From an uncultured Oscillospiraceae bacterium (GTDB lineage Bacteria; Bacillota; Clostridia; Oscillospirales; Ruminococcaceae), in the NCBI GenBank assembly GCA_905197685.1, contig CAJJZS010000001.1, forward strand, positions 210,973-274,972: 64,000 nucleotides of DNA, read 5' to 3'. Shown here piece after piece: positions 1 through 64,000 of the stretch (its first letter is position 1; every line of letters begins with the position of its first letter). The position numbers were made by a program, and so were the translations under genes. The notes under the pieces were generated by a model, which was given only the letters and a program-made list of their open reading frames with translations, had not been told where the DNA came from and did not search any database.

Positions 1-855
1 TTATTGGCATTTTCTAATCCTGATGACGGTGTTTTAATTACAAGACCTGTATATACTCCTTTTACAAAAACAATTCTTTCTACCGGACGCAAGGTAGTAA
101 ACAGTCCATTAAAAAACAATAATGGCTTTTACTCTATTAATTTTGAGGATTTTGAAAAAAAGGCAGCATTACCGGCCACCAAATGTTTTATATTATGCAA
201 TCCGCATAATCCAACAGGTAGAATATGGTCGGATGAAGACCTAACCAGGTTATATGATATTTGTACTAAAAATAATGTATTGGTAATTGCAGATGAAATA
301 CATGGAGATTTGATACGCAAAGACAGTGTATTTCATCCGTTAGGAACATTGGTAGATGAACAAAACTTAATTTCATGTACAGCAGCAAACAAAACATTTA
401 ATCTGGCAGGATTAAAAGCGACGAATGTTGTAATAAAAAATCCTGAACTTAGAGAAAAATATATGAAACAAACAGGAATGATCTTTCTTTCACCGGTTAC
501 AATAGCAGCAACAATAGGTGCATACAATGGAGGTGAAGAATGGTTAGAAGAGTTAAAACAATATTTGGATGATACGCTGGAATGGGTTTTGGGTTTTTGT
601 AAGGAAAATCTTCCAAAGATGAAGTGTGTTCGCCCGGAAGGAACCTATATTTTATGGATGGATTTTCGAGGATACGGCTTATCGGCAGAGGAGATTCGCA
701 AGAAAATTTATGTGGATGCAAATGTTGTCTTAGAAAGCGGAACAATGTTTGACCCGGAAAACGGAGCAGGTTTTGAGAGAATTTGTTTGTCTACTCGTCG
801 AGCGATTGTTCAAGAAGCATTTCAACGAATTGCAAAACAATTTGAAAATTTATAA
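1..855 (+). CDS. Class I/II PLP aminotransferase of the PatB/MalY C-S lyase type; 5' end truncated by the window edge
   Basis: The frame is open from nt 1. The C-terminal aminotransferase fold motifs CNPHNPTGRIW and VIADEIHGDL are present, and the stop is at 853-855. The block is AT-rich, about 33% GC. Confidence 0.75.
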   Translation, partial: LLAFSNPDDGVLITRPVYTPFTKTILSTGRKVVNSPLKNNNGFYSINFEDFEKKAALPATKCFILCNPHNPTGRIWSDEDLTRLYDICTKNNVLVIADEIHGDLIRKDSVFHPLGTLVDEQNLISCTAANKTFNLAGLKATNVVIKNPELREKYMKQTGMIFLSPVTIAATIGAYNGGEEWLEELKQYLDDTLEWVLGFCKENLPKMKCVRPEGTYILWMDFRGYGLSAEEIRKKIYVDANVVLESGTMFDPENGAGFERICLSTRRAIVQEAFQRIAKQFENL

Positions 856-880
856 TGCTTAAAAATAAGAGGCGATACAA

Positions 881-1864
881 ATGATTCCGTACATTGATAT
901 GCATTGTGATACCCTTATGCAAGCATATATACATCAAAAGAAAGACATTTTTGATTTTAAAGAAAGTATGGTCGATATCAAGCGTCTAAAGGAAGGAAAT
1001 TGTAAAGCACAGTTTTTTGCTATATTCATGCCTCCACTTTTTTTAAAAGATAAATTAGGGGAAAAATTTCCGAAAGATGATGAGTATATACGAGATAACT
1101 TGGAAATATTTCATCATTCTATAAAAACAGCTCCGGAATTTTTTGCAGGAACTTCTACTGTAAAAGAATTGGAAGAAAATGATCGTCAAGGGAAAATTTC
1201 AGGAATTTTAACTTTGGAAGATGGAAGAGCGGTAGAAGGGAAGATGGAACGTCTAGAAAAATTTTACAATCAAGGAATTCGTCTGATTTCTTTAACATGG
1301 AATGAAGAAAATTGTTTTGGCAGTCCCAATTCTTTTGAACGTTCTGTTATGGAAAAAGGATTAAGTAATTTTGGAAAAGAAGCAGTAGAGGAAATGAACC
1401 GTTTGGGAATATTAATAGATGTTTCCCATTTATCAGATGCAGGATTCTGGGATACCTTCCAATACACAACGAAACCGTTTGTTGCGTCACATTCTAATTG
1501 CAGAAGTCTGAATCCACATCCGCGCAGTATGAGTGACGAAATGATTCGTGCACTTGCAGAAAAGGGAGGAGTTATAGGAATTAATTTTTCTCCCAAATTT
1601 CTAATTGCAGATTTATCAAATCAAGAGAGCAAGGTAGCATATTTAATTGCACAGATCAAACATATGAAAAAAATAGGAGGTATTGACTGTGTTGCGTTAG
1701 GAAGTGATTTTGATGGAATCAAAGGAACTTTTGAGATAGGAAGTTCGGATAAAATTCCTATTCTATTTCATTCCCTTAAAAAAGAAGGTTTTACAAGTGG
1801 AGAAATAGAGAAAATTGCGCTCCGAAATATACAAAGAGTTGTTCGGGAAGTTTGGAAATCTTAA
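881..1864 (+). CDS. Membrane dipeptidase, peptidase family M19
   Basis: The N-terminus reads MIPYIDMHCDTL, with the HxD metal ligands typical of renal-type dipeptidases. The central region reads DVSHLSD...VASHSNCR. An RBS-like AAGAGG lies about 10 nt upstream. Confidence 0.8.
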   Translation: MIPYIDMHCDTLMQAYIHQKKDIFDFKESMVDIKRLKEGNCKAQFFAIFMPPLFLKDKLGEKFPKDDEYIRDNLEIFHHSIKTAPEFFAGTSTVKELEENDRQGKISGILTLEDGRAVEGKMERLEKFYNQGIRLISLTWNEENCFGSPNSFERSVMEKGLSNFGKEAVEEMNRLGILIDVSHLSDAGFWDTFQYTTKPFVASHSNCRSLNPHPRSMSDEMIRALAEKGGVIGINFSPKFLIADLSNQESKVAYLIAQIKHMKKIGGIDCVALGSDFDGIKGTFEIGSSDKIPILFHSLKKEGFTSGEIEKIALRNIQRVVREVWKS

Positions 1865-1958
1865 TAAAAATTGTGAAACAAAAAAATAAAAAATCCCCTC
1901 CTCCTCATACCTTTTTCTTCTGTTTCATAAAATGATACAGGAAAAAGGGGGGAACAGT

Positions 1959-2813
1959 ATGCTTTCTGTATTGGAATGGGACAATACACGCAGCAGCTTT
2001 CTGCCCAAAATTTGGGAGAAAGAACCGCTTGTTATAGAAGGAAAGCAGGTGCGCCGTTTTGCGGTAAATCGCAGAAGGCAGCTTCCGATGAAAAAACTCC
2101 GATCAGCGTTGGGAAATACTTCCGTTTTACTCGGCGATTCTTTGCAAGGAGAAAAAGAAAGGCTGAGTAAATCGGGAATCTGCCTGTGCAAGGAGGTCAA
2201 TACCGATTTAAGGCAGCAGTGGGGTGTCCGCTGCGCTGTGAAAGTATTGGGAAGTCTTTCTTTTTCCAAGCAGAAAATCGCTTTGATTGACCCGCAGCTG
2301 CGTTGTCGGCAGCTTGCTTTTTATGCACTGATGCGGTTAAATCAAGTGCATCTTTGCACCGAACGGCTTTCTGAAGCAGAACAATTTGCGCAGGAAATGA
2401 TGGAGCAGTACGGCGCGCCGGTTTTCTTTTCACAAAGTTTGGAAGTGCCGGAAGATTGTCCGCTGAGCGTCTGGTTGGGAGAAGAGGAATTTTCGCCCAA
2501 CGGTTTTACCGGAACTGCCGTTTTGCTGCCGAATGAAACAAAACGGCGGGAAAGAACGGAGAAAGAACCAATTTATTTCAGCGACATTTCTCCCAAGCTG
2601 CCCGCAGAGCTTTGTTCTTTGCCGAAAGAGTTTCCGACAGAAAGGCTGCTGCATTATTTATATCTGCGGCAAGGCTGCAAAAATCTTGCCCTTTTGCCCA
2701 CAGAAACCCTTTGGTGCAGTGAGTTTTCCGAAAAAATTACCGTTCAACAGGTAATTTCCCGGCTGTTAGACAGAGAAAAGACAAAGAATTTTAAAAATTT
2801 ACAAAAAATTTGA
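1959..2813 (+). CDS. Hypothetical protein with no recognisable domain
   Basis: This is a 293-aa ORF. The second in-frame ATG at 1959 is preceded by AAAAGGGGGG. Several long ORFs overlap on other frames, so the coding status is uncertain. Confidence 0.4.
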   Translation: MLSVLEWDNTRSSFLPKIWEKEPLVIEGKQVRRFAVNRRRQLPMKKLRSALGNTSVLLGDSLQGEKERLSKSGICLCKEVNTDLRQQWGVRCAVKVLGSLSFSKQKIALIDPQLRCRQLAFYALMRLNQVHLCTERLSEAEQFAQEMMEQYGAPVFFSQSLEVPEDCPLSVWLGEEEFSPNGFTGTAVLLPNETKRRERTEKEPIYFSDISPKLPAELCSLPKEFPTERLLHYLYLRQGCKNLALLPTETLWCSEFSEKITVQQVISRLLDREKTKNFKNLQKI

Positions 2814-2854
2814 ATGTAGCAGAGCAATTTTTAAGAGTTTTGTATGATTTCTGC

Positions 2855-2883
2855 TTGACATTGCGCTTCTCATTGATTATAAT
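2855..2883 (+). promoter_or_regulatory. Sigma-A type promoter upstream of greA
   Basis: TTGACA lies at 2855-2860, followed by a 17-nt spacer and TATAAT at 2878-2883. Confidence 0.5.
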
Positions 2884-2926
2884 ACAACTATCACAAACAA
2901 CACCTGACTGAATCTGATTAAAAGGA

Positions 2927-2958
2927 TGCCGGCTGCAAAAATCCGGCAGTTTTTCTGT
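2927..2958 (+). terminator. Terminator-like hairpin plus U-run inside the greA 5' leader
   Basis: The sequence is TGCCGG-CTGCAAAAAT-CCGGCA followed by GTTTTTCTG. It sits about 100 nt upstream of the greA start. Confidence 0.35.
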
Positions 2959-3058
2959 GAGAATCGGTGTGCGGCTTGTGGCGGTATCGGATACCGAATT
3001 ATTGAAACGGCGGCGCTGTGGAATTTGCCACCTGTTGCCGCTGAGAGGAGTATGCACC

Positions 3059-3532
3059 ATGGCAAATGAAATTATCATGACCAAGGAAGGCTATGACGAC
3101 CTTGTAAAAGAGCTGAATGAACTGAAAACCACCCGCCGCGCGGAAATTTCCGAAAAAATCCGTATTGCCCGCGGTTTCGGCGACCTTTCGGAAAACAGCG
3201 AATATGATGAAGCAAAAAATGAGCAGGCAATCGTAGAAGCGCGCATTGTGCAGCTGGAAAATCAGCTGAAAAATGTAAAGATTGTTGCAAAATCCGAAGC
3301 GAACAAAGGCACTGTATCCATCGGCAGCTTTGTTACCATCCGCGATGTGGAATTCGGAGATGAAATGACCTATCGTATCATCAGCTCGGTAGAATCCAGC
3401 AACGATATGTCCACCATTACCGATGAATCGCCGGTAGGCAAGGCGCTTCTGGGACATCAGGCAGGGGATTCGGTGGTTGTTACCATCCCTTCCGGAGCAA
3501 AGATTGAGTATCAGGTTCTGAAAGTAGAGTAA
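3059..3532 (+). CDS. greA: Transcription elongation factor GreA
   Basis: The N-terminus MANEIIMTKEGYDDLVKELNEL..GDLSENSEYDEAK is the GreA coiled-coil and FKBP-like domain. GAGAGGAG lies 10 nt upstream of the ATG at 3059. Confidence 0.9.
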   Translation: MANEIIMTKEGYDDLVKELNELKTTRRAEISEKIRIARGFGDLSENSEYDEAKNEQAIVEARIVQLENQLKNVKIVAKSEANKGTVSIGSFVTIRDVEFGDEMTYRIISSVESSNDMSTITDESPVGKALLGHQAGDSVVVTIPSGAKIEYQVLKVE

Positions 3533-3616
3533 GAGCTTGAGGAAAAAGGGCATTTTCTCGCTTGTGTTTTGGTATAACTTACCAAATGAAACGGGAAAAT
3601 GCCCTTTATTTTTTTA

Positions 3617-3645
3617 TTGTATTTCGTCGAAAAACAAGGTATAAT
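3617..3645 (+). promoter_or_regulatory. Candidate promoter for lysS
   Basis: TTGTAT lies at 3617-3622, followed by a 17-nt spacer and TATAAT at 3640-3645. Confidence 0.4.
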
Positions 3646-3702
3646 AATACTGTATCTTTTTATTATTTGTAAATTTTCATAACCGAAAGGACGGAAAAAT
3701 AC

Positions 3703-5667
3703 ATGGCAGAAAATATGGAAAAACTGCAATCTCAGCAGAACACCGAGCCCACTGCGGAAGAATTATCCGAAGTGCTGCGTATCCGCCGCGAAAAGTTTGC
3801 CGCATTAAAGGAAGCGGGCAAAAATCCGTTTGAGCAGACACGCTATGACCGCACCGTTTATGCGCAGCAGATTGCAGAACGATTTGAAGAGCTGGAAAAC
3901 AAAGAAGTATCCATCGCAGGACGAATGATGAGCAAGCGCGCGATGGGAAAAGCGTCTTTCTTTGATGTTGCCGACGCTTCCGGCAGAATTCAGGTTTACA
4001 TCAAACGCGACATTGTCGGAGAAGAAACCTATGACCAGTTTAAAAAATGGGACATCGGCGATATTGTCGGCGTAAAGGGCGAAGTATTCCGCACCAAACA
4101 CGGCGAAATCTCCATTCGCGCAACCGAAGCGATTTTGCTGTCAAAATCCCTGCTTCCTCTGCCGGAAAAATTCCACGGTTTAACCAATACCGATTTGAGA
4201 TACCGCCAGAGATATGTTGACCTGATTATGAATCCGGAGGTTCGCGACGTATTTGTAAAGCGTTCCCTGATTATCCGTGAGCTGAGAAACTTCCTTGATT
4301 CCAAAGGTTATCTGGAAGTAGAAACCCCTGTTTTGCACAATATTGCAGGCGGCGCTGCGGCTCGTCCGTTCATCACCCATCACAATACATTGAACATTGA
4401 TATGTATCTGCGTATTGCGCTGGAGCTGCACTTAAAACGACTGATTGTCGGCGGATTTGATAAGGTATACGAAATCGGCAGAGTATTCCGCAACGAGGGT
4501 ATGGACACCAAGCACAATCCGGAATTTACCATGCTCGAATTCTATCAGGCATATTCTAACTATGAAGATGTGATGAACCTTACCGAAGAAATGTTGCGCT
4601 ATGTTACCGAAAAAGTTTTGGGCACAACAAAGGTGGTTTACGGCGGCGAAGAAATCGACCTGGGCAAACCGTTTGCGCGCATCACAATGGTAGAAGCGGT
4701 TAAAAAATATGCAGGCGTAGATTTTGAACAGATTGAAACCTTGGAGCAGGCAAGAGCTGTTGCAAAAGAACATCATATTCAGTACGAAGAAAGACACCTG
4801 AAAGGCGATATTCTCAACCTGTTCTTTGATGAATTTGTAGAGGACAAGCTGATTCAGCCAACCTTCCTGATCGGTCATCCGGTTGAAATTTCTCCGCTTT
4901 CCAAGAGAATGGCAGACAAACCGGATTATACCGAACGCTTTGAGCTGTTTATCACCGGCAGAGAGTTCGCAAACGCTTACTCCGAGCTGAATGACCCGAT
5001 TGACCAGAGAGAACGCTTTGAACATCAGATGGAGCTGAAAGCGCAGGGCGACGAAGAAGCGACCGATATGGATACCGACTTCCTGAATGCTCTGGAATAC
5101 GGCTTACCGCCTACAGGCGGCTTTGGCATGGGTGTAGACCGTCTGGTTATGCTGCTGACAAATCAGCCGTCTATTCGTGACGTTCTGCTCTTCCCGACCA
5201 TGAAACCTCTGGGTGGCAGCGAAACTGTGAAAAAAGCAGAGGCTGCTGTCTGTGAAGCTCCGAAAACAGAAGAAAAACCGGTTGAAAAAATTGATTTTTC
5301 TAAGGTAAAAATCGAACCAATCTTTAAGGAAATGGTTGATTTTGAAACCTTTACAAAATCCGATTTCCGCGCGGTAAAGATTTTGGCTTGTGAAGCTGTT
5401 CCGAAATCCAAAAAGCTGCTGAAATTTACTATGGATGACGGAGAACGCAAAGATCGCGTGATTTTAAGCGGTATTCATGAGTATTACGAACCGGAAGAAC
5501 TGGTTGGCAAAACCTGTATCGCAATCGTAAATCTGCCGCCGAGAAAGATGATGGGCATTGATTCCGAAGGTATGCTGATTTCTGCCGTACATGAAGAAGA
5601 CGGTCACGAAGGCTTAAACCTTTTGATGGTTGATGACAGAATTCCGGCAGGAGCAAAACTGTACTAA
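3703..5667 (+). CDS. lysS: Lysine--tRNA ligase (class II) fused to a C-terminal EMAP/Trbp111-type tRNA-binding domain
   Basis: An OB anticodon-binding domain is followed by the class II core, with motif 2 [20 protein letters not shown] and motif 3 [12 protein letters not shown]. The C-terminal 130 aa carry [37 protein letters not shown], which is typical of the MetRS/CsaA-type tRNA-binding fold. Confidence 0.9.
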
Positions 5668-5701
5668 AATTCGGAAATGATTTTCAATTAAAAACAGATA
5701 A

Positions 5702-5743
5702 GGGCGTTGTTCCGACAAATTTTCGGGACAGCGTCCTTTTTTA
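5702..5743 (+). terminator. Rho-independent terminator of lysS
   Basis: The stem GGGCGTTGTTCCGACAAA/TTTTCGGGACAGCGTCC includes G-U pairs and is followed by TTTTTT. Confidence 0.6.
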
Positions 5744-5940
5744 TTGCTAAATTGATTTCTAAAAAACACGCAGCAGGGAAACCCGAAAACCTGTATCGTT
5801 TGTATTGACACAGAAAAGGAATTTATTTTATGATAAGAAAAAAGATTGGCAAATGTACTTTGGAAAGAAAAAGAAATAATTTAAAATCAAACCTTGCCGT
5901 AAAATCAGCCGATGTCGGTAAAAATCCCGCTTAACTCCTG

Positions 5941-6374
5941 CCGAAAATCCGAAAAAATAAAAATTTTTCGCAAATGTGTGATTGTTGTATAAACTCATGC
6001 AACTTTTCGGGCAAAACAGGGTATAGGTGAAAAGAAGCTTTCAAAAACTCCTTACGGAAAGCGGACTGAAAAGAATCTGTCAGAATTAAAATTTACCCCG
6101 TTTTCTCTCCGAAATTCCCGAAAAAAATAAAAATTTTTTGCAGATGTGTGATTGTTGTATAAACTCATGCAACTTTTGGGGCAAAACGGGGTATAGGTGA
6201 AAAGAAGCTTTCAAAAACTTCTTACGGAAAGCGGACTGAAAAGAATCTGTCAGAATTAAAATTTACCCCGTTTTCTCTCCGAAATCTCCGAAAAAATAAA
6301 AATTTTTTTGCAAATGTGTGGTTGTTGCATAAACCCGTGCAACTTTTGGGGCAAAACGGGGTATAGGTGAAAGG
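5941..6374. repeat. Tandem direct repeat with a 170-bp unit in 2.5 copies
   Basis: The units are 5941-6110, 6111-6280 and 6281-6374 (truncated) and are more than 90% identical. Each contains an A/T tract plus TG-TATAAA, an 18-codon ATG ORF of the form MCDCCINSCNF[S/W]GKTGYR, and complementary GCAAAACGGGG / CCCCGTTTTC segments. Confidence 0.85.
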
Positions 6375-6492
6375 GGATAATTTTTAAGTTTCAACGATAG
6401 TCTAAGATAAAAGATTGTGCAGGAAAATTTCCCCTTTTTATTGATTTACTAAAATTTACCTTTTGATAAAGAAATACTGCCAAAGGGAAGAT

Positions 6493-6521
6493 TGACTTTT
6501 CAGCGAATATGCAATATAATA
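6493..6521 (+). promoter_or_regulatory. Sigma-A type promoter for secDF
   Basis: TTGACT lies at 6493-6498, followed by a 17-nt spacer and TATAAT at 6516-6521. Confidence 0.5.
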
Positions 6522-6606
6522 TTCGGTATGAATGTCGTCAAACGGCAAAATTACTTTGGGAGAAAACACGGTTTTTCTTTCAAAACAGGAATTGGAGGAT
6601 TGCAGA

Positions 6607-8012
6607 TGAAAAGAGTTGGTAAGCCGGTCTTTTTCGTGGTTGTCGCGATACTGGCGCTCTTCACTTATGCAGCATTTTTTGGTGTCAGCTCAATGTACGG
6701 CGATGTGGAACGTGTGTACATCAAAGGCGCGGAAGATATCCGTTGGGGAATTGATATCCGCGGCGGTGTAGACGTTACTTTCAGTCCTCCGGACGGAGTG
6801 GACGCAACAGACGAAGAACTGGCAGCGGCAGAGTCGGTTATTAAAACAAGACTGCTCAGCCAGAACATCACAGACAGCGAAGTATACACCGATGCAAATA
6901 CGGACAGAATCATTGTTCGTTTTCCGTGGAAATCGGGCGAGCAGGACTTTAATCCGGAAGATGCGATTGAAGAACTCGGAAAAACAGCTCAGCTTGCTTT
7001 CTATAAGGATTTGCCGTTAGACCCGACCACAGGACTGCTCAGTCCGGCTGCGGGCGAACCTGTTTTAACGGGAGCCGATGTGGAAAAGGCAGAATACGGA
7101 ATGTATCAGGACCAGGAAACCGGCATGGCAGAGCCGATCGTTACCCTGACCTTGAAGGAAGAAGCAAGGGAAAAGTGGGAAAAAGCAACCACCGAGCAGC
7201 TCGGAAAACAGATTTCTATCTTTATGGATGATGAACCGATTTCCGCTCCGGTTGTAAATTCCACAATCACCGACGGAAAATGTGTCATTACCGGAAACTT
7301 TACTCCGGAAAGCGCAGTAAAACTGGCAAACCAAATCAACGGCGGCGCGCTTCCGTTTGAACTGGTTACAAAGAACTACAACGCAATCTCTCCGACACTG
7401 GGTATGGGAGCAAAGGACGCGATGGTAAAAGCCGGCGCAGCAGCCTTTTTGATTATCGCTCTCTTTATGATTTTCTATTATCGTCTGCCGGGATTTGTTG
7501 CGACCATCGCTCTGATGGGTCAGCTGGCAGGTACGATTGCGGCAATCACCGGTTTCTTTAAGGTGTTCCCGTCCTTTACTCTGACTGTTCCGGGTATTGC
7601 GGGTATCATCTTGGGATTGGGCTTCGGCGTGGATGCAAACATCATTTCCGCAGAGCGTATTCGTGAGGAAATTCGTACCGGCAAGGGAATCGACGCTTCC
7701 ATTCAGTCCGGATTTAAAAACGCTTTCTCCGCAATTTTTGACAGTAACATCACCGTTGTATTTATTGCGGTTATCTTGATGGGCGTATTCGGACCGAGCG
7801 ACAGCATTTTTGCAATTCCGTTTAATTTCCTGTTCTCCTGGTTGGGATTGGGAACAGCAACCGCAGGCTCGATTTATTCCTTCGGTTACACCTTGTTAGT
7901 CAGCATTATTTTGAACTTTGTTATGGGTGTGATGGCGTCTCGTCTGATGCTGCGCTCTCTTGCAGGATTTAAACCGTTTAGAAAAGCATGGCTCTACGGA
8001 GGTGAAAAATAA
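6607..8012 (+). CDS. secD: Protein translocase subunit SecD
   Basis: The protein has an N-terminal TM segment, a large periplasmic domain and a C-terminal 6-TM bundle. The start MKRVGKPVFFVV is preceded by GGAGGA. It overlaps secF by 1 nt (TAATG). Confidence 0.9.
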
Positions 8013-8935
8013 TGAAGTTGGATATTATCGGAAAAAGAAAATTATTCTTCACAATCTCCATTGTTGCGATGGTTTGTGTTCTGTTGGTTACTGTTTTTAT
8101 CGGTCCGAAACTGGATATTCAGTTTAAAGGCGGCTCGATTGCTACCTATTCTTACACAGGAGAGCTTTCTCCCGATGATTTTGATAAAACGGTAGAATCT
8201 TTCCTGGGACAGGCAGTCACCGTTCAGCAGCAGGAAAACAGCGTCACCGGTCAGATGAGCATGGTAGTCAGCCTGACCTCCGACCAGAACCTGACAACCG
8301 AAAAACAGTCCGCTTTGTTGGAAGAACTGCAAAAGACCTATGCAGATAATGAAGTAGAAGCCTCCGATGTCAACAACGTTGACCCTGTGATGGGTAAAGA
8401 GTTTTTGAAAAAATGTCTGGTAGCGGTTATTTTTGCTTCTGTTATTATGGTTGTTTACATCGGTCTGCGTTTCCGCAAGATTGGCGGCGCTTCCGCAGGT
8501 ATCGTAGCGGTTATTGCGCTGATTCATGATGTTTTGATTGCGTACGGTATTTTTGTGCTGTTGGGCTTTACCATCAATGACAACTTTATTGCGGTTGTAT
8601 TGACTATTTTGGGTTATTCCATCAACGATACCATTGTAATCTACGACCGTATTCGTGAAAACAAACATTACTACGGCAATAAAATGCAGCTGGGCGAGCT
8701 GGTAAACATGAGTATCAACCAGTGCCTGAGAAGAACCGTAACCACCTCTTTAACCACAGTTATGGCGCTGTTGTGTATCTGTGTGGTTGCTGTTTTGATG
8801 AATGTTAATTCGATTCTCAGCTTTGCCGTACCAATGATGGTCGGCGTTATCTCCGGCTTGTATTCTTCTGTATTCCTTTCCGGTTCGATGTGGACCCTGT
8901 GGCAGGAAAAGAAAGCAGCCAAAGCAAAAGCATAA
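8012..8935 (+). CDS. secF: Protein translocase subunit SecF
   Basis: The SecF membrane domain with IHDVLIAYGIFVLLG lies immediately downstream of secD. Confidence 0.9.
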   Translation: MKLDIIGKRKLFFTISIVAMVCVLLVTVFIGPKLDIQFKGGSIATYSYTGELSPDDFDKTVESFLGQAVTVQQQENSVTGQMSMVVSLTSDQNLTTEKQSALLEELQKTYADNEVEASDVNNVDPVMGKEFLKKCLVAVIFASVIMVVYIGLRFRKIGGASAGIVAVIALIHDVLIAYGIFVLLGFTINDNFIAVVLTILGYSINDTIVIYDRIRENKHYYGNKMQLGELVNMSINQCLRRTVTTSLTTVMALLCICVVAVLMNVNSILSFAVPMMVGVISGLYSSVFLSGSMWTLWQEKKAAKAKA

Positions 8936-8947
8936 TTTACAAAAAAC

Positions 8948-8980
8948 AAAGGACGTTCTCGCAAGAGGGCGTCCTTTTGC
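8948..8980 (+). terminator. Rho-independent terminator after secF
   Basis: The sequence is AAAGGACG-loop-CGTCCTTTT. Confidence 0.6.
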
Positions 8981-9021
8981 GATTAAACCTGTTTTGAGGA
9001 AAAAAGGAGGAAAGAACAAAG

Positions 9022-9549
9022 ATGGCGGCAGTCAAAAAAATGTTAGGTCGGGCAGATGCCGATTATATCGTTGCGTTGATGCGTTTGATGGAAACGCAAA
9101 GTAAGAAAACGATTTCTTTGTGGGCAACTTGTTATGCAAAGGAAGTGATGTTACCGATTTATCAAAAGAAAGGCTTGGAAATAAAAGAAATAAAGGCAGC
9201 CTTTGACATGGCAGAGGGGTATTTTAAAAAGGAAAAATCCCTTGCAGAGATGAAATCGGTTTCTAAACAGGTAATAGCGATAGCAAGACAGCAAGATTTG
9301 ACACCGGCAGCGCAGGCGGCAGCTCGGGCAATCAGCGCAGCGTTCAGTTCTTTTTCCACACCGACAAGCGCTTTGGGAATGGTATTTTATGCGGCAGCAT
9401 CCGTCGCTTATGACAGAGAAGGAACAGAGCAAACGCCCCAACGCTACGAAGAGATTGCAGAACAGGAAGCAAAAAATCTTTATCAAAGATTGCAGGAAAT
9501 TGCAGTTGAAGGGGAGAAAAAACCGGCAAAATTAAATTGGAATTGTTAA
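9022..9549 (+). CDS. Hypothetical all-alpha protein of 175 aa
   Basis: The start codon has a good RBS, AAAAAGGAGG. I recognise no catalytic motif. Confidence 0.55.
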   Translation: MAAVKKMLGRADADYIVALMRLMETQSKKTISLWATCYAKEVMLPIYQKKGLEIKEIKAAFDMAEGYFKKEKSLAEMKSVSKQVIAIARQQDLTPAAQAAARAISAAFSSFSTPTSALGMVFYAAASVAYDREGTEQTPQRYEEIAEQEAKNLYQRLQEIAVEGEKKPAKLNWNC

Positions 9550-9652
9550 ATAGGAAAAAGGCTTGATAAATTTTCTGAAAAATCGTATCATTTATTTATA
9601 AGCTAAAAGAAAGACAAACAGCTCTATTTTATTAAAAAACGGAGGTAATGGT

Positions 9653-10696
9653 ATGCAGGAAGAGAAAAAATGGATTGACTTGCGGAGCGATACCGTAACA
9701 CAGCCGACTCAGCAGATGAGAGAAGCGATGTACCGCGCTCAGGTGGGCGACGATGTTTATGGGGACGACCCGACAATGAAAGAACTGGAGGAAAAAGCAG
9801 CTCGGATGCTTGGAAAAGAAGCGGCTCTTTTTGTCGCAAGCGGCACGATGGGAAATGCGATTGCCGTTATGAGCCATACGCAAAGAGGAAATGAAATTAT
9901 CCTTTCGGATACTGCCCATATTGTAGCGCATGAGGTGGGCGGCGCAGCAATTCTGTCGCAGGCATTTATTCGGACGATCCATTTTGAAAACGGAATTTTT
10001 GATGCAGAACAGATTCGAGCTGCCATTCGAGACAGGGAAAATATCCATTATCCGCGCACAGGGCTTATCTGTGTAGAAGAACCGTTGGCAACCGGAAAAG
10101 TGGTTCCGCTGGAAAAACTCAGACAGGTTTACATGATGGCGCAACAGGAAAAGATTCCGGTTCACCTGGACGGCGCTCGAATTTTTAATGCAGCGACCGC
10201 TCTGGGGGTAGACGTCAAAGAAATTGCAGCCTGTGCCGATTCGGTGATGTTCTGTCTGTCCAAAGGTTTGTGCGCCCCGGTGGGTTCAATACTGGCAGGA
10301 AGCAAAGAGTACATTGAGCAAGCCCGCAGATACCGTAAGCTGTTGGGCGGAGGAATGCGTCAGTGCGGATTTTTGGCAGCAGCAGGTCTGGTTGCGTTGG
10401 AGGTCATGACGAAACGCTTACAGGAGGACCATGACAATGCGAAATATATGGCGCGCCGTTTGCAAAAAATAAAAGGTATTAGCTTAGACATGGATTCGGT
10501 AGAAATTAACATGGTATTTTTCCGCATAGATGCTCCCGAACAAGTGATTCAAACACTGCCGGAGAAGATGTTAGAGGCAGGAATAAAGATTAACGGAATA
10601 GAAGACGGAGAATTTCGTTTTGTCACTACCAACGATACTTCACGGGCAGATATTGACCGTGCTGTGGATGTGTTGGAGGCAATTCTCAACGCATAA
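9653..10696 (+). CDS. ltaE: Low-specificity L-threonine aldolase (PLP-dependent)
   Basis: The N-terminus reads DLRSDTVTQPT, followed by GDDVYGDDPT, the Beta_elim_lyase/threonine aldolase signature. The RBS is ACGGAGG. Confidence 0.85.
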   Translation: MQEEKKWIDLRSDTVTQPTQQMREAMYRAQVGDDVYGDDPTMKELEEKAARMLGKEAALFVASGTMGNAIAVMSHTQRGNEIILSDTAHIVAHEVGGAAILSQAFIRTIHFENGIFDAEQIRAAIRDRENIHYPRTGLICVEEPLATGKVVPLEKLRQVYMMAQQEKIPVHLDGARIFNAATALGVDVKEIAACADSVMFCLSKGLCAPVGSILAGSKEYIEQARRYRKLLGGGMRQCGFLAAAGLVALEVMTKRLQEDHDNAKYMARRLQKIKGISLDMDSVEINMVFFRIDAPEQVIQTLPEKMLEAGIKINGIEDGEFRFVTTNDTSRADIDRAVDVLEAILNA

Positions 10697-10700
10697 ATTG

Positions 10701-10738
10701 ATCCCTCTTGAGAAAAATTCTCAAGAGGGATTTTTTGT
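10701..10738 (+). terminator. Rho-independent terminator after ltaE
   Basis: A 13-bp perfect stem, ATCCCTCTTGAGA/TCTCAAGAGGGAT, is followed by TTTTTT. Confidence 0.7.
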
Positions 10739-10818
10739 CTGAAGGACTTGAATTGATAAATATAATATGATAGGATAAGGAAAACAGGGCGTTAAATAAA
10801 ATGAACGGAGGGAAAAGA

Positions 10819-11745
10819 ATGATAAAACAGAAATTTGCTGTTTTGTGCGCGATTGTTTTTCTTTTGACAGGGTGTGGACAAGAGCAGAAAGAGCCGTTTT
10901 TGCCACAGGAGGAAATTTTATATGGGGAATGGCAGGGGGAAGATTACTATATTCTTTCGCAAAGTACAGAGGGCGGAATTTGCCAAATTGATTGCTATGA
11001 TAAAAATTTACTTCCCAAAACAACAGTTCAGGCAGAAAGTTGGGGAGAACTTGCAGACCATATTCCGCAAGGGTGGATGATTCAGGATTTATATGAAAAT
11101 ACATGGTTTTCTAAACAAGGGAAAATAGAAAAAAGCGAGAATATGGGAGCGCGAGTGAGCCGGACACCAAACGGAGAAATGCTGGCATACACTTTGCCGG
11201 ACAAAACCGGATTTGCGGTACTGTGCAAAGGACAGGAGAAACAATATCAAATGGAATTTGTAACCGATCTTGTTTGTACAGATGACAGTACTGTCTGGAT
11301 AAATCGCTTCGATAAAGCGAATCAAAATACAAGTGTTTTTGTAAATCTTGAGACAGGAGAAATCATTTCGGAAAAAAAGGGAGCGTATACGGTAGAACGC
11401 TGCGGCAATGCAGCAGTATTGCGTCCCTCGATTGTTTTGGGGACGGGGGAAGAATCTGCGTGGCTGTTTGACCCTCAAAAGCAGGAATGGACGAAATTGG
11501 ATTTTATAAACAGTTCGGAAAGTTCGAGCATCCGTTTTAGCTGTAACGGAAATTATGCAGTTGCCGCAAACACAGAACAGGCGCAAATTATTTGTTACAA
11601 AACGAAGGACGGTTCCGAGATTGCTTCTTTTCCGATGGAAGAGGGTTACGATCTTTATCAAAACAGCAAGGTTCATACCGTTTCGTATAACGGGAAAGCA
11701 GTGCTGATTGAAGAATCGGGAATCATTCGACGAATGGAGCGATAA
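10819..11745 (+). CDS. Hypothetical lipoprotein, probably beta-rich and possibly propeller-like
   Basis: A signal peptide with the lipobox LLTGC is present. The ATG at 10819 is preceded by GGAGGG. I see no further recognisable motif. Confidence 0.6.
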   Translation: MIKQKFAVLCAIVFLLTGCGQEQKEPFLPQEEILYGEWQGEDYYILSQSTEGGICQIDCYDKNLLPKTTVQAESWGELADHIPQGWMIQDLYENTWFSKQGKIEKSENMGARVSRTPNGEMLAYTLPDKTGFAVLCKGQEKQYQMEFVTDLVCTDDSTVWINRFDKANQNTSVFVNLETGEIISEKKGAYTVERCGNAAVLRPSIVLGTGEESAWLFDPQKQEWTKLDFINSSESSSIRFSCNGNYAVAANTEQAQIICYKTKDGSEIASFPMEEGYDLYQNSKVHTVSYNGKAVLIEESGIIRRMER

Positions 11746-11747
11746 AA

Positions 11748-11780
11748 AAACAGGAGAACAAAAGTTCTCCTGTTTTTTTA
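11748..11780. terminator. Bidirectional rho-independent terminator
   Basis: The sequence is AAAAAAA-CAGGAGAAC-loop-GTTCTCCTG-TTTTTTT. It lies between convergent genes. Confidence 0.6.
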
Positions 11781-11786
11781 AGAAAG

Positions 11787-13115
11787 TTATAACGGATTGC
11801 CGATGTCGGAAATTTGCTTTTGGAGCTTTTCAAACTCCTGTTCCTTTTCTTCGTTGTACAGCGGAGCATTTGCCTGTTTTTCCAAAAGCTCTACAGTTTC
11901 TTTCGCTGTTTGAACATCTTCTTTTTCAACCGGATGCGGGCTGTATCTTGCTTTGATATAAACCTGACGCAGAGAAGCAAGCGAAGGACGGCTTGCCGGG
12001 GGCAGAGATTTCAACGCAAGCTGCTCTACCGACTGACTGGTTTCCGAATCGGAAAGAATCAATCCCATATGAATACAGGTACGCAGAAATTTTCGATAGT
12101 AAAAGCGTACCGCTGCCCGAGGTTCTTTTGGAGGGAACAAATCTTTCGGAGCAGATTCAGAAGAAAGGTTATCGGGGGCAGCGCCCGCAGCGGCGCGGCG
12201 TTCTCTGCCAAAGCTGCCCTGTCTGCCAACGGGGTGTTTTTTCAGGCGTTTTATCAACAAAACAGTCAAGGCGACAACAATGACAATCAACGCGATGATG
12301 ACAACATATTTCAGATGTTCCGGATTGGACGGGTCAAAAGGGGTGGACATAAATTCGTTGAATCCACCGCCGCCTCCAATAAGGTTTCGTAAATTTTGGT
12401 CAATGCGTCGGGAAAATGCCTGAAGTTGTTCGGCAGGAATCAAGCTGATAATCAGACTGAAAATGCCGCCGATTAACATCATCAGCAAAAGAAGAATCGG
12501 TTTGATTATAAAGTTGTAAATCCCTTGAATCAACATTCCCAATAGGGACAAAAAGGCTTTAGAAGAAAACAGAATGGAAATGAGAATGACGCTTCCCGAA
12601 CAGAGAAGGGTTGCTTTTTTATATTTTTTCTGTTTCCATACCGAAGGACTGTGTCGCAGTCCCTGTGTCAAAACCATATCGCTGCTGACAAAAATGATGA
12701 CAAAAGGAATCAGATGGGAAATCGAGTCCATATCATTCATCGGCAGGACGATAAAGGTAAGAATCAGGGCGATAAAGCCGCATACTGTCAAAAATTTTAC
12801 CTGCTGCTCGTATGAAACAGAAAATCGTTTGAGAACAACAGCGGCGATAATATAGGCGCAAGAGATGGCAAGAAATAAAAAGGTGAATTTTCCTTCGGCT
12901 CCCAAAAAAGCCAGCGGAAGCAGGAAAAGAGGAAAGAAACGCTTCATTTCTCCCGATTCACTCAATTTCATCGCGCCTGCGCCGACCAACGCTAAAAGAA
13001 AGATGGGAAAGTAGTGAAGGTATAAACCGTCAAATCCAAATCCGAAAATTGCGCTGGCAGCAAAAAAGAAGAAAGAAAGGTCGGACAATACTTTAAAAAA
13101 GAAGAAAAAACTCAT
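11787..13115 (-). CDS. DUF4129 (transglutaminase-like) multi-pass membrane protein, third gene of a MoxR operon
   Basis: The N-terminal half is polytopic membrane. The C-terminus reads FYYRKFLRTC...LRQVYIKARYSPHP, which is DUF4129-like. It overlaps the DUF58 gene by 4 nt (ATGA). Confidence 0.65.
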   Translation of the reverse strand: MSFFFFFKVLSDLSFFFFAASAIFGFGFDGLYLHYFPIFLLALVGAGAMKLSESGEMKRFFPLFLLPLAFLGAEGKFTFLFLAISCAYIIAAVVLKRFSVSYEQQVKFLTVCGFIALILTFIVLPMNDMDSISHLIPFVIIFVSSDMVLTQGLRHSPSVWKQKKYKKATLLCSGSVILISILFSSKAFLSLLGMLIQGIYNFIIKPILLLLMMLIGGIFSLIISLIPAEQLQAFSRRIDQNLRNLIGGGGGFNEFMSTPFDPSNPEHLKYVVIIALIVIVVALTVLLIKRLKKHPVGRQGSFGRERRAAAGAAPDNLSSESAPKDLFPPKEPRAAVRFYYRKFLRTCIHMGLILSDSETSQSVEQLALKSLPPASRPSLASLRQVYIKARYSPHPVEKEDVQTAKETVELLEKQANAPLYNEEKEQEFEKLQKQISDIGNPL

Positions 13116-14239
13116 ACCGCTTCCTCCTTTTGCTCAGAATCAGATGTTTGGAAAGAATCGGGGGTAAGCACAATCACTTGGGCGACGGTGCTTTCCTGCA
13201 AGCGATGCAGACTTTCTTCCCAGGACGGGTCAACCTTTGGTGTGATGATGATAAAGTGTTTTCCGGTTTGGATAGAACGGCAGGCGCGGCTGAGGGTGGC
13301 ATTAAAATATTCCGCAGACTGTGGCAAGGCTCTGCCTAAAATCTCCATGACTCGGAAAAAGTGACGGTTGCCGATACCCTGATCGACCGAGCACAGCGAA
13401 CCGATAGGACCGAGAGTGATAGCATTGGTGGAAAAACCGTACTTCATCTGTTTGCTTTCCAGAACTTCGCAGACACCCCTTGCCAAAGAAAAACAGGTTT
13501 CAACGCCTTCGTCCTCCGATTCAAAGGAATTGGGGACAGACTGTACATTGACAAGCACTTCAACGCAGTAGTCGATGGTATGGTCATATTCCTTTACCAT
13601 CATTTTTCCCATACGCGCGCTTTGCGTCCAGCTGATGTCCCGCATCGGTTCTCTGCCGGTATATTCGGAAAAACCGACGGTGAGCATGGGGTCATCGAAT
13701 AAAAATCGCCGAACTGAGATATTTCCCAGGAAATCGCCGAGCAGATGGTCCAGATTCGGATAGGAAATTCGCTCGGGCATAACGATAATTTCTTTATGAA
13801 CCTTAAATTTGTTGCAGTTATCGCGGATTCCCAGAAAATCTCCGCCGTACAGGGTTGCGTCCTGAAGCAGATACCTGCCGCGTTTGGGCAGAGAAACATC
13901 GACAGAACGATAAAAAGCCTGATTGGGCATTAGATAAAAGGTGGAATGAAGGCGGGTCAGACACAATTCGGGGGAAAGATTGCTGTGCATTCGGTCAACC
14001 ACAATATCCTCATCGTGGGGGAATTGCAGTTGGTCGGGGAAATTTTCTACCATTTCCAGATAGGAAAGAAACCAGAATTTGTAATGCCCGATTTTTGTGG
14101 TGATGGTAAATTCCTCGTTCGGTTCTAACAGCGATTGAGAAACCTGCGCATCGTAAGTTATTTTATCCATTCCCTTATATATGGAATAAACCTCTGCCGC
14201 AATCAAAACAGCAAGAAAGAACAACAGTAAAAACAGCAT
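13112..14239 (-). CDS. DUF58 domain protein with N-terminal TM segment and VWA-like fold
   Basis: The typical DUF58 core LGDFLGNISVRRF..GREPMRDISW..EYDH is present. GGAGGG lies 7 nt before the ATG at 14239. Confidence 0.75.
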   Translation of the reverse strand: MLFLLLFFLAVLIAAEVYSIYKGMDKITYDAQVSQSLLEPNEEFTITTKIGHYKFWFLSYLEMVENFPDQLQFPHDEDIVVDRMHSNLSPELCLTRLHSTFYLMPNQAFYRSVDVSLPKRGRYLLQDATLYGGDFLGIRDNCNKFKVHKEIIVMPERISYPNLDHLLGDFLGNISVRRFLFDDPMLTVGFSEYTGREPMRDISWTQSARMGKMMVKEYDHTIDYCVEVLVNVQSVPNSFESEDEGVETCFSLARGVCEVLESKQMKYGFSTNAITLGPIGSLCSVDQGIGNRHFFRVMEILGRALPQSAEYFNATLSRACRSIQTGKHFIIITPKVDPSWEESLHRLQESTVAQVIVLTPDSFQTSDSEQKEEAV

Positions 14240-14278
14240 CAAAATCCCTCCTTTCGTTTTATCAGAATTCAGAACGAA

Positions 14279-15229
14279 TTAGGAGTGAACTTTTTCCAGC
14301 GGAGCAGGAATCTGAGAAAGCATTTTTTCTAAGTATTCTTCCATATCTCCGGTGCGGGTGGTTGCTCCGACCGAGATGCGGTGCGCCAGAACAAAAGGAA
14401 CCAGATAACGCACATCTTCGGGCAGAACATAATCTCTGCCGTTTAAGGCAGCGGTTGTCTGCGCAGCTTTGTACAGGGCGATTGTGCCGCGGGTAGAAAC
14501 GCCCAGCATAAACTGCTGTTCACTTCTTGTTTTGGCGACAATATCCATAATGTATCCCGCAACATCATCGGAAACGGTAATTTGCGGAATCATCTCTTTC
14601 ATTTGGTTGATTTCTTCCATAGAAACAACACATTCCAGTTCTTCCACCAGTTGTACGGAAGGACGGCGGCGCATAACGGCGATTTCTTCGTCGCGGTTCA
14701 TATATCCTAATTTGAGTTTCATAAAGAAGCGGTCAATCTGCGCTTCGGGCAGAGGAAAAGTTCCGTAGGATTCCAGAGGGTTTTGTGTTGCCATAACCAT
14801 AAAAGGTTCATCCAAACGGCTGGTTGTTCCGTCTACCGAGATTTGACGCTCTTCCATCGCTTCCAGCAAGCTGGACTGGGTGCGGGGAGTAGCGCGGTTG
14901 ATTTCATCGGCAAGAATGATATTGGAGAACAAAGGACCTTTCCGGAACTGAAATTCACCGCTTTTCTGATTGTAAAAATTGATGCCTGTCAAGTCGGAAG
15001 GGAGAAGGTCGGGAGTAAACTGGATTCTGCGAAAATCTCCGCCGATTGTTTTGGCAAAAGCGCGCAGAAGCATCGTTTTGCCGGTTCCGGGAACATCTTC
15101 CAACAGAACATGACCGGAGCATAAGAAGGAGGTGAATACAAGGGTGATTGCTTCATCTTTGCCCACGATGACACGACCGCAATTTTTTAAAACCTTTTCT
15201 TTACAGTTGGTGAATACAGAAACATCCAT
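14279..15229 (-). CDS. MoxR-family AAA+ ATPase
   Basis: Walker A GTGKTM and Walker B ILADEINRA are present, with the MoxR signature around them. The start MDVSVF has the RBS AGAAAGAAGG. Confidence 0.85.
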   Translation of the reverse strand: MDVSVFTNCKEKVLKNCGRVIVGKDEAITLVFTSFLCSGHVLLEDVPGTGKTMLLRAFAKTIGGDFRRIQFTPDLLPSDLTGINFYNQKSGEFQFRKGPLFSNIILADEINRATPRTQSSLLEAMEERQISVDGTTSRLDEPFMVMATQNPLESYGTFPLPEAQIDRFFMKLKLGYMNRDEEIAVMRRRPSVQLVEELECVVSMEEINQMKEMIPQITVSDDVAGYIMDIVAKTRSEQQFMLGVSTRGTIALYKAAQTTAALNGRDYVLPEDVRYLVPFVLAHRISVGATTRTGDMEEYLEKMLSQIPAPLEKVHS

Positions 15230-15419
15230 AAAAAAGCCTTCTTTCTGATAGGTTGTTGTTTTTAGAATCGGAAATTGAAGATAGTTTAACATAAAGGAAA
15301 GTCTTTTTCAATAGATTGTAAAAATATTCTATATTTTGTACATGGTCTGCAAAAAAAAAGGTACAATATGCACAAAAGTGTGAATCACCAAACGGAGATT
15401 CACACTTTTTACAGAACAT

Positions 15420-16649
15420 TTATTTTCTTCTGATTTTAGACGGAAGGATTCCGGAAAGATGGAGCAGAGGCGCTTTTTTTGGAGGAACGGTTTTGTAAAT
15501 TCCATAATATACTGTTTGGATATAATTGGCAAGATTTTGCGCTCCGGAATTTTTTACCGACTGAATGACCGAAGCTTTTAATGCGGACAGCTCTTCCGGC
15601 GACATATCTCGCAGCTGACGCAGGCGTTCGCCCATCTCTTTGGCATCGCGGAACATATATCCGTTTACACCGTCCCGAACCTGGTCGGCGTTTAGTTCGT
15701 CATACAGCTGAAGCACAGGCAGACCGCCCGCCATGCCTTCCAACATGGAAATAGAGTTAGTGTCGGACAGGGAAGCGGTGACATAAATGTCACAGGTGTG
15801 GATATAGGGAGGTAAATCCGGGTGCATTACCTTTCCGGTAAATATAACGGTGTCGGTAATGTTCAGCTGCTGCGCCAAAGCTTCCAATTTTGGCTTTTCG
15901 GGACCGTCGCCGATGATGAGCAGATACATATTATCCTGCGGCTTCATTTCCTTTGCCCAGAATTGCAGCAGAACATCGACGCTTTTTTCCTGTCCCAATC
16001 TGCCCACAAAGCAGGCAACGGTGGCGTCGGAAGGAATATGAAATTGTTTGCGGATTGCGTCCCTCTGCTCCGGCGTAGAGGTGCTTGGCGCAAAGGCGTC
16101 CAGCTCCACCGGATTTGGGATAACCTCTACCTTTTTGTCGCTGCCGATTTCTGCCGTGTATTCCTGACACTTTTTGGAAGGTCCGGTGATTGCATCGGCG
16201 CATTTCGGAAAGATACGGAAGTAGCGGTGAGAGAGCTTGGTTGTCAGCGGAACAAGAGGTTTGGGCGCAATATAGTAGATGTAATCGTCGTACATGGTGT
16301 GCAGTGTATATACAATCGGGACGTGCAGAATCTTTGCGATTGCAATTCCGCTGAGTCCGATACTGAATTCATTGTGAATATGGATAATATCCGGGGCAAA
16401 TTCTTTTAAATAATGCAGTCTGGCGCGGCTGACAGGGAAAGCCAAATCCAACCCGTAAATCCGTTTGAGATTGTGCGCGGGACAATGCAGCACATCGTCC
16501 TTGATGTAGTGTCGGCGGGTTTTAGAGTCGGCGGTGACAATCAACACAGTATGTCCAAGCGATTCCAAACCTTCCTTTAAGATTTTGATATGTGTTACTA
16601 CGCCGTTGATTTGCGGCAGATAGGTTTCTGTAAAAATTGCGATACGCAT
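15420..16649 (-). CDS. Family 4 glycosyltransferase (GT-B fold)
   Basis: The N-terminus MRIAIFTETYLPQINGV is followed by a C-terminal E..E motif region. The start at 16649 has GGAGGATG. Confidence 0.8.
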   Translation of the reverse strand: MRIAIFTETYLPQINGVVTHIKILKEGLESLGHTVLIVTADSKTRRHYIKDDVLHCPAHNLKRIYGLDLAFPVSRARLHYLKEFAPDIIHIHNEFSIGLSGIAIAKILHVPIVYTLHTMYDDYIYYIAPKPLVPLTTKLSHRYFRIFPKCADAITGPSKKCQEYTAEIGSDKKVEVIPNPVELDAFAPSTSTPEQRDAIRKQFHIPSDATVACFVGRLGQEKSVDVLLQFWAKEMKPQDNMYLLIIGDGPEKPKLEALAQQLNITDTVIFTGKVMHPDLPPYIHTCDIYVTASLSDTNSISMLEGMAGGLPVLQLYDELNADQVRDGVNGYMFRDAKEMGERLRQLRDMSPEELSALKASVIQSVKNSGAQNLANYIQTVYYGIYKTVPPKKAPLLHLSGILPSKIRRK

Positions 16650-16972
16650 AGTCATCCTCCAATAAAAAAGACTTCTGTCAATATTAAAGTATAGGGCAAA
16701 TGTCCATAAAAAGCAATCCAAAATTTGTTATTTCCGACGATTTATGCAGATAAATCAAAAATAAAGGAATCTGTTATTAAAACGGAGCAGAATTGCAACA
16801 GACTTCACAATTTTCGTCAAAATATTTTTCTTAATCTATATGATTTTAGTATATTATGAAAGAAGCCGCGCAAGACTACTGGACATTCGGGAATATCCCA
16901 TATATAATAAGGGGGTAAATCAAAAACAAAAACATAACCGAATCAACAAAGATTCAGACAGGAGAAAATAAG

Positions 16973-17578
16973 ATGTTAAAAAAACGAATGATTCTTTTAC
17001 TGGCAGCGATGATAACGGCAATATCTGTAAGCGGCTGCGGCGCAGAAACATCCGACAATCAGACTCAAAATACGGCAGAACAGACCGAACAGCAGCAGGT
17101 TTCGGAACAGAAAGGAATTTTTGAAGAAATCAGCATGACCGATATGGACGGCAACGAAGTAGACAGCTCTGTTTTTGCCGAACATAAGCTGACGATGATT
17201 AACATTTGGGCGACTTTCTGCGGACCGTGCTTAAATGAAATGCCGTTTTTAGGCGAGCTTTCCGAAGAGTATGCGCAGCAGGAAGGTTCGATGCAGATTA
17301 TCGGAATTGCTACCGATATTACCGACATGGAGGGTAACCCGATCAAAGAGCAGATGGAGCTTGCAAGGGAGATTACCGAACAAACAGGAGCGGGTTATCT
17401 TCAGCTGGTTCCCGATGATACGATGATTCAGTTTTTAATGGAAAATGTACCGGGAGTGCCGACTACTTTCTTTGTGGACTCCGAGGGGAAATTTGTGGGA
17501 GACGCCATTGTAGGTGCAAGAAGCAAAGAGGAATGGAAAACCGAGATTGAAAGCAGACTTGCTCAGGCGGAGAAATAA
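16973..17578 (+). CDS. TlpA/ResA-like thioredoxin-fold lipoprotein (thiol-disulfide oxidoreductase)
   Basis: A signal peptide with a lipobox (SVSGC) is present. The active site reads WATFCGPC. Confidence 0.8.
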   Translation: MLKKRMILLLAAMITAISVSGCGAETSDNQTQNTAEQTEQQQVSEQKGIFEEISMTDMDGNEVDSSVFAEHKLTMINIWATFCGPCLNEMPFLGELSEEYAQQEGSMQIIGIATDITDMEGNPIKEQMELAREITEQTGAGYLQLVPDDTMIQFLMENVPGVPTTFFVDSEGKFVGDAIVGARSKEEWKTEIESRLAQAEK

Positions 17579-17581
17579 CAG

Positions 17582-17734
17582 ATGGAAAAAAGAAAAATAC
17601 ACGGTTTTGCCTTGCCGACGGTGTTAATTCTGTTTTCGGTTTTGCTGATTGCGGCAGGGGCTGTTCGCGGAGAGGCGCAGTTGGTGCTGACCAAGGCAAT
17701 CAATATTTGCATGGAGTGTATCGGAATTGGCTAA
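17582..17734 (+). CDS. 50-aa membrane micro-protein with C-terminal CMECIG motif (CD1871A-type CXXC protein)
   Basis: The ORF is missing from the 60-aa-cutoff track. It reads [50 protein letters not shown]. It overlaps the next gene by 8 nt, which suggests translational coupling. Confidence 0.5.
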
Positions 17735-18617
17735 AAAGAAAAGAAATATTCGCCTGTGGTTTCAGGCAGGGTGGTTTGCCCTTACCAACGGATATGCAAA
17801 AGGCTTTTTGGAAGGAAAAATTTACCGCGGGGCAACCAAGTTTGCCTGCGTTCCGGGCTTGAACTGCTATTCTTGTCCCGGCGCCTTGGGCGCGTGTCCG
17901 ATTGGCTCGCTGCAAGCAGTACTGGACAGCGGAAAATTTCGCTTTTCCTGCTATATCTTCGGCTTTTTGATGTTGTTTGGGGCATTGATGGGGCGTTTTG
18001 TGTGCGGATGGCTTTGCCCGTTTGGATTGGTGCAGGATTTACTGCATAAAATTCCCATCTTTCAAAAGAAGAAAAATTTGCCGGGACATCGCTTTTTAAA
18101 GTATTTAAAATATGTGATTTTAGGATTGTTTGTAATCCTGCTGCCTATGACGATTGTGGGTATAACGGGAATCGGAGATCCGTGGTTTTGTAAATATATC
18201 TGTCCGAGCGGAACGCTGTTCGGAGGAATCCCGCTGCTGGCGGGGAATCCGGCTCTGCGCTCTGCGATAGGATTTTTGTTTAGCTGGAAGATGTTTTTAC
18301 TGCTGCTGATTGTTTTTCTTTCGGTTCGGTATTACCGCCCGTTCTGTAAATATCTTTGTCCGCTGGGGGCAATTTACGGTTTGTTTAATCCCATTGCGCT
18401 GTACCGCTTTACGGTGGACGAGGAAAAATGTACCCGCTGCAAAGGCTGCCAAAGCGTGTGCGGAATGGATATTCCCGTATGGGAAAAACCAAACAGCGTG
18501 GAATGTATCCGCTGCGGCGACTGTAAGGCGTTTTGTCCGACCGGGGCAATCAAAAGCAGCCTGGATAAAATCAAGGCAAATCCTTACGGAGGAATTACTG
18601 AGCAATCTTCTAAATAA
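17727..18617 (+). CDS. NapH/MauN-like membrane polyferredoxin (4Fe-4S binding protein)
   Basis: CxxCP/CP motifs lie in TM-flanked loops ([28 protein letters not shown]). Two ferredoxin clusters follow: [11 protein letters not shown] and [12 protein letters not shown]. Confidence 0.8.
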
Positions 18618-18652
18618 GATGGTTTTTTAATAAAGAGAAAAGGGGAAAATCG

Positions 18653-19870
18653 GTGAAAAAAATACAGGTAATTTGCCTTTTTCTGTCAGCGATGATGATG
18701 TTGAGCGGCTGTGAGTCTTCACAACAAAAACAAGTTCAAAATCAACCGCAGCAACAAGCGGTTCAGAAATCGCAGACACAGGAAAAACCGCAGGATGTAA
18801 TGGACGATATTCTGTCTCAGCTGCCCGATGAGGACAAAGAAAAACCGCCGTTTTATGATACGATGGAGATAAAGGAAGGACATTTTATCTTTTCTTTGTC
18901 AACTGCGCAGGATTTGCACGACCTTTCTCAATGGGTGAGCGAGGGGGAAAGCACGAAGAATGCCGTTTTTGTGCTGAAAAATGATATTGACCTTCAAAAC
19001 GAGCCTTTTTGTCCCATCGGAGACGAAGAACATCCCTTTTTGGGCGTTTTTTTAGGACAGGGTTTTCAAATCACCAATCTCAATGTGCAGACAAAAGAAA
19101 AATCTGCTCCCGTAGGACTGTTCGGCTGTCTGGGCGGCGGAGCGACAGTAGAGGGTTTGCAGGTGAGCGGAACGGTGAACGGCAGCAGCGCTGTGGGCGG
19201 CTTTGCCGGCTTAGTTGACAATCGCTTAACCGAGCAGGAAAGCGACCGACAGGTAACGCTTCGGTTTTGTTCCTTTACGGGAACGGTGAACGGTGCGCAG
19301 GAAACAGGCGGTTTTGTCGGTTCGGCAAAACAAGGGGCGACCATAGAAAGCTGCTTTGCAGATGCGGCAGTTTCGGCAGAGCGGTCATTGGGCGGCTTTG
19401 CGGGTTTGGTTGATAAGAACGCGCAGATTTTTAACTGTTACAATCTGGGAGAAGTTTGCGCAGTTTCGGAAAGCGCAGAAAAGGAACAAGGCGGTATCGG
19501 CGGCTTTGTGGGAACCAACCGCGGAGATGTGTTCTCCTCTTATTGCGCGGTTCAGATAAAGAGTGAGCAGTCCGCTCGGGGAATCGGCGGTTTTGTCGGG
19601 AACGAGGGCGGCGGAGATTACCAGTGTTTCTACCTTCTGGAAGGCAACGAACAGTGGCAGGACAGCGTTTTGGCAGAGGAACAGGCAACCTTGTCGGCGA
19701 AGGGACTTACCGATTCTCAAATGCGCAGTCAGGACAGCTTTTCTAACTGGAATTTTTTTAACGCATGGAAGATGCTGCCGGGAGAATATCCGACCTTAAA
19801 GGAATATCAGCCGACCGATGTACAGACCTATATTGAAAAAAATATCGTCAATCCGCTTCAAGGCGGCTGA
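18653..19870 (+). CDS. Secreted lipoprotein with GLUG-motif repeats
   Basis: The gene has a GTG start. A lipobox (MLSGC) is followed by a Q-rich linker. GG[FI]xG repeats (GGFAGLVDN x2, GGFVGS, GGIGGFVGT, GIGGFVGN) occur at regular spacing. Confidence 0.6.
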   Translation: MKKIQVICLFLSAMMMLSGCESSQQKQVQNQPQQQAVQKSQTQEKPQDVMDDILSQLPDEDKEKPPFYDTMEIKEGHFIFSLSTAQDLHDLSQWVSEGESTKNAVFVLKNDIDLQNEPFCPIGDEEHPFLGVFLGQGFQITNLNVQTKEKSAPVGLFGCLGGGATVEGLQVSGTVNGSSAVGGFAGLVDNRLTEQESDRQVTLRFCSFTGTVNGAQETGGFVGSAKQGATIESCFADAAVSAERSLGGFAGLVDKNAQIFNCYNLGEVCAVSESAEKEQGGIGGFVGTNRGDVFSSYCAVQIKSEQSARGIGGFVGNEGGGDYQCFYLLEGNEQWQDSVLAEEQATLSAKGLTDSQMRSQDSFSNWNFFNAWKMLPGEYPTLKEYQPTDVQTYIEKNIVNPLQGG

Positions 19871-20014
19871 GCGCCGTCCAAAGGAGGCTGCTGATACGCA
19901 GCAAGGATAGCAAACCGATTTTACTGGACAAAAATCGGCGGATGCGGTATGATGGAGCAATAGGATGTTGTTTCCTGACAGTTTGATTAAAAAGGGTAAG
20001 GAGGATGTGTTTTT

Positions 20015-21262
20015 ATGAAAATCAATCCGGTAAAAGGAACGGCAGATTATCTGCCGTCGCAGACTTTGCTGAGAGATTATCTGCAAAATACGATTTTGGA
20101 AACTTATCGGGCAGCGGGTTTTGAGAGAATTTTAACCCCTGCGATTGAAGATATGGAAAATCTGGAAAAAAGCGAGGGTGGGGATAACCTAAACCTGATG
20201 TTTAAGATTTTAAAGCGCGGGGAAAAACTGACTTCCGCTTTGGAAAAACAGGATTATCAAAATCTTGCGGATTTAGGGTTAAGATATGACTTGACGCTGC
20301 CGCTGAGCCGATTTTATGCGGCAAACCGCGCGAAACTGGCGTCTCCGTTTAAATGTATTCAGATTGATAAATCTTATCGCGCAGAACGTCCGCAAAAGGG
20401 CAGAATGAGGGAATTTGTTCAGTGCGACATTGATATTTTAGGCAGCGATTCCCCGTTGTGCGAACTGGAGCTGATTCACACCACAGCGACTGCATTGTTA
20501 AAGTTGGATATCGGTTCTTTCACCATTAAGGTAAATGACCGCAGGGTGCTGCGCGGCGTTTTGCAGACAGCAGGCGTTGAGGAACAGCAGATGGACAGCG
20601 TCTGCATTACCTTGGACAAATGGGATAAAATCGGAACCGAAGGCGTGATGGCAGAGCTTCGGGAAAAACAGATTTCCGAAGCGGTTTGCAGTCAGCTGAA
20701 AGCGCTGTTGGACGGCGGCTGCACCTTAGAACAGGCTCAGGCGATGTGTCCCGAAAATGTGTCAGAAGCGGCAGAGCAGTTAAAAGCGCTGATTGCGCAG
20801 GCAAGCGAACTTTCGGACGGAAAATATGATGTGGTATTTGATATGCTGTTAATCCGCGGTCAGGGATATTATACCGGAACTGTTTTTGAAATTCAAAGCA
20901 ATCAGTTCCGCGGAGCTGTCGGCGGCGGCGGTCGATATGACGGTCTGGTCGGAAAATTTACCGGAGAAAATGTTCCGGCTGTCGGATTTTCGATTGGATT
21001 TGAGCGCATTTTCCAGATTTTGGAGGATAAAGGCTTTGCAATTCCGAATCGCCGCAAACGGGTTGCTGTTTTATGCGATGCTCAAGAGGGAACACAGGCG
21101 ATGAGAATGGCTGACCGATTCAGAGAGCAGCAGATTGACGCAGGTATCTATCTTCGTCCGAAAAAACTGGGCAAATTCCTGAACAAATTAGAGGAACAGG
21201 GCTTTGACGGTTTCCTTGTTCTGGGAGAAAGCGAAGAACCGAAATGGTTTGAGAAAAAATAA
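20015..21262 (+). CDS. hisS: Histidine--tRNA ligase (class IIa)
   Basis: Motif 2 reads YRAERPQKGRMREFVQCDIDILG and motif 3 reads GGGRYDGL. A C-terminal anticodon-binding domain is present. The RBS is AAGGAGG. Confidence 0.8.
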   Translation: MKINPVKGTADYLPSQTLLRDYLQNTILETYRAAGFERILTPAIEDMENLEKSEGGDNLNLMFKILKRGEKLTSALEKQDYQNLADLGLRYDLTLPLSRFYAANRAKLASPFKCIQIDKSYRAERPQKGRMREFVQCDIDILGSDSPLCELELIHTTATALLKLDIGSFTIKVNDRRVLRGVLQTAGVEEQQMDSVCITLDKWDKIGTEGVMAELREKQISEAVCSQLKALLDGGCTLEQAQAMCPENVSEAAEQLKALIAQASELSDGKYDVVFDMLLIRGQGYYTGTVFEIQSNQFRGAVGGGGRYDGLVGKFTGENVPAVGFSIGFERIFQILEDKGFAIPNRRKRVAVLCDAQEGTQAMRMADRFREQQIDAGIYLRPKKLGKFLNKLEEQGFDGFLVLGESEEPKWFEKK

Positions 21263-21303
21263 GTTGATAGACCGTTAATTTTTCCGGAAAGAAGGGAACC
21301 TTT

Positions 21304-21528
21304 TTGAAAAAATGGGAATATCAGTTTATAAAAGTACCAAAAAAAGTCGGATTCAAAACACAACCCGGAGATACTTTTGAGGATTGTAAGGAAATTATCT
21401 GTAAACAGGCGGAAAACGGTTGGAGATTAAAGCAGGTAGTTGTTCCGCTCAATGAAAAATCAGGCGTTTATAATGCGTATTGTTATCAAATTATCTTTGA
21501 GAGAGAAGTAGAAGAATCCGAAAAATAA
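21304..21528 (+). CDS. DUF4177 small protein
   Basis: This is a 74-aa protein with the start MKKWEYQFIKV. Confidence 0.55.
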   Translation: MKKWEYQFIKVPKKVGFKTQPGDTFEDCKEIICKQAENGWRLKQVVVPLNEKSGVYNAYCYQIIFEREVEESEK

Positions 21529-21553
21529 CAAAAATTTAAAGTGAGAAGCAGAA

Positions 21554-21605
21554 AACTCCCGCAAGACGGAACGAAGAGGAACCGTCTTGCGGGAGTTGTT
21601 TGTTA
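21554..21605. terminator. Bidirectional terminator
   Basis: A 16-bp stem, AACTCCCGCAAGACGG/CCGTCTTGCGGGAGTT, is flanked by A and T runs. Confidence 0.65.
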
Positions 21606-22403
21606 AAGAGAAAAGAAAGCGGTGAGCAGGACAAACAGAACAGGCTGATGAAGCAGATAAATCGGTAAGCTGTGTTTGCCGCACCATATCAGCGGTTTGA
21701 TTCTGCCGGTTTGCAGATATTTCATCCAATCTTTTTGCAAAAAGAGCCGATGCAGAAAATATCCCGATAAAAACAGAAAAAACCATGGGAGCAGCGGAAA
21801 ATAGTCTGCCGAAGAAAAAGAAGGATTCGGAAATCCCAGGTAAGCGGTGAAATCGTTGCGATACCACGAAAGGGGTAAGGAAACCAGAATCCGATCTCCA
21901 AAACCGAGATACCCCAGGTCGATATGCTGAGTCAGCAGAAAAAGAAAGAATCCGACAGCAAGACCGAATATCGAGCGACATCGGTGAAACAACTGTTCTA
22001 ACACAATCATAATTAACATACAGGAACCAAGCATGGTAAGAATCCCAAACCTCACCTGCGCCTGCGGTTGGGCAAAGGCGGTGACAAAGGAAACTAAGAA
22101 ACCTGAACATAAAACAAATAAGGCTCGTTTTAGTTTATGCTTCCCAAACGGTTGGCAAAAACCGGAAAGAAGGATAAAGGTCCAACAAATCATCTGCTGC
22201 CAAAGAAAAGCCGCAATTCCCGATTGATACCAGTTCCAGTCCCAGCCGAACAGATAAACCAAGTCCCATACTGCATGATAGACCACCATATTGACTAAGG
22301 CAAGTCCACGAATTTCGTCTAAAAGCGCGTAGCGGTGCTTGGTTTTGGCAGAAACAGAAGGTACGCTTGCAGATTGGCTCGGATTTATGGAAGAAAGACT
22401 CAT
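21603..22403 (-). CDS. DUF1624 / HGSNAT-like membrane acyltransferase
   Basis: This is a polytopic membrane protein. The N-terminal motif RYALLDEIRGLALVNMVVYH is typical of the heparan-alpha-glucosaminide N-acetyltransferase catalytic family. Confidence 0.6.
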   Translation of the reverse strand: MSLSSINPSQSASVPSVSAKTKHRYALLDEIRGLALVNMVVYHAVWDLVYLFGWDWNWYQSGIAAFLWQQMICWTFILLSGFCQPFGKHKLKRALFVLCSGFLVSFVTAFAQPQAQVRFGILTMLGSCMLIMIVLEQLFHRCRSIFGLAVGFFLFLLTQHIDLGYLGFGDRILVSLPLSWYRNDFTAYLGFPNPSFSSADYFPLLPWFFLFLSGYFLHRLFLQKDWMKYLQTGRIKPLIWCGKHSLPIYLLHQPVLFVLLTAFFSL

Positions 22404-22427
22404 GAAATCCCCCTTTTAAATAGGAGT

Positions 22428-23063
22428 TTACTCCGACAGAAGGGAAGAAAGCAACTCGGGAAGTTCGTCAAAGTGAAGAATGGAAGGAACGGGTTCTTCC
22501 ACCTTCCCCATACCGTAGGCGGCGTGGATAAAGGGAACGCCTGCCTGTTTGCAGGCGAGAAAATCCCCTTGTGTATCACCGAGGTAAACTGCTTTGGTGA
22601 GTTGATGCCGTTCTGCAATCAAGCGGATGTTTTCACCTTTGCTTTTTCCGGTCATGCCCGAACAGGTGAAATCCTCAAAAAGCGGCGCAAGTCCCGACAC
22701 ATCCAAAAAGGTTTGAATATATCCGTCCTGACAGTTGCTTACAATATAAAGAGAGTATTTTTGGGAAAGTTCGGCAAGCGTTTTTTCTACCTGAGGGTAG
22801 ATTGTACCCGGATGTTCGCGCAGCCACGGAAGCTCCTCGATACAGCATTGGTTAAAGATATTCTCCCTTTGCTGTGCCGGAAAATCGGGAAGAGCGGCAG
22901 CGGCAATTTCCGCTACGGTTTTTCCCATAAATCCGCGCACCTGTTCCAAGGTCATTGGCGGTCTGCTGCAATAGCGTGCAAGTACCCGGTTCCATACCGG
23001 CAGCATCTGTTCGGTAGCGTCCCATAAAGTTCCGTCTAAATCAAAAATCAATCCCAGTTTCAT
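22428..23063 (-). CDS. HAD-superfamily hydrolase (subfamily IA)
   Basis: Motif I reads LIFDLDGTLWD and motif III/IV reads YLGDTQGD. The start at 23063 has the RBS AAAGGATGAG. Confidence 0.75.
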   Translation of the reverse strand: MKLGLIFDLDGTLWDATEQMLPVWNRVLARYCSRPPMTLEQVRGFMGKTVAEIAAAALPDFPAQQRENIFNQCCIEELPWLREHPGTIYPQVEKTLAELSQKYSLYIVSNCQDGYIQTFLDVSGLAPLFEDFTCSGMTGKSKGENIRLIAERHQLTKAVYLGDTQGDFLACKQAGVPFIHAAYGMGKVEEPVPSILHFDELPELLSSLLSE

Positions 23064-23149
23064 TTTTCTCATCCTTTTTTGAAAAATATTCCTTAATAAG
23101 GATAACACAGAGCGGCAAAGAAATCATTTGGTATTTTTTTAGAAAATAC

Positions 23150-23178
23150 TTGACATTTTTTTCAATATCCTGTATAAT
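23150..23178 (+). promoter_or_regulatory. Consensus sigma-A promoter of the tRNA pair
   Basis: TTGACA lies at 23150-23155, followed by a 17-nt spacer and TG-TATAAT at 23171-23178. Confidence 0.6.
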
Positions 23179-23195
23179 ATCCCTCAGATAAATAG

Positions 23196-23271
23196 GGGGG
23201 CGTAGCGCAGCTGGGAGCGCGTACGGTTCGCATCCGTAAGGTCGGGAGTTCGATCCTCCTCGTCTCCACCA
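23196..23271 (+). tRNA. tRNA-Ala, anticodon CGC, with encoded CCA
   Basis: I folded the cloverleaf by hand. The acceptor GGGGGCG/CGTCTCC carries the G3:U70 identity pair. The D arm is GCGC-AGCTGGGA-GCGC. The anticodon loop TTCGCAT gives CGC. The T arm is GGGAG-TTCGATC-CTCCT. Confidence 0.85.
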
Positions 23272-23277
23272 TTCAAT

Positions 23278-23354
23278 GAGGGCATAGCTCAGTTGGTTAG
23301 AGTACTTGCTTGACATGCAAGGGGTCGGTGGTTCAAGTCCACTTGTCCTCACCA
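23278..23354 (+). tRNA. tRNA-Val, anticodon GAC, with encoded CCA
   Basis: The acceptor is GAGGGCA/TGTCCTC. The anticodon stem-loop CTTGC-TTGACAT-GCAAG gives GAC. The T loop is TTCAAGT. It lies 6 nt after tRNA-Ala. Confidence 0.85.
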
Positions 23355-23532
23355 AAAGGCAGTTCACAATTTTGTGGGCTGCCTTTTTTCTGTTTAATTT
23401 AAAACAGTTTTCTTGACCGATAAACTGTGGTATGATAAAATTAGTTTAATATATCGGAAACGATTGACACAACAGAAAAAATCAGAAAACAAAAGATAAA
23501 TCAAAAAAAGATGGAATGGGAGGAACAGACTT

Positions 23533-24504
23533 ATGGCAAAGCTGTATTCGGTAGCGCTGTCTAAATTGATTGAAGATTTAAAATTAGAAACGGTTTATAT
23601 GCCCCGCGACCCGCAGGAAATTATGGTAAAAACGGTGGACATCAATCGTCCGGGTTTGCAGCTGTGCGGATTTTATGATTATTTCGACAGCAGCCGTATC
23701 CAGATGTTCGGATTAAGCGAGTTTGCTTATATGGAAAAATATACCCCGAAAGAACGGCAGGAATTTTTGGACCGCTTTTTCTCCCAGAATATTCCGGCTG
23801 TCATCATTACCCGCAATCTGGAAATTCCGGAGGAGATGGTAACGGCAGCAAACACCTATAATGTTCCGCTGCTGCGAACCGAGCAGGCAACCTGCGATTT
23901 TATGGCTACGATGATTGCCACCTTAAAGGTAGACCTTGCTCCGCGCATTACCCGCCACGGCGTTTTGGTAGAGGTATACGGCGAAGGAATTTTGCTGTTA
24001 GGTGAAAGCGGCGTCGGAAAGAGCGAAACAGCCATCGAGCTGATTAAGCGCGGACATCGTCTGATTGCCGATGACGCAGTAGAAATCCGCAGGGTTTCGG
24101 ATAAAACGCTGGTCGGTTCTTCTCCGGCAAATATCCGCCACTTTATGGAGCTGCGCGGCGTGGGCATTATTAACGCGCGCAGAATTTTCGGTATGGGTTC
24201 CGTTAAGATGACCGAAAAACTGGATATGGTTATTTCTTTGGAGCAGTGGGACAAAACAAAGGTATATGACCGTATGGGAATGAATGACGAATACACCGAG
24301 ATTTTGGGAATTAAAATTCCGTCCCTGACCATTCCTGTTACCACAGGACGAAATCTGGCAATTATCATCGAGGTAGCGGCGATGAACAACCGTCAGAAAA
24401 AGATGGGTTATAACGCGGCGCAGGAGCTGTTAAAGCAGCTGGGCATGGTGGACGATATTCCGCCGGAGGCTTTGAAAAACGCTCCCGACTACAACGCATA
24501 TTAA
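23533..24504 (+). CDS. hprK: HPr kinase/phosphorylase
   Basis: Walker A reads GESGVGKSE. The HprK signature LIADD..ELRGVG is present. Confidence 0.9.
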   Translation: MAKLYSVALSKLIEDLKLETVYMPRDPQEIMVKTVDINRPGLQLCGFYDYFDSSRIQMFGLSEFAYMEKYTPKERQEFLDRFFSQNIPAVIITRNLEIPEEMVTAANTYNVPLLRTEQATCDFMATMIATLKVDLAPRITRHGVLVEVYGEGILLLGESGVGKSETAIELIKRGHRLIADDAVEIRRVSDKTLVGSSPANIRHFMELRGVGIINARRIFGMGSVKMTEKLDMVISLEQWDKTKVYDRMGMNDEYTEILGIKIPSLTIPVTTGRNLAIIIEVAAMNNRQKKMGYNAAQELLKQLGMVDDIPPEALKNAPDYNAY

Positions 24505-24544
24505 CCCGTTCATAAAATCAGGCAATCGGAAAGGACGGGAAAAG

Positions 24545-25270
24545 ATGAAATTTATTGCGGATACCCATATTCACAGCATCGCAAGCAGCCATGCGTACAG
24601 CACAGTGATGGAAAATATTGAAGAAGCCAAAAGAAAAGGGCTTGTCTATATGGCAATGACCGAACACGGACCGAAGATGCCGGACGCTCCCCATATCTGG
24701 CACTGTACCAATCAGTGGGAAGTGCCGTCGGTATATCACGGAGTGAATATTTTGCATGGAGTGGAAGTAAACATTCTCAATGAGGAAGGTTTACTGGATA
24801 TTGACGACCGAATTTTGGAGGGTTTGGAGTGGGTAATTGCTTCGATGCACACCCCCTGCATCAAACCGTCGATTAAGGAAAACCACACCAAAGCGTGGCT
24901 GAATATTGCAAAGAACCCGCATATTGATGTGATAGGGCATTGCGGCGACGGACGCTATGAATTTGACCATGAAGTTGTCTTGAAGGCATTTAAAGAATAC
25001 GGAAAAATTGTAGAAATTGACAATAATTCTTTTTGCTGCCGACCGAATACAGAAAAAAACTGCGCCGAGATTGCAAAATGGTGCAAACGCCTGGAAATTC
25101 CGGTGGTAGTGGACAGCGATGCGCACTTTGCGGGAAATATCGGCGTGTTTACCAGAGCAGAACAATTATTTGCAGAGATTGATTTCCCCGAGCGGCTTGT
25201 CATCAACGCAAATTTGGAGCATTTTGAAGAGGTGGTCGCTCAAAAACGAGCGGGACTTCGCAGGGACTAA
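24545..25270 (+). CDS. PHP-domain metal-dependent phosphatase, YcdX-like
   Basis: The N-terminus reads ADTHIHS..SHAYSTV..MAMTEH, which is the PHP histidine motif set. Confidence 0.7.
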   Translation: MKFIADTHIHSIASSHAYSTVMENIEEAKRKGLVYMAMTEHGPKMPDAPHIWHCTNQWEVPSVYHGVNILHGVEVNILNEEGLLDIDDRILEGLEWVIASMHTPCIKPSIKENHTKAWLNIAKNPHIDVIGHCGDGRYEFDHEVVLKAFKEYGKIVEIDNNSFCCRPNTEKNCAEIAKWCKRLEIPVVVDSDAHFAGNIGVFTRAEQLFAEIDFPERLVINANLEHFEEVVAQKRAGLRRD

Positions 25271-25288
25271 CAGAAAGGAGCTGTGCGC

Positions 25289-26221
25289 GTGAATTGGCTG
25301 AACCGTTTGGTAAAAGAAAAACTTGCCGCCTTGTGTCAGGAAAAGGGGATTCCCGTATTATGGGACGAACCGATGAAATATCATACCAGCTTTAAAATCG
25401 GGGGACCGGCGGCGGTAATGTGTATCCCGAAAGACAGAGACCAACTGTTTTGCGCGCTGGATTTTGCACGCAGAGAGAACCTTCCGGTATGGTATGTGGG
25501 AAACGGCTCCAATCTGTTGGTGAAAGATGAAGGAATTGACGGCATGGTGATTTTGCTGGATTCCGAGTTTGGCGGAGAGATTGCAGTCGAAGGGGAAACA
25601 CTGATTGCGCCGTCAGGGAAAAAGCTGTCGGCAGTCTGCGCCGCTGCCGCAAAGGAAAGTTTAACCGGACTGGAATTTGCATGGGGAATTCCGGGCAGTG
25701 TCGGCGGAGCGGTTTATATGAATGCGGGAGCGTACGGCGGAGAGATGAAGGATTGCCTGTTGTGGGCGGAATATCTCAGCCCGCAAGGAAAGATTGTTCG
25801 TTTGTCGAAAGAGGATTTGGCGCTTTCTTACCGCCACAGCTGTTTTATGCAGCCGCAGTATAAGGACTGTTGTATTGTTCGCGCTGCGTTTTCTTTAACA
25901 AAAGGAGAACCGGAAGCAATTCGGCAGCAGATGGACCATGTGATGGAGCAAAGAAAGGCAAAACAGCCGTTGGAATATCCAAGCGCAGGCAGTACCTTTA
26001 AGCGTCCGCAGGGAGCGTTTGCGGCGCAGCTGATTGACCAATGCGGACTCAGAGGCAAACAAGTAGGCGGCGCTCAGGTCAGCACAAAGCACGCAGGATT
26101 TGTCATCAATTTGGGAGATGCCTGCTGCAATGATGTTTTAAATTTGACTGCGCAGGTGCGGGAGTGTGTAAAACAACAAACCGGTTATGAATTGGAACTG
26201 GAAGTACAGCTGATTCCGTAG
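25289..26221 (+). CDS. murB: UDP-N-acetylenolpyruvoylglucosamine reductase
   Basis: FAD-binding motifs FKIGGPAA and GNGSNLL are present. The C-terminus reads GSTFKRP...GGAQVS. The GTG at 25289 lies 8 nt after AAAGGAG. Confidence 0.85.
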   Translation: MNWLNRLVKEKLAALCQEKGIPVLWDEPMKYHTSFKIGGPAAVMCIPKDRDQLFCALDFARRENLPVWYVGNGSNLLVKDEGIDGMVILLDSEFGGEIAVEGETLIAPSGKKLSAVCAAAAKESLTGLEFAWGIPGSVGGAVYMNAGAYGGEMKDCLLWAEYLSPQGKIVRLSKEDLALSYRHSCFMQPQYKDCCIVRAAFSLTKGEPEAIRQQMDHVMEQRKAKQPLEYPSAGSTFKRPQGAFAAQLIDQCGLRGKQVGGAQVSTKHAGFVINLGDACCNDVLNLTAQVRECVKQQTGYELELEVQLIP

Positions 26222-26256
26222 CGGAAGGCATCAACAAGAGAGGAACGGGAAGGCAT

Positions 26257-27156
26257 ATGCAGTTTATTATTGTGACAGGAATGTCCGGAGCGGGAAAATC
26301 TACCGCAGTGGAAGCGTTGGAAGATGTGGGCGTTTATTGTATGGACAATATCCCTCCCGCGCTGATTCCGAAAATTGCGCATCTGGGAACAAACGGGCAG
26401 GAGCCTTCCGATATTGGGCGAGTTGCCCTGGTGATTGACGCAAGAGGGCTGCGGGGCAATTTAGGGGGCGCAGACTGCTTAAAGGAGCTGATGAACGCCT
26501 TGGCAGAGCTGGACCGAGAAAAGGTAAGTTACCGAATTTTGTTTTTAGACGCGGCGACCGAAGAACTGATTAACCGCTACAAAATTACGCGGCGCCCGCA
26601 CCCGCTGATGGAGCGCAGCGATTCTTTAAACCGTGCAATCTGCCAAGAACGGGAGCTGCTGCGCCAGGTGAAGGACAGGGCGGACATTGTGCTGGATACC
26701 ACCCTGCTTTCTGCCTCGCAGTTAAGCAGCAATATCCACGAACTGTTTCGCAGCGATGACCCCAACGAGGACGATTTTGTGGTGAATTGTATCTCCTTCG
26801 GGTTTAAATTCGGTGTTCCGGCAGATGCGGACCTGATGTTTGATGTTCGCTGTCTGCCAAACCCATTTTATGACCCGCAGCTTCGTCCCAAAACGGGACT
26901 GGACAGGGAAGTGCAGGATTATGTTTTGGATTCTGCCAAAACACAGGGCTGTCTTGCAAGATTGTATGATTTTATTGACTATATGCTCCCGCTGTATCGT
27001 TATGATGAAAAGAAAAGCCAGTTGATTATTGCAATCGGTTGTACCGGCGGAAAGCACCGTTCTGTCACCGTGACGCAGCAGTTGTCGCAGCATTTAAAAA
27101 AACAGGGATTACGGGTAATTACAAGCCATCGTGATATTGAAAGAAAGAAGCTGTAA
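26257..27156 (+). CDS. rapZ: RNase adapter protein RapZ (YvcJ family, P-loop)
   Basis: The N-terminus reads MQFIIVTGMSGAGKS. The C-terminus reads IGCTGGKHRS. Confidence 0.85.
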   Translation: MQFIIVTGMSGAGKSTAVEALEDVGVYCMDNIPPALIPKIAHLGTNGQEPSDIGRVALVIDARGLRGNLGGADCLKELMNALAELDREKVSYRILFLDAATEELINRYKITRRPHPLMERSDSLNRAICQERELLRQVKDRADIVLDTTLLSASQLSSNIHELFRSDDPNEDDFVVNCISFGFKFGVPADADLMFDVRCLPNPFYDPQLRPKTGLDREVQDYVLDSAKTQGCLARLYDFIDYMLPLYRYDEKKSQLIIAIGCTGGKHRSVTVTQQLSQHLKKQGLRVITSHRDIERKKL

Positions 27157-27223
27157 TTTTAAAAAAATCGGGGAACAGAGCAAATCTTCAGGCGGAAAAT
27201 CAAATGAAGGAGGGTCACATCGG

Positions 27224-28138
27224 GTGACATTCGCTACCAAGGTAAAAAGTGAGATCAGCCATAACAAAGGCTTAATCGCAAGAAATAAAAAAGCGTTTTC
27301 TTACGGGATGCTTTTATGCGGAAAGAGTTTTTCCGCGCAAAATATTTCGATGACAACGGAGAATAAATATATTGCCAAGCTGTATGCAAAGCTGATTTTT
27401 CAGCAGATTCCGATGCAAACCAGTGTAACAACCAGAGAATATAACGGGAATTTTCAGCAGACAACCTATGCGGTCAGTGTGGACGATGAGGAAGACAGAA
27501 AAACAATCCTTGCCTTTTTTGGGCATGACGCGCAGGGAGATAAGGTCTGCAACGCCGAGCTGCTGGAATATTCGGAGCATTGTTATGCCTTTTTGGCAGG
27601 CGCTTTTTTAAGCTGTTCCAATATCAGCGACCCGCAGAAGGACTATCATCTGGAGTTTGTGCTTGCAGGAGAGCAGACCGCGCAGCTGATGATGAGACTG
27701 TTAAATGAGCTTCAATTAAATTTTAAGCTGAGTGTGCGGCGGGGACAGCAGGTGGTATACTGTAAAGACAGCAAATCAATAGAAGAACTGCTGACGATGG
27801 TGGGAGCTACCGGAGCGATGATGGACGTTGTCAATGTCAAGATTTACAAGGATATGCGAAATAAAGTCAACCGTGTGACAAACTGCGAAACCTCCAATAT
27901 TGAAAAAACGGTGAGCGCGGCAACAGCGCAAGCGGCAGATATCCGCTATCTGATGAAAAGCGGGCAGTTTGAAACACTGGAAGTTCCGCTCAAGGAAACC
28001 GCGAAAGCGCGTTTAAAACATCCCGATATGTCTTTGCGGGAGTTGGGGGAGCTGTTGGGTGTTTCCCGTTCGGGAATCAACCATCGTCTGCAAAAAATCA
28101 GCCAGATTGCAAAACAGGCGCGGGAACAGGCAGAATAG
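27224..28138 (+). CDS. whiA: Sporulation/cell-division regulator WhiA
   Basis: A LAGLIDADG-like fold is followed by a C-terminal HTH (LRELGELLGVSRSGINHRLQKI). The GTG start has the RBS GAAGGAGGG. Confidence 0.85.
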   Translation: MTFATKVKSEISHNKGLIARNKKAFSYGMLLCGKSFSAQNISMTTENKYIAKLYAKLIFQQIPMQTSVTTREYNGNFQQTTYAVSVDDEEDRKTILAFFGHDAQGDKVCNAELLEYSEHCYAFLAGAFLSCSNISDPQKDYHLEFVLAGEQTAQLMMRLLNELQLNFKLSVRRGQQVVYCKDSKSIEELLTMVGATGAMMDVVNVKIYKDMRNKVNRVTNCETSNIEKTVSAATAQAADIRYLMKSGQFETLEVPLKETAKARLKHPDMSLRELGELLGVSRSGINHRLQKISQIAKQAREQAE

Positions 28139-28168
28139 ACAGGACAGGCAGGAAAGGAGAACGGCGGA

Positions 28169-31100
28169 ATGGATGACCGATTTGTTCATTTACATTTGCA
28201 CAGCGAATACAGCCTCTTGGACGGAGCTTGCAGAATCAAACAATTAGTGGAACGCGCAAAGGAGCTTAATCAAAGCGCAGTGGCGATTACCGACCACGGA
28301 GTGATGTACGGCGCGATTGATTTTTATAAAGAGGCAAAGGCAAACGGCATTAAGCCGATTATCGGCTGTGAGGTCTATGTTGCGCCGCGAACCAGATTGG
28401 ATAAGGTAAGCGGTCTGGATAACTCTCCCTACCACTTGGTGCTGCTTTGTGAAAACGAAACGGGATATCGCAACCTGATTAAACTGGTTTCCCGCAGCTT
28501 TACCGAAGGCTTTTACTTTAAACCCCGCATTGACCGAGAACTGTTAAAGGAACATTCAGAGGGGTTAATTGCCCTTTCTGCCTGTCTTGCGGGAGAGGTG
28601 CCGCGCGCGTTAAGCCGCAACGACTATGCGCAGGCAAAGGAAGCGGCGCAGTTTTATCTGGATGTTTTCGGACCGGAGCATTATTTTATCGAGCTGCAAA
28701 ATCACGGAATCCATGAACAGCAGCGGATTCTGCCGGATTTGGTGCGCCTTGCAAAGGAATTGCAGGTAGGTTTGGTTGCGACCAATGACTGCCACTATCT
28801 GAAAAAAGAGGACAGCGCAACCCAGAAAATTTTAATCTGTATTCAAACAAACCACACTTTGGAAGAAGATAACGGTATGGAGTTTGAAACGCAGGAATTT
28901 TACATGAAGTCCCGCAGTGAAATGTTTGCTGCGATGCGGGAATGTATCGGGGACGAAAGCGTGATTGAACAGGCGTTGGATAATACGGTTCAAATCGCGC
29001 AGCGCTGTAATGTGGAGTTTGTGTTCGGACACCACATCCTGCCGCGTTTTGAAGTGCCGGACGGCAAGGATAATGTCACCTTCTTTCGGGAAAAATGCTA
29101 TGAAGGTTTTTATCGGCATTATGGCAGCAATCCGCCCGCAGAATATGCCGAACGCTTGGAGTATGAGCTTTCGGTTATCGAGAAGATGGGGTATGTAGAC
29201 TATTACCTGATTGTATGGGATTTTATTGATTATGCAAAACGAAACGGGATTCCTGTCGGTCCGGGGCGCGGTTCCGGTGCGGGAAGTATCGCTGCATACT
29301 GTATCGGCATTACCGGAATCGACCCGATGAAATATCATCTGCTGTTCGAGCGGTTTTTAAATCCGGAACGCGTCAGTATGCCTGATTTTGATATCGACTT
29401 TTGCTATGAGCGTCGGGAAGAAGTTATCGACTATGTAATCAGAAAATACGGAAAAGAGCGTGTCGCTCAGATTATCACCTTCGGTACAATGGCGGCAAGG
29501 GGAGGAATCCGCGATGTCGGCAGAGTGCTGGGAATGGACTATCAACAGGTGGATAAGGTAGCCAAAGCAATCCCGATGGAGCTGCATATGACGATTGCAA
29601 AAGCGTTGGAACGCTCGCCCGACCTGAAAATCATGTATGAAAGCGACCCGCAGGTAAAGGAACTTGTAGACCAGGCAGCAAAGATTGAAGGAATGCCCCG
29701 CCACGCTTCCACCCACGCGGCAGGCGTTGTTATTGCAAGGGACGCGGTGGAAAGCTATGTTCCGCTTGCAAAAAATGACGAGGCGATTGTCACCCAGTAT
29801 ACAATGACAACATTAGAGGAACTGGGACTGCTGAAAATGGACTTTCTGGGATTGAGGAACTTAACGGTAATCAGCGACGCAGAAAAGATGATTCGTCGGC
29901 AAAACCCGGATTTTGAGATTGAAACAATTCCCTTAGATGATGCGCAGACCTTTGAAATGATGTCCAAAGGGCAGGCAAAGGGGGTATTTCAGTTCGAGTC
30001 GGGCGGCATGAGACAGGTTCTGGTTCAGCTGAAGCCGGAATCGGTGGAGGATTTGATTGCGGTTATCTCTTTGTATCGTCCCGGACCGATGGACTCGATT
30101 CCGAAATATATTAAAAACCGCCACAATCCGCAGGAGATTACCTATAAAACGCCGCAGCTCAAGGAGATTTTGGATGTTACCTACGGCTGTATCGTTTACC
30201 AGGAGCAGGTTATGCAGATTTGCCGAAAACTGGCAGGATATTCCTACGGCAGGGCGGATTTGGTTCGTCGCGCAATGTCTAAAAAGAAGCACGATGTGAT
30301 GGAAAAGGAACGCCAAAACTTTATTTGGGGAGCCAAAAAAGAGGACGGTTCGGTCGAGTGTGTCGGCTGTGTGGCAAACGGAATCAGCGAACAAATTGCC
30401 AACGAAATCTTTGACGAGATGAGTTCCTTCGCTTCTTATGCGTTTAATAAATCGCACGCGGCTGCATACGCAATCGTTGCCTATCGCACTGCATATCTGA
30501 AGGCGCATTACCCCAAAGAGTATATGGCAGCGCTGCTTACCAGTATTTTGGATAATACCGATAAAATGCTCGGTTACCTCAAAGAATGTGATACCATGAA
30601 GATTAAGATTCTGCCGCCGGATATCAACCGCAGCCGAACCGGCTTCATTGTAGAGGACGGTTGTATCCGTTTTGGATTTTTGGGGGTAAAAAATCTGGGG
30701 AAAGGCGTTATGCAGGCATTGGTGAAAGAACGGGACGAAAACGGCGCTTTTCAGGATTTGGACGACCTGTGCGAGCGAATGTACGGGCAGGATTTAAACC
30801 GCAGGGCGATTGAAAGCCTGATTAAGTGCGGAGCATTGGACAGATTCGGACACAATCGGCGGGAACTGCTGGAAGGTTACTCGGTTTTGGTCAGCGATAT
30901 TGACAACCGCTATAAAAACAATCTGGAGGGGCAGATGAATCTGTTTGACACGCCCGAGCTTTCTGCAACCAAACAGAGTTTCACCTTGCCTCACCTGGAA
31001 GAATATCCGCCGGATGTAAAACTTGCGATGGAAAAAGAGGTAACGGGACTGTATGTTTCCGGACACCCGCTGATGCAGTATCGGGAAACGGCAAAACAGT

Positions 31101-31795
31101 TGGGTACTGTCGAGCTGGAGGAATTTTCTTCGGAAGAAGATTCGGGACTGTTGCTGCAAACCCGCGGAAAATACCGCGATGGAGATATTGTGCGGGTGCT
31201 GTGCATTGTCACAGGAAAGAGGACAAAGATTTTAAAAAGACGAGGATATATGGCGTTTGTCACTTTGGAGGATACCAGCGGTTCAATAGAGATGCTGGTG
31301 TTCCCGCAAACCTATGACCAGTACCGCTATTTGCTTGAAGAAAATCAGGTTTTGTGCATTGAAGCAAGGCTGAGTATCCGAGAAGACGAGGAAACAAAGC
31401 TGGTTTGCCGCTCGGTTGCTCTCCCGCAAGAAGCGGTCGGACAGGCAAAACCAACGCCTAAAGATAATCCGACAGCTCCGGCTGCGGCAGCTCCCGTAAG
31501 GTCTGCGACCAAACCGACCGAAGCGGGAATGAGGAAAAAAACAGGTAAACGCCCGGGACTGTATCTGCGTGTTCCTTCCAAAGAAAGCAGAGAATTTCTG
31601 AAATCGGAACAGTATCTGGATATTTTTGAAGGGGATATGCCGGTTTACTTCTTCTTTAAGGACAGCGGAAAACTGGTCTGCGCTCCGCATAAAATGTGGA
31701 TTACGCTGAACCGACCGCTTTATGCGCAGTTAAGCGTGATTTTGGGAGAAGAAAATGTGGCTTTGGTCGTTCCGGAAAAGGAAGGAAATTTATAA
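28169..31795 (+). CDS. dnaE: DNA polymerase III alpha subunit, DnaE type
   Basis: The N-terminal PHP domain reads HLHLHSEYSLLDG. The palm reads PDFDIDF. An OB domain and a C-terminal tail follow. The protein is 1208 aa. Confidence 0.9.
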   Translation: MDDRFVHLHLHSEYSLLDGACRIKQLVERAKELNQSAVAITDHGVMYGAIDFYKEAKANGIKPIIGCEVYVAPRTRLDKVSGLDNSPYHLVLLCENETGYRNLIKLVSRSFTEGFYFKPRIDRELLKEHSEGLIALSACLAGEVPRALSRNDYAQAKEAAQFYLDVFGPEHYFIELQNHGIHEQQRILPDLVRLAKELQVGLVATNDCHYLKKEDSATQKILICIQTNHTLEEDNGMEFETQEFYMKSRSEMFAAMRECIGDESVIEQALDNTVQIAQRCNVEFVFGHHILPRFEVPDGKDNVTFFREKCYEGFYRHYGSNPPAEYAERLEYELSVIEKMGYVDYYLIVWDFIDYAKRNGIPVGPGRGSGAGSIAAYCIGITGIDPMKYHLLFERFLNPERVSMPDFDIDFCYERREEVIDYVIRKYGKERVAQIITFGTMAARGGIRDVGRVLGMDYQQVDKVAKAIPMELHMTIAKALERSPDLKIMYESDPQVKELVDQAAKIEGMPRHASTHAAGVVIARDAVESYVPLAKNDEAIVTQYTMTTLEELGLLKMDFLGLRNLTVISDAEKMIRRQNPDFEIETIPLDDAQTFEMMSKGQAKGVFQFESGGMRQVLVQLKPESVEDLIAVISLYRPGPMDSIPKYIKNRHNPQEITYKTPQLKEILDVTYGCIVYQEQVMQICRKLAGYSYGRADLVRRAMSKKKHDVMEKERQNFIWGAKKEDGSVECVGCVANGISEQIANEIFDEMSSFASYAFNKSHAAAYAIVAYRTAYLKAHYPKEYMAALLTSILDNTDKMLGYLKECDTMKIKILPPDINRSRTGFIVEDGCIRFGFLGVKNLGKGVMQALVKERDENGAFQDLDDLCERMYGQDLNRRAIESLIKCGALDRFGHNRRELLEGYSVLVSDIDNRYKNNLEGQMNLFDTPELSATKQSFTLPHLEEYPPDVKLAMEKEVTGLYVSGHPLMQYRETAKQLGTVELEEFSSEEDSGLLLQTRGKYRDGDIVRVLCIVTGKRTKILKRRGYMAFVTLEDTSGSIEMLVFPQTYDQYRYLLEENQVLCIEARLSIREDEETKLVCRSVALPQEAVGQAKPTPKDNPTAPAAAAPVRSATKPTEAGMRKKTGKRPGLYLRVPSKESREFLKSEQYLDIFEGDMPVYFFFKDSGKLVCAPHKMWITLNRPLYAQLSVILGEENVALVVPEKEGNL

Positions 31796-32022
31796 CGGGT
31801 TTATCGGCTTTTAGTCGATATTTGCAGCATTTTTGCATGGATTTTTGTCTAACTTTCCGTAAAATTACCGGATTTGGGATTTTATCCGAATAAGGCTTGT
31901 CTGAACAGGATAAATGTTTTATAATTAACAAAGTAGAGAGTAGAAAATACACGGGAAAATCTGTTCTGAAAGAAGCTGCTGCACCTTTCAGTACGGTACC
32001 TTTACCGGATGGAGGATTTTTT

Positions 32023-33000
32023 ATGAATGACAAAAATCAAAAAGTAATCGGCGTACTGACCAGCGGCGGCGACGCACCGGGCATGAACGCTGCAATCAGA
32101 GCGGTTGTCAGAACCGCAATAAAAAAAGATATGCAGGTAATGGGAATCCGCAGAGGATATAACGGCTTAATCAACGGGGATATGTCCGAGATGAATATCC
32201 GCTCGGTGTCCAACGTTCTTCATCGCGGAGGAACCATGCTGCTCACGGCGCGCTGTAACGAATTTAAAACAGAGGAAGGTCAGGACCAGGCGGTTGCTGT
32301 TTGTAAAGAGCTTGGAATCGACGGTCTGGTTATCATCGGCGGCGACGGTTCCTTTATGGGCGCAAGAGCGCTGTCTATTAAAGGAATCCCATGTATCGGT
32401 ATTCCGGGCACCATCGACAACGATATTGCCTGCACCGATTACACCATTGGATTTGATACCGCATTGAATACAGCGGTAGAGGCAATCGATCGTCTGCGCG
32501 ACACCTCCGAATCGCATGACAGATGCTCGGTGGTAGAAGTTATGGGTCACGGAGCAGGACATCTTGCGCTGTATGCAAGCGTTGCCTGCGGCGGTACTGC
32601 TTGTTGGGTGAATGAGATTGGTTTTGATGTAGACCGAGATATTATCGAAAAGATGAACAGCACCCTGAGAACCGGAAAACATAACTTCATCGTTATTGTT
32701 TCGGAAGGAATTACCGATGTTCATCGCCTTGCGCGCTATATTGAGGAAAAGACAGGCGTTGAATCCCGCGCTACCGTACTGGGACACATTCAGCGCGGAG
32801 GCACACCGAGCGCGCGCGACCGCATTATTGCAAGCCAGATGGGTTGTTATGCGGTAGAATTGCTTGAGCAGGGTATCGGCAACCGCGTGGTGATTCAGAA
32901 AAATTCCAAGATTATCGACTATGATATTCTGGAAGCGTTGACCATGAAAAAAGGATTGGACCCGAAACTGTTGGAAGTGGATCAGACAATCAATATCTAA
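32023..33000 (+). CDS. pfkA: ATP-dependent 6-phosphofructokinase
   Basis: The N-terminus reads GVLTSGGDAPGMNAAIR. The sequence continues GGDGS..GIPGTIDND..MGR. The RBS is GGAGGA. Confidence 0.9.
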   Translation: MNDKNQKVIGVLTSGGDAPGMNAAIRAVVRTAIKKDMQVMGIRRGYNGLINGDMSEMNIRSVSNVLHRGGTMLLTARCNEFKTEEGQDQAVAVCKELGIDGLVIIGGDGSFMGARALSIKGIPCIGIPGTIDNDIACTDYTIGFDTALNTAVEAIDRLRDTSESHDRCSVVEVMGHGAGHLALYASVACGGTACWVNEIGFDVDRDIIEKMNSTLRTGKHNFIVIVSEGITDVHRLARYIEEKTGVESRATVLGHIQRGGTPSARDRIIASQMGCYAVELLEQGIGNRVVIQKNSKIIDYDILEALTMKKGLDPKLLEVDQTINI

Positions 33001-33023
33001 AACCGATTACGGAGGATGGTTTT

Positions 33024-33512
33024 ATGGAAATCGAACGAAAATTTTTGATTGATTGGAACCAAATCACAAATATGGGGCTGCCGCTTGTTAAACAGGCAAA
33101 CAGCCGCCAGGGTTATTTAAGCGCCGCTGTACCGGTAGTACGGATTCGTGAGCGCGTGTTTTCCGATGGACATACCGATTATATTCTGTGCATCAAAGGA
33201 AAAGGCAGATTGGCAAGACAGGAGATAGAAAAGGAACTTTCCGAACAGGAGTTTCATGCTTTGGAAGAGCTTCTCCCGATTCCGATGATTCAAAAAGATT
33301 ATCGGGTTTACCGCCTTTCGGACGGACATTTGCTGGAATGTAGCTTGGTGGATCAAAAATTTGCCTATGCAGAGGTGGAGTTTTCCTCGATGGAGGAGGC
33401 GAACGCCTTTGTTATGCCGGAGTTTTTGCTTAAAGATGTAACCGAAGACCCGTATTATTCGATGGCAGGATATTGGAAACGCAAACAGATTACCGTTTCT
33501 TTTGAGTTGTAA
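33024..33512 (+). CDS. CYTH-domain protein (triphosphate tunnel metalloenzyme)
   Basis: The hallmark N-terminus reads MEIERKFL. Confidence 0.75.
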   Translation: MEIERKFLIDWNQITNMGLPLVKQANSRQGYLSAAVPVVRIRERVFSDGHTDYILCIKGKGRLARQEIEKELSEQEFHALEELLPIPMIQKDYRVYRLSDGHLLECSLVDQKFAYAEVEFSSMEEANAFVMPEFLLKDVTEDPYYSMAGYWKRKQITVSFEL

Positions 33513-33514
33513 TA

Positions 33515-33556
33515 AAAAAGTGAACTGCAATAAAAAAGCAGTTCACTTTTTATTTT
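33515..33556. terminator. Bidirectional rho-independent terminator
   Basis: The sequence is AAAAAA-GTGAACTGC-loop-GCAGTTCAC-TTTTTATTTTT. Confidence 0.7.
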
Positions 33557-35781
33557 TATTGAGTTACCTTTTTAAACAGCAGCCATGTGGTGACAAAGTA
33601 GCAGGCGAACAGCAAAAAGAAGATGAGAGTTACACAAATTGCAGAGAAAATCAGCGGGGAATAACCGATATAAGCCTGAATTTCCGCCGGAAAACTTTGC
33701 GTAAGGCTGATAAAAAAGATGAAAGAAAGAAGTAATGCGGTGAAAACGGGGACGCCGAACCACAGTAACAGCTGTTTTCCGATTAAACGGTTTCCCTGCG
33801 CTTCATCAATCCCCATCTTGCGCAGCACAGAGAATCGGTAGTGATACTGCGGAGCGTCGAACAGTTGCTGAAGGGAAAGAACGGTAAAACAGGACACTAA
33901 AAGAACCAGCGCGCTGTATATCATCGACGCTTTTAAGATGAAGGTGTTTGCGATGTTGTCGTTGACCTGCCGGGTGGCAGTGCGGATAAAAAAGCGCATA
34001 CCGATACCGTCCTGCGGTTCTTCAGGGAAATATTTGTCAAACATTTCTTCCAGACCGACGGCAACAGAAAAAGGCAGCGGTTTTTCGGTCATCAGATAGC
34101 GGTGGCTCATCACCGGAAACAGCTGTTCACAGATATGGTCGGGGAAAATTAACAGAAGGTTGGTGTAGATATTGTAGATACTTTCTCCGATGGAATTTTG
34201 GTAGATGCCGTTCTGCTTTAAGGTAAGCGGTCCTGCGTCGGTATCCAGTTTGTGATGTTGGGAAATCCAATCCTCAACCTCGGAATCAAGGGCAATACTT
34301 TGACGGTTTATCGCAAATTCATTTTCCTGTAAAGAAATCGGTTCGTACCCCAGCATTTCTGCCAGACGATTGTAATCGGAAAGGGAAACGGCGACAACGG
34401 GAAAATCCTGTTTTACTCTTTGATGAAACTGTTCGCGCTTTGGAAGATAAAGCGAAACCAAGCAATCTGCTTTGACTGCAACCTGATGTTCACTGAGGTA
34501 ATCGTCGATTTGGGCATAATCGGAAAGCACCAGCTGAGATTCGTCAACAGTATCTTCATAGCGGGAAGAAATCTGAATGTCAAAGACAGAACGCTCCTTT
34601 AAATATCCGTTTGCCCAACCGCAAAGAAACGGCTCTGTTAAAAACAGACAAAGCGAAAAGGTTAAGGTCAGGCAGATTAACGCCATGGTTTTGCTGGTTG
34701 TTTTCAGTTTTGATAAAACCTGCCCAAAGAAAAACAGATTTGTTTCCCGATAGCGAATGTGAGGAAAGCGCTGTTTGATCCACAGCAAAAAGAAGCCGAG
34801 CAGAAAGAACAGACAGAATACAGCAAAGATAAGCTCCAAAACCAGCAATCCCATATACAGGTTCAGCGTACTTGCATCAAACGGTAAAAAATATTTTTGA
34901 GTAAGAACCGGCGCAAGAGAAAAACAAAAGATACGAGCGAGAGATATTGGAAATAAAACAGCAATCAGTCGGGAAACAGAAAACCGCTTTCGTAAAAAAA
35001 GACGGAGCAGAATCGCCGCTACAGACGCTGCCGGAAGAAGAATTGTTCCCCAGTACAGCAGATGTGCCGGTAAGGGAAAACGCGGGTCAAAAAAGTATAA
35101 CAGATGGCGAATCCCAAAAATGCAGGTATAAACCGAAAGCAAAGCATATGCGGCAATCAGGATGCGGATTCCCAAATCCTTGCTTAGGGTCGGTTCATTT
35201 TTTTGTTCTGCATACAGCATATCAATTACTTTGATTTTTCGGATAAAGCGGATATTCCATGCACCGATTACCAAAAAGATGAAAAGAAAAACTCCGCAGG
35301 TCAGCAAAACGGTGTCGGGAAACAGCATCCAGGACAAGGTAAACGGTTTTCCAAAGGAGTTTAACAGCATAGCAGTGATAAACTGGGAAAACACACTTCC
35401 CAACAAAACCCCGAGCAGAATGGAAAAAATCCCCATAATCAGCGTTTCAAAAAAGAATAACAGGGCGGTAGTCCTTCGCTCCATGCCGATGACGGTCTGA
35501 ACGGCAAACTCCTTTTGCCTCCGCAGAATCATGTAGCGGTTTACATAGGAAATCAGGAATAAAAGCAGCAGACTGATCACACAGATTGCCAGCTTCACGC
35601 CGCCGCTTAACATCTGCAAATCATACTCCAATCCCAAATCCGGTTGGTAGTAATCGCTGGTAACGGATAACAGGGAATAAAACATTGAAATACATAATGT
35701 GAGCGTAACAAGATAAATCAGATAATCTTTTAAGGAACGCTTGGCGTTTTTAAAGACTAATTTTGCATACATTAAAAGCAC
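33556..35781 (-). CDS. BceB-type FtsX-family ABC permease (module 1)
   Basis: The 741-aa protein has two FtsX 4-TM bundles. A large extracytoplasmic domain lies between TM7 and TM8. Confidence 0.8.
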   Translation of the reverse strand: MLLMYAKLVFKNAKRSLKDYLIYLVTLTLCISMFYSLLSVTSDYYQPDLGLEYDLQMLSGGVKLAICVISLLLLFLISYVNRYMILRRQKEFAVQTVIGMERRTTALLFFFETLIMGIFSILLGVLLGSVFSQFITAMLLNSFGKPFTLSWMLFPDTVLLTCGVFLFIFLVIGAWNIRFIRKIKVIDMLYAEQKNEPTLSKDLGIRILIAAYALLSVYTCIFGIRHLLYFFDPRFPLPAHLLYWGTILLPAASVAAILLRLFLRKRFSVSRLIAVLFPISLARIFCFSLAPVLTQKYFLPFDASTLNLYMGLLVLELIFAVFCLFFLLGFFLLWIKQRFPHIRYRETNLFFFGQVLSKLKTTSKTMALICLTLTFSLCLFLTEPFLCGWANGYLKERSVFDIQISSRYEDTVDESQLVLSDYAQIDDYLSEHQVAVKADCLVSLYLPKREQFHQRVKQDFPVVAVSLSDYNRLAEMLGYEPISLQENEFAINRQSIALDSEVEDWISQHHKLDTDAGPLTLKQNGIYQNSIGESIYNIYTNLLLIFPDHICEQLFPVMSHRYLMTEKPLPFSVAVGLEEMFDKYFPEEPQDGIGMRFFIRTATRQVNDNIANTFILKASMIYSALVLLVSCFTVLSLQQLFDAPQYHYRFSVLRKMGIDEAQGNRLIGKQLLLWFGVPVFTALLLSFIFFISLTQSFPAEIQAYIGYSPLIFSAICVTLIFFLLFACYFVTTWLLFKKVTQ

Positions 35782-35820
35782 CTCTTTTCACAAGATACAA
35801 CAGGACAGTCAGTCTGCATT

Positions 35821-36594
35821 TTAAAGGGATTGAATCTCATTACCCCCGCCCCCCATCATGGTAAGAACGTCCAAAATGCGGTCAAAAAACTCGTGGCGGG
35901 ATTGCTCTCCCTTTCGGATTTCGGTAAAGATAACACCGTCACGCAAAAACAAGATGCGGTCAGTATAACTTGCGGCAAAGGCGTCATGCGTTACCATGAG
36001 AATGGTTGCGCTGAGCTGGACGTTGATTTTTTGCAGGGTGGACAGCAGCATCTGGGAAGAATGGCTGTCCAGCGCACCGGTCGGCTCGTCGGCTAAAATC
36101 AATTTTGGATTGTGTATCAGGGCGCGGGCGCAGGCGCAGCGCTGTTTTTGACCGCCCGATACCTGATAGGGGTATTTATTCAGAATGTCGGAGATGTTTA
36201 ATTTTTTTGCCATCTCTTCAATCTGTGTTTCAATCAGTTCGGGCTTCACATGGTTGATGGTGAGGGCAAGAGCAATATTTTCCGAAACGGTAAGGGTGTC
36301 TAACAGGTGAAAATCCTGAAAGATAAAACCAAGATTTTCTCTGCGGAACTTTGCAAGCTCTTTTTCTTTGATTTCGGTGATGTCGATATCGTTAAGATAA
36401 ATGTGTCCCGAGCTTACCGTGTCAATGGTCGAGATGCAGTTGAGCATGGTAGTTTTTCCCGAACCGGAAGCGCCCATAATGCCGACAAACTCTCCTTCAT
36501 CCACCGAAAAGCTGATGTCATTGATTGCTTTGGTAATGGTGTCTTGATTTCCGTAGTATTTTTGGATATGGTCCAATCGTAAAATTTGTTTCAT
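35821..36594 (-). CDS. BceA-type ABC ATP-binding protein (module 1)
   Basis: Walker A reads GASGSGKTT. The ABC signature reads LSGGQKQRCA. Walker B reads ILADEPTGALD. Confidence 0.85.
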   Translation of the reverse strand: MKQILRLDHIQKYYGNQDTITKAINDISFSVDEGEFVGIMGASGSGKTTMLNCISTIDTVSSGHIYLNDIDITEIKEKELAKFRRENLGFIFQDFHLLDTLTVSENIALALTINHVKPELIETQIEEMAKKLNISDILNKYPYQVSGGQKQRCACARALIHNPKLILADEPTGALDSHSSQMLLSTLQKINVQLSATILMVTHDAFAASYTDRILFLRDGVIFTEIRKGEQSRHEFFDRILDVLTMMGGGGNEIQSL

Positions 36595-36714
36595 AATAAA
36601 TAATCACCTCACCGATATTGTACAAAAGAAAAGGGGAAGTTGGTAGCAACTTCCCTTACAAAAATCTAACAAAATTGTAAGAACTTCTGCAAAAATGCAG
36701 AGAAAAAAGAAATA

Positions 36715-37740
36715 TTATCTTCTGTGGGACAAAATCAGATTGTTCTGATAAAAAGAGATGGAAAAGGTGCTGCCGTGACAATCGGCGGAAGTGTCGGAAG
36801 ATACGCTGATTTGGATTCCCAGCTTGTCGCAGAGCTGACGGCACAGATACAATCCCAAACCGGTGGAGTTTTGCTGTTTTCTGCCGTTGCTTCCGGTAAA
36901 TCCCTTTTCAAAGACGCGGGGCAGTTCGTCTGCCGGGATTCCGATTCCGTTATCCGAAAGGGAAAGAACGGTGTTTTCTCCCGATTGAGAAACAGAAAAG
37001 CAAAGCTCCGCCTGCTGAGAGCGGTATTTTACCGCATTGACAATCAGCTGATTTAAGATAAAGCGCAGCCATTTTTCGTCGCAAAAAACAAGGGCGTCTT
37101 CGGTGTCGAGAGAAACTGCGGCATTATTTTGCCGCAGCAGATATTTGTTATCGGCAATCGCCTGATGAATGACGCTAAGCAGAGAAATTTCCCGCACAGA
37201 GTAGTCCTTTTCGGTATGCTCCATGCGCGCATAGTAAAGCGCCTGTTCGATAAAATGACCGGTTTTTTCAATCTCGCTCAACATTCGGCGGGAAGCGGGG
37301 GAACGCTCGTTTTCACACAGCAGCTTCATCGCGGCGAGGGGAGTTTTGACCTCATGTACCCATTGTTCGATATATTCCCGATATTCTGCACGCTCTTGAT
37401 GTACCTGCGAAATCTGCTCCAACATGGATTTGTTGGAAAGGCGCAGGATTTTATAAAAGATAAGGTCATCGGCGCGTTCGGGAACGGGCATCATCTCGGA
37501 AATCAGATACCGCTCCTTTAAATTTTCGGTAAGGCGCAGCAGCGCTTCCAGCTGATGTTTGCGGTGAAGGTAGGAAAAGAAAATCCCCGCAGATAAAACC
37601 AGACACCATATCAGCAGGATAAATGCAACCGCAGCGGGGGAAAAGCGGTTAATCAACAAAAAAACAGTGAGCGCTGCCATGCAGACAAACTGAAGCAATA
37701 AAAACGGCAGCAGGTTTTTGAAATAGAGCTTTTTGTTCAT
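36715..37740 (-). CDS. Intramembrane-sensing histidine kinase, BceS-like (module 1)
   Basis: Two N-terminal TM helices have almost no extracellular loop. The H box reads HEVKTPL. HATPase motifs are present. It overlaps the response-regulator gene by 4 nt. Confidence 0.8.
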   Translation of the reverse strand: MNKKLYFKNLLPFLLLQFVCMAALTVFLLINRFSPAAVAFILLIWCLVLSAGIFFSYLHRKHQLEALLRLTENLKERYLISEMMPVPERADDLIFYKILRLSNKSMLEQISQVHQERAEYREYIEQWVHEVKTPLAAMKLLCENERSPASRRMLSEIEKTGHFIEQALYYARMEHTEKDYSVREISLLSVIHQAIADNKYLLRQNNAAVSLDTEDALVFCDEKWLRFILNQLIVNAVKYRSQQAELCFSVSQSGENTVLSLSDNGIGIPADELPRVFEKGFTGSNGRKQQNSTGLGLYLCRQLCDKLGIQISVSSDTSADCHGSTFSISFYQNNLILSHRR

Positions 37741-38399
37741 ATCGTGTACCCCTGCCGATGTTTGGTTTTGATAAAGTCGTTTAATCCGACAGCAGATAAT
37801 TTTTTTCGGATTCGGTTGATGTTCACGCTCAAAGCGTTGCTGTCAATGTACAGGCGACAGTCCCACAGATAGTCGATTAAATCGTCATAAGAACAAATTT
37901 TCCCCGCATTTTTAAACAAGTAGTATAAAATTTTTCCCTCATTTTTGGTAAGCTCTACCCTTTGTCCCCGGTATTCCAGCTCGCTGCATTCCGGATGTAA
38001 AACAGCTTGTTTGTGTTGCAGCAGTTGCGGTTGTTCGGCAGGATAGGAGCGCTTGAGCAAAGAAGCAATCTTTGCCAGCAAAATCGCGGTGTGATAAGGT
38101 TTTGTGATAAAAGCGTCGCCCCCGAGCATGATGCTGTTCAGTTCGTCCAGTTCGCTGTCCGAGCTGGTAACGAAGATAATCGGCAGGTTGGAAAAGGCGC
38201 GGATTTGGGAGCAAACGGAAAAGCCGCTGATGCCGGGCAGCTTAATATCCAACAGTACAAGATGAGGAGAGGTCTGCTTTACCTGCTGCGCAATTTGGGA
38301 AAAATCGTCCGGCGCAACAACCTCGTATCCGTTTGAGATAAGCAGCGTTTGCAGCTGCGAACGAATGACAGGGTCATCCTCTACAATAAAAAGTTTCAT
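37737..38399 (-). CDS. OmpR-family response regulator (module 1)
   Basis: The receiver domain reads MKLFIVEDD..D with a conserved Asp. A winged-helix C-terminus follows. The start at 38399 has the RBS GGAGG. Confidence 0.85.
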   Translation of the reverse strand: MKLFIVEDDPVIRSQLQTLLISNGYEVVAPDDFSQIAQQVKQTSPHLVLLDIKLPGISGFSVCSQIRAFSNLPIIFVTSSDSELDELNSIMLGGDAFITKPYHTAILLAKIASLLKRSYPAEQPQLLQHKQAVLHPECSELEYRGQRVELTKNEGKILYYLFKNAGKICSYDDLIDYLWDCRLYIDSNALSVNINRIRKKLSAVGLNDFIKTKHRQGYTI

Positions 38400-38474
38400 G
38401 ATTCGATACCTCCTGTGTCCTATTATAGCACGAAAGGGTCGAATCATGAAACAGTGTTGGGAATAAAAATGAAA

Positions 38475-41132
38475 TCAGATATTCTCTTCCCGCAAAGCGT
38501 CGATGATGGTATCGTTTCGGATATTTCGGGAGGAAATCAGGTAAGAAGCTCCGATTGCAGCCATCACAGACAGGATGCTGAGCAGGATTTTGCCGACAGG
38601 CAAAAACGGCAGAAACTCCGCCAGAGAAAGGTCAACCGGAACGCTCATCGCAGCAAGATAAATCACCAAAATCGGAACGGTAATCATCACAGGGGAAATC
38701 ATCATGCGCAGCGCCTCTAAGCGCAGTAGGCGTTTGATTTCGGCAAAATCCATTCCCACCGAGCGCAGCATGGCAAATTCTTTTCTGCGCTGCCGCAGAG
38801 AATTGTGAACGGAAGAAATTGCGTTGGAAACGCCGATTAAACCTAACAGCAGTCCGATTCCGTTGACAACAAAGTCCATCGCCTTTGACATAACGGCGTT
38901 GTTTTGCCTGTCCTCCTCGTTGCTGTAAACGGTAACATCCTCGGTGGAAAGGGTCGATTCACAAAGCTGACGCAGCTGTTTGGTTACGGCAAGGTCATCC
39001 TGGGGCTGTGTTTTTAAGGAAAGATACAGTCGATAAGAGCCTGCGGAATATTCCGGCAAAAAGTTTTGCACAATGGAATAGTAGGTGTCGATAGGAAAAT
39101 ACAACATCAGCTGATAGTTGTAGTTGTGATAATCAAGCTGCGGAGGCGCCGAAGCGATTGCCCCGATATGCACCGAAAAGCGGTAATCGGTTTCCATCGA
39201 ATCCTTTGTTTTTTCTTCCAAAACCAGTTCCTGATTTTGACTGAGGTTCAGCAGCGGATAGAATTGGCTCGCCTTTTCCGCATTGTTGGTAATGTCGGGG
39301 TAGCGGGGAGCCCAGCTTAAAGCCAAAGCCTGAGGATTCTCGGTATCATAGTATTTTTTCGGGTCGTCCCCCACCGAACGGCAGTACTCGTCAAAGAATT
39401 TTGGCTCCAAACCGAACAGCTGTACCGGAATCCGGTATTTTCCGTCGCGTTCAATCAACGGGAACCGCATTTGATCCACATCGGCAAAGCCGCCCGCTTG
39501 GGTAAACGGTTCGGATTGCTGCTCGGGTGTAACCCAAAGGGCAACGGTGTCGGTAACATAATAGGTTTGTTCCTCTACTTTCGGCAGCTCGCCGATAGCG
39601 TTCAGCAGCTGCGGATCGGGTTCTCCTAAAATTTGCAGCCGTCCGGAAATGTTGTAATAATTGCTCCGGCGATTTCTGTCGCTCAGGCAGTCGCTCATTG
39701 CCAAGGTGCAAAAAAATCCGGTCAACAGCAGCAGACACAGCGTCATAGAAGTGATGCACGAGCGAAACGAACGGCGATACGCCCGATAAGAAACGGCGGC
39801 AAGCTCGCCGGAAAATCCGAACAGCTTGGAAAAGATGCGGTGATGTTTGCTTTTTCGCAGCTTCACCGCCTGTTCGGGGGAACGGATTGCCTCAATCGGG
39901 GAGAGCTTTGCCATCTTTCTTGCCGGAATAAAAGCAGAAATCAATACGGTAATCAACGAAACCAAAGCTGCAATCAGCGCAATCGGCAAAGAAAAATGAA
40001 CGGTAACGGGAAAGTAGATTAAATCGCCCCCGATTTTTTGATAAATCTCAAAAATCAGCAGGGTAAACAGATGTCCGGTTACAATGCTCAGTAAAATCGG
40101 AAGAACGGATAAGATAACCCCCTCCAACAAAATGGATTTGCGAATCTGCGCGGGGGTTGCTCCGACGGAACGGAACATTCCAAGCTGTTTTATCCGCGCA
40201 TTTGCCGACAGAGAAAATGCATTGTGAATGATAAAAACAAACGCGCCGGCAGTCAGCAGCACCAAAACCACATAGACCATGATGTTGATATAGTTGGTAA
40301 TATCAAACGGAAGATTCGGGTCGAACACTCCGTTTAGAGAAAGCAGCTCCTTATGATAGCGAAAGTTGTTTTCATACTCTCCGTATTCGTTTGCCTCCAG
40401 TCCCAGCTCTTTGGCAATCAGCGGTACTTCGGTATAGGTGTCCCGAATGTTTTTCATCTGAAGATAAACCACCGTTTCATCGGTCGGCAGCAGGGAAGAA
40501 CGGTCCAAAAATCCCATCGCATAGTATCCGGGAACGGTGGTCGCGGTGGTCGCATCCAGACTGCCGACAAAAGTAATGGTAATTTCGCCGTCCGGCACAA
40601 AGGTTTCCCCCTCCTGTCGGATACCCACATCTAAAACCTCATTGTGGAATATCCGCTGACCGACCGGCAAGGTGACGGTGTCTCCGACAGCAAACTGCGG
40701 GTTGCGTTCAAAAAAGCTCTTGGAAACCACAACTTCCCCGGGACGCTGCGGGGTTCTGCCTTCCAAAACAGCGTTTTTTTCCCCCATTTCCTCCCAGTAG
40801 TTTTGGTCGGCGTCGCGTAAAAGCAGGTAGGGCAAGGCGGAACCCTGCGGCAGCTGCACCGCGCAAAACGGACCCTTTACCATCGTCTTTTTGACATGAA
40901 TGTTATGCTCTGCCGTTTCCAACATATCCGGGGTGATATATCCGCCCAGCTCTGCGTGCCAGTTGCCGCTGTCATGGTATTCGATATCCACCCTCCATCG
41001 CCATTGGGTATAGGCGTAGGAGCACAGGGAATACAGCAGGGTAGACGCCAATAAAATTGCCGCCATAATGGAAAGGGAGGTGTGCTTGTTGCGCCGCAGC
41101 GTGTTTAATGTGTATCGAGAGAGAATCTTCAT
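38475..41132 (-). CDS. BceB-type FtsX-family ABC permease (module 2)
   Basis: The 885-aa protein has 10 TM helices with a very large extracytoplasmic domain. It overlaps the upstream ATPase by 4 nt. Confidence 0.8.
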   Translation of the reverse strand: MKILSRYTLNTLRRNKHTSLSIMAAILLASTLLYSLCSYAYTQWRWRVDIEYHDSGNWHAELGGYITPDMLETAEHNIHVKKTMVKGPFCAVQLPQGSALPYLLLRDADQNYWEEMGEKNAVLEGRTPQRPGEVVVSKSFFERNPQFAVGDTVTLPVGQRIFHNEVLDVGIRQEGETFVPDGEITITFVGSLDATTATTVPGYYAMGFLDRSSLLPTDETVVYLQMKNIRDTYTEVPLIAKELGLEANEYGEYENNFRYHKELLSLNGVFDPNLPFDITNYINIMVYVVLVLLTAGAFVFIIHNAFSLSANARIKQLGMFRSVGATPAQIRKSILLEGVILSVLPILLSIVTGHLFTLLIFEIYQKIGGDLIYFPVTVHFSLPIALIAALVSLITVLISAFIPARKMAKLSPIEAIRSPEQAVKLRKSKHHRIFSKLFGFSGELAAVSYRAYRRSFRSCITSMTLCLLLLTGFFCTLAMSDCLSDRNRRSNYYNISGRLQILGEPDPQLLNAIGELPKVEEQTYYVTDTVALWVTPEQQSEPFTQAGGFADVDQMRFPLIERDGKYRIPVQLFGLEPKFFDEYCRSVGDDPKKYYDTENPQALALSWAPRYPDITNNAEKASQFYPLLNLSQNQELVLEEKTKDSMETDYRFSVHIGAIASAPPQLDYHNYNYQLMLYFPIDTYYSIVQNFLPEYSAGSYRLYLSLKTQPQDDLAVTKQLRQLCESTLSTEDVTVYSNEEDRQNNAVMSKAMDFVVNGIGLLLGLIGVSNAISSVHNSLRQRRKEFAMLRSVGMDFAEIKRLLRLEALRMMISPVMITVPILVIYLAAMSVPVDLSLAEFLPFLPVGKILLSILSVMAAIGASYLISSRNIRNDTIIDALREENI

Positions 41133-41815
41133 CGTTTCACCACCTCGTCGGAAAGAATTTTGCCGTCCTCAATGGTGATGATTCGGTCTGCCTCCAGAGC
41201 AAGCCGCTCGTCATGGGTAATCAGCAGGACGGTCTGGCGGTAGTGACGGTTAGAGATTTTTAAAAGATTTAAAATTTCTTCGGAATTTTTGCGGTCAAGG
41301 TTGCCGGTCGGCTCGTCCGCAAGCAGGATTGCAGGATGGTAAATCAGCGCTCTGCCGATGGCTGCCCGTTGCTGTTGTCCGCCCGAGAGCTGGTTGGGCA
41401 GACGGGAAAGCAGGTCGCTCAACCCTAAGATACGCGCCAGTTCGTTCAGCTCGTTTTCGTCTGGCTTTTGATTGTCTAACAGCAGCGGCAGCAGAATGTT
41501 CTGCCGGATATCCAAGGTAGGAATCAGATTGTAAAACTGATAAATCAATCCGACCTTGCGCCGCCGAAAGACAGAAAGCTGCGTTTCGTTTAAAGAAGCA
41601 ATATCGGTGTCCTCAATCCATATCTTGCCCGAGGTGGGGCGATCCACTCCGCCCAGCAGGTGCAGCAGGGTGGATTTTCCCGAGCCGGAAGTGCCGACAA
41701 TCGCGACAAACTGCCCCTTTTCCACCGAAAAGCTCAGGTCGTTTAAAGCATGAACTTGATTTTGATGTTTTCCGTATGTTTTGCTTAAATGTTCACAGCA
41801 AAGAATTTCAGTCAT
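41129..41815 (-). CDS. BceA-type ABC ATP-binding protein (module 2)
   Basis: Walker A reads GTSGSGKST. The signature reads LSGGQQQRAA. Walker B reads LLADEPTGNLD. The RBS is AAAGGAGG. Confidence 0.85.
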   Translation of the reverse strand: MTEILCCEHLSKTYGKHQNQVHALNDLSFSVEKGQFVAIVGTSGSGKSTLLHLLGGVDRPTSGKIWIEDTDIASLNETQLSVFRRRKVGLIYQFYNLIPTLDIRQNILLPLLLDNQKPDENELNELARILGLSDLLSRLPNQLSGGQQQRAAIGRALIYHPAILLADEPTGNLDRKNSEEILNLLKISNRHYRQTVLLITHDERLALEADRIITIEDGKILSDEVVKR

Positions 41816-41854
41816 ATTCTCAGCCTCCTTTGTTTGCTATCATACAGGGGCTGA

Positions 41855-43066
41855 CTAACAATTCGGTGACAAATCCACATTTTTATAAAATTTTACAATA
41901 AATTTTGCCCCGCTGCCTTCCCGACGATTTTGCGCGGTTATATCGCCGTCCTGCCGCTCGATGACAGATTTTGCAAGGGCAAGACCGATACCGATGCTGT
42001 CCTTTGCCGCGTGTTTTCCCCGATAAAACCGTTCAAATAAATGCGGCAGATCTTCGGGGTCAAATCCGGGTCCGCAGTCGGCGACGATAATCTGTAAAAA
42101 GATGGGATTTTCCGAAACCTCAATCTCAATTTCAGAGCCTTTCGGAGCGTGTTCGCAGCAGTTTTTCAGCAGATTGGAAATTGCCTCGCAGGTCCAGGAA
42201 AAATCGCAAAACAGGTTTTGCGCCTCACAGCAAAGGCGGAAGGAAAGTTCCTTTTGTTCGGCAAGCGGACGGACCAATTCAACCGAACATTCCAGCAGCT
42301 CTTCCGCAGAAATTTCCCTTCGGTGCAGCGGCAGCGCGCCTGCGTCCAGTTTGGACAGGGTCAGCAGCGAGGAAACAAGAGAAGCCATGCGCTCGTTTTG
42401 CAAAACAATTTTTTGGGCGGTTTCCTGCTCCCGTTGAAGAGCAGGGTTTCTTTCAAAGGAAGCAAGCAAAACCTCCCCCATTAAAGAAACGGAAGTAAGC
42501 GGGGATTTCAGCTGATGGGAAATGTCCGCTAAATTTTCGGCAAGATGTTCCTTTGCGGCAACCGATGCCTCCCGGCTTTCTCGAAGATTTACAACCGTCT
42601 TGTAAATCCTGTCCTCCAGGTGAGAAAATTCGTCCTCGCGGGAGTGGGGAAGAAGGGGATATTCTCCCTGTTCTACTCGGTTGAGGTATTCGGTGAGGGC
42701 GCGGATTCTTCTGTTTTGCCTTTGAAAAATGAGAAAAAATAATCCCCATAATATTCCGAACAGAACAGCAAAACACCCCAAAAATAAAAGAACGGAAAAC
42801 AGGGGAGGATAAGAAAACAACCTTCCCCGATAGCCGTAGCGGGAAAGCAGCTCTCTGCCTTGTTCCGCTTTATCTTCAGTCGGGTTTGTCAGATTGTCGA
42901 TGAGGTTTACCATGTCATCGGGACGGTCGGCAGCAACGGCGGCAATCTTTTCATAAAACTGTTCTTCATGAAAAAAAGCAATCCCCTTGCAAAGAAAAAA
43001 GCAGAATAATGCGCAGGCAAAGGAGAGCAAAGCGGCGGTACAGAGAACAGAACGCTTATTTTTCAT
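41855..43066 (-). CDS. Sensor histidine kinase (module 2)
   Basis: Two TM helices are followed by a HAMP-like linker. The H box reads HQLKSPL. The HATPase_c motif reads GIGLALAKS. The ATG at 43066 has GGAGG. Confidence 0.8.
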   Translation of the reverse strand: MKNKRSVLCTAALLSFACALFCFFLCKGIAFFHEEQFYEKIAAVAADRPDDMVNLIDNLTNPTEDKAEQGRELLSRYGYRGRLFSYPPLFSVLLFLGCFAVLFGILWGLFFLIFQRQNRRIRALTEYLNRVEQGEYPLLPHSREDEFSHLEDRIYKTVVNLRESREASVAAKEHLAENLADISHQLKSPLTSVSLMGEVLLASFERNPALQREQETAQKIVLQNERMASLVSSLLTLSKLDAGALPLHRREISAEELLECSVELVRPLAEQKELSFRLCCEAQNLFCDFSWTCEAISNLLKNCCEHAPKGSEIEIEVSENPIFLQIIVADCGPGFDPEDLPHLFERFYRGKHAAKDSIGIGLALAKSVIERQDGDITAQNRREGSGAKFIVKFYKNVDLSPNC

Positions 43067-43739
43067 GGCAATCCTCCGCTTTATATCCGATTCCACGAAC
43101 CGTTTTGATGATTCTTTGCGGGTCGCCGCCCAGTTTTTCCCTCAGCCGCTTTACCAGAACAGTCAGGGCGTTGTCCCCCACAAATTCCCCATCGATGTCC
43201 CACAATTTTTCCAGAATCATGGTTCGGGTCAGCGTCCTGTTTTTATTTTCTAAAAAAAGCTCTAAAAGGTGGTATTCTCCGGCGGTCAGGTGCAGCGGCT
43301 GTCCGTTCACTGTGACAAGGGCGGCAGATTTTGACAGGACAACATCCCCGCAGCGCAGCAGCTCCTCCGATTGTTTTTCGCAGCGGCAGCGGCGCATCAC
43401 TGCCTGAATCCGGGAAAGCAGAACCTGCAAGCGAAAGGGCTTGGTGATGTAATCGTCCGCTCCGCAGTTTAAACCGTTCACAATCTCCTGCTCCTCGTCC
43501 TGCGCGGTGAGAATGATAAGCGGCAGGCGATTTTGCGCGGCAACCTCCTTGCAGAAGGAGATACCGTTTCCGTCCGGCAAACCTAAATCCAGCAGGATAA
43601 GGTCGATTTCCGAAAGAGAAACCTGTCTTGCCTCCTTTAACGACTGCGCGCAGCGGACCGAAAATCCGTTTGCTTCCAAAGCTTGGGTTAAGCTGTATTC
43701 AATAAAGGAATCGTCCTCAATCAATAAAATTTGCAGCAT
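43056..43739 (-). CDS. OmpR-family response regulator (module 2)
   Basis: The receiver reads MLQILLIEDD...LILLDLGLPDGNG. The C-terminus reads GYKA, a winged helix. Confidence 0.85.
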   Translation of the reverse strand: MLQILLIEDDSFIEYSLTQALEANGFSVRCAQSLKEARQVSLSEIDLILLDLGLPDGNGISFCKEVAAQNRLPLIILTAQDEEQEIVNGLNCGADDYITKPFRLQVLLSRIQAVMRRCRCEKQSEELLRCGDVVLSKSAALVTVNGQPLHLTAGEYHLLELFLENKNRTLTRTMILEKLWDIDGEFVGDNALTVLVKRLREKLGGDPQRIIKTVRGIGYKAEDCHEK

Positions 43740-44019
43740 ACTTTGCTCCCTCTTTCCGATTTTGTTCTGTTTTTTTACTATAACACAGACGGAAGAAAAA
43801 GTCACGGCACTTCAAATCTGTTGTGTAAAAAAGAAAAAATTCACAAAAATTCCCGATGAAGTCATAGCTTTTCATAAACCTGAAAAGTCATCTGCCCCTT
43901 TCTTTAGAAAAAGTAACGGGAAAAAACGAAGAAACCGGAAAAAATATTGCAAGCAAAGTCACTTTTTGGTATGATAAAGATATGATGTACCGATATTTTT
44001 ACAAAAGGAGGAGATTGTT

Positions 44020-44637
44020 TTGGTCACAGTAAAATCATGGATTCAGTCGGTTATGGCGGGGGTCTGTATCGCAGTGGGAGGAATTGTTTACCTCAGCGTA
44101 GAGAATAAAATGTTCGGCGCGGTGCTGTTCTCTACTGGTTTGTTTACCATCTGCACCTTCGGCTATAACCTGTACACAGGCAAGGCGTGCTATTTTCCGG
44201 GCAGCGAGAAAAAAGGAGAGTATCTGGTATGGCTCGCGCAGATTTGGGCAGGCAACCTGATTGGAACCGCTTTGGTGGGATATGCCATGCGCCTTACCCG
44301 CAGCGGAGCGGCATTGGCGCAGACTGCCGCCGCTCTTTGTGAGAAAAAGCTGACCGATTCCCCGCTCAGCATCTTTATTTTGGCAGTTTTGTGCAACTTT
44401 TTAATCTATATTGCGGTGGAAAATTACAAGAATAATCCGCACCAACTGGGGAAATATCTGGGGATTTTTTTAGGCGTAACGGTATTTATCCTTGCCGGAT
44501 TTGAGCATTGTGTTGCCAATATGTTTTATTTTTCGGTAGCCAATGTCTGGAGCGTACATACCGTAATTTATCTGCTGATTATGACAGTGGGAAACTTTGT
44601 CGGCGGCGCTCTGCCGGAATGGCTTAAACGATTTTAA
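44020..44637 (+). CDS. Formate/nitrite transporter (FNT) family protein, short form
   Basis: The FNT signature reads LAGFEHCVANMFYF. The protein has about 6 TM helices. The gene has a TTG start after GGAGGAG. Confidence 0.65.
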   Translation: MVTVKSWIQSVMAGVCIAVGGIVYLSVENKMFGAVLFSTGLFTICTFGYNLYTGKACYFPGSEKKGEYLVWLAQIWAGNLIGTALVGYAMRLTRSGAALAQTAAALCEKKLTDSPLSIFILAVLCNFLIYIAVENYKNNPHQLGKYLGIFLGVTVFILAGFEHCVANMFYFSVANVWSVHTVIYLLIMTVGNFVGGALPEWLKRF

Positions 44638-44652
44638 GAGGGGGAAAATGCC

Positions 44653-45105
44653 GTGAAATTGGCGGAAGCGCTTCAGGAACGCGCAGACTTAAACCGAAGA
44701 ATTGCGCAGCTTAACAACAGGCTGTCCTGCAACGCAACGGTGCAGGAGGGCGAACAGCCGGCAGAAAATCCAAGCGAATTGCTCAAAGAACTGGACAGCT
44801 GTATTGACCGTTTGGAAGAATTGATTTGCAGAATCAACCTGACCAACTGCCAAACAGTAACCGATTCCAAAACGCTCACCGAGCAGATTGCCCACAGGGA
44901 TTGTTTAAAGGAAAAGTTAAAAAGCTATCGAATGTTTGCCGAGGAGGCAAGCCGCCTGACAGACCGTGTCAGCCGAACAGAAATTCGGGTTTGCAGTTCC
45001 GTTTCGGTCAAAGAACTGCAAAAACAGATTGATTCCCTTGCCAAAGAGCTGCGGCTTGCGGATAATCGGATTCAGCAGACCAACTGGACCACAGAGCTGC
45101 TGTAA
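44653..45105 (+). CDS. DIP1984-family (septicolysin-like) coiled-coil protein of unknown function
   Basis: The N-terminus MKLAEALQERADLNRRIAQL matches my recollection of that family. The gene has a GTG start. Confidence 0.5.
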   Translation: MKLAEALQERADLNRRIAQLNNRLSCNATVQEGEQPAENPSELLKELDSCIDRLEELICRINLTNCQTVTDSKTLTEQIAHRDCLKEKLKSYRMFAEEASRLTDRVSRTEIRVCSSVSVKELQKQIDSLAKELRLADNRIQQTNWTTELL

Positions 45106-45339
45106 CGGGTCGGTTTTTGGTGTAGTTTTCGGGGCGAATGTCAACCTTGCGCAGCGGAGGAAACAGCTGTATTCAGATTATGACGCGCCGAAGGGCAGGC
45201 GTATTTTTTATTTACTGAAAATGCCCCGATCGGGTACTTCTGTATTCGGCATCGAGCAACAGGTACTACCGGATATTGACCGAAAACAAGGGCGGGCTGC
45301 GGGAAAAAACCGACCCGAATCAAACGGAACAAAAAGAAT

Positions 45340-45368
45340 GGAAAAGGCGGCAGATTTTTTCTGTCGCC
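45340..45368 (-). terminator. Terminator of the repressor gene
   Basis: On the minus strand the sequence is GGCGACAG-AAAAAAT-CTGCCGCC followed by TTTTC. Confidence 0.5.
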
Positions 45369-45386
45369 TTTCTCTTTGCTGTTTTC

Positions 45387-46034
45387 TTATTCGATTAAGC
45401 TGGTAAATCCGACCGCTTTCCCCAGGATTCTCACCTGGTCCAGCTCCTCTCCGGTGTAAACCAAAGGTTCATACTGTGGGTTTGCGGGGGAAAGCACCAG
45501 TTTGTCCGGGTATTTATATACCCGTTTTAAGGTTGCGGAGTTTTCAATGCAGACAGCGGCAATCGCCCCGTTATCCACATCGGGTTGCTGACGGATATAA
45601 ACGATGTCCCCGTCATGAATATGGACGTCAATCATGCTGTCGCCGTGGCAGCGCAGCGCAAAATCCGCTTTGATGTGCTGCGGAACCTCCAAAATTGCCT
45701 CGATGTTTTGCTCGGCAAGGATGGGGCTGCCGCAGGCAATCTCCCCAAGCAGCGGGATTTGGTAGGTTTGGGGCAGGGGGATCAGATTGGTGATGGAAGA
45801 AATATCGGATGGATTCATCTGTTCGGTTCGGCACAGCAGCCAGTCGGGATCTACCCGCAAAGCCTTTGCAATCGCCTCAATCACCGGCAGCTTCATCTTT
45901 TCTATCTTGCCTTTTTCATAACGCTGTATTGTAGAAACAGCCACGCCGACCTCTTTGGCAACGTCGCCTAAATTCATTCCCAGTTGTTCGCGTCTTGTTT
46001 GGATTCGTTTTCCGGTCTGGATGTTTTGATTCAC
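45387..46034 (-). CDS. XRE-HTH plus S24 peptidase (LexA/CI-like) repressor
   Basis: The N-terminal HTH reads LGMNLGDVAKEVGVAVSTIQRYEKG. The C-terminal catalytic Ser reads GDSM and the Lys lies in KRVY. The GTG start at 46034 lies after AAAGGAGGG. Confidence 0.8.
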   Translation of the reverse strand: MNQNIQTGKRIQTRREQLGMNLGDVAKEVGVAVSTIQRYEKGKIEKMKLPVIEAIAKALRVDPDWLLCRTEQMNPSDISSITNLIPLPQTYQIPLLGEIACGSPILAEQNIEAILEVPQHIKADFALRCHGDSMIDVHIHDGDIVYIRQQPDVDNGAIAAVCIENSATLKRVYKYPDKLVLSPANPQYEPLVYTGEELDQVRILGKAVGFTSLIE

Positions 46035-46309
46035 AGGATTCCCTCCTTTTACAAATATTATACCACAAGTTTTTGCAACACGCAACAGAAAAATAAAAAA
46101 ACTTGCGCTATGCTATTGACTTATTGTTTGCATAGTGCTAAAATAGAGATAAAGAAAGAAAAAACGGAGCAGAAAAAAGGCTTTTTACCGCATTTTATGC
46201 AAAAAATGGCAAAAAGAATGGGAACGGACCGAAATCCGAGAAAAAAGCTCCGATTTTTTTACCCTTTTTGGATTGCACAGCGCAACCAAAATCAAGGAGG
46301 AAACGAGAA

Positions 46310-46477
46310 ATGATGCCAATTTTACTGATTTTCGGACTGTTATTCGGGGGACTTTTTCTGCTGGGATTGTGCGGAACACTCTTAGAGCAAAACCCCGACC
46401 TGTTTGCATGGAGTACAGAACCGCAGCCGCAGCAGCCGCAGGAATCGTCGGAGCTTCGCTGCAAGCGGGCAGGGTAA
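46310..46477 (+). CDS. Possible 55-aa single-TM peptide
   Basis: AAGGAGG lies 9 nt upstream of ATGATG. A hydrophobic core LLIFGLLFGGLFLLGLCG is present. Confidence 0.35.
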   Translation: MMPILLIFGLLFGGLFLLGLCGTLLEQNPDLFAWSTEPQPQQPQESSELRCKRAG

Positions 46478-46530
46478 CGGGGAAAATAAAAAAACCGACC
46501 CTTTCAAAAAAAGAAAAAGGTCGGCTGCAA

Positions 46531-46716
46531 TTATTTCTCATCAAATTTTCCGCAGGCTTTTTGCTCGGGGTCGATTCTGGTTCCTTCCCCGATGCGGTAG
46601 TTTCGGCTGAAAAAGCTGCCCTTCTTTTTGCAAAAGTAGAGCGGCGGTCGGCGGTAGTCGGTCGAGCGGTCATCTTTCCAACAATGTCGGCATTCCGAAC
46701 AGCGATGTTCTGTCAC
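46531..46716 (-). CDS. 61-aa Cys-rich small protein, possibly zinc-binding
   Basis: The GTG start has the RBS GAGGTG. Cys residues occur at CSECRHC, FCKK and ACGK. It begins 1 nt after the stop of the ACT protein gene. Confidence 0.45.
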   Translation of the reverse strand: MTEHRCSECRHCWKDDRSTDYRRPPLYFCKKKGSFFSRNYRIGEGTRIDPEQKACGKFDEK

Positions 46717-46717
46717 C

Positions 46718-47182
46718 TTACACCTCGTAATATTGTTTCAGTGCGTCCAGCACGGCGGGAAGCGCGTGCTGCGCAATCAAAATGGAGATATCCACCTCGG
46801 AGGTTGTGATAAACATAATTTCGTTTGTTACCGAGCTGACCAAGGAAAAAGCCTGAGCCGCAACGCCCGGACGGGAGCGCATTTCCTCGCCGAACAGCTG
46901 AATCTTGCAGTTCCCGCCCGAAACAATCGGGCGAACCGAAGGATTTTGCTCCCGAAAGCTGCGGATAACGGCAAGGGCGGACACAACGTCGCCGGAGCTT
47001 ACAGTAAAGGAAATATCGGAAGTTTCCCCAACCGGCGCGGATTGCGAAATCATATCAATATTGATATTTTGGCGGGAAAATTCGGTCATAATCTGCGCTG
47101 CAAGCGAAAGATTGTGCGGAATGTGATGAAAACAGATTAAAGAAATATCCTCTGTAACAGAGATTTTGCTGACACCGTGCAT
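46718..47182 (-). CDS. Standalone twin-ACT protein resembling the aspartokinase regulatory (beta) subunit
   Basis: GEEMRSRPGVAAQAFSLVS..NEIMFITTSEVDISILI parallels the LysC C-terminal ACT domains, VGxGMRSHPGVAAKMF..INIRMISTSEIKISVLI. Confidence 0.75.
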   Translation of the reverse strand: MHGVSKISVTEDISLICFHHIPHNLSLAAQIMTEFSRQNINIDMISQSAPVGETSDISFTVSSGDVVSALAVIRSFREQNPSVRPIVSGGNCKIQLFGEEMRSRPGVAAQAFSLVSSVTNEIMFITTSEVDISILIAQHALPAVLDALKQYYEV

Positions 47183-47238
47183 GATAAAATCCTTTCTCCC
47201 GTTTTGGGGGCGGTAATCGGAATTTTGCTGCTTTTATC

Positions 47239-47985
47239 TTAAACCAAATCGCCCATATTGTAAAGCCCCGGTTTTTGATTAACCAGGAATAAAGCGGCGT
47301 TGACAGCGCCTTGAGCAAACACTTCTTTGCTTGCGGCAGAGTGGCTCAGGGTAATTACCTCGTCATGTCCGGCAAAGATGATGTCATGTTCGCCGACGAT
47401 GGTTCCCCCGCGAATCGAGTGAATCCCGATTTCATTTTTCGAACGGGCGGCGCGGCGGCTGTGTCGGTCATAGATGTATTGAGGCTGATGCTCCAGCTCC
47501 TCACAAACGGCGTCTGCCAGCATCAAAGCGGTTCCGCTGGGGGCGTCAACCTTGCGGTTATGGTGCTTTTCGACAATTTCGATATCAAAGTCGCTGCCCA
47601 AAACCTTTGCCGCTTTTTTGGCAAGTTCGCACAGCAGCGAGATTCCAAGAGACATATTGGCAGAGAAGAAAACCGGGACAATCTTTGCTGTCTGCCGAAT
47701 CTGCTCAATCTGTTCTTCGGAAAGTCCGGTGGTTGCAATCACTGCCGGGATTTTGTGCTTTGCAGCATATTCCAGCAGGGAAGAGGTAACCGACGGGTGC
47801 GAAAAATCAATGATAACATCGCAGTTTACATCACAGTCGGAAAGAGCGGAGAAAACCGGATATTCTGCAACAACAGGATTTAAGTCTAAACCCGCGCCGA
47901 TTTTGCAGTCGGTTCGCTGCTGCACCGAGCGGGTGATTGCCTGTCCCATTTTTCCTCCTGCGCCGGAGAGAAGAATTGATACCAT
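47239..47985 (-). CDS. dapB: 4-hydroxy-tetrahydrodipicolinate reductase
   Basis: The N-terminal Rossmann fold reads VSILLSGAGGKMG. The C-terminus reads HHNRKVDAPSGTA. Confidence 0.9.
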   Translation of the reverse strand: MVSILLSGAGGKMGQAITRSVQQRTDCKIGAGLDLNPVVAEYPVFSALSDCDVNCDVIIDFSHPSVTSSLLEYAAKHKIPAVIATTGLSEEQIEQIRQTAKIVPVFFSANMSLGISLLCELAKKAAKVLGSDFDIEIVEKHHNRKVDAPSGTALMLADAVCEELEHQPQYIYDRHSRRAARSKNEIGIHSIRGGTIVGEHDIIFAGHDEVITLSHSAASKEVFAQGAVNAALFLVNQKPGLYNMGDLV

Positions 47986-48112
47986 AAAAAACGTCCTTTC
48001 TTTTTTCGTATTTCCTTTATTTTCATGATTTCTGCTGTGGCTTTGTCAAATAAAAACAGAACAAAAGGGTCGGGAAGAAGCCGTTCTCCCCGGACCCTTT
48101 CAAACGCTTTGA

Positions 48113-49000
48113 TTACAACAAATGATACTGCGCCAAAACGGCAGCCAGTTTTTCTTTTGCGCAAGGTTCCATTCCGATTAAGGGAAGGCGACATTCTCCG
48201 CACTCCAACCCCATCAGGTTTAACGCTTCCTTTACGGGAATCGGGTTTACATCGGAGAACAGCGCGTGAATCAGAGGGAGCAGCTCCAACTGAAGCTCGC
48301 GGCTTTGCTGTACCTTTCCGTCAAAAAAGAGCTGACAAATTTGGTGAGTTTGACGAGGCAAAACATTTGCCAGCACCGAGATTACGCCCTTTGCCCCCAG
48401 AGAAAGCAGGGGAACAATCTGGTCATCGTTGCCGGAATATAAATCCAGTTCGTCCCCGCACAGCTGCGCAATCTGCGCCACCTGAGAGATGTTGCCGCTT
48501 GCTTCTTTCAAAGCGATGATGTTCGGGTGTTTGGAAAGCTCCCGACAGGTTTGGGGAGTCAGATTTACCCCGGTGCGGGAAGGAACATTGTACAGCACAA
48601 TCGGCAGGTCGGTGGCGTCTGCAATCGCGTTAAAGTGGCGAATCATACCCAACTGAGAAGTTTTGTTGTAGTACGGGGTAACGTGCAGCAAAGCGTCTGC
48701 GCCCACCCGTTTGGCTTCTTTGGACATCCAGACAGCGTAGGAGGTGTGGTTGCTTCCGGCTCCCGCGATTACAGGGACGCGCCCGCCTACCCGTTTTACC
48801 GCATATTCGATGCAGTCCACGTGTTCCTGGTCGGTCATGGTAGCGGATTCTCCGGTGGTTCCGCAGATTACAATCGCGTCGGTTCCGTTTTGAATCTGGC
48901 TGTCAATCAGCTCGCCCAGTTTTTCATAATGAATGGATTCGTCCGGATTCATCGGTGTAACGATTGCAACGGCAGAGCCGGTAAAAATTGTTTTTTTCAT
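48113..49000 (-). CDS. dapA: 4-hydroxy-tetrahydrodipicolinate synthase
   Basis: The N-terminus reads GSAVAIVTPM. The motifs CGTTGE and the Schiff-base Lys region IIALKEASGN are present. Confidence 0.9.
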   Translation of the reverse strand: MKKTIFTGSAVAIVTPMNPDESIHYEKLGELIDSQIQNGTDAIVICGTTGESATMTDQEHVDCIEYAVKRVGGRVPVIAGAGSNHTSYAVWMSKEAKRVGADALLHVTPYYNKTSQLGMIRHFNAIADATDLPIVLYNVPSRTGVNLTPQTCRELSKHPNIIALKEASGNISQVAQIAQLCGDELDLYSGNDDQIVPLLSLGAKGVISVLANVLPRQTHQICQLFFDGKVQQSRELQLELLPLIHALFSDVNPIPVKEALNLMGLECGECRLPLIGMEPCAKEKLAAVLAQYHLL

Positions 49001-49015
49001 ATTGTTGCCCCTTTT

Positions 49016-50095
49016 TTAGTCAAGATACCCTTTGCTTGCAAGTGTTTCTGCCATCAGAATTGCGCCTCCGGCAGCGCCGCGAACCGTGTTGTGGGACAGG
49101 CAGATAAATTTGTAATCATACTGGCTGTCCTCGCGCAGGCGTCCCAGGCTGATGCCCATTCCGTTGTAAAGGTCGCGGTCCAGTTTGGTCTGCGGACGGT
49201 TTTCTTCCTCAAAATAGGTGAGGAATTGCTGCGGCGCGGACGGGAGATGATTTTGCTGCGGATAGCCGGAAAACTCTGCCCACGCAGCTTTGATTTCCTC
49301 AAGGGTTGGTTTTTTCTCAAAGGATACAAACACAGCGGCAAGATGACCGTCCAAAACCGGAACGCGGATGCATTGGGTGGTGATGGAAGGGGAAGATGCC
49401 GGCTGAATTTTTCCGTCGGCTACCGTTCCCCAGATTTTCAGCGGTTCTTTTTCGCTTTTTTCTTCTTCTCCGCCGATATAAGGAATGACATTGTCTACCA
49501 TTTCGGGCCAGGTTTCAAAGTTTTTGCCTGCTCCGGAGATTGCCTGATAGGTGCAGGCAAGCACTTTGGTGATGCCGTATTTGCGCAGAGGGTGCAGCGC
49601 AGGAACATAGCTTTGCAGCGAGCAGTTGGATTTTACTGCGATAAAGCCGCGTTTGGTTCCCAAACGCTGTTTCTGGGCGAGGATAACCTGCGCGTGGTCA
49701 TCGTTTACCTCGGGGATAATCATCGGGACATCGGGGGTAAAGCGGTGCGCGGAGTTGTTGGACATAACCGGACATTCATATTTTGCATAGGTTTCTTCCA
49801 GTTGACGGATTTCTTCTTTGCCCATATCGACTGCGCAGAAAGCAAAATCTACGCTTTGGGCAATCTCTTTGGCGTCGGCAACGGCGTCCTTTACCACCAT
49901 GTTTTTTACCCTTTGAGGGATTTCGGTGTTCATCATCCAGCGGTTTCCCACTGCCTGTTCATATGTTTTTCCCGCAGAGTGAGAGGAAGCGGCAAGAACG
50001 GTTACGGTAAACCACGGGTGATTCTCCAAAAGGGAGATAAAACGCTGACCGACCATTCCGGTGGCGCCGATAACGGCAACATGATACTGTTTCAT
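49016..50095 (-). CDS. asd: Aspartate-semialdehyde dehydrogenase
   Basis: The N-terminus reads VAVIGATGMVGQ. The active-site Cys lies in SNCSLQ. Confidence 0.9.
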   Translation of the reverse strand: MKQYHVAVIGATGMVGQRFISLLENHPWFTVTVLAASSHSAGKTYEQAVGNRWMMNTEIPQRVKNMVVKDAVADAKEIAQSVDFAFCAVDMGKEEIRQLEETYAKYECPVMSNNSAHRFTPDVPMIIPEVNDDHAQVILAQKQRLGTKRGFIAVKSNCSLQSYVPALHPLRKYGITKVLACTYQAISGAGKNFETWPEMVDNVIPYIGGEEEKSEKEPLKIWGTVADGKIQPASSPSITTQCIRVPVLDGHLAAVFVSFEKKPTLEEIKAAWAEFSGYPQQNHLPSAPQQFLTYFEEENRPQTKLDRDLYNGMGISLGRLREDSQYDYKFICLSHNTVRGAAGGAILMAETLASKGYLD

Positions 50096-50214
50096 TTGTG
50101 ATACATCCTTTCAGAAATATGAGGATAAAACACTGTATGCATCTTTTTTTGGTAAAATGCAGAATATGAAAAAAGCCGGTTTTAAAAAAACCGGCGAAAA
50201 GGTGGATAGGGGCA

Positions 50215-50450
50215 ACCTTTCTTAAAGACAGCCGTCCGCAAAAAGAAAGGACAGCAAAAAAGAAAGGTCGGATAGCGCTTCACCGGTTCCGCAGCGGAAA
50301 GCACGGTGACAGTTGCGCCCTTGTTCAGGACACACCCAGGGCAGTATTCGCCGAAATACCCCCTTCGGCACCGTTCCCTTTGGCAGAGGATTCAAACAGC
50401 TTTGGCAGCCTTGTCCTGAGCTACTGATGAAAGGTGCGCCTCTATCGTTT
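50215..50450 (-). promoter_or_regulatory. Lysine riboswitch (L box) in the asd-dapA-dapB leader
   Basis: On the minus strand the leader reads TAGAGGCGC...CTCTGCC...GTGCCGAAGGGGG...CAACTGTCACCGTGC, which matches conserved L-box core elements. It is followed by the hairpin GCTGTCC-loop-GGACGGC. Confidence 0.65.
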
Positions 50451-50476
50451 CATATATTATGATTAGTGTTTGCCTA

Positions 50477-50506
50477 TATCTTAGCATTATGACGGGGTCA
50501 TGTCAA
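50477..50506 (-). promoter_or_regulatory. Promoter driving the L-box leader
   Basis: On the minus strand the sequence is TTGACA, an 18-nt spacer, then TAAGAT. Confidence 0.45.
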
Positions 50507-50566
50507 GGCAAAACTGCAAAAAATTATAACAAATCTTTAAAAGACATAGAATAACAATTTTTTAAA

Positions 50567-51322
50567 TTATTGTTCTTCAAACAAAGAAAGCATCTTGTCC
50601 ATAAGTTCTCCGTAGTGTGGATCGCTTCTTTGACGTTCTCTGGGAAGATTAATCCTGAAATCAGCTTTAATTTTTCCGGGATTTTTGGATAGAAAAATGA
50701 CGCGGTCAGCCAGATATATAGCCTCGTCAACGCTGTGTGTTACAAATAGAATAGTTTTTTTATCTTGTTCCCAGATTTTTAGTAGCTCTTTTTGCAAAAT
50801 AATTCGAGTATAGGCATCTAAAGCCCCGAAAGGTTCATCCATCAACAGGACATCAGGATTGTTTGCAAGGGCACGGGCAATAGCAACACGTTGCTGCATA
50901 CCGCCAGAAAGCTCATAGGGAAATGATTTTTTAAATTTTGTCATATGAATCATATCTAGATATTTTTCAGCGATTTGCAGTCTTTGTTCAGAATTTATTT
51001 TAGAAAATTTTAAACCAAGTTGAATGTTATCAATCACATTAAGCCAGGGCATCAGAGAATAGTTTTGAAATACCATACCTATCTGACGTTGAGCGTGTGT
51101 GATTTTTTCTCCGTGATATAAAGCAGAGCCGGCAGAAGCTTGTTCCAGACCAGCGATAATACGTAGTAAGGTGGATTTTCCACACCCGGATGGACCGAGT
51201 ATACAAACAAACTCCGATTTGTTGACAGTCAGGTTGATATTATCTAAAGCGGTAAAAGTTTCATTCTTATCGGTTATAAATTCTTTATAAATATTTTGAA
51301 TTTGGATACATGAATCGTTCAT
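50567..51322 (-). CDS. NitT/TauT-family ABC ATP-binding protein (SsuB/TauB-like)
   Basis: Walker A reads GPSGCGKST. The signature reads LSGGMQQRVA. Walker B reads LLMDEPFGALD. The block is AT-rich. Confidence 0.85.
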   Translation of the reverse strand: MNDSCIQIQNIYKEFITDKNETFTALDNINLTVNKSEFVCILGPSGCGKSTLLRIIAGLEQASAGSALYHGEKITHAQRQIGMVFQNYSLMPWLNVIDNIQLGLKFSKINSEQRLQIAEKYLDMIHMTKFKKSFPYELSGGMQQRVAIARALANNPDVLLMDEPFGALDAYTRIILQKELLKIWEQDKKTILFVTHSVDEAIYLADRVIFLSKNPGKIKADFRINLPRERQRSDPHYGELMDKMLSLFEEQ

Positions 51323-51335
51323 AATAATGCATCTC

Positions 51336-52172
51336 CTATTTCATTTTATTTTCCCAAGAGAAGAACTTATTAGCAATTAATCGGAAGATTCCATCAAGTA
51401 ATGCACCAACAATACCAATACAGATCATACCGGTGATAACAAGATCGATACGTGCAAGTTCATACGCATGAGTGATTAGGTATCCAATACCGCATAAGCT
51501 TCCTGGAAGCATTTCTGCACCAACCAGACATCCCCATGCAGTAGCAAGCCCCATTCTTAAACCATTGATGATGGTAGGGGCAGAAGCAGGAAGAAGAATT
51601 TGAAAAAATATGTCCCGATTGGATGCACCGAGAACTTTAGCCGATTCAATCAGTGTTTTCCGAACATTTTTTACACCAAACATAACATTTCCAACAACAG
51701 GGAAAAAACTTCCTAATGCGATCAGAAAGATCATGGAAAGTTTAAAGTTATCCAATAAAACAAACTGTTCACCGTATTTTAAACCAATAACGGTAGCAAG
51801 GCTAGAAATACCAAACCAGCCGAGAACCAACGGTTGCCATGCAAGTGGGGGAACTGGTTTAAATAGATTAATGAATGTCTCAAACAAATCGCATATCGGC
51901 GTGAAGTATCCCATCAAAAGACCGAGTGGGATAGCGATTAAAACACCGATTCCATACCCTAGGATAACACGAATCAAACTGTACAAAATATTTCTTGGCA
52001 AAGAACCCAGACCGATAAAATTATCAAAGGCATGGGCGAAATTTGACAGTACACGGGAAATAGGAGGCATGACAGAGGGATTATTAACAAGGGCTGCCGC
52101 TATGCTCCATGAAATCAAAAGAAGAATAGGAAGTAAAAAAGGAAGATAGCAGCGTTTTTTTTGTTTTTTCAA
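51336..52172 (-). CDS. NitT/TauT-family ABC permease (SsuC-like)
   Basis: A BPD-transporter EAA-like loop is present. The probable TTG start at 52172 has AAAGAGGTG 6 nt upstream. The longer ATG-less extension up to 52238 overlaps a hairpin. Confidence 0.75.
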   Translation of the reverse strand: MKKQKKRCYLPFLLPILLLISWSIAAALVNNPSVMPPISRVLSNFAHAFDNFIGLGSLPRNILYSLIRVILGYGIGVLIAIPLGLLMGYFTPICDLFETFINLFKPVPPLAWQPLVLGWFGISSLATVIGLKYGEQFVLLDNFKLSMIFLIALGSFFPVVGNVMFGVKNVRKTLIESAKVLGASNRDIFFQILLPASAPTIINGLRMGLATAWGCLVGAEMLPGSLCGIGYLITHAYELARIDLVITGMICIGIVGALLDGIFRLIANKFFSWENKMK

Positions 52173-52252
52173 AAGTAACACCTCTTTCGGAAAGATTGAC
52201 GAAAAGTAGAACACCCTGCTGTTATTAAAACAAAACAACAGGGTGAAAGAAG

Positions 52253-53437
52253 TTATTTGCTGTGAAGTTGTTTAGCGTAGGTGAAATTAAAAAATTCCTT
52301 TTGTGCTTCATCAAAAGAATTTTCCAACAAACGACCGCTGAACTTGTTCATTTGTTTCATTGCATCATAGTAAATAGCGATACCGTTAGTAAACTTTTCG
52401 TCAGGATTGGTCGAATAGACAATGAGAGATTTTGGCAGAATATCTTTTTCAACACCGACCAGTTCACTGAGCAGTTCTCCTGTTTTTTCCTGATTGTTGT
52501 TTGCGTACTCTGCAACTTCGGTAGACAATTTAACAAGAGCCTGCATTGCTTCTGGGTGGTTGTCAATAATCTCTTTTCTTGCAGCCAGAGCACAACATGG
52601 GAAATTTTCCCATTTTCCTCCAGGAATTTGGTTGAGGGTAGAAATAATTTTACCAACACCAGTACTTTCAGCGTTCTGTGGATGAGGAGCTGGACCGGCC
52701 CAAACTTCTACCTGCTTACTGGAAAGGGAAGAAACCAGATTTTGTACACCTTTCAAATCAACCATTAAAATATCGGCATCAAAATTAGATGGATCTTCTG
52801 TAACATTCAGTCCGGCATCTTTTAAAGCAGATTCCAAAACAATACGCGGGCTGCTGATTGCAGAGTGATATCCGGCTTTTACAGGTTGTTCAGATTCTTT
52901 AGCATAAGCAACAAGTTCTTCAAAAGTATTGAAAGGAGCATCTTTCACAGCAGCGATAGCAACACCGTCACATTGAATTGGACAAAGAATTTGAACTTCT
53001 GTACCAACATCATAAGCAGTCATCATTGCAGTACTTGAGGTAAAGGCAACATCGAGATGTTTTTGACTCATTAAGGTAGCACATTCAGATCCACCTTTGG
53101 TGATAACGCGTTTTAATACGGCAACAGCTTTATCATCAGAAATTAGTTTACCTTGACCGTCACCCATCGGCTCAATGCGAACTTCACCTTTTTCAAACAA
53201 CTCAGGAGCAATAAACGGTAGATTTAGGATACCGGTATGCATTTCGTTTCCCCAAGAAACGGACAAGACGGGGAGGTCTTCTTTCTCAGATTCGGATTTT
53301 TCCTTTTCTTTTGAAGCCTCATTGCTTTGGGAAACAGAAGATTCAGACGGATGTTGTTCCTCAACTTTTTGAGAAGAGCAACCAAACATTGAAAGCATAA
53401 TTGCTCCAGTCAAAAAAACAGACAGAATTTTTTTCAT
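52253..53437 (-). CDS. NMT1/THI5-like substrate-binding lipoprotein of the ABC transporter
   Basis: A signal peptide with lipobox (MFGCSS) is present. An S/E-rich linker precedes the SsuA/NMT1 fold. The start at 53437 has the RBS AAGGA. Confidence 0.8.
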   Translation of the reverse strand: MKKILSVFLTGAIMLSMFGCSSQKVEEQHPSESSVSQSNEASKEKEKSESEKEDLPVLSVSWGNEMHTGILNLPFIAPELFEKGEVRIEPMGDGQGKLISDDKAVAVLKRVITKGGSECATLMSQKHLDVAFTSSTAMMTAYDVGTEVQILCPIQCDGVAIAAVKDAPFNTFEELVAYAKESEQPVKAGYHSAISSPRIVLESALKDAGLNVTEDPSNFDADILMVDLKGVQNLVSSLSSKQVEVWAGPAPHPQNAESTGVGKIISTLNQIPGGKWENFPCCALAARKEIIDNHPEAMQALVKLSTEVAEYANNNQEKTGELLSELVGVEKDILPKSLIVYSTNPDEKFTNGIAIYYDAMKQMNKFSGRLLENSFDEAQKEFFNFTYAKQLHSK

Positions 53438-53621
53438 AAATATCCTTCTTTCGATAAGTTTTTTGTCATATAGACTGTATATTATTTTATACAACTTAAA
53501 ACAAAAAGTAAAATAGTTAAACTTAATAGAGAGAATGAAAACGATAGAATAAATCTATTTGAAAAAAATATATCATTCCATCAAACGTTTAAATTGATTA
53601 CGAATAAATCAGCAATTTATG

Positions 53622-53650
53622 TTGACAGAAAAGCAAAGAAACCGTACAAT
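53622..53650 (+). promoter_or_regulatory. Sigma-A promoter for queA
   Basis: The sequence is TTGACA, a 17-nt spacer, then TACAAT. Confidence 0.5.
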
Positions 53651-53739
53651 ATAACATAGATTGTTAAAATCAAGGGGAATGAGAACCTGCTCATCTCTCC
53701 GTAATGTATTCTACACCTGTTCAGTGAAGGAGTAATTTC

Positions 53740-54804
53740 ATGAAAAAATCAGATTTTTGGTTTGATCTGCCGCAGGAACAGATTGCGCAGACTCCAATCG
53801 AGCCGAGAGATCATTCCCGGCTGCTGGTGATGGACCGCGAAAGCGGCGTGTGCAGTCACCGGCATTTTTATGACATTTTGGATTATTTAGAGGAAGGGGA
53901 TTTGTTGGTTGTCAACGATTCCCGCGTGATTCCGGCAAGGCTGTACGGTAAAAAAGAGGACACCGGCGCAAACATCGAGGTGCTGCTGCTGGAGCAGAAG
54001 GAAAAAGACGTCTGGGAAACGCTGGTGAAGCCGGGCAAAAAGGCAAAACCGGGCGTAAAGCTGAGCTTTGGGGACGGGCTGCTGCATGGCGAAGTGCTGG
54101 AAACGGTGGAGGGCGGAAACCGCCTGATTCGTTTTTCCTATGAGGGAGAAAGCATCTTCCCGGTGCTGGAGGAAATCGGAAATATGCCGCTTCCTCCCTA
54201 TATCACCGAAAAATTGCAGGACAACGAGCGGTACCAGACCGTTTATTCCCATGAGTTAGGTTCTGCCGCAGCGCCGACTGCCGGACTGCATTTTACCAAC
54301 GAGCTGCTCGAAAAAATCAAAGCAAAGGGCGTGAATGTGGCGACAGTAACCCTTCATGTCGGTCTGGGAACCTTCCGACCGGTCAAGGAAGACGAGATTA
54401 CCGACCATAAAATGCACTCGGAGCATTACTATCTCCCGCAGGAAACGGCAGATTTAATCAATCAAACAAAGGCGGCGGGCAAGCGGGTGATTGCGGTAGG
54501 AACAACAAGCTGCCGTACCTTAGAAACGCTCGGAACAAAGCAGGGACTGCCGCTGCACAGCGAGGAAGGATACACCGATATTTTCATCTATCCGGGGTAT
54601 CGTTTTCAGGTGCTGGACGGTTTGATTACCAACTTCCATCTGCCGGAAAGCACCCTGATTATGTTGGTGAGCGCGTTTGCCGGATATGAGCATACGATGG
54701 CGGCATATGACCTTGCAGTCAAGGAAAAATACCGCTTCTTCTCCTTTGGGGACGCGATGATGATTCTTGGCGGAACAGACAAGGGAACCGCCGAGGGAAA
54801 ATAG
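53740..54804 (+). CDS. queA: S-adenosylmethionine:tRNA ribosyltransferase-isomerase
   Basis: The N-terminus reads [23 protein letters not shown]. The motifs VGTTS..R.LE are present. Confidence 0.9.
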
Positions 54805-54835
54805 AATTTCAGCCCGCCGATGTGGATAAAAAATC

Positions 54836-55357
54836 TTACAGTCTTGGTTGGGCAAAAGCCATTTTGCAAAAAGACCAATCAAGTGTGGATTGCATGACCT
54901 CGTCCGCAAGATTCCATAAATTGTCTACGATTCTGATTTCAATGTTGCGGGACACCAATTCCCGGAACAAATCATTGACAACATATTTGGCTTTTGGTTT
55001 TTGTGCGGTTTTGGCGACATAATATCCGGCAATTTCATCTTGAAGGAAAAAATCCGTCGGGTCAAATTCATATACATACAATGTGGTGGATTGCATGGTC
55101 TGATACCATTTTCTTTCGATGATAACGGCGTGAGTTTGGGTCGGGGAGGAAAAGAACTTTAACCTGTCGGACATACTTGTGTTTTTACCGACATGGTAAG
55201 TGACTCTGGGGCAATTTCTCGGGGTCAGATAGTTCGGCAGACAGGTTTCGTTAATTGCCCATACCAAGCGAACCGACTTGTCCAAATCGGTTCGGGTGGG
55301 AGTTCGCGGTTCAAATATTTTAATATCGCTTTCCTCGCTGATATGAAATAACCTCAT
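54836..55357 (-). CDS. Hypothetical protein (DUF-type) of 173 aa
   Basis: The start MRLFHISEESDIKIFEPR has the RBS AAAGGAG. It is inserted between queA and tgt on the opposite strand. Confidence 0.55.
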   Translation of the reverse strand: MRLFHISEESDIKIFEPRTPTRTDLDKSVRLVWAINETCLPNYLTPRNCPRVTYHVGKNTSMSDRLKFFSSPTQTHAVIIERKWYQTMQSTTLYVYEFDPTDFFLQDEIAGYYVAKTAQKPKAKYVVNDLFRELVSRNIEIRIVDNLWNLADEVMQSTLDWSFCKMAFAQPRL

Positions 55358-55583
55358 AGATAACGCTCCTTTTTTGTAAATGATTCTGTTGTTATTATAA
55401 CATGAACAGCTTTGATTGACAGTGTTTTTCAGTGTCTTTTATTTAAAAATCACAAAAACGAAAACGATTTTTTTCTCCTTTTGCCGATTGCTTTTGGCAG
55501 GAGAAGGAGAGAGAAAATTAAGGGTGTATCGGAAGTTTTTCGATTGGGGGAGAAAAAATAAAATCGGAAAGGCGGAAATAAAG

Positions 55584-56111
55584 ATGAAGATAACCATGTT
55601 GTTTGGCAGTCCGCACAAGCAGGGGACAACCAATGTGCTGGCAGAGGCTTTTATAAAAGGAGCGCAGGAAGCGGGACATGAGGTGACCCGTTTAAACCTT
55701 GCCCAGATGAAGATAGGCGGCTGCATGGCGTGTGATTACTGCTCCAGAACCAAACAAGGCTGTGTTCAAAAGGACGATATGCAGCAGGTGGAACCGGCAG
55801 TGGAGCAGGCGCAGCTGATTGTGCTGGCAACGCCGCTGTACTACTACGGAATGAGCGCGCAGCTGAAGGCGGCAATCGACCGCTTTTATTCCTTTTCCGG
55901 TCCGCTCAGAGAGAAAAAGGTTGTGCTGTTGGCAGCCTGCGCGGACGGAGAGGGCGCGATGGACGCTTTGCTGGCGCACTATGAGATTTTAAGCCGCTTC
56001 CTGCATTGGGAGGACGCGGGCAGAGTACTGGCATACAACTGCTGGGTAAAAGAAGATTTGGAAAAAACAGACTGTCCCGCTCGGGCATATGAGCTGGGAA
56101 AAAGCCTGTAA
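55584..56111 (+). CDS. Flavodoxin-like fold NAD(P)H-dependent FMN reductase / iron-sulfur flavoprotein
   Basis: The N-terminus reads MKITMLFGSPHKQGTT. A CxxC lies in CMACDYC. The motif LATPLYYYGMSAQLK is present. Confidence 0.7.
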   Translation: MKITMLFGSPHKQGTTNVLAEAFIKGAQEAGHEVTRLNLAQMKIGGCMACDYCSRTKQGCVQKDDMQQVEPAVEQAQLIVLATPLYYYGMSAQLKAAIDRFYSFSGPLREKKVVLLAACADGEGAMDALLAHYEILSRFLHWEDAGRVLAYNCWVKEDLEKTDCPARAYELGKSL

Positions 56112-56123
56112 TCGGGGGAACAT

Positions 56124-57254
56124 ATGTATACATTATTAAAACAGGAAGGCAGGGCGCGCCGCGGAACTTTTCAGACGGTTCACGGAACGGTGCAGACCCC
56201 TGCATTTATGAACGTGGGAACCTCTGCCGCAATCAAGGGCGGCATTTCTTCCTATGATTTAAAGGATTTAAAGTGCCAGGTGGAGTTGTGCAACACCTAT
56301 CATCTGCATTTAAGACCGGGCGACGAAAAGATTAAGCAGCTGGGCGGTCTGCATAAATTTATGGGTTGGGACGGTCCGATTTTAACCGACAGCGGCGGCT
56401 TTCAGGTCTTTTCTCTGGCGCAGCTGAGAACCATCAGCGAAATGGGCGTGCAGTTCCAGTCCCACATTGACGGCAGACGCATCTTTATGGGACCGGAAGA
56501 AAGCATGAAAATCCAATCTAATCTGGCTTCTACCATCGCCATGGCGTTTGACGAATGTATCGAAAACCCATCGACCAGAGAATACACCAAGCGTTCGATT
56601 GACCGCACGGTAAGATGGCTCAAACGCTGCCGCGCAGAAATGACCCGCTTAAACTCTTTGCCGGATACCATCAATCCGCACCAAATGTTGTTCGGTATCA
56701 ATCAGGGTTCCACCTTCCCGGATCTGCGCATCGAGCATATGAAGCAGATTGCGGAGATTGACTGCGACGGTTATGCCATCGGCGGTCTGGCAGTGGGAGA
56801 ACCTGCCGAGGTGATGTATGAAATCATCGAGGCGGTGGAGCCGTATATGCCGAAGGACAAGCCAAGATACCTGATGGGTGTGGGTACGCCGGCAAACATT
56901 ATCGAAGCGGTTTACTGCGGGGTGGATTTGTTTGACTGCGTGATGCCAAGCCGAAATGCCCGCCACGGACATCTCTTTACATGGAGCGGCATTATCAATA
57001 TCAACAATGCAAAATATGAACTGGACGATGCGCCGATTGACGCGCAGTGCGATTGTCCGGTTTGTCAGCGCCACAGCCGCGCCTATATCCGTCATCTGCT
57101 CAAAGCAAACGAGATGTTGGGAATGCGTCTGGCAGTTATGCACAATCTGTACTTCTACAACACATTGATGGAAAAAATCCGCGCAGCGTTGGACGAAGGC
57201 AGATATGAGCAGTTCCGGGCAGAAACGCTTCCGCTTGTCAGCAAGAGAATCTGA
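56124..57254 (+). CDS. tgt: Queuine tRNA-ribosyltransferase
   Basis: The N-terminus reads GRARRGTFQTVHGTVQTPAFM. The zinc site reads CDCPVCQRHSRAYIRHL. Confidence 0.9.
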   Translation: MYTLLKQEGRARRGTFQTVHGTVQTPAFMNVGTSAAIKGGISSYDLKDLKCQVELCNTYHLHLRPGDEKIKQLGGLHKFMGWDGPILTDSGGFQVFSLAQLRTISEMGVQFQSHIDGRRIFMGPEESMKIQSNLASTIAMAFDECIENPSTREYTKRSIDRTVRWLKRCRAEMTRLNSLPDTINPHQMLFGINQGSTFPDLRIEHMKQIAEIDCDGYAIGGLAVGEPAEVMYEIIEAVEPYMPKDKPRYLMGVGTPANIIEAVYCGVDLFDCVMPSRNARHGHLFTWSGIININNAKYELDDAPIDAQCDCPVCQRHSRAYIRHLLKANEMLGMRLAVMHNLYFYNTLMEKIRAALDEGRYEQFRAETLPLVSKRI

Positions 57255-57384
57255 TTTTCGCAAATTTTTATAAAAAGTGCTTGCAAAGCCCCTTTTAAAA
57301 AGGTATAATGCTATTTGTATCCAAAATTGCGGACCGATTTTCGGAAAACAATTTTGTTCATTTTAACGGAGGTGCAAAAACCCT

Positions 57385-57726
57385 ATGACAAACTTTTATT
57401 TGACAACAGTATCAGAGCCGGTATCCATGCTGGCAACCTTCATCCCACTGATTCTGATGTTCGTTGTGTTCTACTTCCTGCTGATTCGTCCGCAGAAAAA
57501 GAGAGACAAAGAAGTTCAGAAGATGCGTGAAAACATCGAAGTAGCGGATGAAATTGTTACCATCGGCGGCATCATCGGCAGAATTGTCAGCATTAAGGAC
57601 GACACTGTTGTAATCGAAACCGCAGGCGACAGATGCAAGATTCGTCTGGCTCGCTGGTCGATTCAGCAAAACATTTCTGCAAATGAAAGAGCAGCGCAGG
57701 AACAGGCTGAGAAAAAATCCAAATAA
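57385..57726 (+). CDS. yajC: Preprotein translocase subunit YajC
   Basis: A single TM helix is present. The motifs LIRPQKKR and GGIIGRI are present. The RBS is ACGGAGGTG. Confidence 0.85.
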   Translation: MTNFYLTTVSEPVSMLATFIPLILMFVVFYFLLIRPQKKRDKEVQKMRENIEVADEIVTIGGIIGRIVSIKDDTVVIETAGDRCKIRLARWSIQQNISANERAAQEQAEKKSK

Positions 57727-57807
57727 TCCGTTTTGTAAAAACGAATAAATATTGGATACCCCGCATAAGCTGTTATCACAGACAGCAGAATGCGGGGTGA
57801 TTTTTTT

Positions 57808-58260
57808 ATGCAGAAACAGAAAGGAAACAAAAAGCCAAAACAGACAAGAATCGTTTCGGAGGAAAGGAAAAGCGCAGGGAAAAAATCGGAGCAGAAGCGG
57901 CAGATGCAGGCGGTGGCTCGGGGCTGTATCCTTGCGGCGGCAGCGGTACTTGCGCTGCTGTGTCTGTTTGCATGGATGATGTCTGCGGGCAAGCTGCCCC
58001 TGTGGGCGGGAAAAGCGGTAGGGCTGGCAGTCGGCTGTATTGCGGCGGCGGCAGCTGCTTTTTTCTGCGCGAGATATTCGGGAAAAAACGGCTTTGTGTT
58101 GGGATTTATCTGCGCGGCAATTTTATTCTGCCTTGCCTTTTTCCTCTCGCTGGCGATGGGGGACACCCCGCAGATGTGGGCGGCGGTAAAGCTGTTTTCG
58201 ATGCTGATTTGCGGCTGTGTGTTCGGAAGCGTCGGGGTAAACATAAAAAAAAGAGGATAA
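57808..58260 (+). CDS. Small 4-TM membrane protein of unknown function
   Basis: A K-rich N-terminus is followed by 4 hydrophobic segments. The RBS is GGGGTG. Confidence 0.5.
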   Translation: MQKQKGNKKPKQTRIVSEERKSAGKKSEQKRQMQAVARGCILAAAAVLALLCLFAWMMSAGKLPLWAGKAVGLAVGCIAAAAAAFFCARYSGKNGFVLGFICAAILFCLAFFLSLAMGDTPQMWAAVKLFSMLICGCVFGSVGVNIKKRG

Positions 58261-58323
58261 GAAAAATCCGACAGATTTTTTCTGTCGGATTTTTTGCGGT
58301 TTCGGACCCGATTGGGATAATTT

Positions 58324-59637
58324 TTATTCTTCGTCGGCTGCCGGTGCGGATTCGGTTTCTGCCGATTCCGTTTGTTCTGTCGGCTGTTCGGCAGGCTCGG
58401 CAGCTTGTTCTGCGGCGTCCGCAGGAGAGGTTATCTCGGCTGCCGGTGTGGATTTGGTGATTTCCAGCGCCTTTTTCAGCTGTGGGTCGGTGGTTTCGTC
58501 TAAGTTTGCAAAGTTTTTCTGCTGTTCTTCGGACAAAGCCACTTCGTAGTCCGGTTTAATGCCGACGCCGTCATAGTTCGGGCTTTTCGGCGGGTTATAT
58601 TGCGCAACGGTGATACGGATTGCAGAACCGTCTTTAAGCGAGTGAGTGACCTGCATTACGCCCTTGCCGTAGGTGGTGGTTCCGACCGATTTGGCAACGC
58701 CGTAGTCCCGCAGCGCCTGGGTGAACAGCTCGGCTGCGCTGGCTGTCATTTCGTTGGTTAAAACAACCATCGGTTTGTCAATGCAGTTTGCGTCCGAGGT
58801 TCCAAGCACCTCGGTGGAGCCGTCGCGGTAGGTAGCGGTGGCGATGGTGCCTTCCGGAAGCAGCATATCCAACATCTTGACAGCGGGGTCAACCAGACCG
58901 CCGGTATTATTTCTTAAATCAAAGATGAGCGACTGCGCGTTTTGATTGCCGATTAAATCCTCGACCGCTTTTTTAAACTGGTCATAGGTGTTTTCGTTAA
59001 AGTCCACAATCTGAATGTATCCGGCAGTGCCAATCATTTTAGAGTAAACGGTTGGGGTGACAACAACGCGGCGGGTGATTTCGGAAATTTCGCGGTCTTT
59101 GTTGTCGCTGCGGACGGTGAGGTTGACCTTGGTTCCGGCTTTGCCCCCGATTTCGCTGATTGCCTTTTCATAGGTATCGGCGGTAACATCAACATCGTTT
59201 ACCTTAACAATCATATCTCCGCTTTTAATGCCGGCTTCGGCAGCGGGGGAATCGGGATAAACCTCGGTAACCTGGATAAATCCGCTTTCATTTTTGGTTG
59301 CGCGGATACCGATGCCGACCAGTTTGCCTGCATCCTCCTGCTGTTTTGCAGCGTAGTCTTCGGCAGAGTAGTAGGTTGCGTAGCGGTCGGAGATTCCGGC
59401 GATGTATCCCAGCGACAGATAATCGTTGAGGGTGGTTTCGTCGATGGTTCCGTAGTAATTTTTTCTGACATAGCTGTCAATCTCTGCAAGTTTATCATAC
59501 ATCGCTTCCCTTTGGGAAACATTGGTGACGGTTGCAGAGAACATCTGGCGGGAAAAAATCATGGTAATCGAGAAGGTGACAGCGGTGATGACAAACATCA
59601 GCGCGAGGGCTGCCCCTAAAGAAATCTTCTTATTCAT
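58324..59637 (-). CDS. ctpA: S41 carboxyl-terminal processing protease
   Basis: The N-terminus is a signal anchor. The PDZ domain (GIKSGDMIVKVND) is followed by S41 catalytic Ser (NEMTASAAE) and Lys. The tail is acidic and low-complexity. Confidence 0.85.
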   Translation of the reverse strand: MNKKISLGAALALMFVITAVTFSITMIFSRQMFSATVTNVSQREAMYDKLAEIDSYVRKNYYGTIDETTLNDYLSLGYIAGISDRYATYYSAEDYAAKQQEDAGKLVGIGIRATKNESGFIQVTEVYPDSPAAEAGIKSGDMIVKVNDVDVTADTYEKAISEIGGKAGTKVNLTVRSDNKDREISEITRRVVVTPTVYSKMIGTAGYIQIVDFNENTYDQFKKAVEDLIGNQNAQSLIFDLRNNTGGLVDPAVKMLDMLLPEGTIATATYRDGSTEVLGTSDANCIDKPMVVLTNEMTASAAELFTQALRDYGVAKSVGTTTYGKGVMQVTHSLKDGSAIRITVAQYNPPKSPNYDGVGIKPDYEVALSEEQQKNFANLDETTDPQLKKALEITKSTPAAEITSPADAAEQAAEPAEQPTEQTESAETESAPAADEE

Positions 59638-60031
59638 AAGCGTAACTCCTTATTCTAAACAGTGATGAAAACTGTCAAATGATACTGAAACAGCGGCGGT
59701 GACAGTCAATGCTCTGAAAACAACATTGACTATATTAACTTATTTATTTTACCATAAAGTTGCGGCTTTTAAAACACTTTTTAAAAGTTTTTACAAAAAG
59801 GGTCATTCTACCCGAAAAAAGGAAAAAGAATAAGTGAATCTGCACAATTTTTCTTAATATGATAAGGAATGATTGATAAAAACAAATAAGAATGTTATAA
59901 TGAAAAAAGAGAGTGCAGGGGTTGTAACAGAAAAGAACCGTTACTGCGCAAAATGAAATGCAGCACCGATTTATGATAAAAAGATACTGATATACTTGCA
60001 TTTCAACAACGGATACTAAGGAGGAACTACC

Positions 60032-60268
60032 ATGAAACATTGGGCAGAAGAAAACAAAAAAGACCTTTCCATCGCCACTGCCTGCGTGATTGCGGCAGGA
60101 ACCATTACAATGTGCGCGGTTGTCTGCGCAAAGGCAGTGTCTGTTTTATTTAAATTAAACAAGGCGCTGGACCTTTATATTAAGGAACATCAGCTTTCTC
60201 ATGAGAGAAACAAAAGAATGGAAAACCTGTATCAGGAATGTGCGGACGAAGAGGAAATTTCGTTTTAA
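60032..60268 (+). CDS. Small single-TM protein with acidic tail
   Basis: The RBS is strong: CTAAGGAGG, then 7 nt, then ATG. The product is 78 aa. Confidence 0.45.
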   Translation: MKHWAEENKKDLSIATACVIAAGTITMCAVVCAKAVSVLFKLNKALDLYIKEHQLSHERNKRMENLYQECADEEEISF

Positions 60269-60438
60269 ACCGGGGCTTTAAGCGGGATTGCGAGCGGTTC
60301 TTTGCGCTTTAAATGCAATCTTATTGTTAAAATAACCAAAAAAAACCGGATATTCTTGCAAGGTTTGACAGATTGACAATAGACATTTTGCCGAGAATTG
60401 GGTATAATTACTGATAAAGCATCAATCTTGAAAAAGCA

Positions 60439-60472
60439 AATCCTTTAAGGCGGTCCAGAGAGACCGGCAAGG
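60439..60472 (+). promoter_or_regulatory. PyrR-binding loop of the pyr attenuator
   Basis: AATCCTTTAAGGCGGTCCAGAGAGACCGGCAAGG matches the conserved PyrR box (UCCAGAGAGGCU...GCAAGG). Confidence 0.55.
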
Positions 60473-60595
60473 TAGTTTGTTCAAGGAAAAACCACACCCG
60501 AACGGGAGGACTGTATCTAAAAATGCAGAACCTGTCCGAAAAATGAAGGGGCGAGCCGTCAAAGACGGGAAAAGCTGTGGGAAGAAACTTGTCTG

Positions 60596-60632
60596 CTGTC
60601 TGCTGCCGAAAAGGTTGCAGGCAGCTTTTTTT
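60596..60632 (+). terminator. Attenuator terminator upstream of pyrR
   Basis: The sequence is TGCTGCC-GAAAAGGTTGCA-GGCAGC followed by TTTTTTT. Confidence 0.5.
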
Positions 60633-60684
60633 ATAACAACAAAAACGGGATTGCCGGGAGGAAAAAGGAGGGAGCCTTTCATTT

Positions 60685-61233
60685 ATGTTGGTGGAAAAAA
60701 CCCGAATTATGGATCAGAAAGCGATGTCGAGGGCGATTACCAGAATTTCGTTTGAGATTATCGAGCGCAACAAAGGCGCGGGCAACCTGTACATCATTGG
60801 AATTATGTCCCGCGGGGCGCAGCTGGCGCAGCGGATTGCAAAAAAAATCTTTGAGCTGGAGGGCGTTTCTGTTGAAGTGGGTTTTCTTGATGTGACCGCA
60901 TATCGGGACGATAACGATAAGAAAAATCCCAAAGACGATGAAACAACCCTTCCTTTCTCGGTGGAGGGCAAGGAAATTATTCTGGTGGACGACGTCATTT
61001 ATACCGGCAGAACGGTGCGGGCGGCGATGGACGCGATTTTGGAGCGGGGCAGAGCCAAAAGTATTCAGCTTGCGGCATTGATTGACCGGGGACACAGGGA
61101 GCTGCCGATTCGCGCCGATTATGTAGGAAAGAATCTGCCGACTTCCCGCGACGAGTGCGTGCGGGTATCGGTGGAGGAGCGGGACGGCGAGGACTGCGTT
61201 GCCATCTGTATGGAAAAAGAAGCGGAGGAGTAA
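60685..61233 (+). CDS. pyrR: Bifunctional pyr operon attenuation protein / uracil phosphoribosyltransferase
   Basis: The N-terminus reads [18 protein letters not shown]. The PRPP motif reads [13 protein letters not shown]. Confidence 0.9.
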
Positions 61234-61237
61234 AAAT

Positions 61238-62527
61238 ATGGGAAAACTGCTGATTGAAAATGCCAGGATTCTGGACCCTTCCTGCCAGCCGGCGCTGGAC
61301 TTTGTCGGCGATATTTTGGTAGAAGGGGATAAAATCATCAAAGTGGGCGCAGGACTTGCGGCAACCGAGCTTGCGCAGGGCGCGGAAAAAATCGACGCGA
61401 CCGGATTGTGCGCCGCTCCGGGTTTCCTTGATATTCACGTTCATTTGAGAGATCCCGGATTTACCCATAAAGAGGATATTTTGACCGGCTGTATGGCTGC
61501 CGCTGCGGGCGGCGTGACCGGCGTTTGCTGTATGCCGAACACAAAGCCGGTGACGGACAATCCGCAGACACTTGCTTACATCGCAGAAAAGGCGCAGAAT
61601 GCAGCGGCAAGGGTTTATCCGATTGCCTCCATTACCAAGGGAATGAAGGGGGAGGAGCTCAACGATTTTGTACAGCTCCATGCCTGCGGAGCGGTGGCTG
61701 TCAGCGATGACGGCAGACCGGTGGAAAACGGCGGCATGATGCTCAAAGCGCTCAAAGAAGCGGCTCGAACCGGGATTCCGGTAATCAGCCACTGCGAAGA
61801 TTTGTCCATCATTGACGGCGGTATTATCAATGAGGGGCGTATCTCCGAAATTTTGGGCGTTAAGGGAATGGACAGAGCCAGCGAGGACAGCATTACCGCA
61901 AGGGAGATTGTGCTGGCAGAAAGCTCCGATACGGCAATCCATATCGCGCACGTCAGCACCAAAGGCTCGGTTGAGCTGATTCGCCAGGCAAAACAGCGCG
62001 GTGTGAAGGTGACCTGCGAAACCGCCCCGCATTATATGATGATGACCGATGCGCTGCTTTTGGAGAAAAACGCAAACTTTAGAATGAATCCGCCGCTGCG
62101 GGAGCAGGAGGACTGTCAGGCGATTGTTGCCGGAATTTTGGACGGAACGATTGACGCGATTGTAACCGACCATGCGCCCCATGCGGCAGAGGAAAAGGCG
62201 GACTTTTTCAAAGCGCCCAACGGTATTGTAGGTCTGGAAACCAGCTTTGCCGCTTCCTGCACCGTTTTGGTACATCAGTGCGGCATGGAGCTTGTGGATC
62301 TGGTGCGGTTGATGAGTACCAATCCGGCAAACTTGCTGCATCTGCCGGGCGGAACCCTGCGGGAAGGCAGCAATGCGGATATTACCCTGTTTGACCCGGA
62401 AATGAACTGGACCGTACAGGCAAACGAACTGCACAGCAAGAGCAAAAACACCCCGTTTGACGGACTGGAGCTGACCGGAAGAGTTGTCAGAACCATTCTG
62501 GCGGGAAAAACGGTGTTTTCCTTATAA
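61238..62527 (+). CDS. pyrC: Dihydroorotase
   Basis: The N-terminal metal-binding region reads PGFLDIHVHLRDPG. The C-terminus reads DHAPH. The RBS is GGAGGAG. Confidence 0.85.
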   Translation: MGKLLIENARILDPSCQPALDFVGDILVEGDKIIKVGAGLAATELAQGAEKIDATGLCAAPGFLDIHVHLRDPGFTHKEDILTGCMAAAAGGVTGVCCMPNTKPVTDNPQTLAYIAEKAQNAAARVYPIASITKGMKGEELNDFVQLHACGAVAVSDDGRPVENGGMMLKALKEAARTGIPVISHCEDLSIIDGGIINEGRISEILGVKGMDRASEDSITAREIVLAESSDTAIHIAHVSTKGSVELIRQAKQRGVKVTCETAPHYMMMTDALLLEKNANFRMNPPLREQEDCQAIVAGILDGTIDAIVTDHAPHAAEEKADFFKAPNGIVGLETSFAASCTVLVHQCGMELVDLVRLMSTNPANLLHLPGGTLREGSNADITLFDPEMNWTVQANELHSKSKNTPFDGLELTGRVVRTILAGKTVFSL

Positions 62528-62592
62528 ATACTTTATCAATCAAAGGTAACAATAAAAAGTTTCAGATAAAAAAGCACAGGAGGCAGTAACTT

Positions 62593-63519
62593 ATGAAAAG
62601 ACTGATGGAACGAATTGCGCAGCTGCAAAATCCGAGCGTGGTGGGACTGGATTCCCTGTTGGATTACATTCCGCAGCACATCAAGGACGAAAAATTTGAG
62701 CAGTACGGCGACGGATTTGACGCTGCGGCTCAGGCAATTTTGGAATACAACAAAGCAATTATCGACGCTATTTGCGACATTGTTCCGGCAATCAAGCCGC
62801 AGGCAGCTTACTATGAGCTGTACAGCTGGCAGGGCATCTGGGCGCTGTGCGAAACGGTAAAATATGCGCAGGAAAAAGGCATGATTGTCATCATGGACGG
62901 AAAGAGAAACGATATTGGCTCCACCATGCAGGCATACGCAAAAGCGCATCTGGGCGTCAGCGAGGTAAACGGCAAGCAACTGCCCGCATTCGGTTCGGAT
63001 ATGCTGACCGTCAACGGTTACCTGGGTTCGGACGGTATTAACCCGCTGCTTCCTATCTGCGACGAGCAGGACAAAGGTATCTTTGTTCTGGTAAAGACCT
63101 CCAATCCGTCCTCCGGCGAATTGCAGGATCAGAAAATCGGAGAAAAGAGCATCTACGAAACAATGGGCGAGATGTGCGAACAGTGGGGCGCGCAGACGCA
63201 GAACAGCTACGGATATTCCAGAGTGGGCGCGGTAGTGGGAGCCACCTACCCCGAACAGCTTGCGGAAATGCGCCGGAAAATGCCGCACACCTTCTTCCTG
63301 GTTCCGGGTTACGGAGCGCAGGGCGGCGGCGCAAACGATGTTGCGGGCGCATTTGACAAAAACGGTCTGGGCGCAATCGTCAACTCTTCCCGCGCAATTT
63401 TGACCGCATGGAAAAAAGCGGGAACAGACGGCAAAGATTTTGCGCAGCAGGCAAGAAACGCGGCGCTTGCGATGAAAGAGGACATCATGGGCGTTGTCGG
63501 CAAAATTTCTTTGGAATAA
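62593..63519 (+). CDS. pyrF: Orotidine 5'-phosphate decarboxylase (long type 2 form)
   Basis: The motifs VVGLD, KPQAAYYE and DGKRNDIGSTMQAYA are present, with the catalytic Lys region. Confidence 0.85.
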   Translation: MKRLMERIAQLQNPSVVGLDSLLDYIPQHIKDEKFEQYGDGFDAAAQAILEYNKAIIDAICDIVPAIKPQAAYYELYSWQGIWALCETVKYAQEKGMIVIMDGKRNDIGSTMQAYAKAHLGVSEVNGKQLPAFGSDMLTVNGYLGSDGINPLLPICDEQDKGIFVLVKTSNPSSGELQDQKIGEKSIYETMGEMCEQWGAQTQNSYGYSRVGAVVGATYPEQLAEMRRKMPHTFFLVPGYGAQGGGANDVAGAFDKNGLGAIVNSSRAILTAWKKAGTDGKDFAQQARNAALAMKEDIMGVVGKISLE

Positions 63520-63563
63520 ATAAAACGGCAAAGTTTTGAGTCAGGAATAGATGGAGGCAGCTT

Positions 63564-64000
63564 ATGGATATTTTTAACAATGCACAAAAGGCATGGCTTT
63601 TGCTGGAGGACGGCACTGTGTATCAGGGTCTGGGACTGGGCAGCGCAGAGGACGCAATCGGCGAACTGGTGTTTAACACAAGCGTGGTTGGTTTTCAGGA
63701 AATTTTAACCGACCCTGCAAACGCAAACAACATCGTTGTGGAAACCTTCCCGCTGACCGGAAACTACGGTGTCAACCGTGAAAACGACCTGCACGAAAGC
63801 ATCACCGCAAGGGGCTGGGTTGTCCGCGAATGGTGCGCGCAGCCGTCCAACTTCCGCTGCGAGGGAAGAATTGACGAATATCTGGAACAGAAAAAAATCA
63901 GCGCAATCTTTGATTTGGACACCCGCGCAATCACCAGAAAGGTGCGTGACGGCGGCGTTCAAAAAGCGTTGATTACCAGAACCAATCCGCAGGACTGCAA
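63564..64000 (+). CDS. carA: Carbamoyl-phosphate synthase small subunit, N-terminal part; runs off the window
   Basis: The N-terminus reads LLEDGTVYQGLGLG..GELVFNTSVVGFQEILTDP, the CPSase small-chain N-terminal domain. The RBS is GGAGGCAG. No stop occurs before nt 64000. Confidence 0.8.
   Translation, partial: MDIFNNAQKAWLLLEDGTVYQGLGLGSAEDAIGELVFNTSVVGFQEILTDPANANNIVVETFPLTGNYGVNRENDLHESITARGWVVREWCAQPSNFRCEGRIDEYLEQKKISAIFDLDTRAITRKVRDGGVQKALITRTNPQDC

Follow-up and report, generated by a model that had tools for sequence, protein, structure and literature searches.

The 939-bp spacer between lysS and secD in this Negativibacillus species holds a 170-bp tandem repeat, which raises the question of what the repeated unit is and whether it acts on the genes beside it. 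A preliminary description had offered a reiterated promoter with a Cys-sensing leader peptide, an array of Cys-rich or RiPP-like peptide precursors, or a repeated regulatory RNA.

The repeat array and its surroundings

Within the window (the whole stretch of DNA analysed, 64,000 nucleotides), the array has greA, lysS, secD, secF and an Imm5-like gene as neighbours, secD and secF being separate genes. The features of the region are as follows.

3703-5667: lysS, flanking gene of the spacer
5700-5738, forward strand: intrinsic terminator of lysS (context)
5805-5834, forward strand: sigma-70-like promoter TTGACA-18-TATGAT, pointing into the array; also kept in assembly L002
5941-6110, forward strand: repeat unit 1 (from TRF and alignment)
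6111-6280, forward strand: repeat unit 2, 96-97% identical to unit 1
6281-6445, forward strand: repeat unit 3, 89% identical over 6281-6372, followed by a diverged tail
6492-6520, forward strand: sigma-70-type promoter of secD, TTGACT-17-TATAAT
6606-8012: secD, flanking gene of the spacer
8012-8935: secF, a separate gene after secD

TRF placed the repeat at 5941-6372 with a period of 170, 2.5 copies, 93% matches and a score of 758, confirming the head-to-tail arrangement first described. An identity above 90% had been given for all units; this holds for units 1 and 2, whereas the third copy (92 nt) falls slightly under it when compared with unit 2. The rest of unit 3 (6375 to about 6445) can still be matched loosely to the unit's second half, so that the array effectively has three units, the last one diverged. 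At the other end, the ~70 nt 5' of unit 1 (5872-5940) are similar to the 3' portion of the segment between copies, which means that the first family element begins ahead of the TRF boundary.

A separate promoter about 120 nt beyond the repeat had been pointed out, and the conserved sigma-70 promoter that secDF has of its own does start 118 nt past it. This promoter is conserved in the sister Negativibacillus species, as no other part of the spacer is; these species lack both the repeat and the lysS-secD adjacency. Relatedly, among the spacers of 80 SecD loci, only the ~130 bp nearest secD were conserved, in four Negativibacillus species and with no lysS upstream. The array spacer is lineage-specific DNA at a synteny break. 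Searches of PLSDB and INPHARED (blastn, 'distant' mode) gave no match to the spacer, and a plasmid or phage origin for it was rejected on that ground; nor were homologues of its non-repeat parts found at the other loci of the repeat family described below.

The number of copies differs between strains, as a check of related genomes had been proposed to establish: three assemblies (including those of the window, L001 and L003) have 2.5 copies, and a fourth (L002), whose LysS is identical to the window's, has 1.5 copies together with an IS200/IS605 insertion. The ends of this insertion show no similarity to the repeat unit.

A dispersed family with a bipartite core

The first ~115 nt of the unit belong to a dispersed family. 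A scan with the core returned 23 gut-metagenome contigs, none of which (0/23) carries lysS or secD. One outcome named beforehand as refuting the first readings, that the unit would prove to be a scattered intergenic repeat family, has largely come about. The family core consists of AAAATTTTT, conserved family-wide ~34 nt 5' of a −35-like block; a palindrome, GTTGCAY-N6-RTGCAAC; a spacer of exactly 16 nt and variable sequence; and GGTATR-GGTGAAAGG. In the window these elements, including the A/T tract that had been noticed and is found in all units, lie at the following positions.

5950-5971, forward strand: A/T tract CGAAAAAATAAAAATTTTTCGC of unit 1 (equivalents at 6119-6141 and 6289-6311)
5984-6003, forward strand: imperfect palindrome GTTGYAT-N6-RTGCAAC of unit 1 (counterparts at 6154-6173 and 6324-6343)
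5998-6032, forward strand: bipartite promoter-like core of unit 1, with TGCAAC at 5998-6003, a 16-nt spacer, GGTATA at 6020-6025 and GGTGAAA (predicted transcription start region)
6168-6202, forward strand: bipartite promoter-like core of unit 2, with TGCAAC at 6168-6173 and GGTATA at 6190-6195
6338-6372, forward strand: bipartite promoter-like core of unit 3, with TGCAAC at 6338-6343 and GGTATA at 6360-6365

The two-block core matches the window three times against 0.03 expected; this enrichment, and the presence of the same array in independent assemblies, show that the array is not a product of chance. The right arm of the palindrome is the −35-like TGCAAC, and the arm sequences are nearly invariant across the family. 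The spacer is 16 nt long in all 31 distinct copies and varies in sequence (it differs in L112, L120, L127, L128 and L104a). The −35-like block in the same 31 copies is nCAAC (TGCAAC, GACAAC, GGCAAC) or TGCAAT, usually with TTTT next, CAAC or CAAT at this position being a selection criterion of the script that collected the copies. The −10-like block is CGTATA in L112 only and GGTATA or GGTATG elsewhere; that most copies read GGTATR and not the canonical ECF CGT speaks against a promoter module. Because the first collection of the family was found by a 20-nt core pattern, that stretch is bound to be invariant in those members, and the copies free of this bias are only L104a, L112 and L120-L128. 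Locus L090, which matches the pattern and shares nothing else, was set aside as a chance match. With the spacing seen across the family, GTTGCA-N7-9-nCAAC-N16-GGTATR-GGTGA appears to be a previously undescribed conserved regulatory motif.

Dispersed copies are 85-95% identical over ~115 nt, an identity that exceeds what a regulon promoter needs and looks like recent repeat copying. They occupy at least 5-6 genomic contexts across metagenomes, with 2-3 loci in each of the samples OHSP01, OHMP01 and OHKJ01, and lie upstream of terS-like/terL/portal genes, upstream of a RicinB-lectin gene or at orphan sites; some of these contexts come from short metagenome contigs and may have arisen by chimeric assembly. 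The 64-kb window has a single family locus. Several copies lie between convergent genes (L103, L098 and L105), where no downstream gene could be driven, a placement that also counts against a promoter module. Tandem duplication is common in the family, with a period of 162-172 nt; besides the lysS-secD array, it occurs at the native terS site of L114 (P2-P3, 162 nt apart), in L104 (163) and in L103 (172). The same two-copy array stands between different flanks in L104 and L114, and the array of L117 has an N gap inside it. The ends of the family unit show a weak resemblance, seen by eye, between TTCTCCTTCA on the left and TGAAAGGAGG on the right.

The 18-codon frame

All three 18-codon frames, and the peptides that they would encode, match the first description exactly.

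5974-6030, forward strand: mini-ORF 1, MCDCCINSCNFSGKTGYR (further copies at 6144-6200 and 6314-6370), judged non-coding

That these might be three copies of a gene for an 18-residue Cys-rich peptide, either a leader or a RiPP-like precursor, drew support from an ATG and an open frame in all five copies of this locus (window and L002) and from two synonymous substitutions. Coding constraint had been suggested from such changes, but the three window copies differ by three synonymous versus three non-synonymous substitutions, which gives no evidence of it. No Shine-Dalgarno sequence precedes the frame: the sequence there is AAATTTTTTGCAA-ATG, in general form AAATTTTTTGCA[AG], which is not purine-rich. 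The frame was also to be looked for in homologous repeats, where it is not kept. The ATG is confined to the lysS-secD copies of this species, the same position in other family members being CTG, GTG, CCG, TCG, TTG, TCC or TGG, and L095 and L086 have in-frame stops. The Cys codons come from reading, in one frame, a conserved DNA motif that is rich in TG (TGTGTGATTGTTGCA...TGCAAC). Furthermore, the frame runs across the −35- and −10-like blocks and would thus be absent from any transcript starting at them. Near the array, with lysS and secD as its neighbours, there are no genes for modifying enzymes, transporters, or maturation or export functions, and no Cys-related regulated genes. The peptide-gene reading is effectively refuted, and with it go the Cys-sensing leader and the RiPP array, removing a tempting false lead.

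RNA structure

Rfam gave no match at the gathering threshold in the whole window, no credible match at E ≤ 10 in 5600-6700, and none in eight family loci. Complementary segments had been reported ~100 nt apart in each unit; such segments do exist (GCAAAACGGGG and CCCCGTTTTC), although they are ~75-85 nt apart and have a mismatch in unit 1. Long-range pairing between them was discarded as a family feature because it is specific to the lysS-secD locus, being absent from other family members, and has fold z-scores of −0.65 and −2.3, within an overall range of −0.35 to −2.3 that is weak. A covariation test on homologous units had been proposed; the score of the palindrome was reached by 60 of 500 shuffled controls, its core pairs being invariant and its arms conserved in sequence rather than in pairing. 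Past the predicted start, conservation between loci is lost. One further structure lies at the end of the array, and the independent copy L105 has the same closing-stem design.

6371-6443, forward strand: terminator-like closing stem after the unit-3 core, AAGGGGAUAAUUUUU...GAAAAUUUCCCCUU (5' end to 3' end), −16.5 kcal/mol, then UUUAUUG; z = −1.8 (modest)

The native site in a phage-like packaging cluster

The repeat unit is homologous to regions upstream of terS. The core lies 19-85 nt upstream of the terS-like/terL/portal genes of a contractile-tail phage-like cluster: in 13 of the 23 core contigs, and in L096 and L097, it stands just 5' of a terS-like gene followed by terL (Terminase_6N, phrog_2) and portal (phrog_30703), and L114 and L129 show the full cluster through capsid and sheath. 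Copies at this native position include L086, the L088 group, L097, L112, L114 and L120-L128; the window copies instead precede secD. Even where terS is only ~45-55% identical between species, the core keeps its place directly upstream of the gene. Loci fetched by portal or terS protein homology rather than by the motif (L112, L120-L127) have nCAAC, an unrelated 16-nt spacer and [GC]GTATR-GGTGA 40-50 nt before the terS ATG. In L128, only 19 nt separate the −10-like block from the ATG, with GGGAGG in between, so that any transcription start falls within GGTGAAG. The motif occurs three times in L129, at operon heads only, and not once inside a stretch of ~10 kb of structural genes.

Just 5' of the element there is a strong hairpin with a T-run in L128 and in the L102/L126 types. 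The genes upstream of native copies encode G5/3D or IseA-like membrane proteins, and no activator gene (ltr/rinA/arpU) lies directly upstream of them. The terS-like protein has no Pfam or PHROG match and no recognisable DNA-binding domain.

The phage-like element with a native copy most likely belongs to the same species as the array, judging by tetranucleotide composition: the correlation to the window is 0.94 for L114, L116, L087 and L096, compared with 0.93-0.97 for contigs of the same species and 0.82-0.85 for those of sister species. Look-ups for GCA_026169275.1 as a genome with both the array and the cluster gave ENA and Logan contigs only, and the co-residence of the two hence rests on compositional similarity.

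A promoter-like module

The reiterated promoter of the preliminary description stands in that each unit has a conserved promoter-like element, but this element is not the TATAAA then pointed to. TG-TATAAA is present only in units 1 and 2, and CATAAA stands in its place in unit 3 and in both L002 copies; the hexamer sits in the variable loop of the palindrome, and the conserved TGCAAC-N16-GGTATA lies ~20 nt further downstream. A sigma-70 reading of TATAAA was rejected: any −35-like hexamer lies 14-15 nt away, the site went uncalled in the sigma-70 scan, and its sequence varies in the family. SigB recognizes the consensus GTTTAA-N12-14-GGGTAT; neither this nor the consensuses of sporulation sigmas and sigma-54 fitted the blocks of the bias-free copies, and L112 has no GGGTAT. 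Rough tblastn searches with approximate SigW- and RpoE-like queries found no ECF sigma gene in the window or the family loci, and with approximate queries no ECF sigma or Ltr/RinA/ArpU-type gene adjoined any copy or lay in the window.

We consider it probable, on motif and gene context, that the array represents strain-variable tandem copies of a non-coding module of ~115-170 nt whose native role would be that of promoter/operator at the head of a phage-like packaging-morphogenesis operon. How such a module might work is suggested by the anatomy of the motif, from which we infer promoter activity, its direction and the points that follow. At its native site the module would head a terS-terL-portal-capsid-sheath operon. 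It would comprise the A/T tract, the palindrome whose right arm supplies a −35-like TGCAAC(TTTT), the 16-nt spacer and a −10-like GGTATA, and the GGTGAAAGG after GGTATA would hold the transcription start and a relic Shine-Dalgarno sequence. The module would likely be recognized by a cognate regulator: an ECF-like alternative sigma factor, a late-gene activator belonging to the phage-like element, or both. The lysS-secD modules would be orphans, firing towards secD when their cognate factor is active. Transcripts from units 1 and 2 would continue into the unit that follows, and the unit-3 transcript would meet the terminator-like stem ~70 nt downstream, so that the expected products are short non-coding transcripts and not transcripts driving secDF. 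The most probable outcome is that the lysS-secD array is of modest consequence, strain-variable and probably dispensable.

Alternative explanations

Possible, if rather unlikely, is that the unit is a dispersed intergenic repeat of the REP/BOX/MITE kind, selfish or neutral, or else a recombination scar, derived from or captured by the terS upstream region, in which case the lysS-secD array would have no regulatory role and slippage or unequal recombination would change its size. Such a repeat would account for the number of contexts and of loci per sample, the high identity of the dispersed copies, the copies between convergent genes, the polymorphic copy number with an IS element in the same spacer, the lineage-specific spacer at a synteny break, and the one two-copy array with different flanks. 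It accounts less well for a core kept far beyond the lineage at a fixed site directly 5' of terS; the fixed length and varying sequence of the spacer, moreover, argue for selection on the bipartite site and not just recent copying. Terminal inverted repeats or target-site duplications are not evident, and no transposase is associated with the element. Promoter modules can themselves spread as repeats, so for the orphan copies this account is compatible with the promoter/operator reading.

It seems improbable to us that the array acts as RNA, whether as a set of genes for small non-coding RNAs or as a repetitive structured leader, transcribed from unit promoters or from the promoter at 5805-5834. 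The latter promoter aims into the array, unit 3 and L105 have a closing stem and U-run right after the predicted start, the changes in the palindrome are compatible with G-U wobble on the forward strand, and the L086 and L088 types have longer perfect palindromes with compensatory differences. On the other hand, the lack of an Rfam family at any threshold, the weak fold scores, the unconserved sequence after the start, the covariation within shuffled controls with arms conserved as sequence, and a long-range pairing peculiar to the lysS-secD locus leave the structured or regulatory RNA first proposed without support. It is very improbable that the units are non-promoter DNA sites of the phage-like element, whether pac-like sites for the small terminase or decoys for a late activator. 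The element does adjoin terS, a frequent place of pac/cos sites and activator-binding repeats, its copies are dispersed in host DNA and tandemly reiterated, and GTA-like packaging of host DNA is reported to be prominent in gut Oscillospiraceae and Ruminococcaceae (PMC12946183). Two blocks at a fixed 16 nt, followed directly in L128 by a Shine-Dalgarno sequence and an ATG, are nevertheless typical of a promoter, and the terS-like protein has, as noted, no recognisable domain for binding DNA.

Comparison with known systems

In Negativibacillus and related gut Clostridia, the motif would flag where the packaging operon of a contractile-tail phage-like element begins, and could be used to find the regulon and the regulator of that element. 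For GTA-like packaging in gut Oscillospiraceae and Ruminococcaceae, most of the responsible clusters, and the way they are controlled, have yet to be described (PMC12946183), and a shared promoter signature with orphan copies in the host would give transcriptome and induction studies a handle.

Among characterized promoters, those of (group 4) ECF sigma factors are similar in several respects. The B. subtilis SigW motif is TGAAACTTT / CGTATA (DBTBS motif, bioRxiv 10.1101/2021.05.28.446236), and S. coelicolor SigE recognizes nnnAAC-N17-CGTCTT (PMC6767563), within a general ECF layout of nnnAAC-N17-CGTnnn. The element shares with them an AAC −35 with a T-tract, a rigid spacer (16 nt) and a −10 block of CGTATA (L112) or GGTATA/G. 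It differs in having G for C at the first −10 position in most copies and in adding the invariant half-site GTTGCA and the A/T tract, and no sigma/anti-sigma gene pair was found for it.

The terS promoters of Gram-positive phages are insulated by terminators and require an activator, which binds to a region of DNA repeats; their transcription starts map 28-118 bp ahead of terS (PMC3753634, PMC3152322). Like these late promoters of the Ltr/RinA/ArpU/Alt type, the element lies directly 5' of terS at the head of a packaging/morphogenesis operon, 19-85 nt from the ATG, with an upstream terminator (in L128 and L102) and repeated or palindromic DNA ahead of the core promoter; some Ltr activators are sigma-70-region-4-like (PMC3753634, PMC3152322), which fits the non-sigma-A −35 of the element. 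Unlike them, it is adjoined by host genes (G5/3D, IseA-like) and no activator gene, has an ECF-like motif, and occurs in extra copies in host intergenic DNA and in 162-172-nt tandem arrays.

PBSX of B. subtilis is a domesticated phage-like element with a sigma-like factor, Xpf. GTAs consist of several dispersed operons that need a shared regulator, and FpGTA of Faecalibacterium is podovirus-like (PMC12946183). As in these systems, the cluster begins with a small domain-less TerS followed by TerL, portal and capsid, lies among host genes, shows no genes for replication or integration over the ~10 kb seen, and keeps a conserved position beside a G5/3D gene in several species. Its sheath gene, however, indicates a contractile tail, unlike FpGTA. 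An unlikely extension is that the cluster is itself a domesticated PBSX- or GTA-like particle system of gut Oscillospiraceae whose late promoter module was copied into host intergenic regions, where host loci would co-fire with particle production or the sites would serve the regulator or terminase of the element as decoys or packaging-initiation sites. If true, a repeat family carrying promoters would wire host genes to a domesticated virus. The host sites to be considered in such a system are lysS-secD and the regions upstream of glnA-III-like, VTC and lectin genes, with single copies or tandem copies of 160-170 nt.

Pneumococcal BOX and Neisseria Correia elements are modular repeats dispersed between genes, with a variable set of tandem modules or with promoter activity. 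The element resembles them in its short length, its lack of coding function, its multiple intergenic copies and its tandem modules, whose number varies between strains; such elements can carry promoter or terminator activity. It has no sequence relationship to them and no terminal inverted repeats or target duplications were found in it; it also differs from them in having an identifiable native functional location, directly 5' of terS.

A tandem array in lineage-specific DNA between lysS and secD

The repeat lies in the spacer between lysS and secD, which is organized as follows.

3703-5667, lysS, 654 aa; class II LysRS core fused to a C-terminal tRNA_bind domain (PF01588, Trbp111/EMAP-like)
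5668-6606, lysS-secD spacer, 939 bp, harboring the array
5700-5738, lysS terminator
5805-5834, sigma-70-like promoter
6492-6520, secD promoter
6606-8012, secD, with secF next

Tandem Repeats Finder gave a period of 170 nt, 2.5 copies and 93% matches at 5941-6372, confirming the repeat reported in the preliminary description. Units 1 (5941-6110) and 2 (6111-6280) are 96-97% identical, and the third copy (92 nt) is 89% identical to unit 2; past that point unit 3 can still be aligned, though loosely, to the unit's second half (AAAAGAtTgTGCAG..AAAATTTCCCCtTTTT), so that the array is better seen as three units, the last one diverged. No further copies were found elsewhere in the 64-kb window. Gene callers annotate a 34-aa ORF at 5830-5934 that is probably not coding; its ATG lies within the −10 (TATGAT) of the sigma-70-like promoter, and relative to L002, a contig encoding an identical LysS, it has two non-synonymous changes and another stop codon. 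The window also contains an Imm5-like putative immunity protein gene directly 3′ of secF (9022-9549), two adjacent tRNA genes (23196-23351, forward) and a lysine riboswitch (50265-50452, reverse, 90.6 bits).

The same 2.5-copy spacer is present in two independent assemblies whose contigs code for an identical LysS (L001, L003), whereas L002 (GCA_026169275.1) has only 1.5 copies; copy number is thus polymorphic, a variation among related genomes that the preliminary description had proposed looking for. The same spacer of L002 carries an IS200/IS605-family insertion (L002 6047-6740; Y1 transposase gene at L002 6182-6646) just 3′ of the lysS terminator (~window 5747). By SecD homology, the window comes from a Negativibacillus species (Oscillospiraceae). 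In its four closest species (SecD 85-92% identical) the spacer is only ~200 bp, comprises the secD promoter and leader alone and shows no trace of the unit, and other genes lie upstream. The lysS-secD adjacency is unique to the window's species (compared with loci L006-L009); sister Negativibacillus have unrelated genes upstream of secD and keep only its promoter and leader (window ~6470-6605, including a small hairpin at 6533-6547). This comparison places the repeat in lineage-specific DNA at a synteny break.

A dispersed element family

When metagenomes were scanned for the 20 specified bases that are best conserved, 23 contigs matched (L086-L108), none carrying lysS or secD; one of them, L090, was rejected as a chance match to the query. 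What these contigs share with the unit is limited to its first ~115 nt, and in many of them to a ~46-nt core. The aligned family has the block order AAAATTTTT, an imperfect palindrome GTTGCAY-N6-RTGCAAC, TTTT and GGGGTATAGGTGAAAGG; closer relatives alone have an extra block, GTGTGATTGTTGC, between the first block and the palindrome. A RicinB-lectin gene (L087, L095, L114), a GlnA-III-like ORF (L104) and a VTC-domain ORF (L106) each have a copy upstream, and further copies lie between convergent genes (L098, L103, L105). This family is undescribed, though its kind is familiar, with a late-promoter region of a phage dispersed as a repeat between genes.

Tandem duplication recurs across the family. 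In L114, L116, L118 and L119 a pair of copies spaced 162 nt apart lies upstream of terS; the same pair recurs 163 nt apart in a different context in L104, and a spacing of 172 nt separates two copies in L103. The period is closely similar at these loci. Between loci, the middle of the inter-copy segment is non-homologous, and the last ~40 nt alone is shared (AGAAT..TTTTCTCC..CCGAAAAA). The same two-copy array, inter-copy segment included, is present at L104 6941-7200 and L114 5627-5946 with different genes on both flanks, which points to whole-array mobility or an assembly artefact. A run of N (scaffold gap) interrupts the promoter array at ~250-350 of L117/L132, and the short contigs L098, L103 and L106 have individual element copies in common but different flanks, so that some genomic contexts of the element are provisional. 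Element repeats, this suggests, break or chimerise metagenome assemblies.

Peptide, RNA and promoter readings

The repeat had been proposed to encode a Cys-rich peptide array or a regulatory RNA, or to be a reiterated promoter. The 18-codon frame of each unit and its peptide agree exactly with the first description, but the peptide readings were rejected: the frame is without a Shine-Dalgarno sequence, its ATG is CTG, GTG, CCG, TCG, TTG, TCC or TGG in every member outside the lysS-secD locus, in-frame stops occur in L095 and L086, and inter-copy substitutions are 3 synonymous versus 3 non-synonymous. The Cys codons are no more than one reading frame of the conserved, TG-rich DNA. The structured RNA fared no better, since no Rfam family matches the element anywhere it was searched, fold z-scores are weak and palindrome covariation is not above that of shuffled controls (60 of 500 shuffles scored at least as high). 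The seven core pairs of the palindrome are almost invariant in sequence, and a structure-only RNA hairpin was discarded on these same grounds; the palindrome behaves as a DNA site defined by its sequence, its right arm being the −35-like block. The longer perfect palindromes of some species could double as terminators. The complementarity of GCAAAACGGGG and CCCCGTTTTC is real but locus-specific; unit 1 has a mismatch in it, and its fold z-scores are weak.

The promoter idea is kept in altered form. TATAAA, originally taken as the promoter element, is the variable loop of the palindrome (elsewhere CATAAA, CATATT or CACGTT), has 14-15 nt between it and any −35-like hexamer, and was not called in a sigma-70 scan; the candidate is instead the two-block core of TGCAAC (−35-like), a 16-nt spacer and GGTATA (−10-like), which with the adjoining predicted start region spans 5998-6032, 6168-6202 and 6338-6372. 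Because the first set of loci was selected with part of this core (ASCERTAINMENT bias), terS loci were fetched by protein homology instead (L112 from IMG/VR, portal 45% identical; L120-L125, L126 and L127), and a second scan with the two outer blocks alone fixed gave L128. All loci so fetched have nCAAC, an exact 16-nt spacer of differing sequence, and [GC]GTATR-GGTGA.

Two-block core in the window and in terS loci fetched by homology or by the outer blocks
L112: AAAAGCGGCGTTTGGG
L120: TTTTTACTCAAAAACG
L127: TTTTTGCCTCAAAACG
L128: TTTTTTGCGTTTTGGA
Window: TTTTGGGGCAAAACGG

The distance from the element to the terS ATG downstream is 19-50 nt in these loci (L112, L120-L128). In L128 only 19 nt, GGGAGG included, separate the −10-like block from the ATG, so that a transcript serving that gene must start within GGTGAAG; the family's conserved GGTGAAAGGAGG reads as a putative start site plus Shine-Dalgarno. 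The motif occurs at operon heads only (three copies in 20 kb of L129, none within structural genes), with one match in IMG/VR and none in the SecD loci of 80 related Oscillospiraceae (~700 kb in all); in the window, three matches were observed versus 0.03 expected. Two conserved blocks at a rigid distance around a free spacer are typical of promoters.

A packaging cluster downstream of the core

Thirteen contigs, plus L096/L097, have the core a short distance 5′ of a gene for a ~150-aa terS-like protein without a Pfam or PHROG match, followed by genes for large terminase (Terminase_6N, phrog_2) and then portal (phrog_30703). In L114/L129 and L116-L119, where the small protein is identical, the cluster extends through capsid (Phage_capsid_4) and sheath (Phage_sheath_1C), and it is a phage-like cluster of the contractile-tail type. 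The cluster (L129 10001-20477; also L116, L120-L127) adjoins a host G5/3D-domain gene in several species, between which its terS-like proteins are only ~50% identical. No integrase or other integration, repressor or other regulatory, or replication genes are in view, and the cluster may represent a domesticated element of the PBSX or GTA kind. In a variant (L097/L115/L130, 4118-8000) just terS-terL-portal is left, the portal being directly followed by a PriA C-terminal fragment and def, fmt, rsmB, rlmN and PP2C/PASTA-kinase genes; its composition differs from that of the other class-2 contigs (r 0.83-0.86 versus 0.94), and it represents either a deletion or an assembly chimera. Tetranucleotide correlation with the window is 0.94 for L114, L116, L087 and L096, against reference values of 0.93-0.97 for same-species contigs and 0.82-0.85 for sister Negativibacillus; by this measure the phage-like element that carries this promoter family is most likely harbored by the species from which the window comes. 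Among gut Oscillospiraceae and Ruminococcaceae, GTA-like packaging has recently been reported as prominent (PMC12946183), and the operons that encode GTAs are dispersed; such reports make the wider family more interesting than the lysS-secD locus alone.

Proposed behavior and comparison with known promoters

That the module is natively a terS-upstream element is well supported; its activity, its cognate factor and any role at lysS-secD we infer. All three modules are oriented towards secD. No terminator-like structure follows units 1 and 2, so that their transcripts would read into the following unit. Directly after the unit-3 core comes a closing stem (AAGGGGAUAAUUUUU...GAAAAUUUCCCCUU, −16.5 kcal/mol) and then UUUAUUG, so that activity of the cognate factor would yield short, dead-end transcripts from the array; L105, an independent copy, has the same closing-stem design. 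From this layout we infer a mechanism in which the array would have no part in driving secDF, whose own conserved sigma-70 promoter is retained. A rough search found no cognate sigma or activator gene near any copy or in the window.

The blocks of the core resemble those of ECF-sigma promoters, namely the B. subtilis SigW promoter, whose left block is TGAAACTTT and whose right block is CGTATA (bioRxiv 10.1101/2021.05.28.446236), and the S. coelicolor SigE promoter, nnnAAC-N17-CGTCTT (PMC6767563). L112 is exactly TGCAAC-N16-CGTATA; most copies have GGTATA or GGTATG. In position and anatomy the element matches the terS promoters of Gram-positive temperate phages, which are tightly regulated and insulated by an upstream terminator, have mapped starts 28-118 bp before terS, and depend on activators of the Ltr/RinA/ArpU type that bind to a region of repeated DNA and in some cases are sigma-region-4-like (PMC3753634, PMC3152322).
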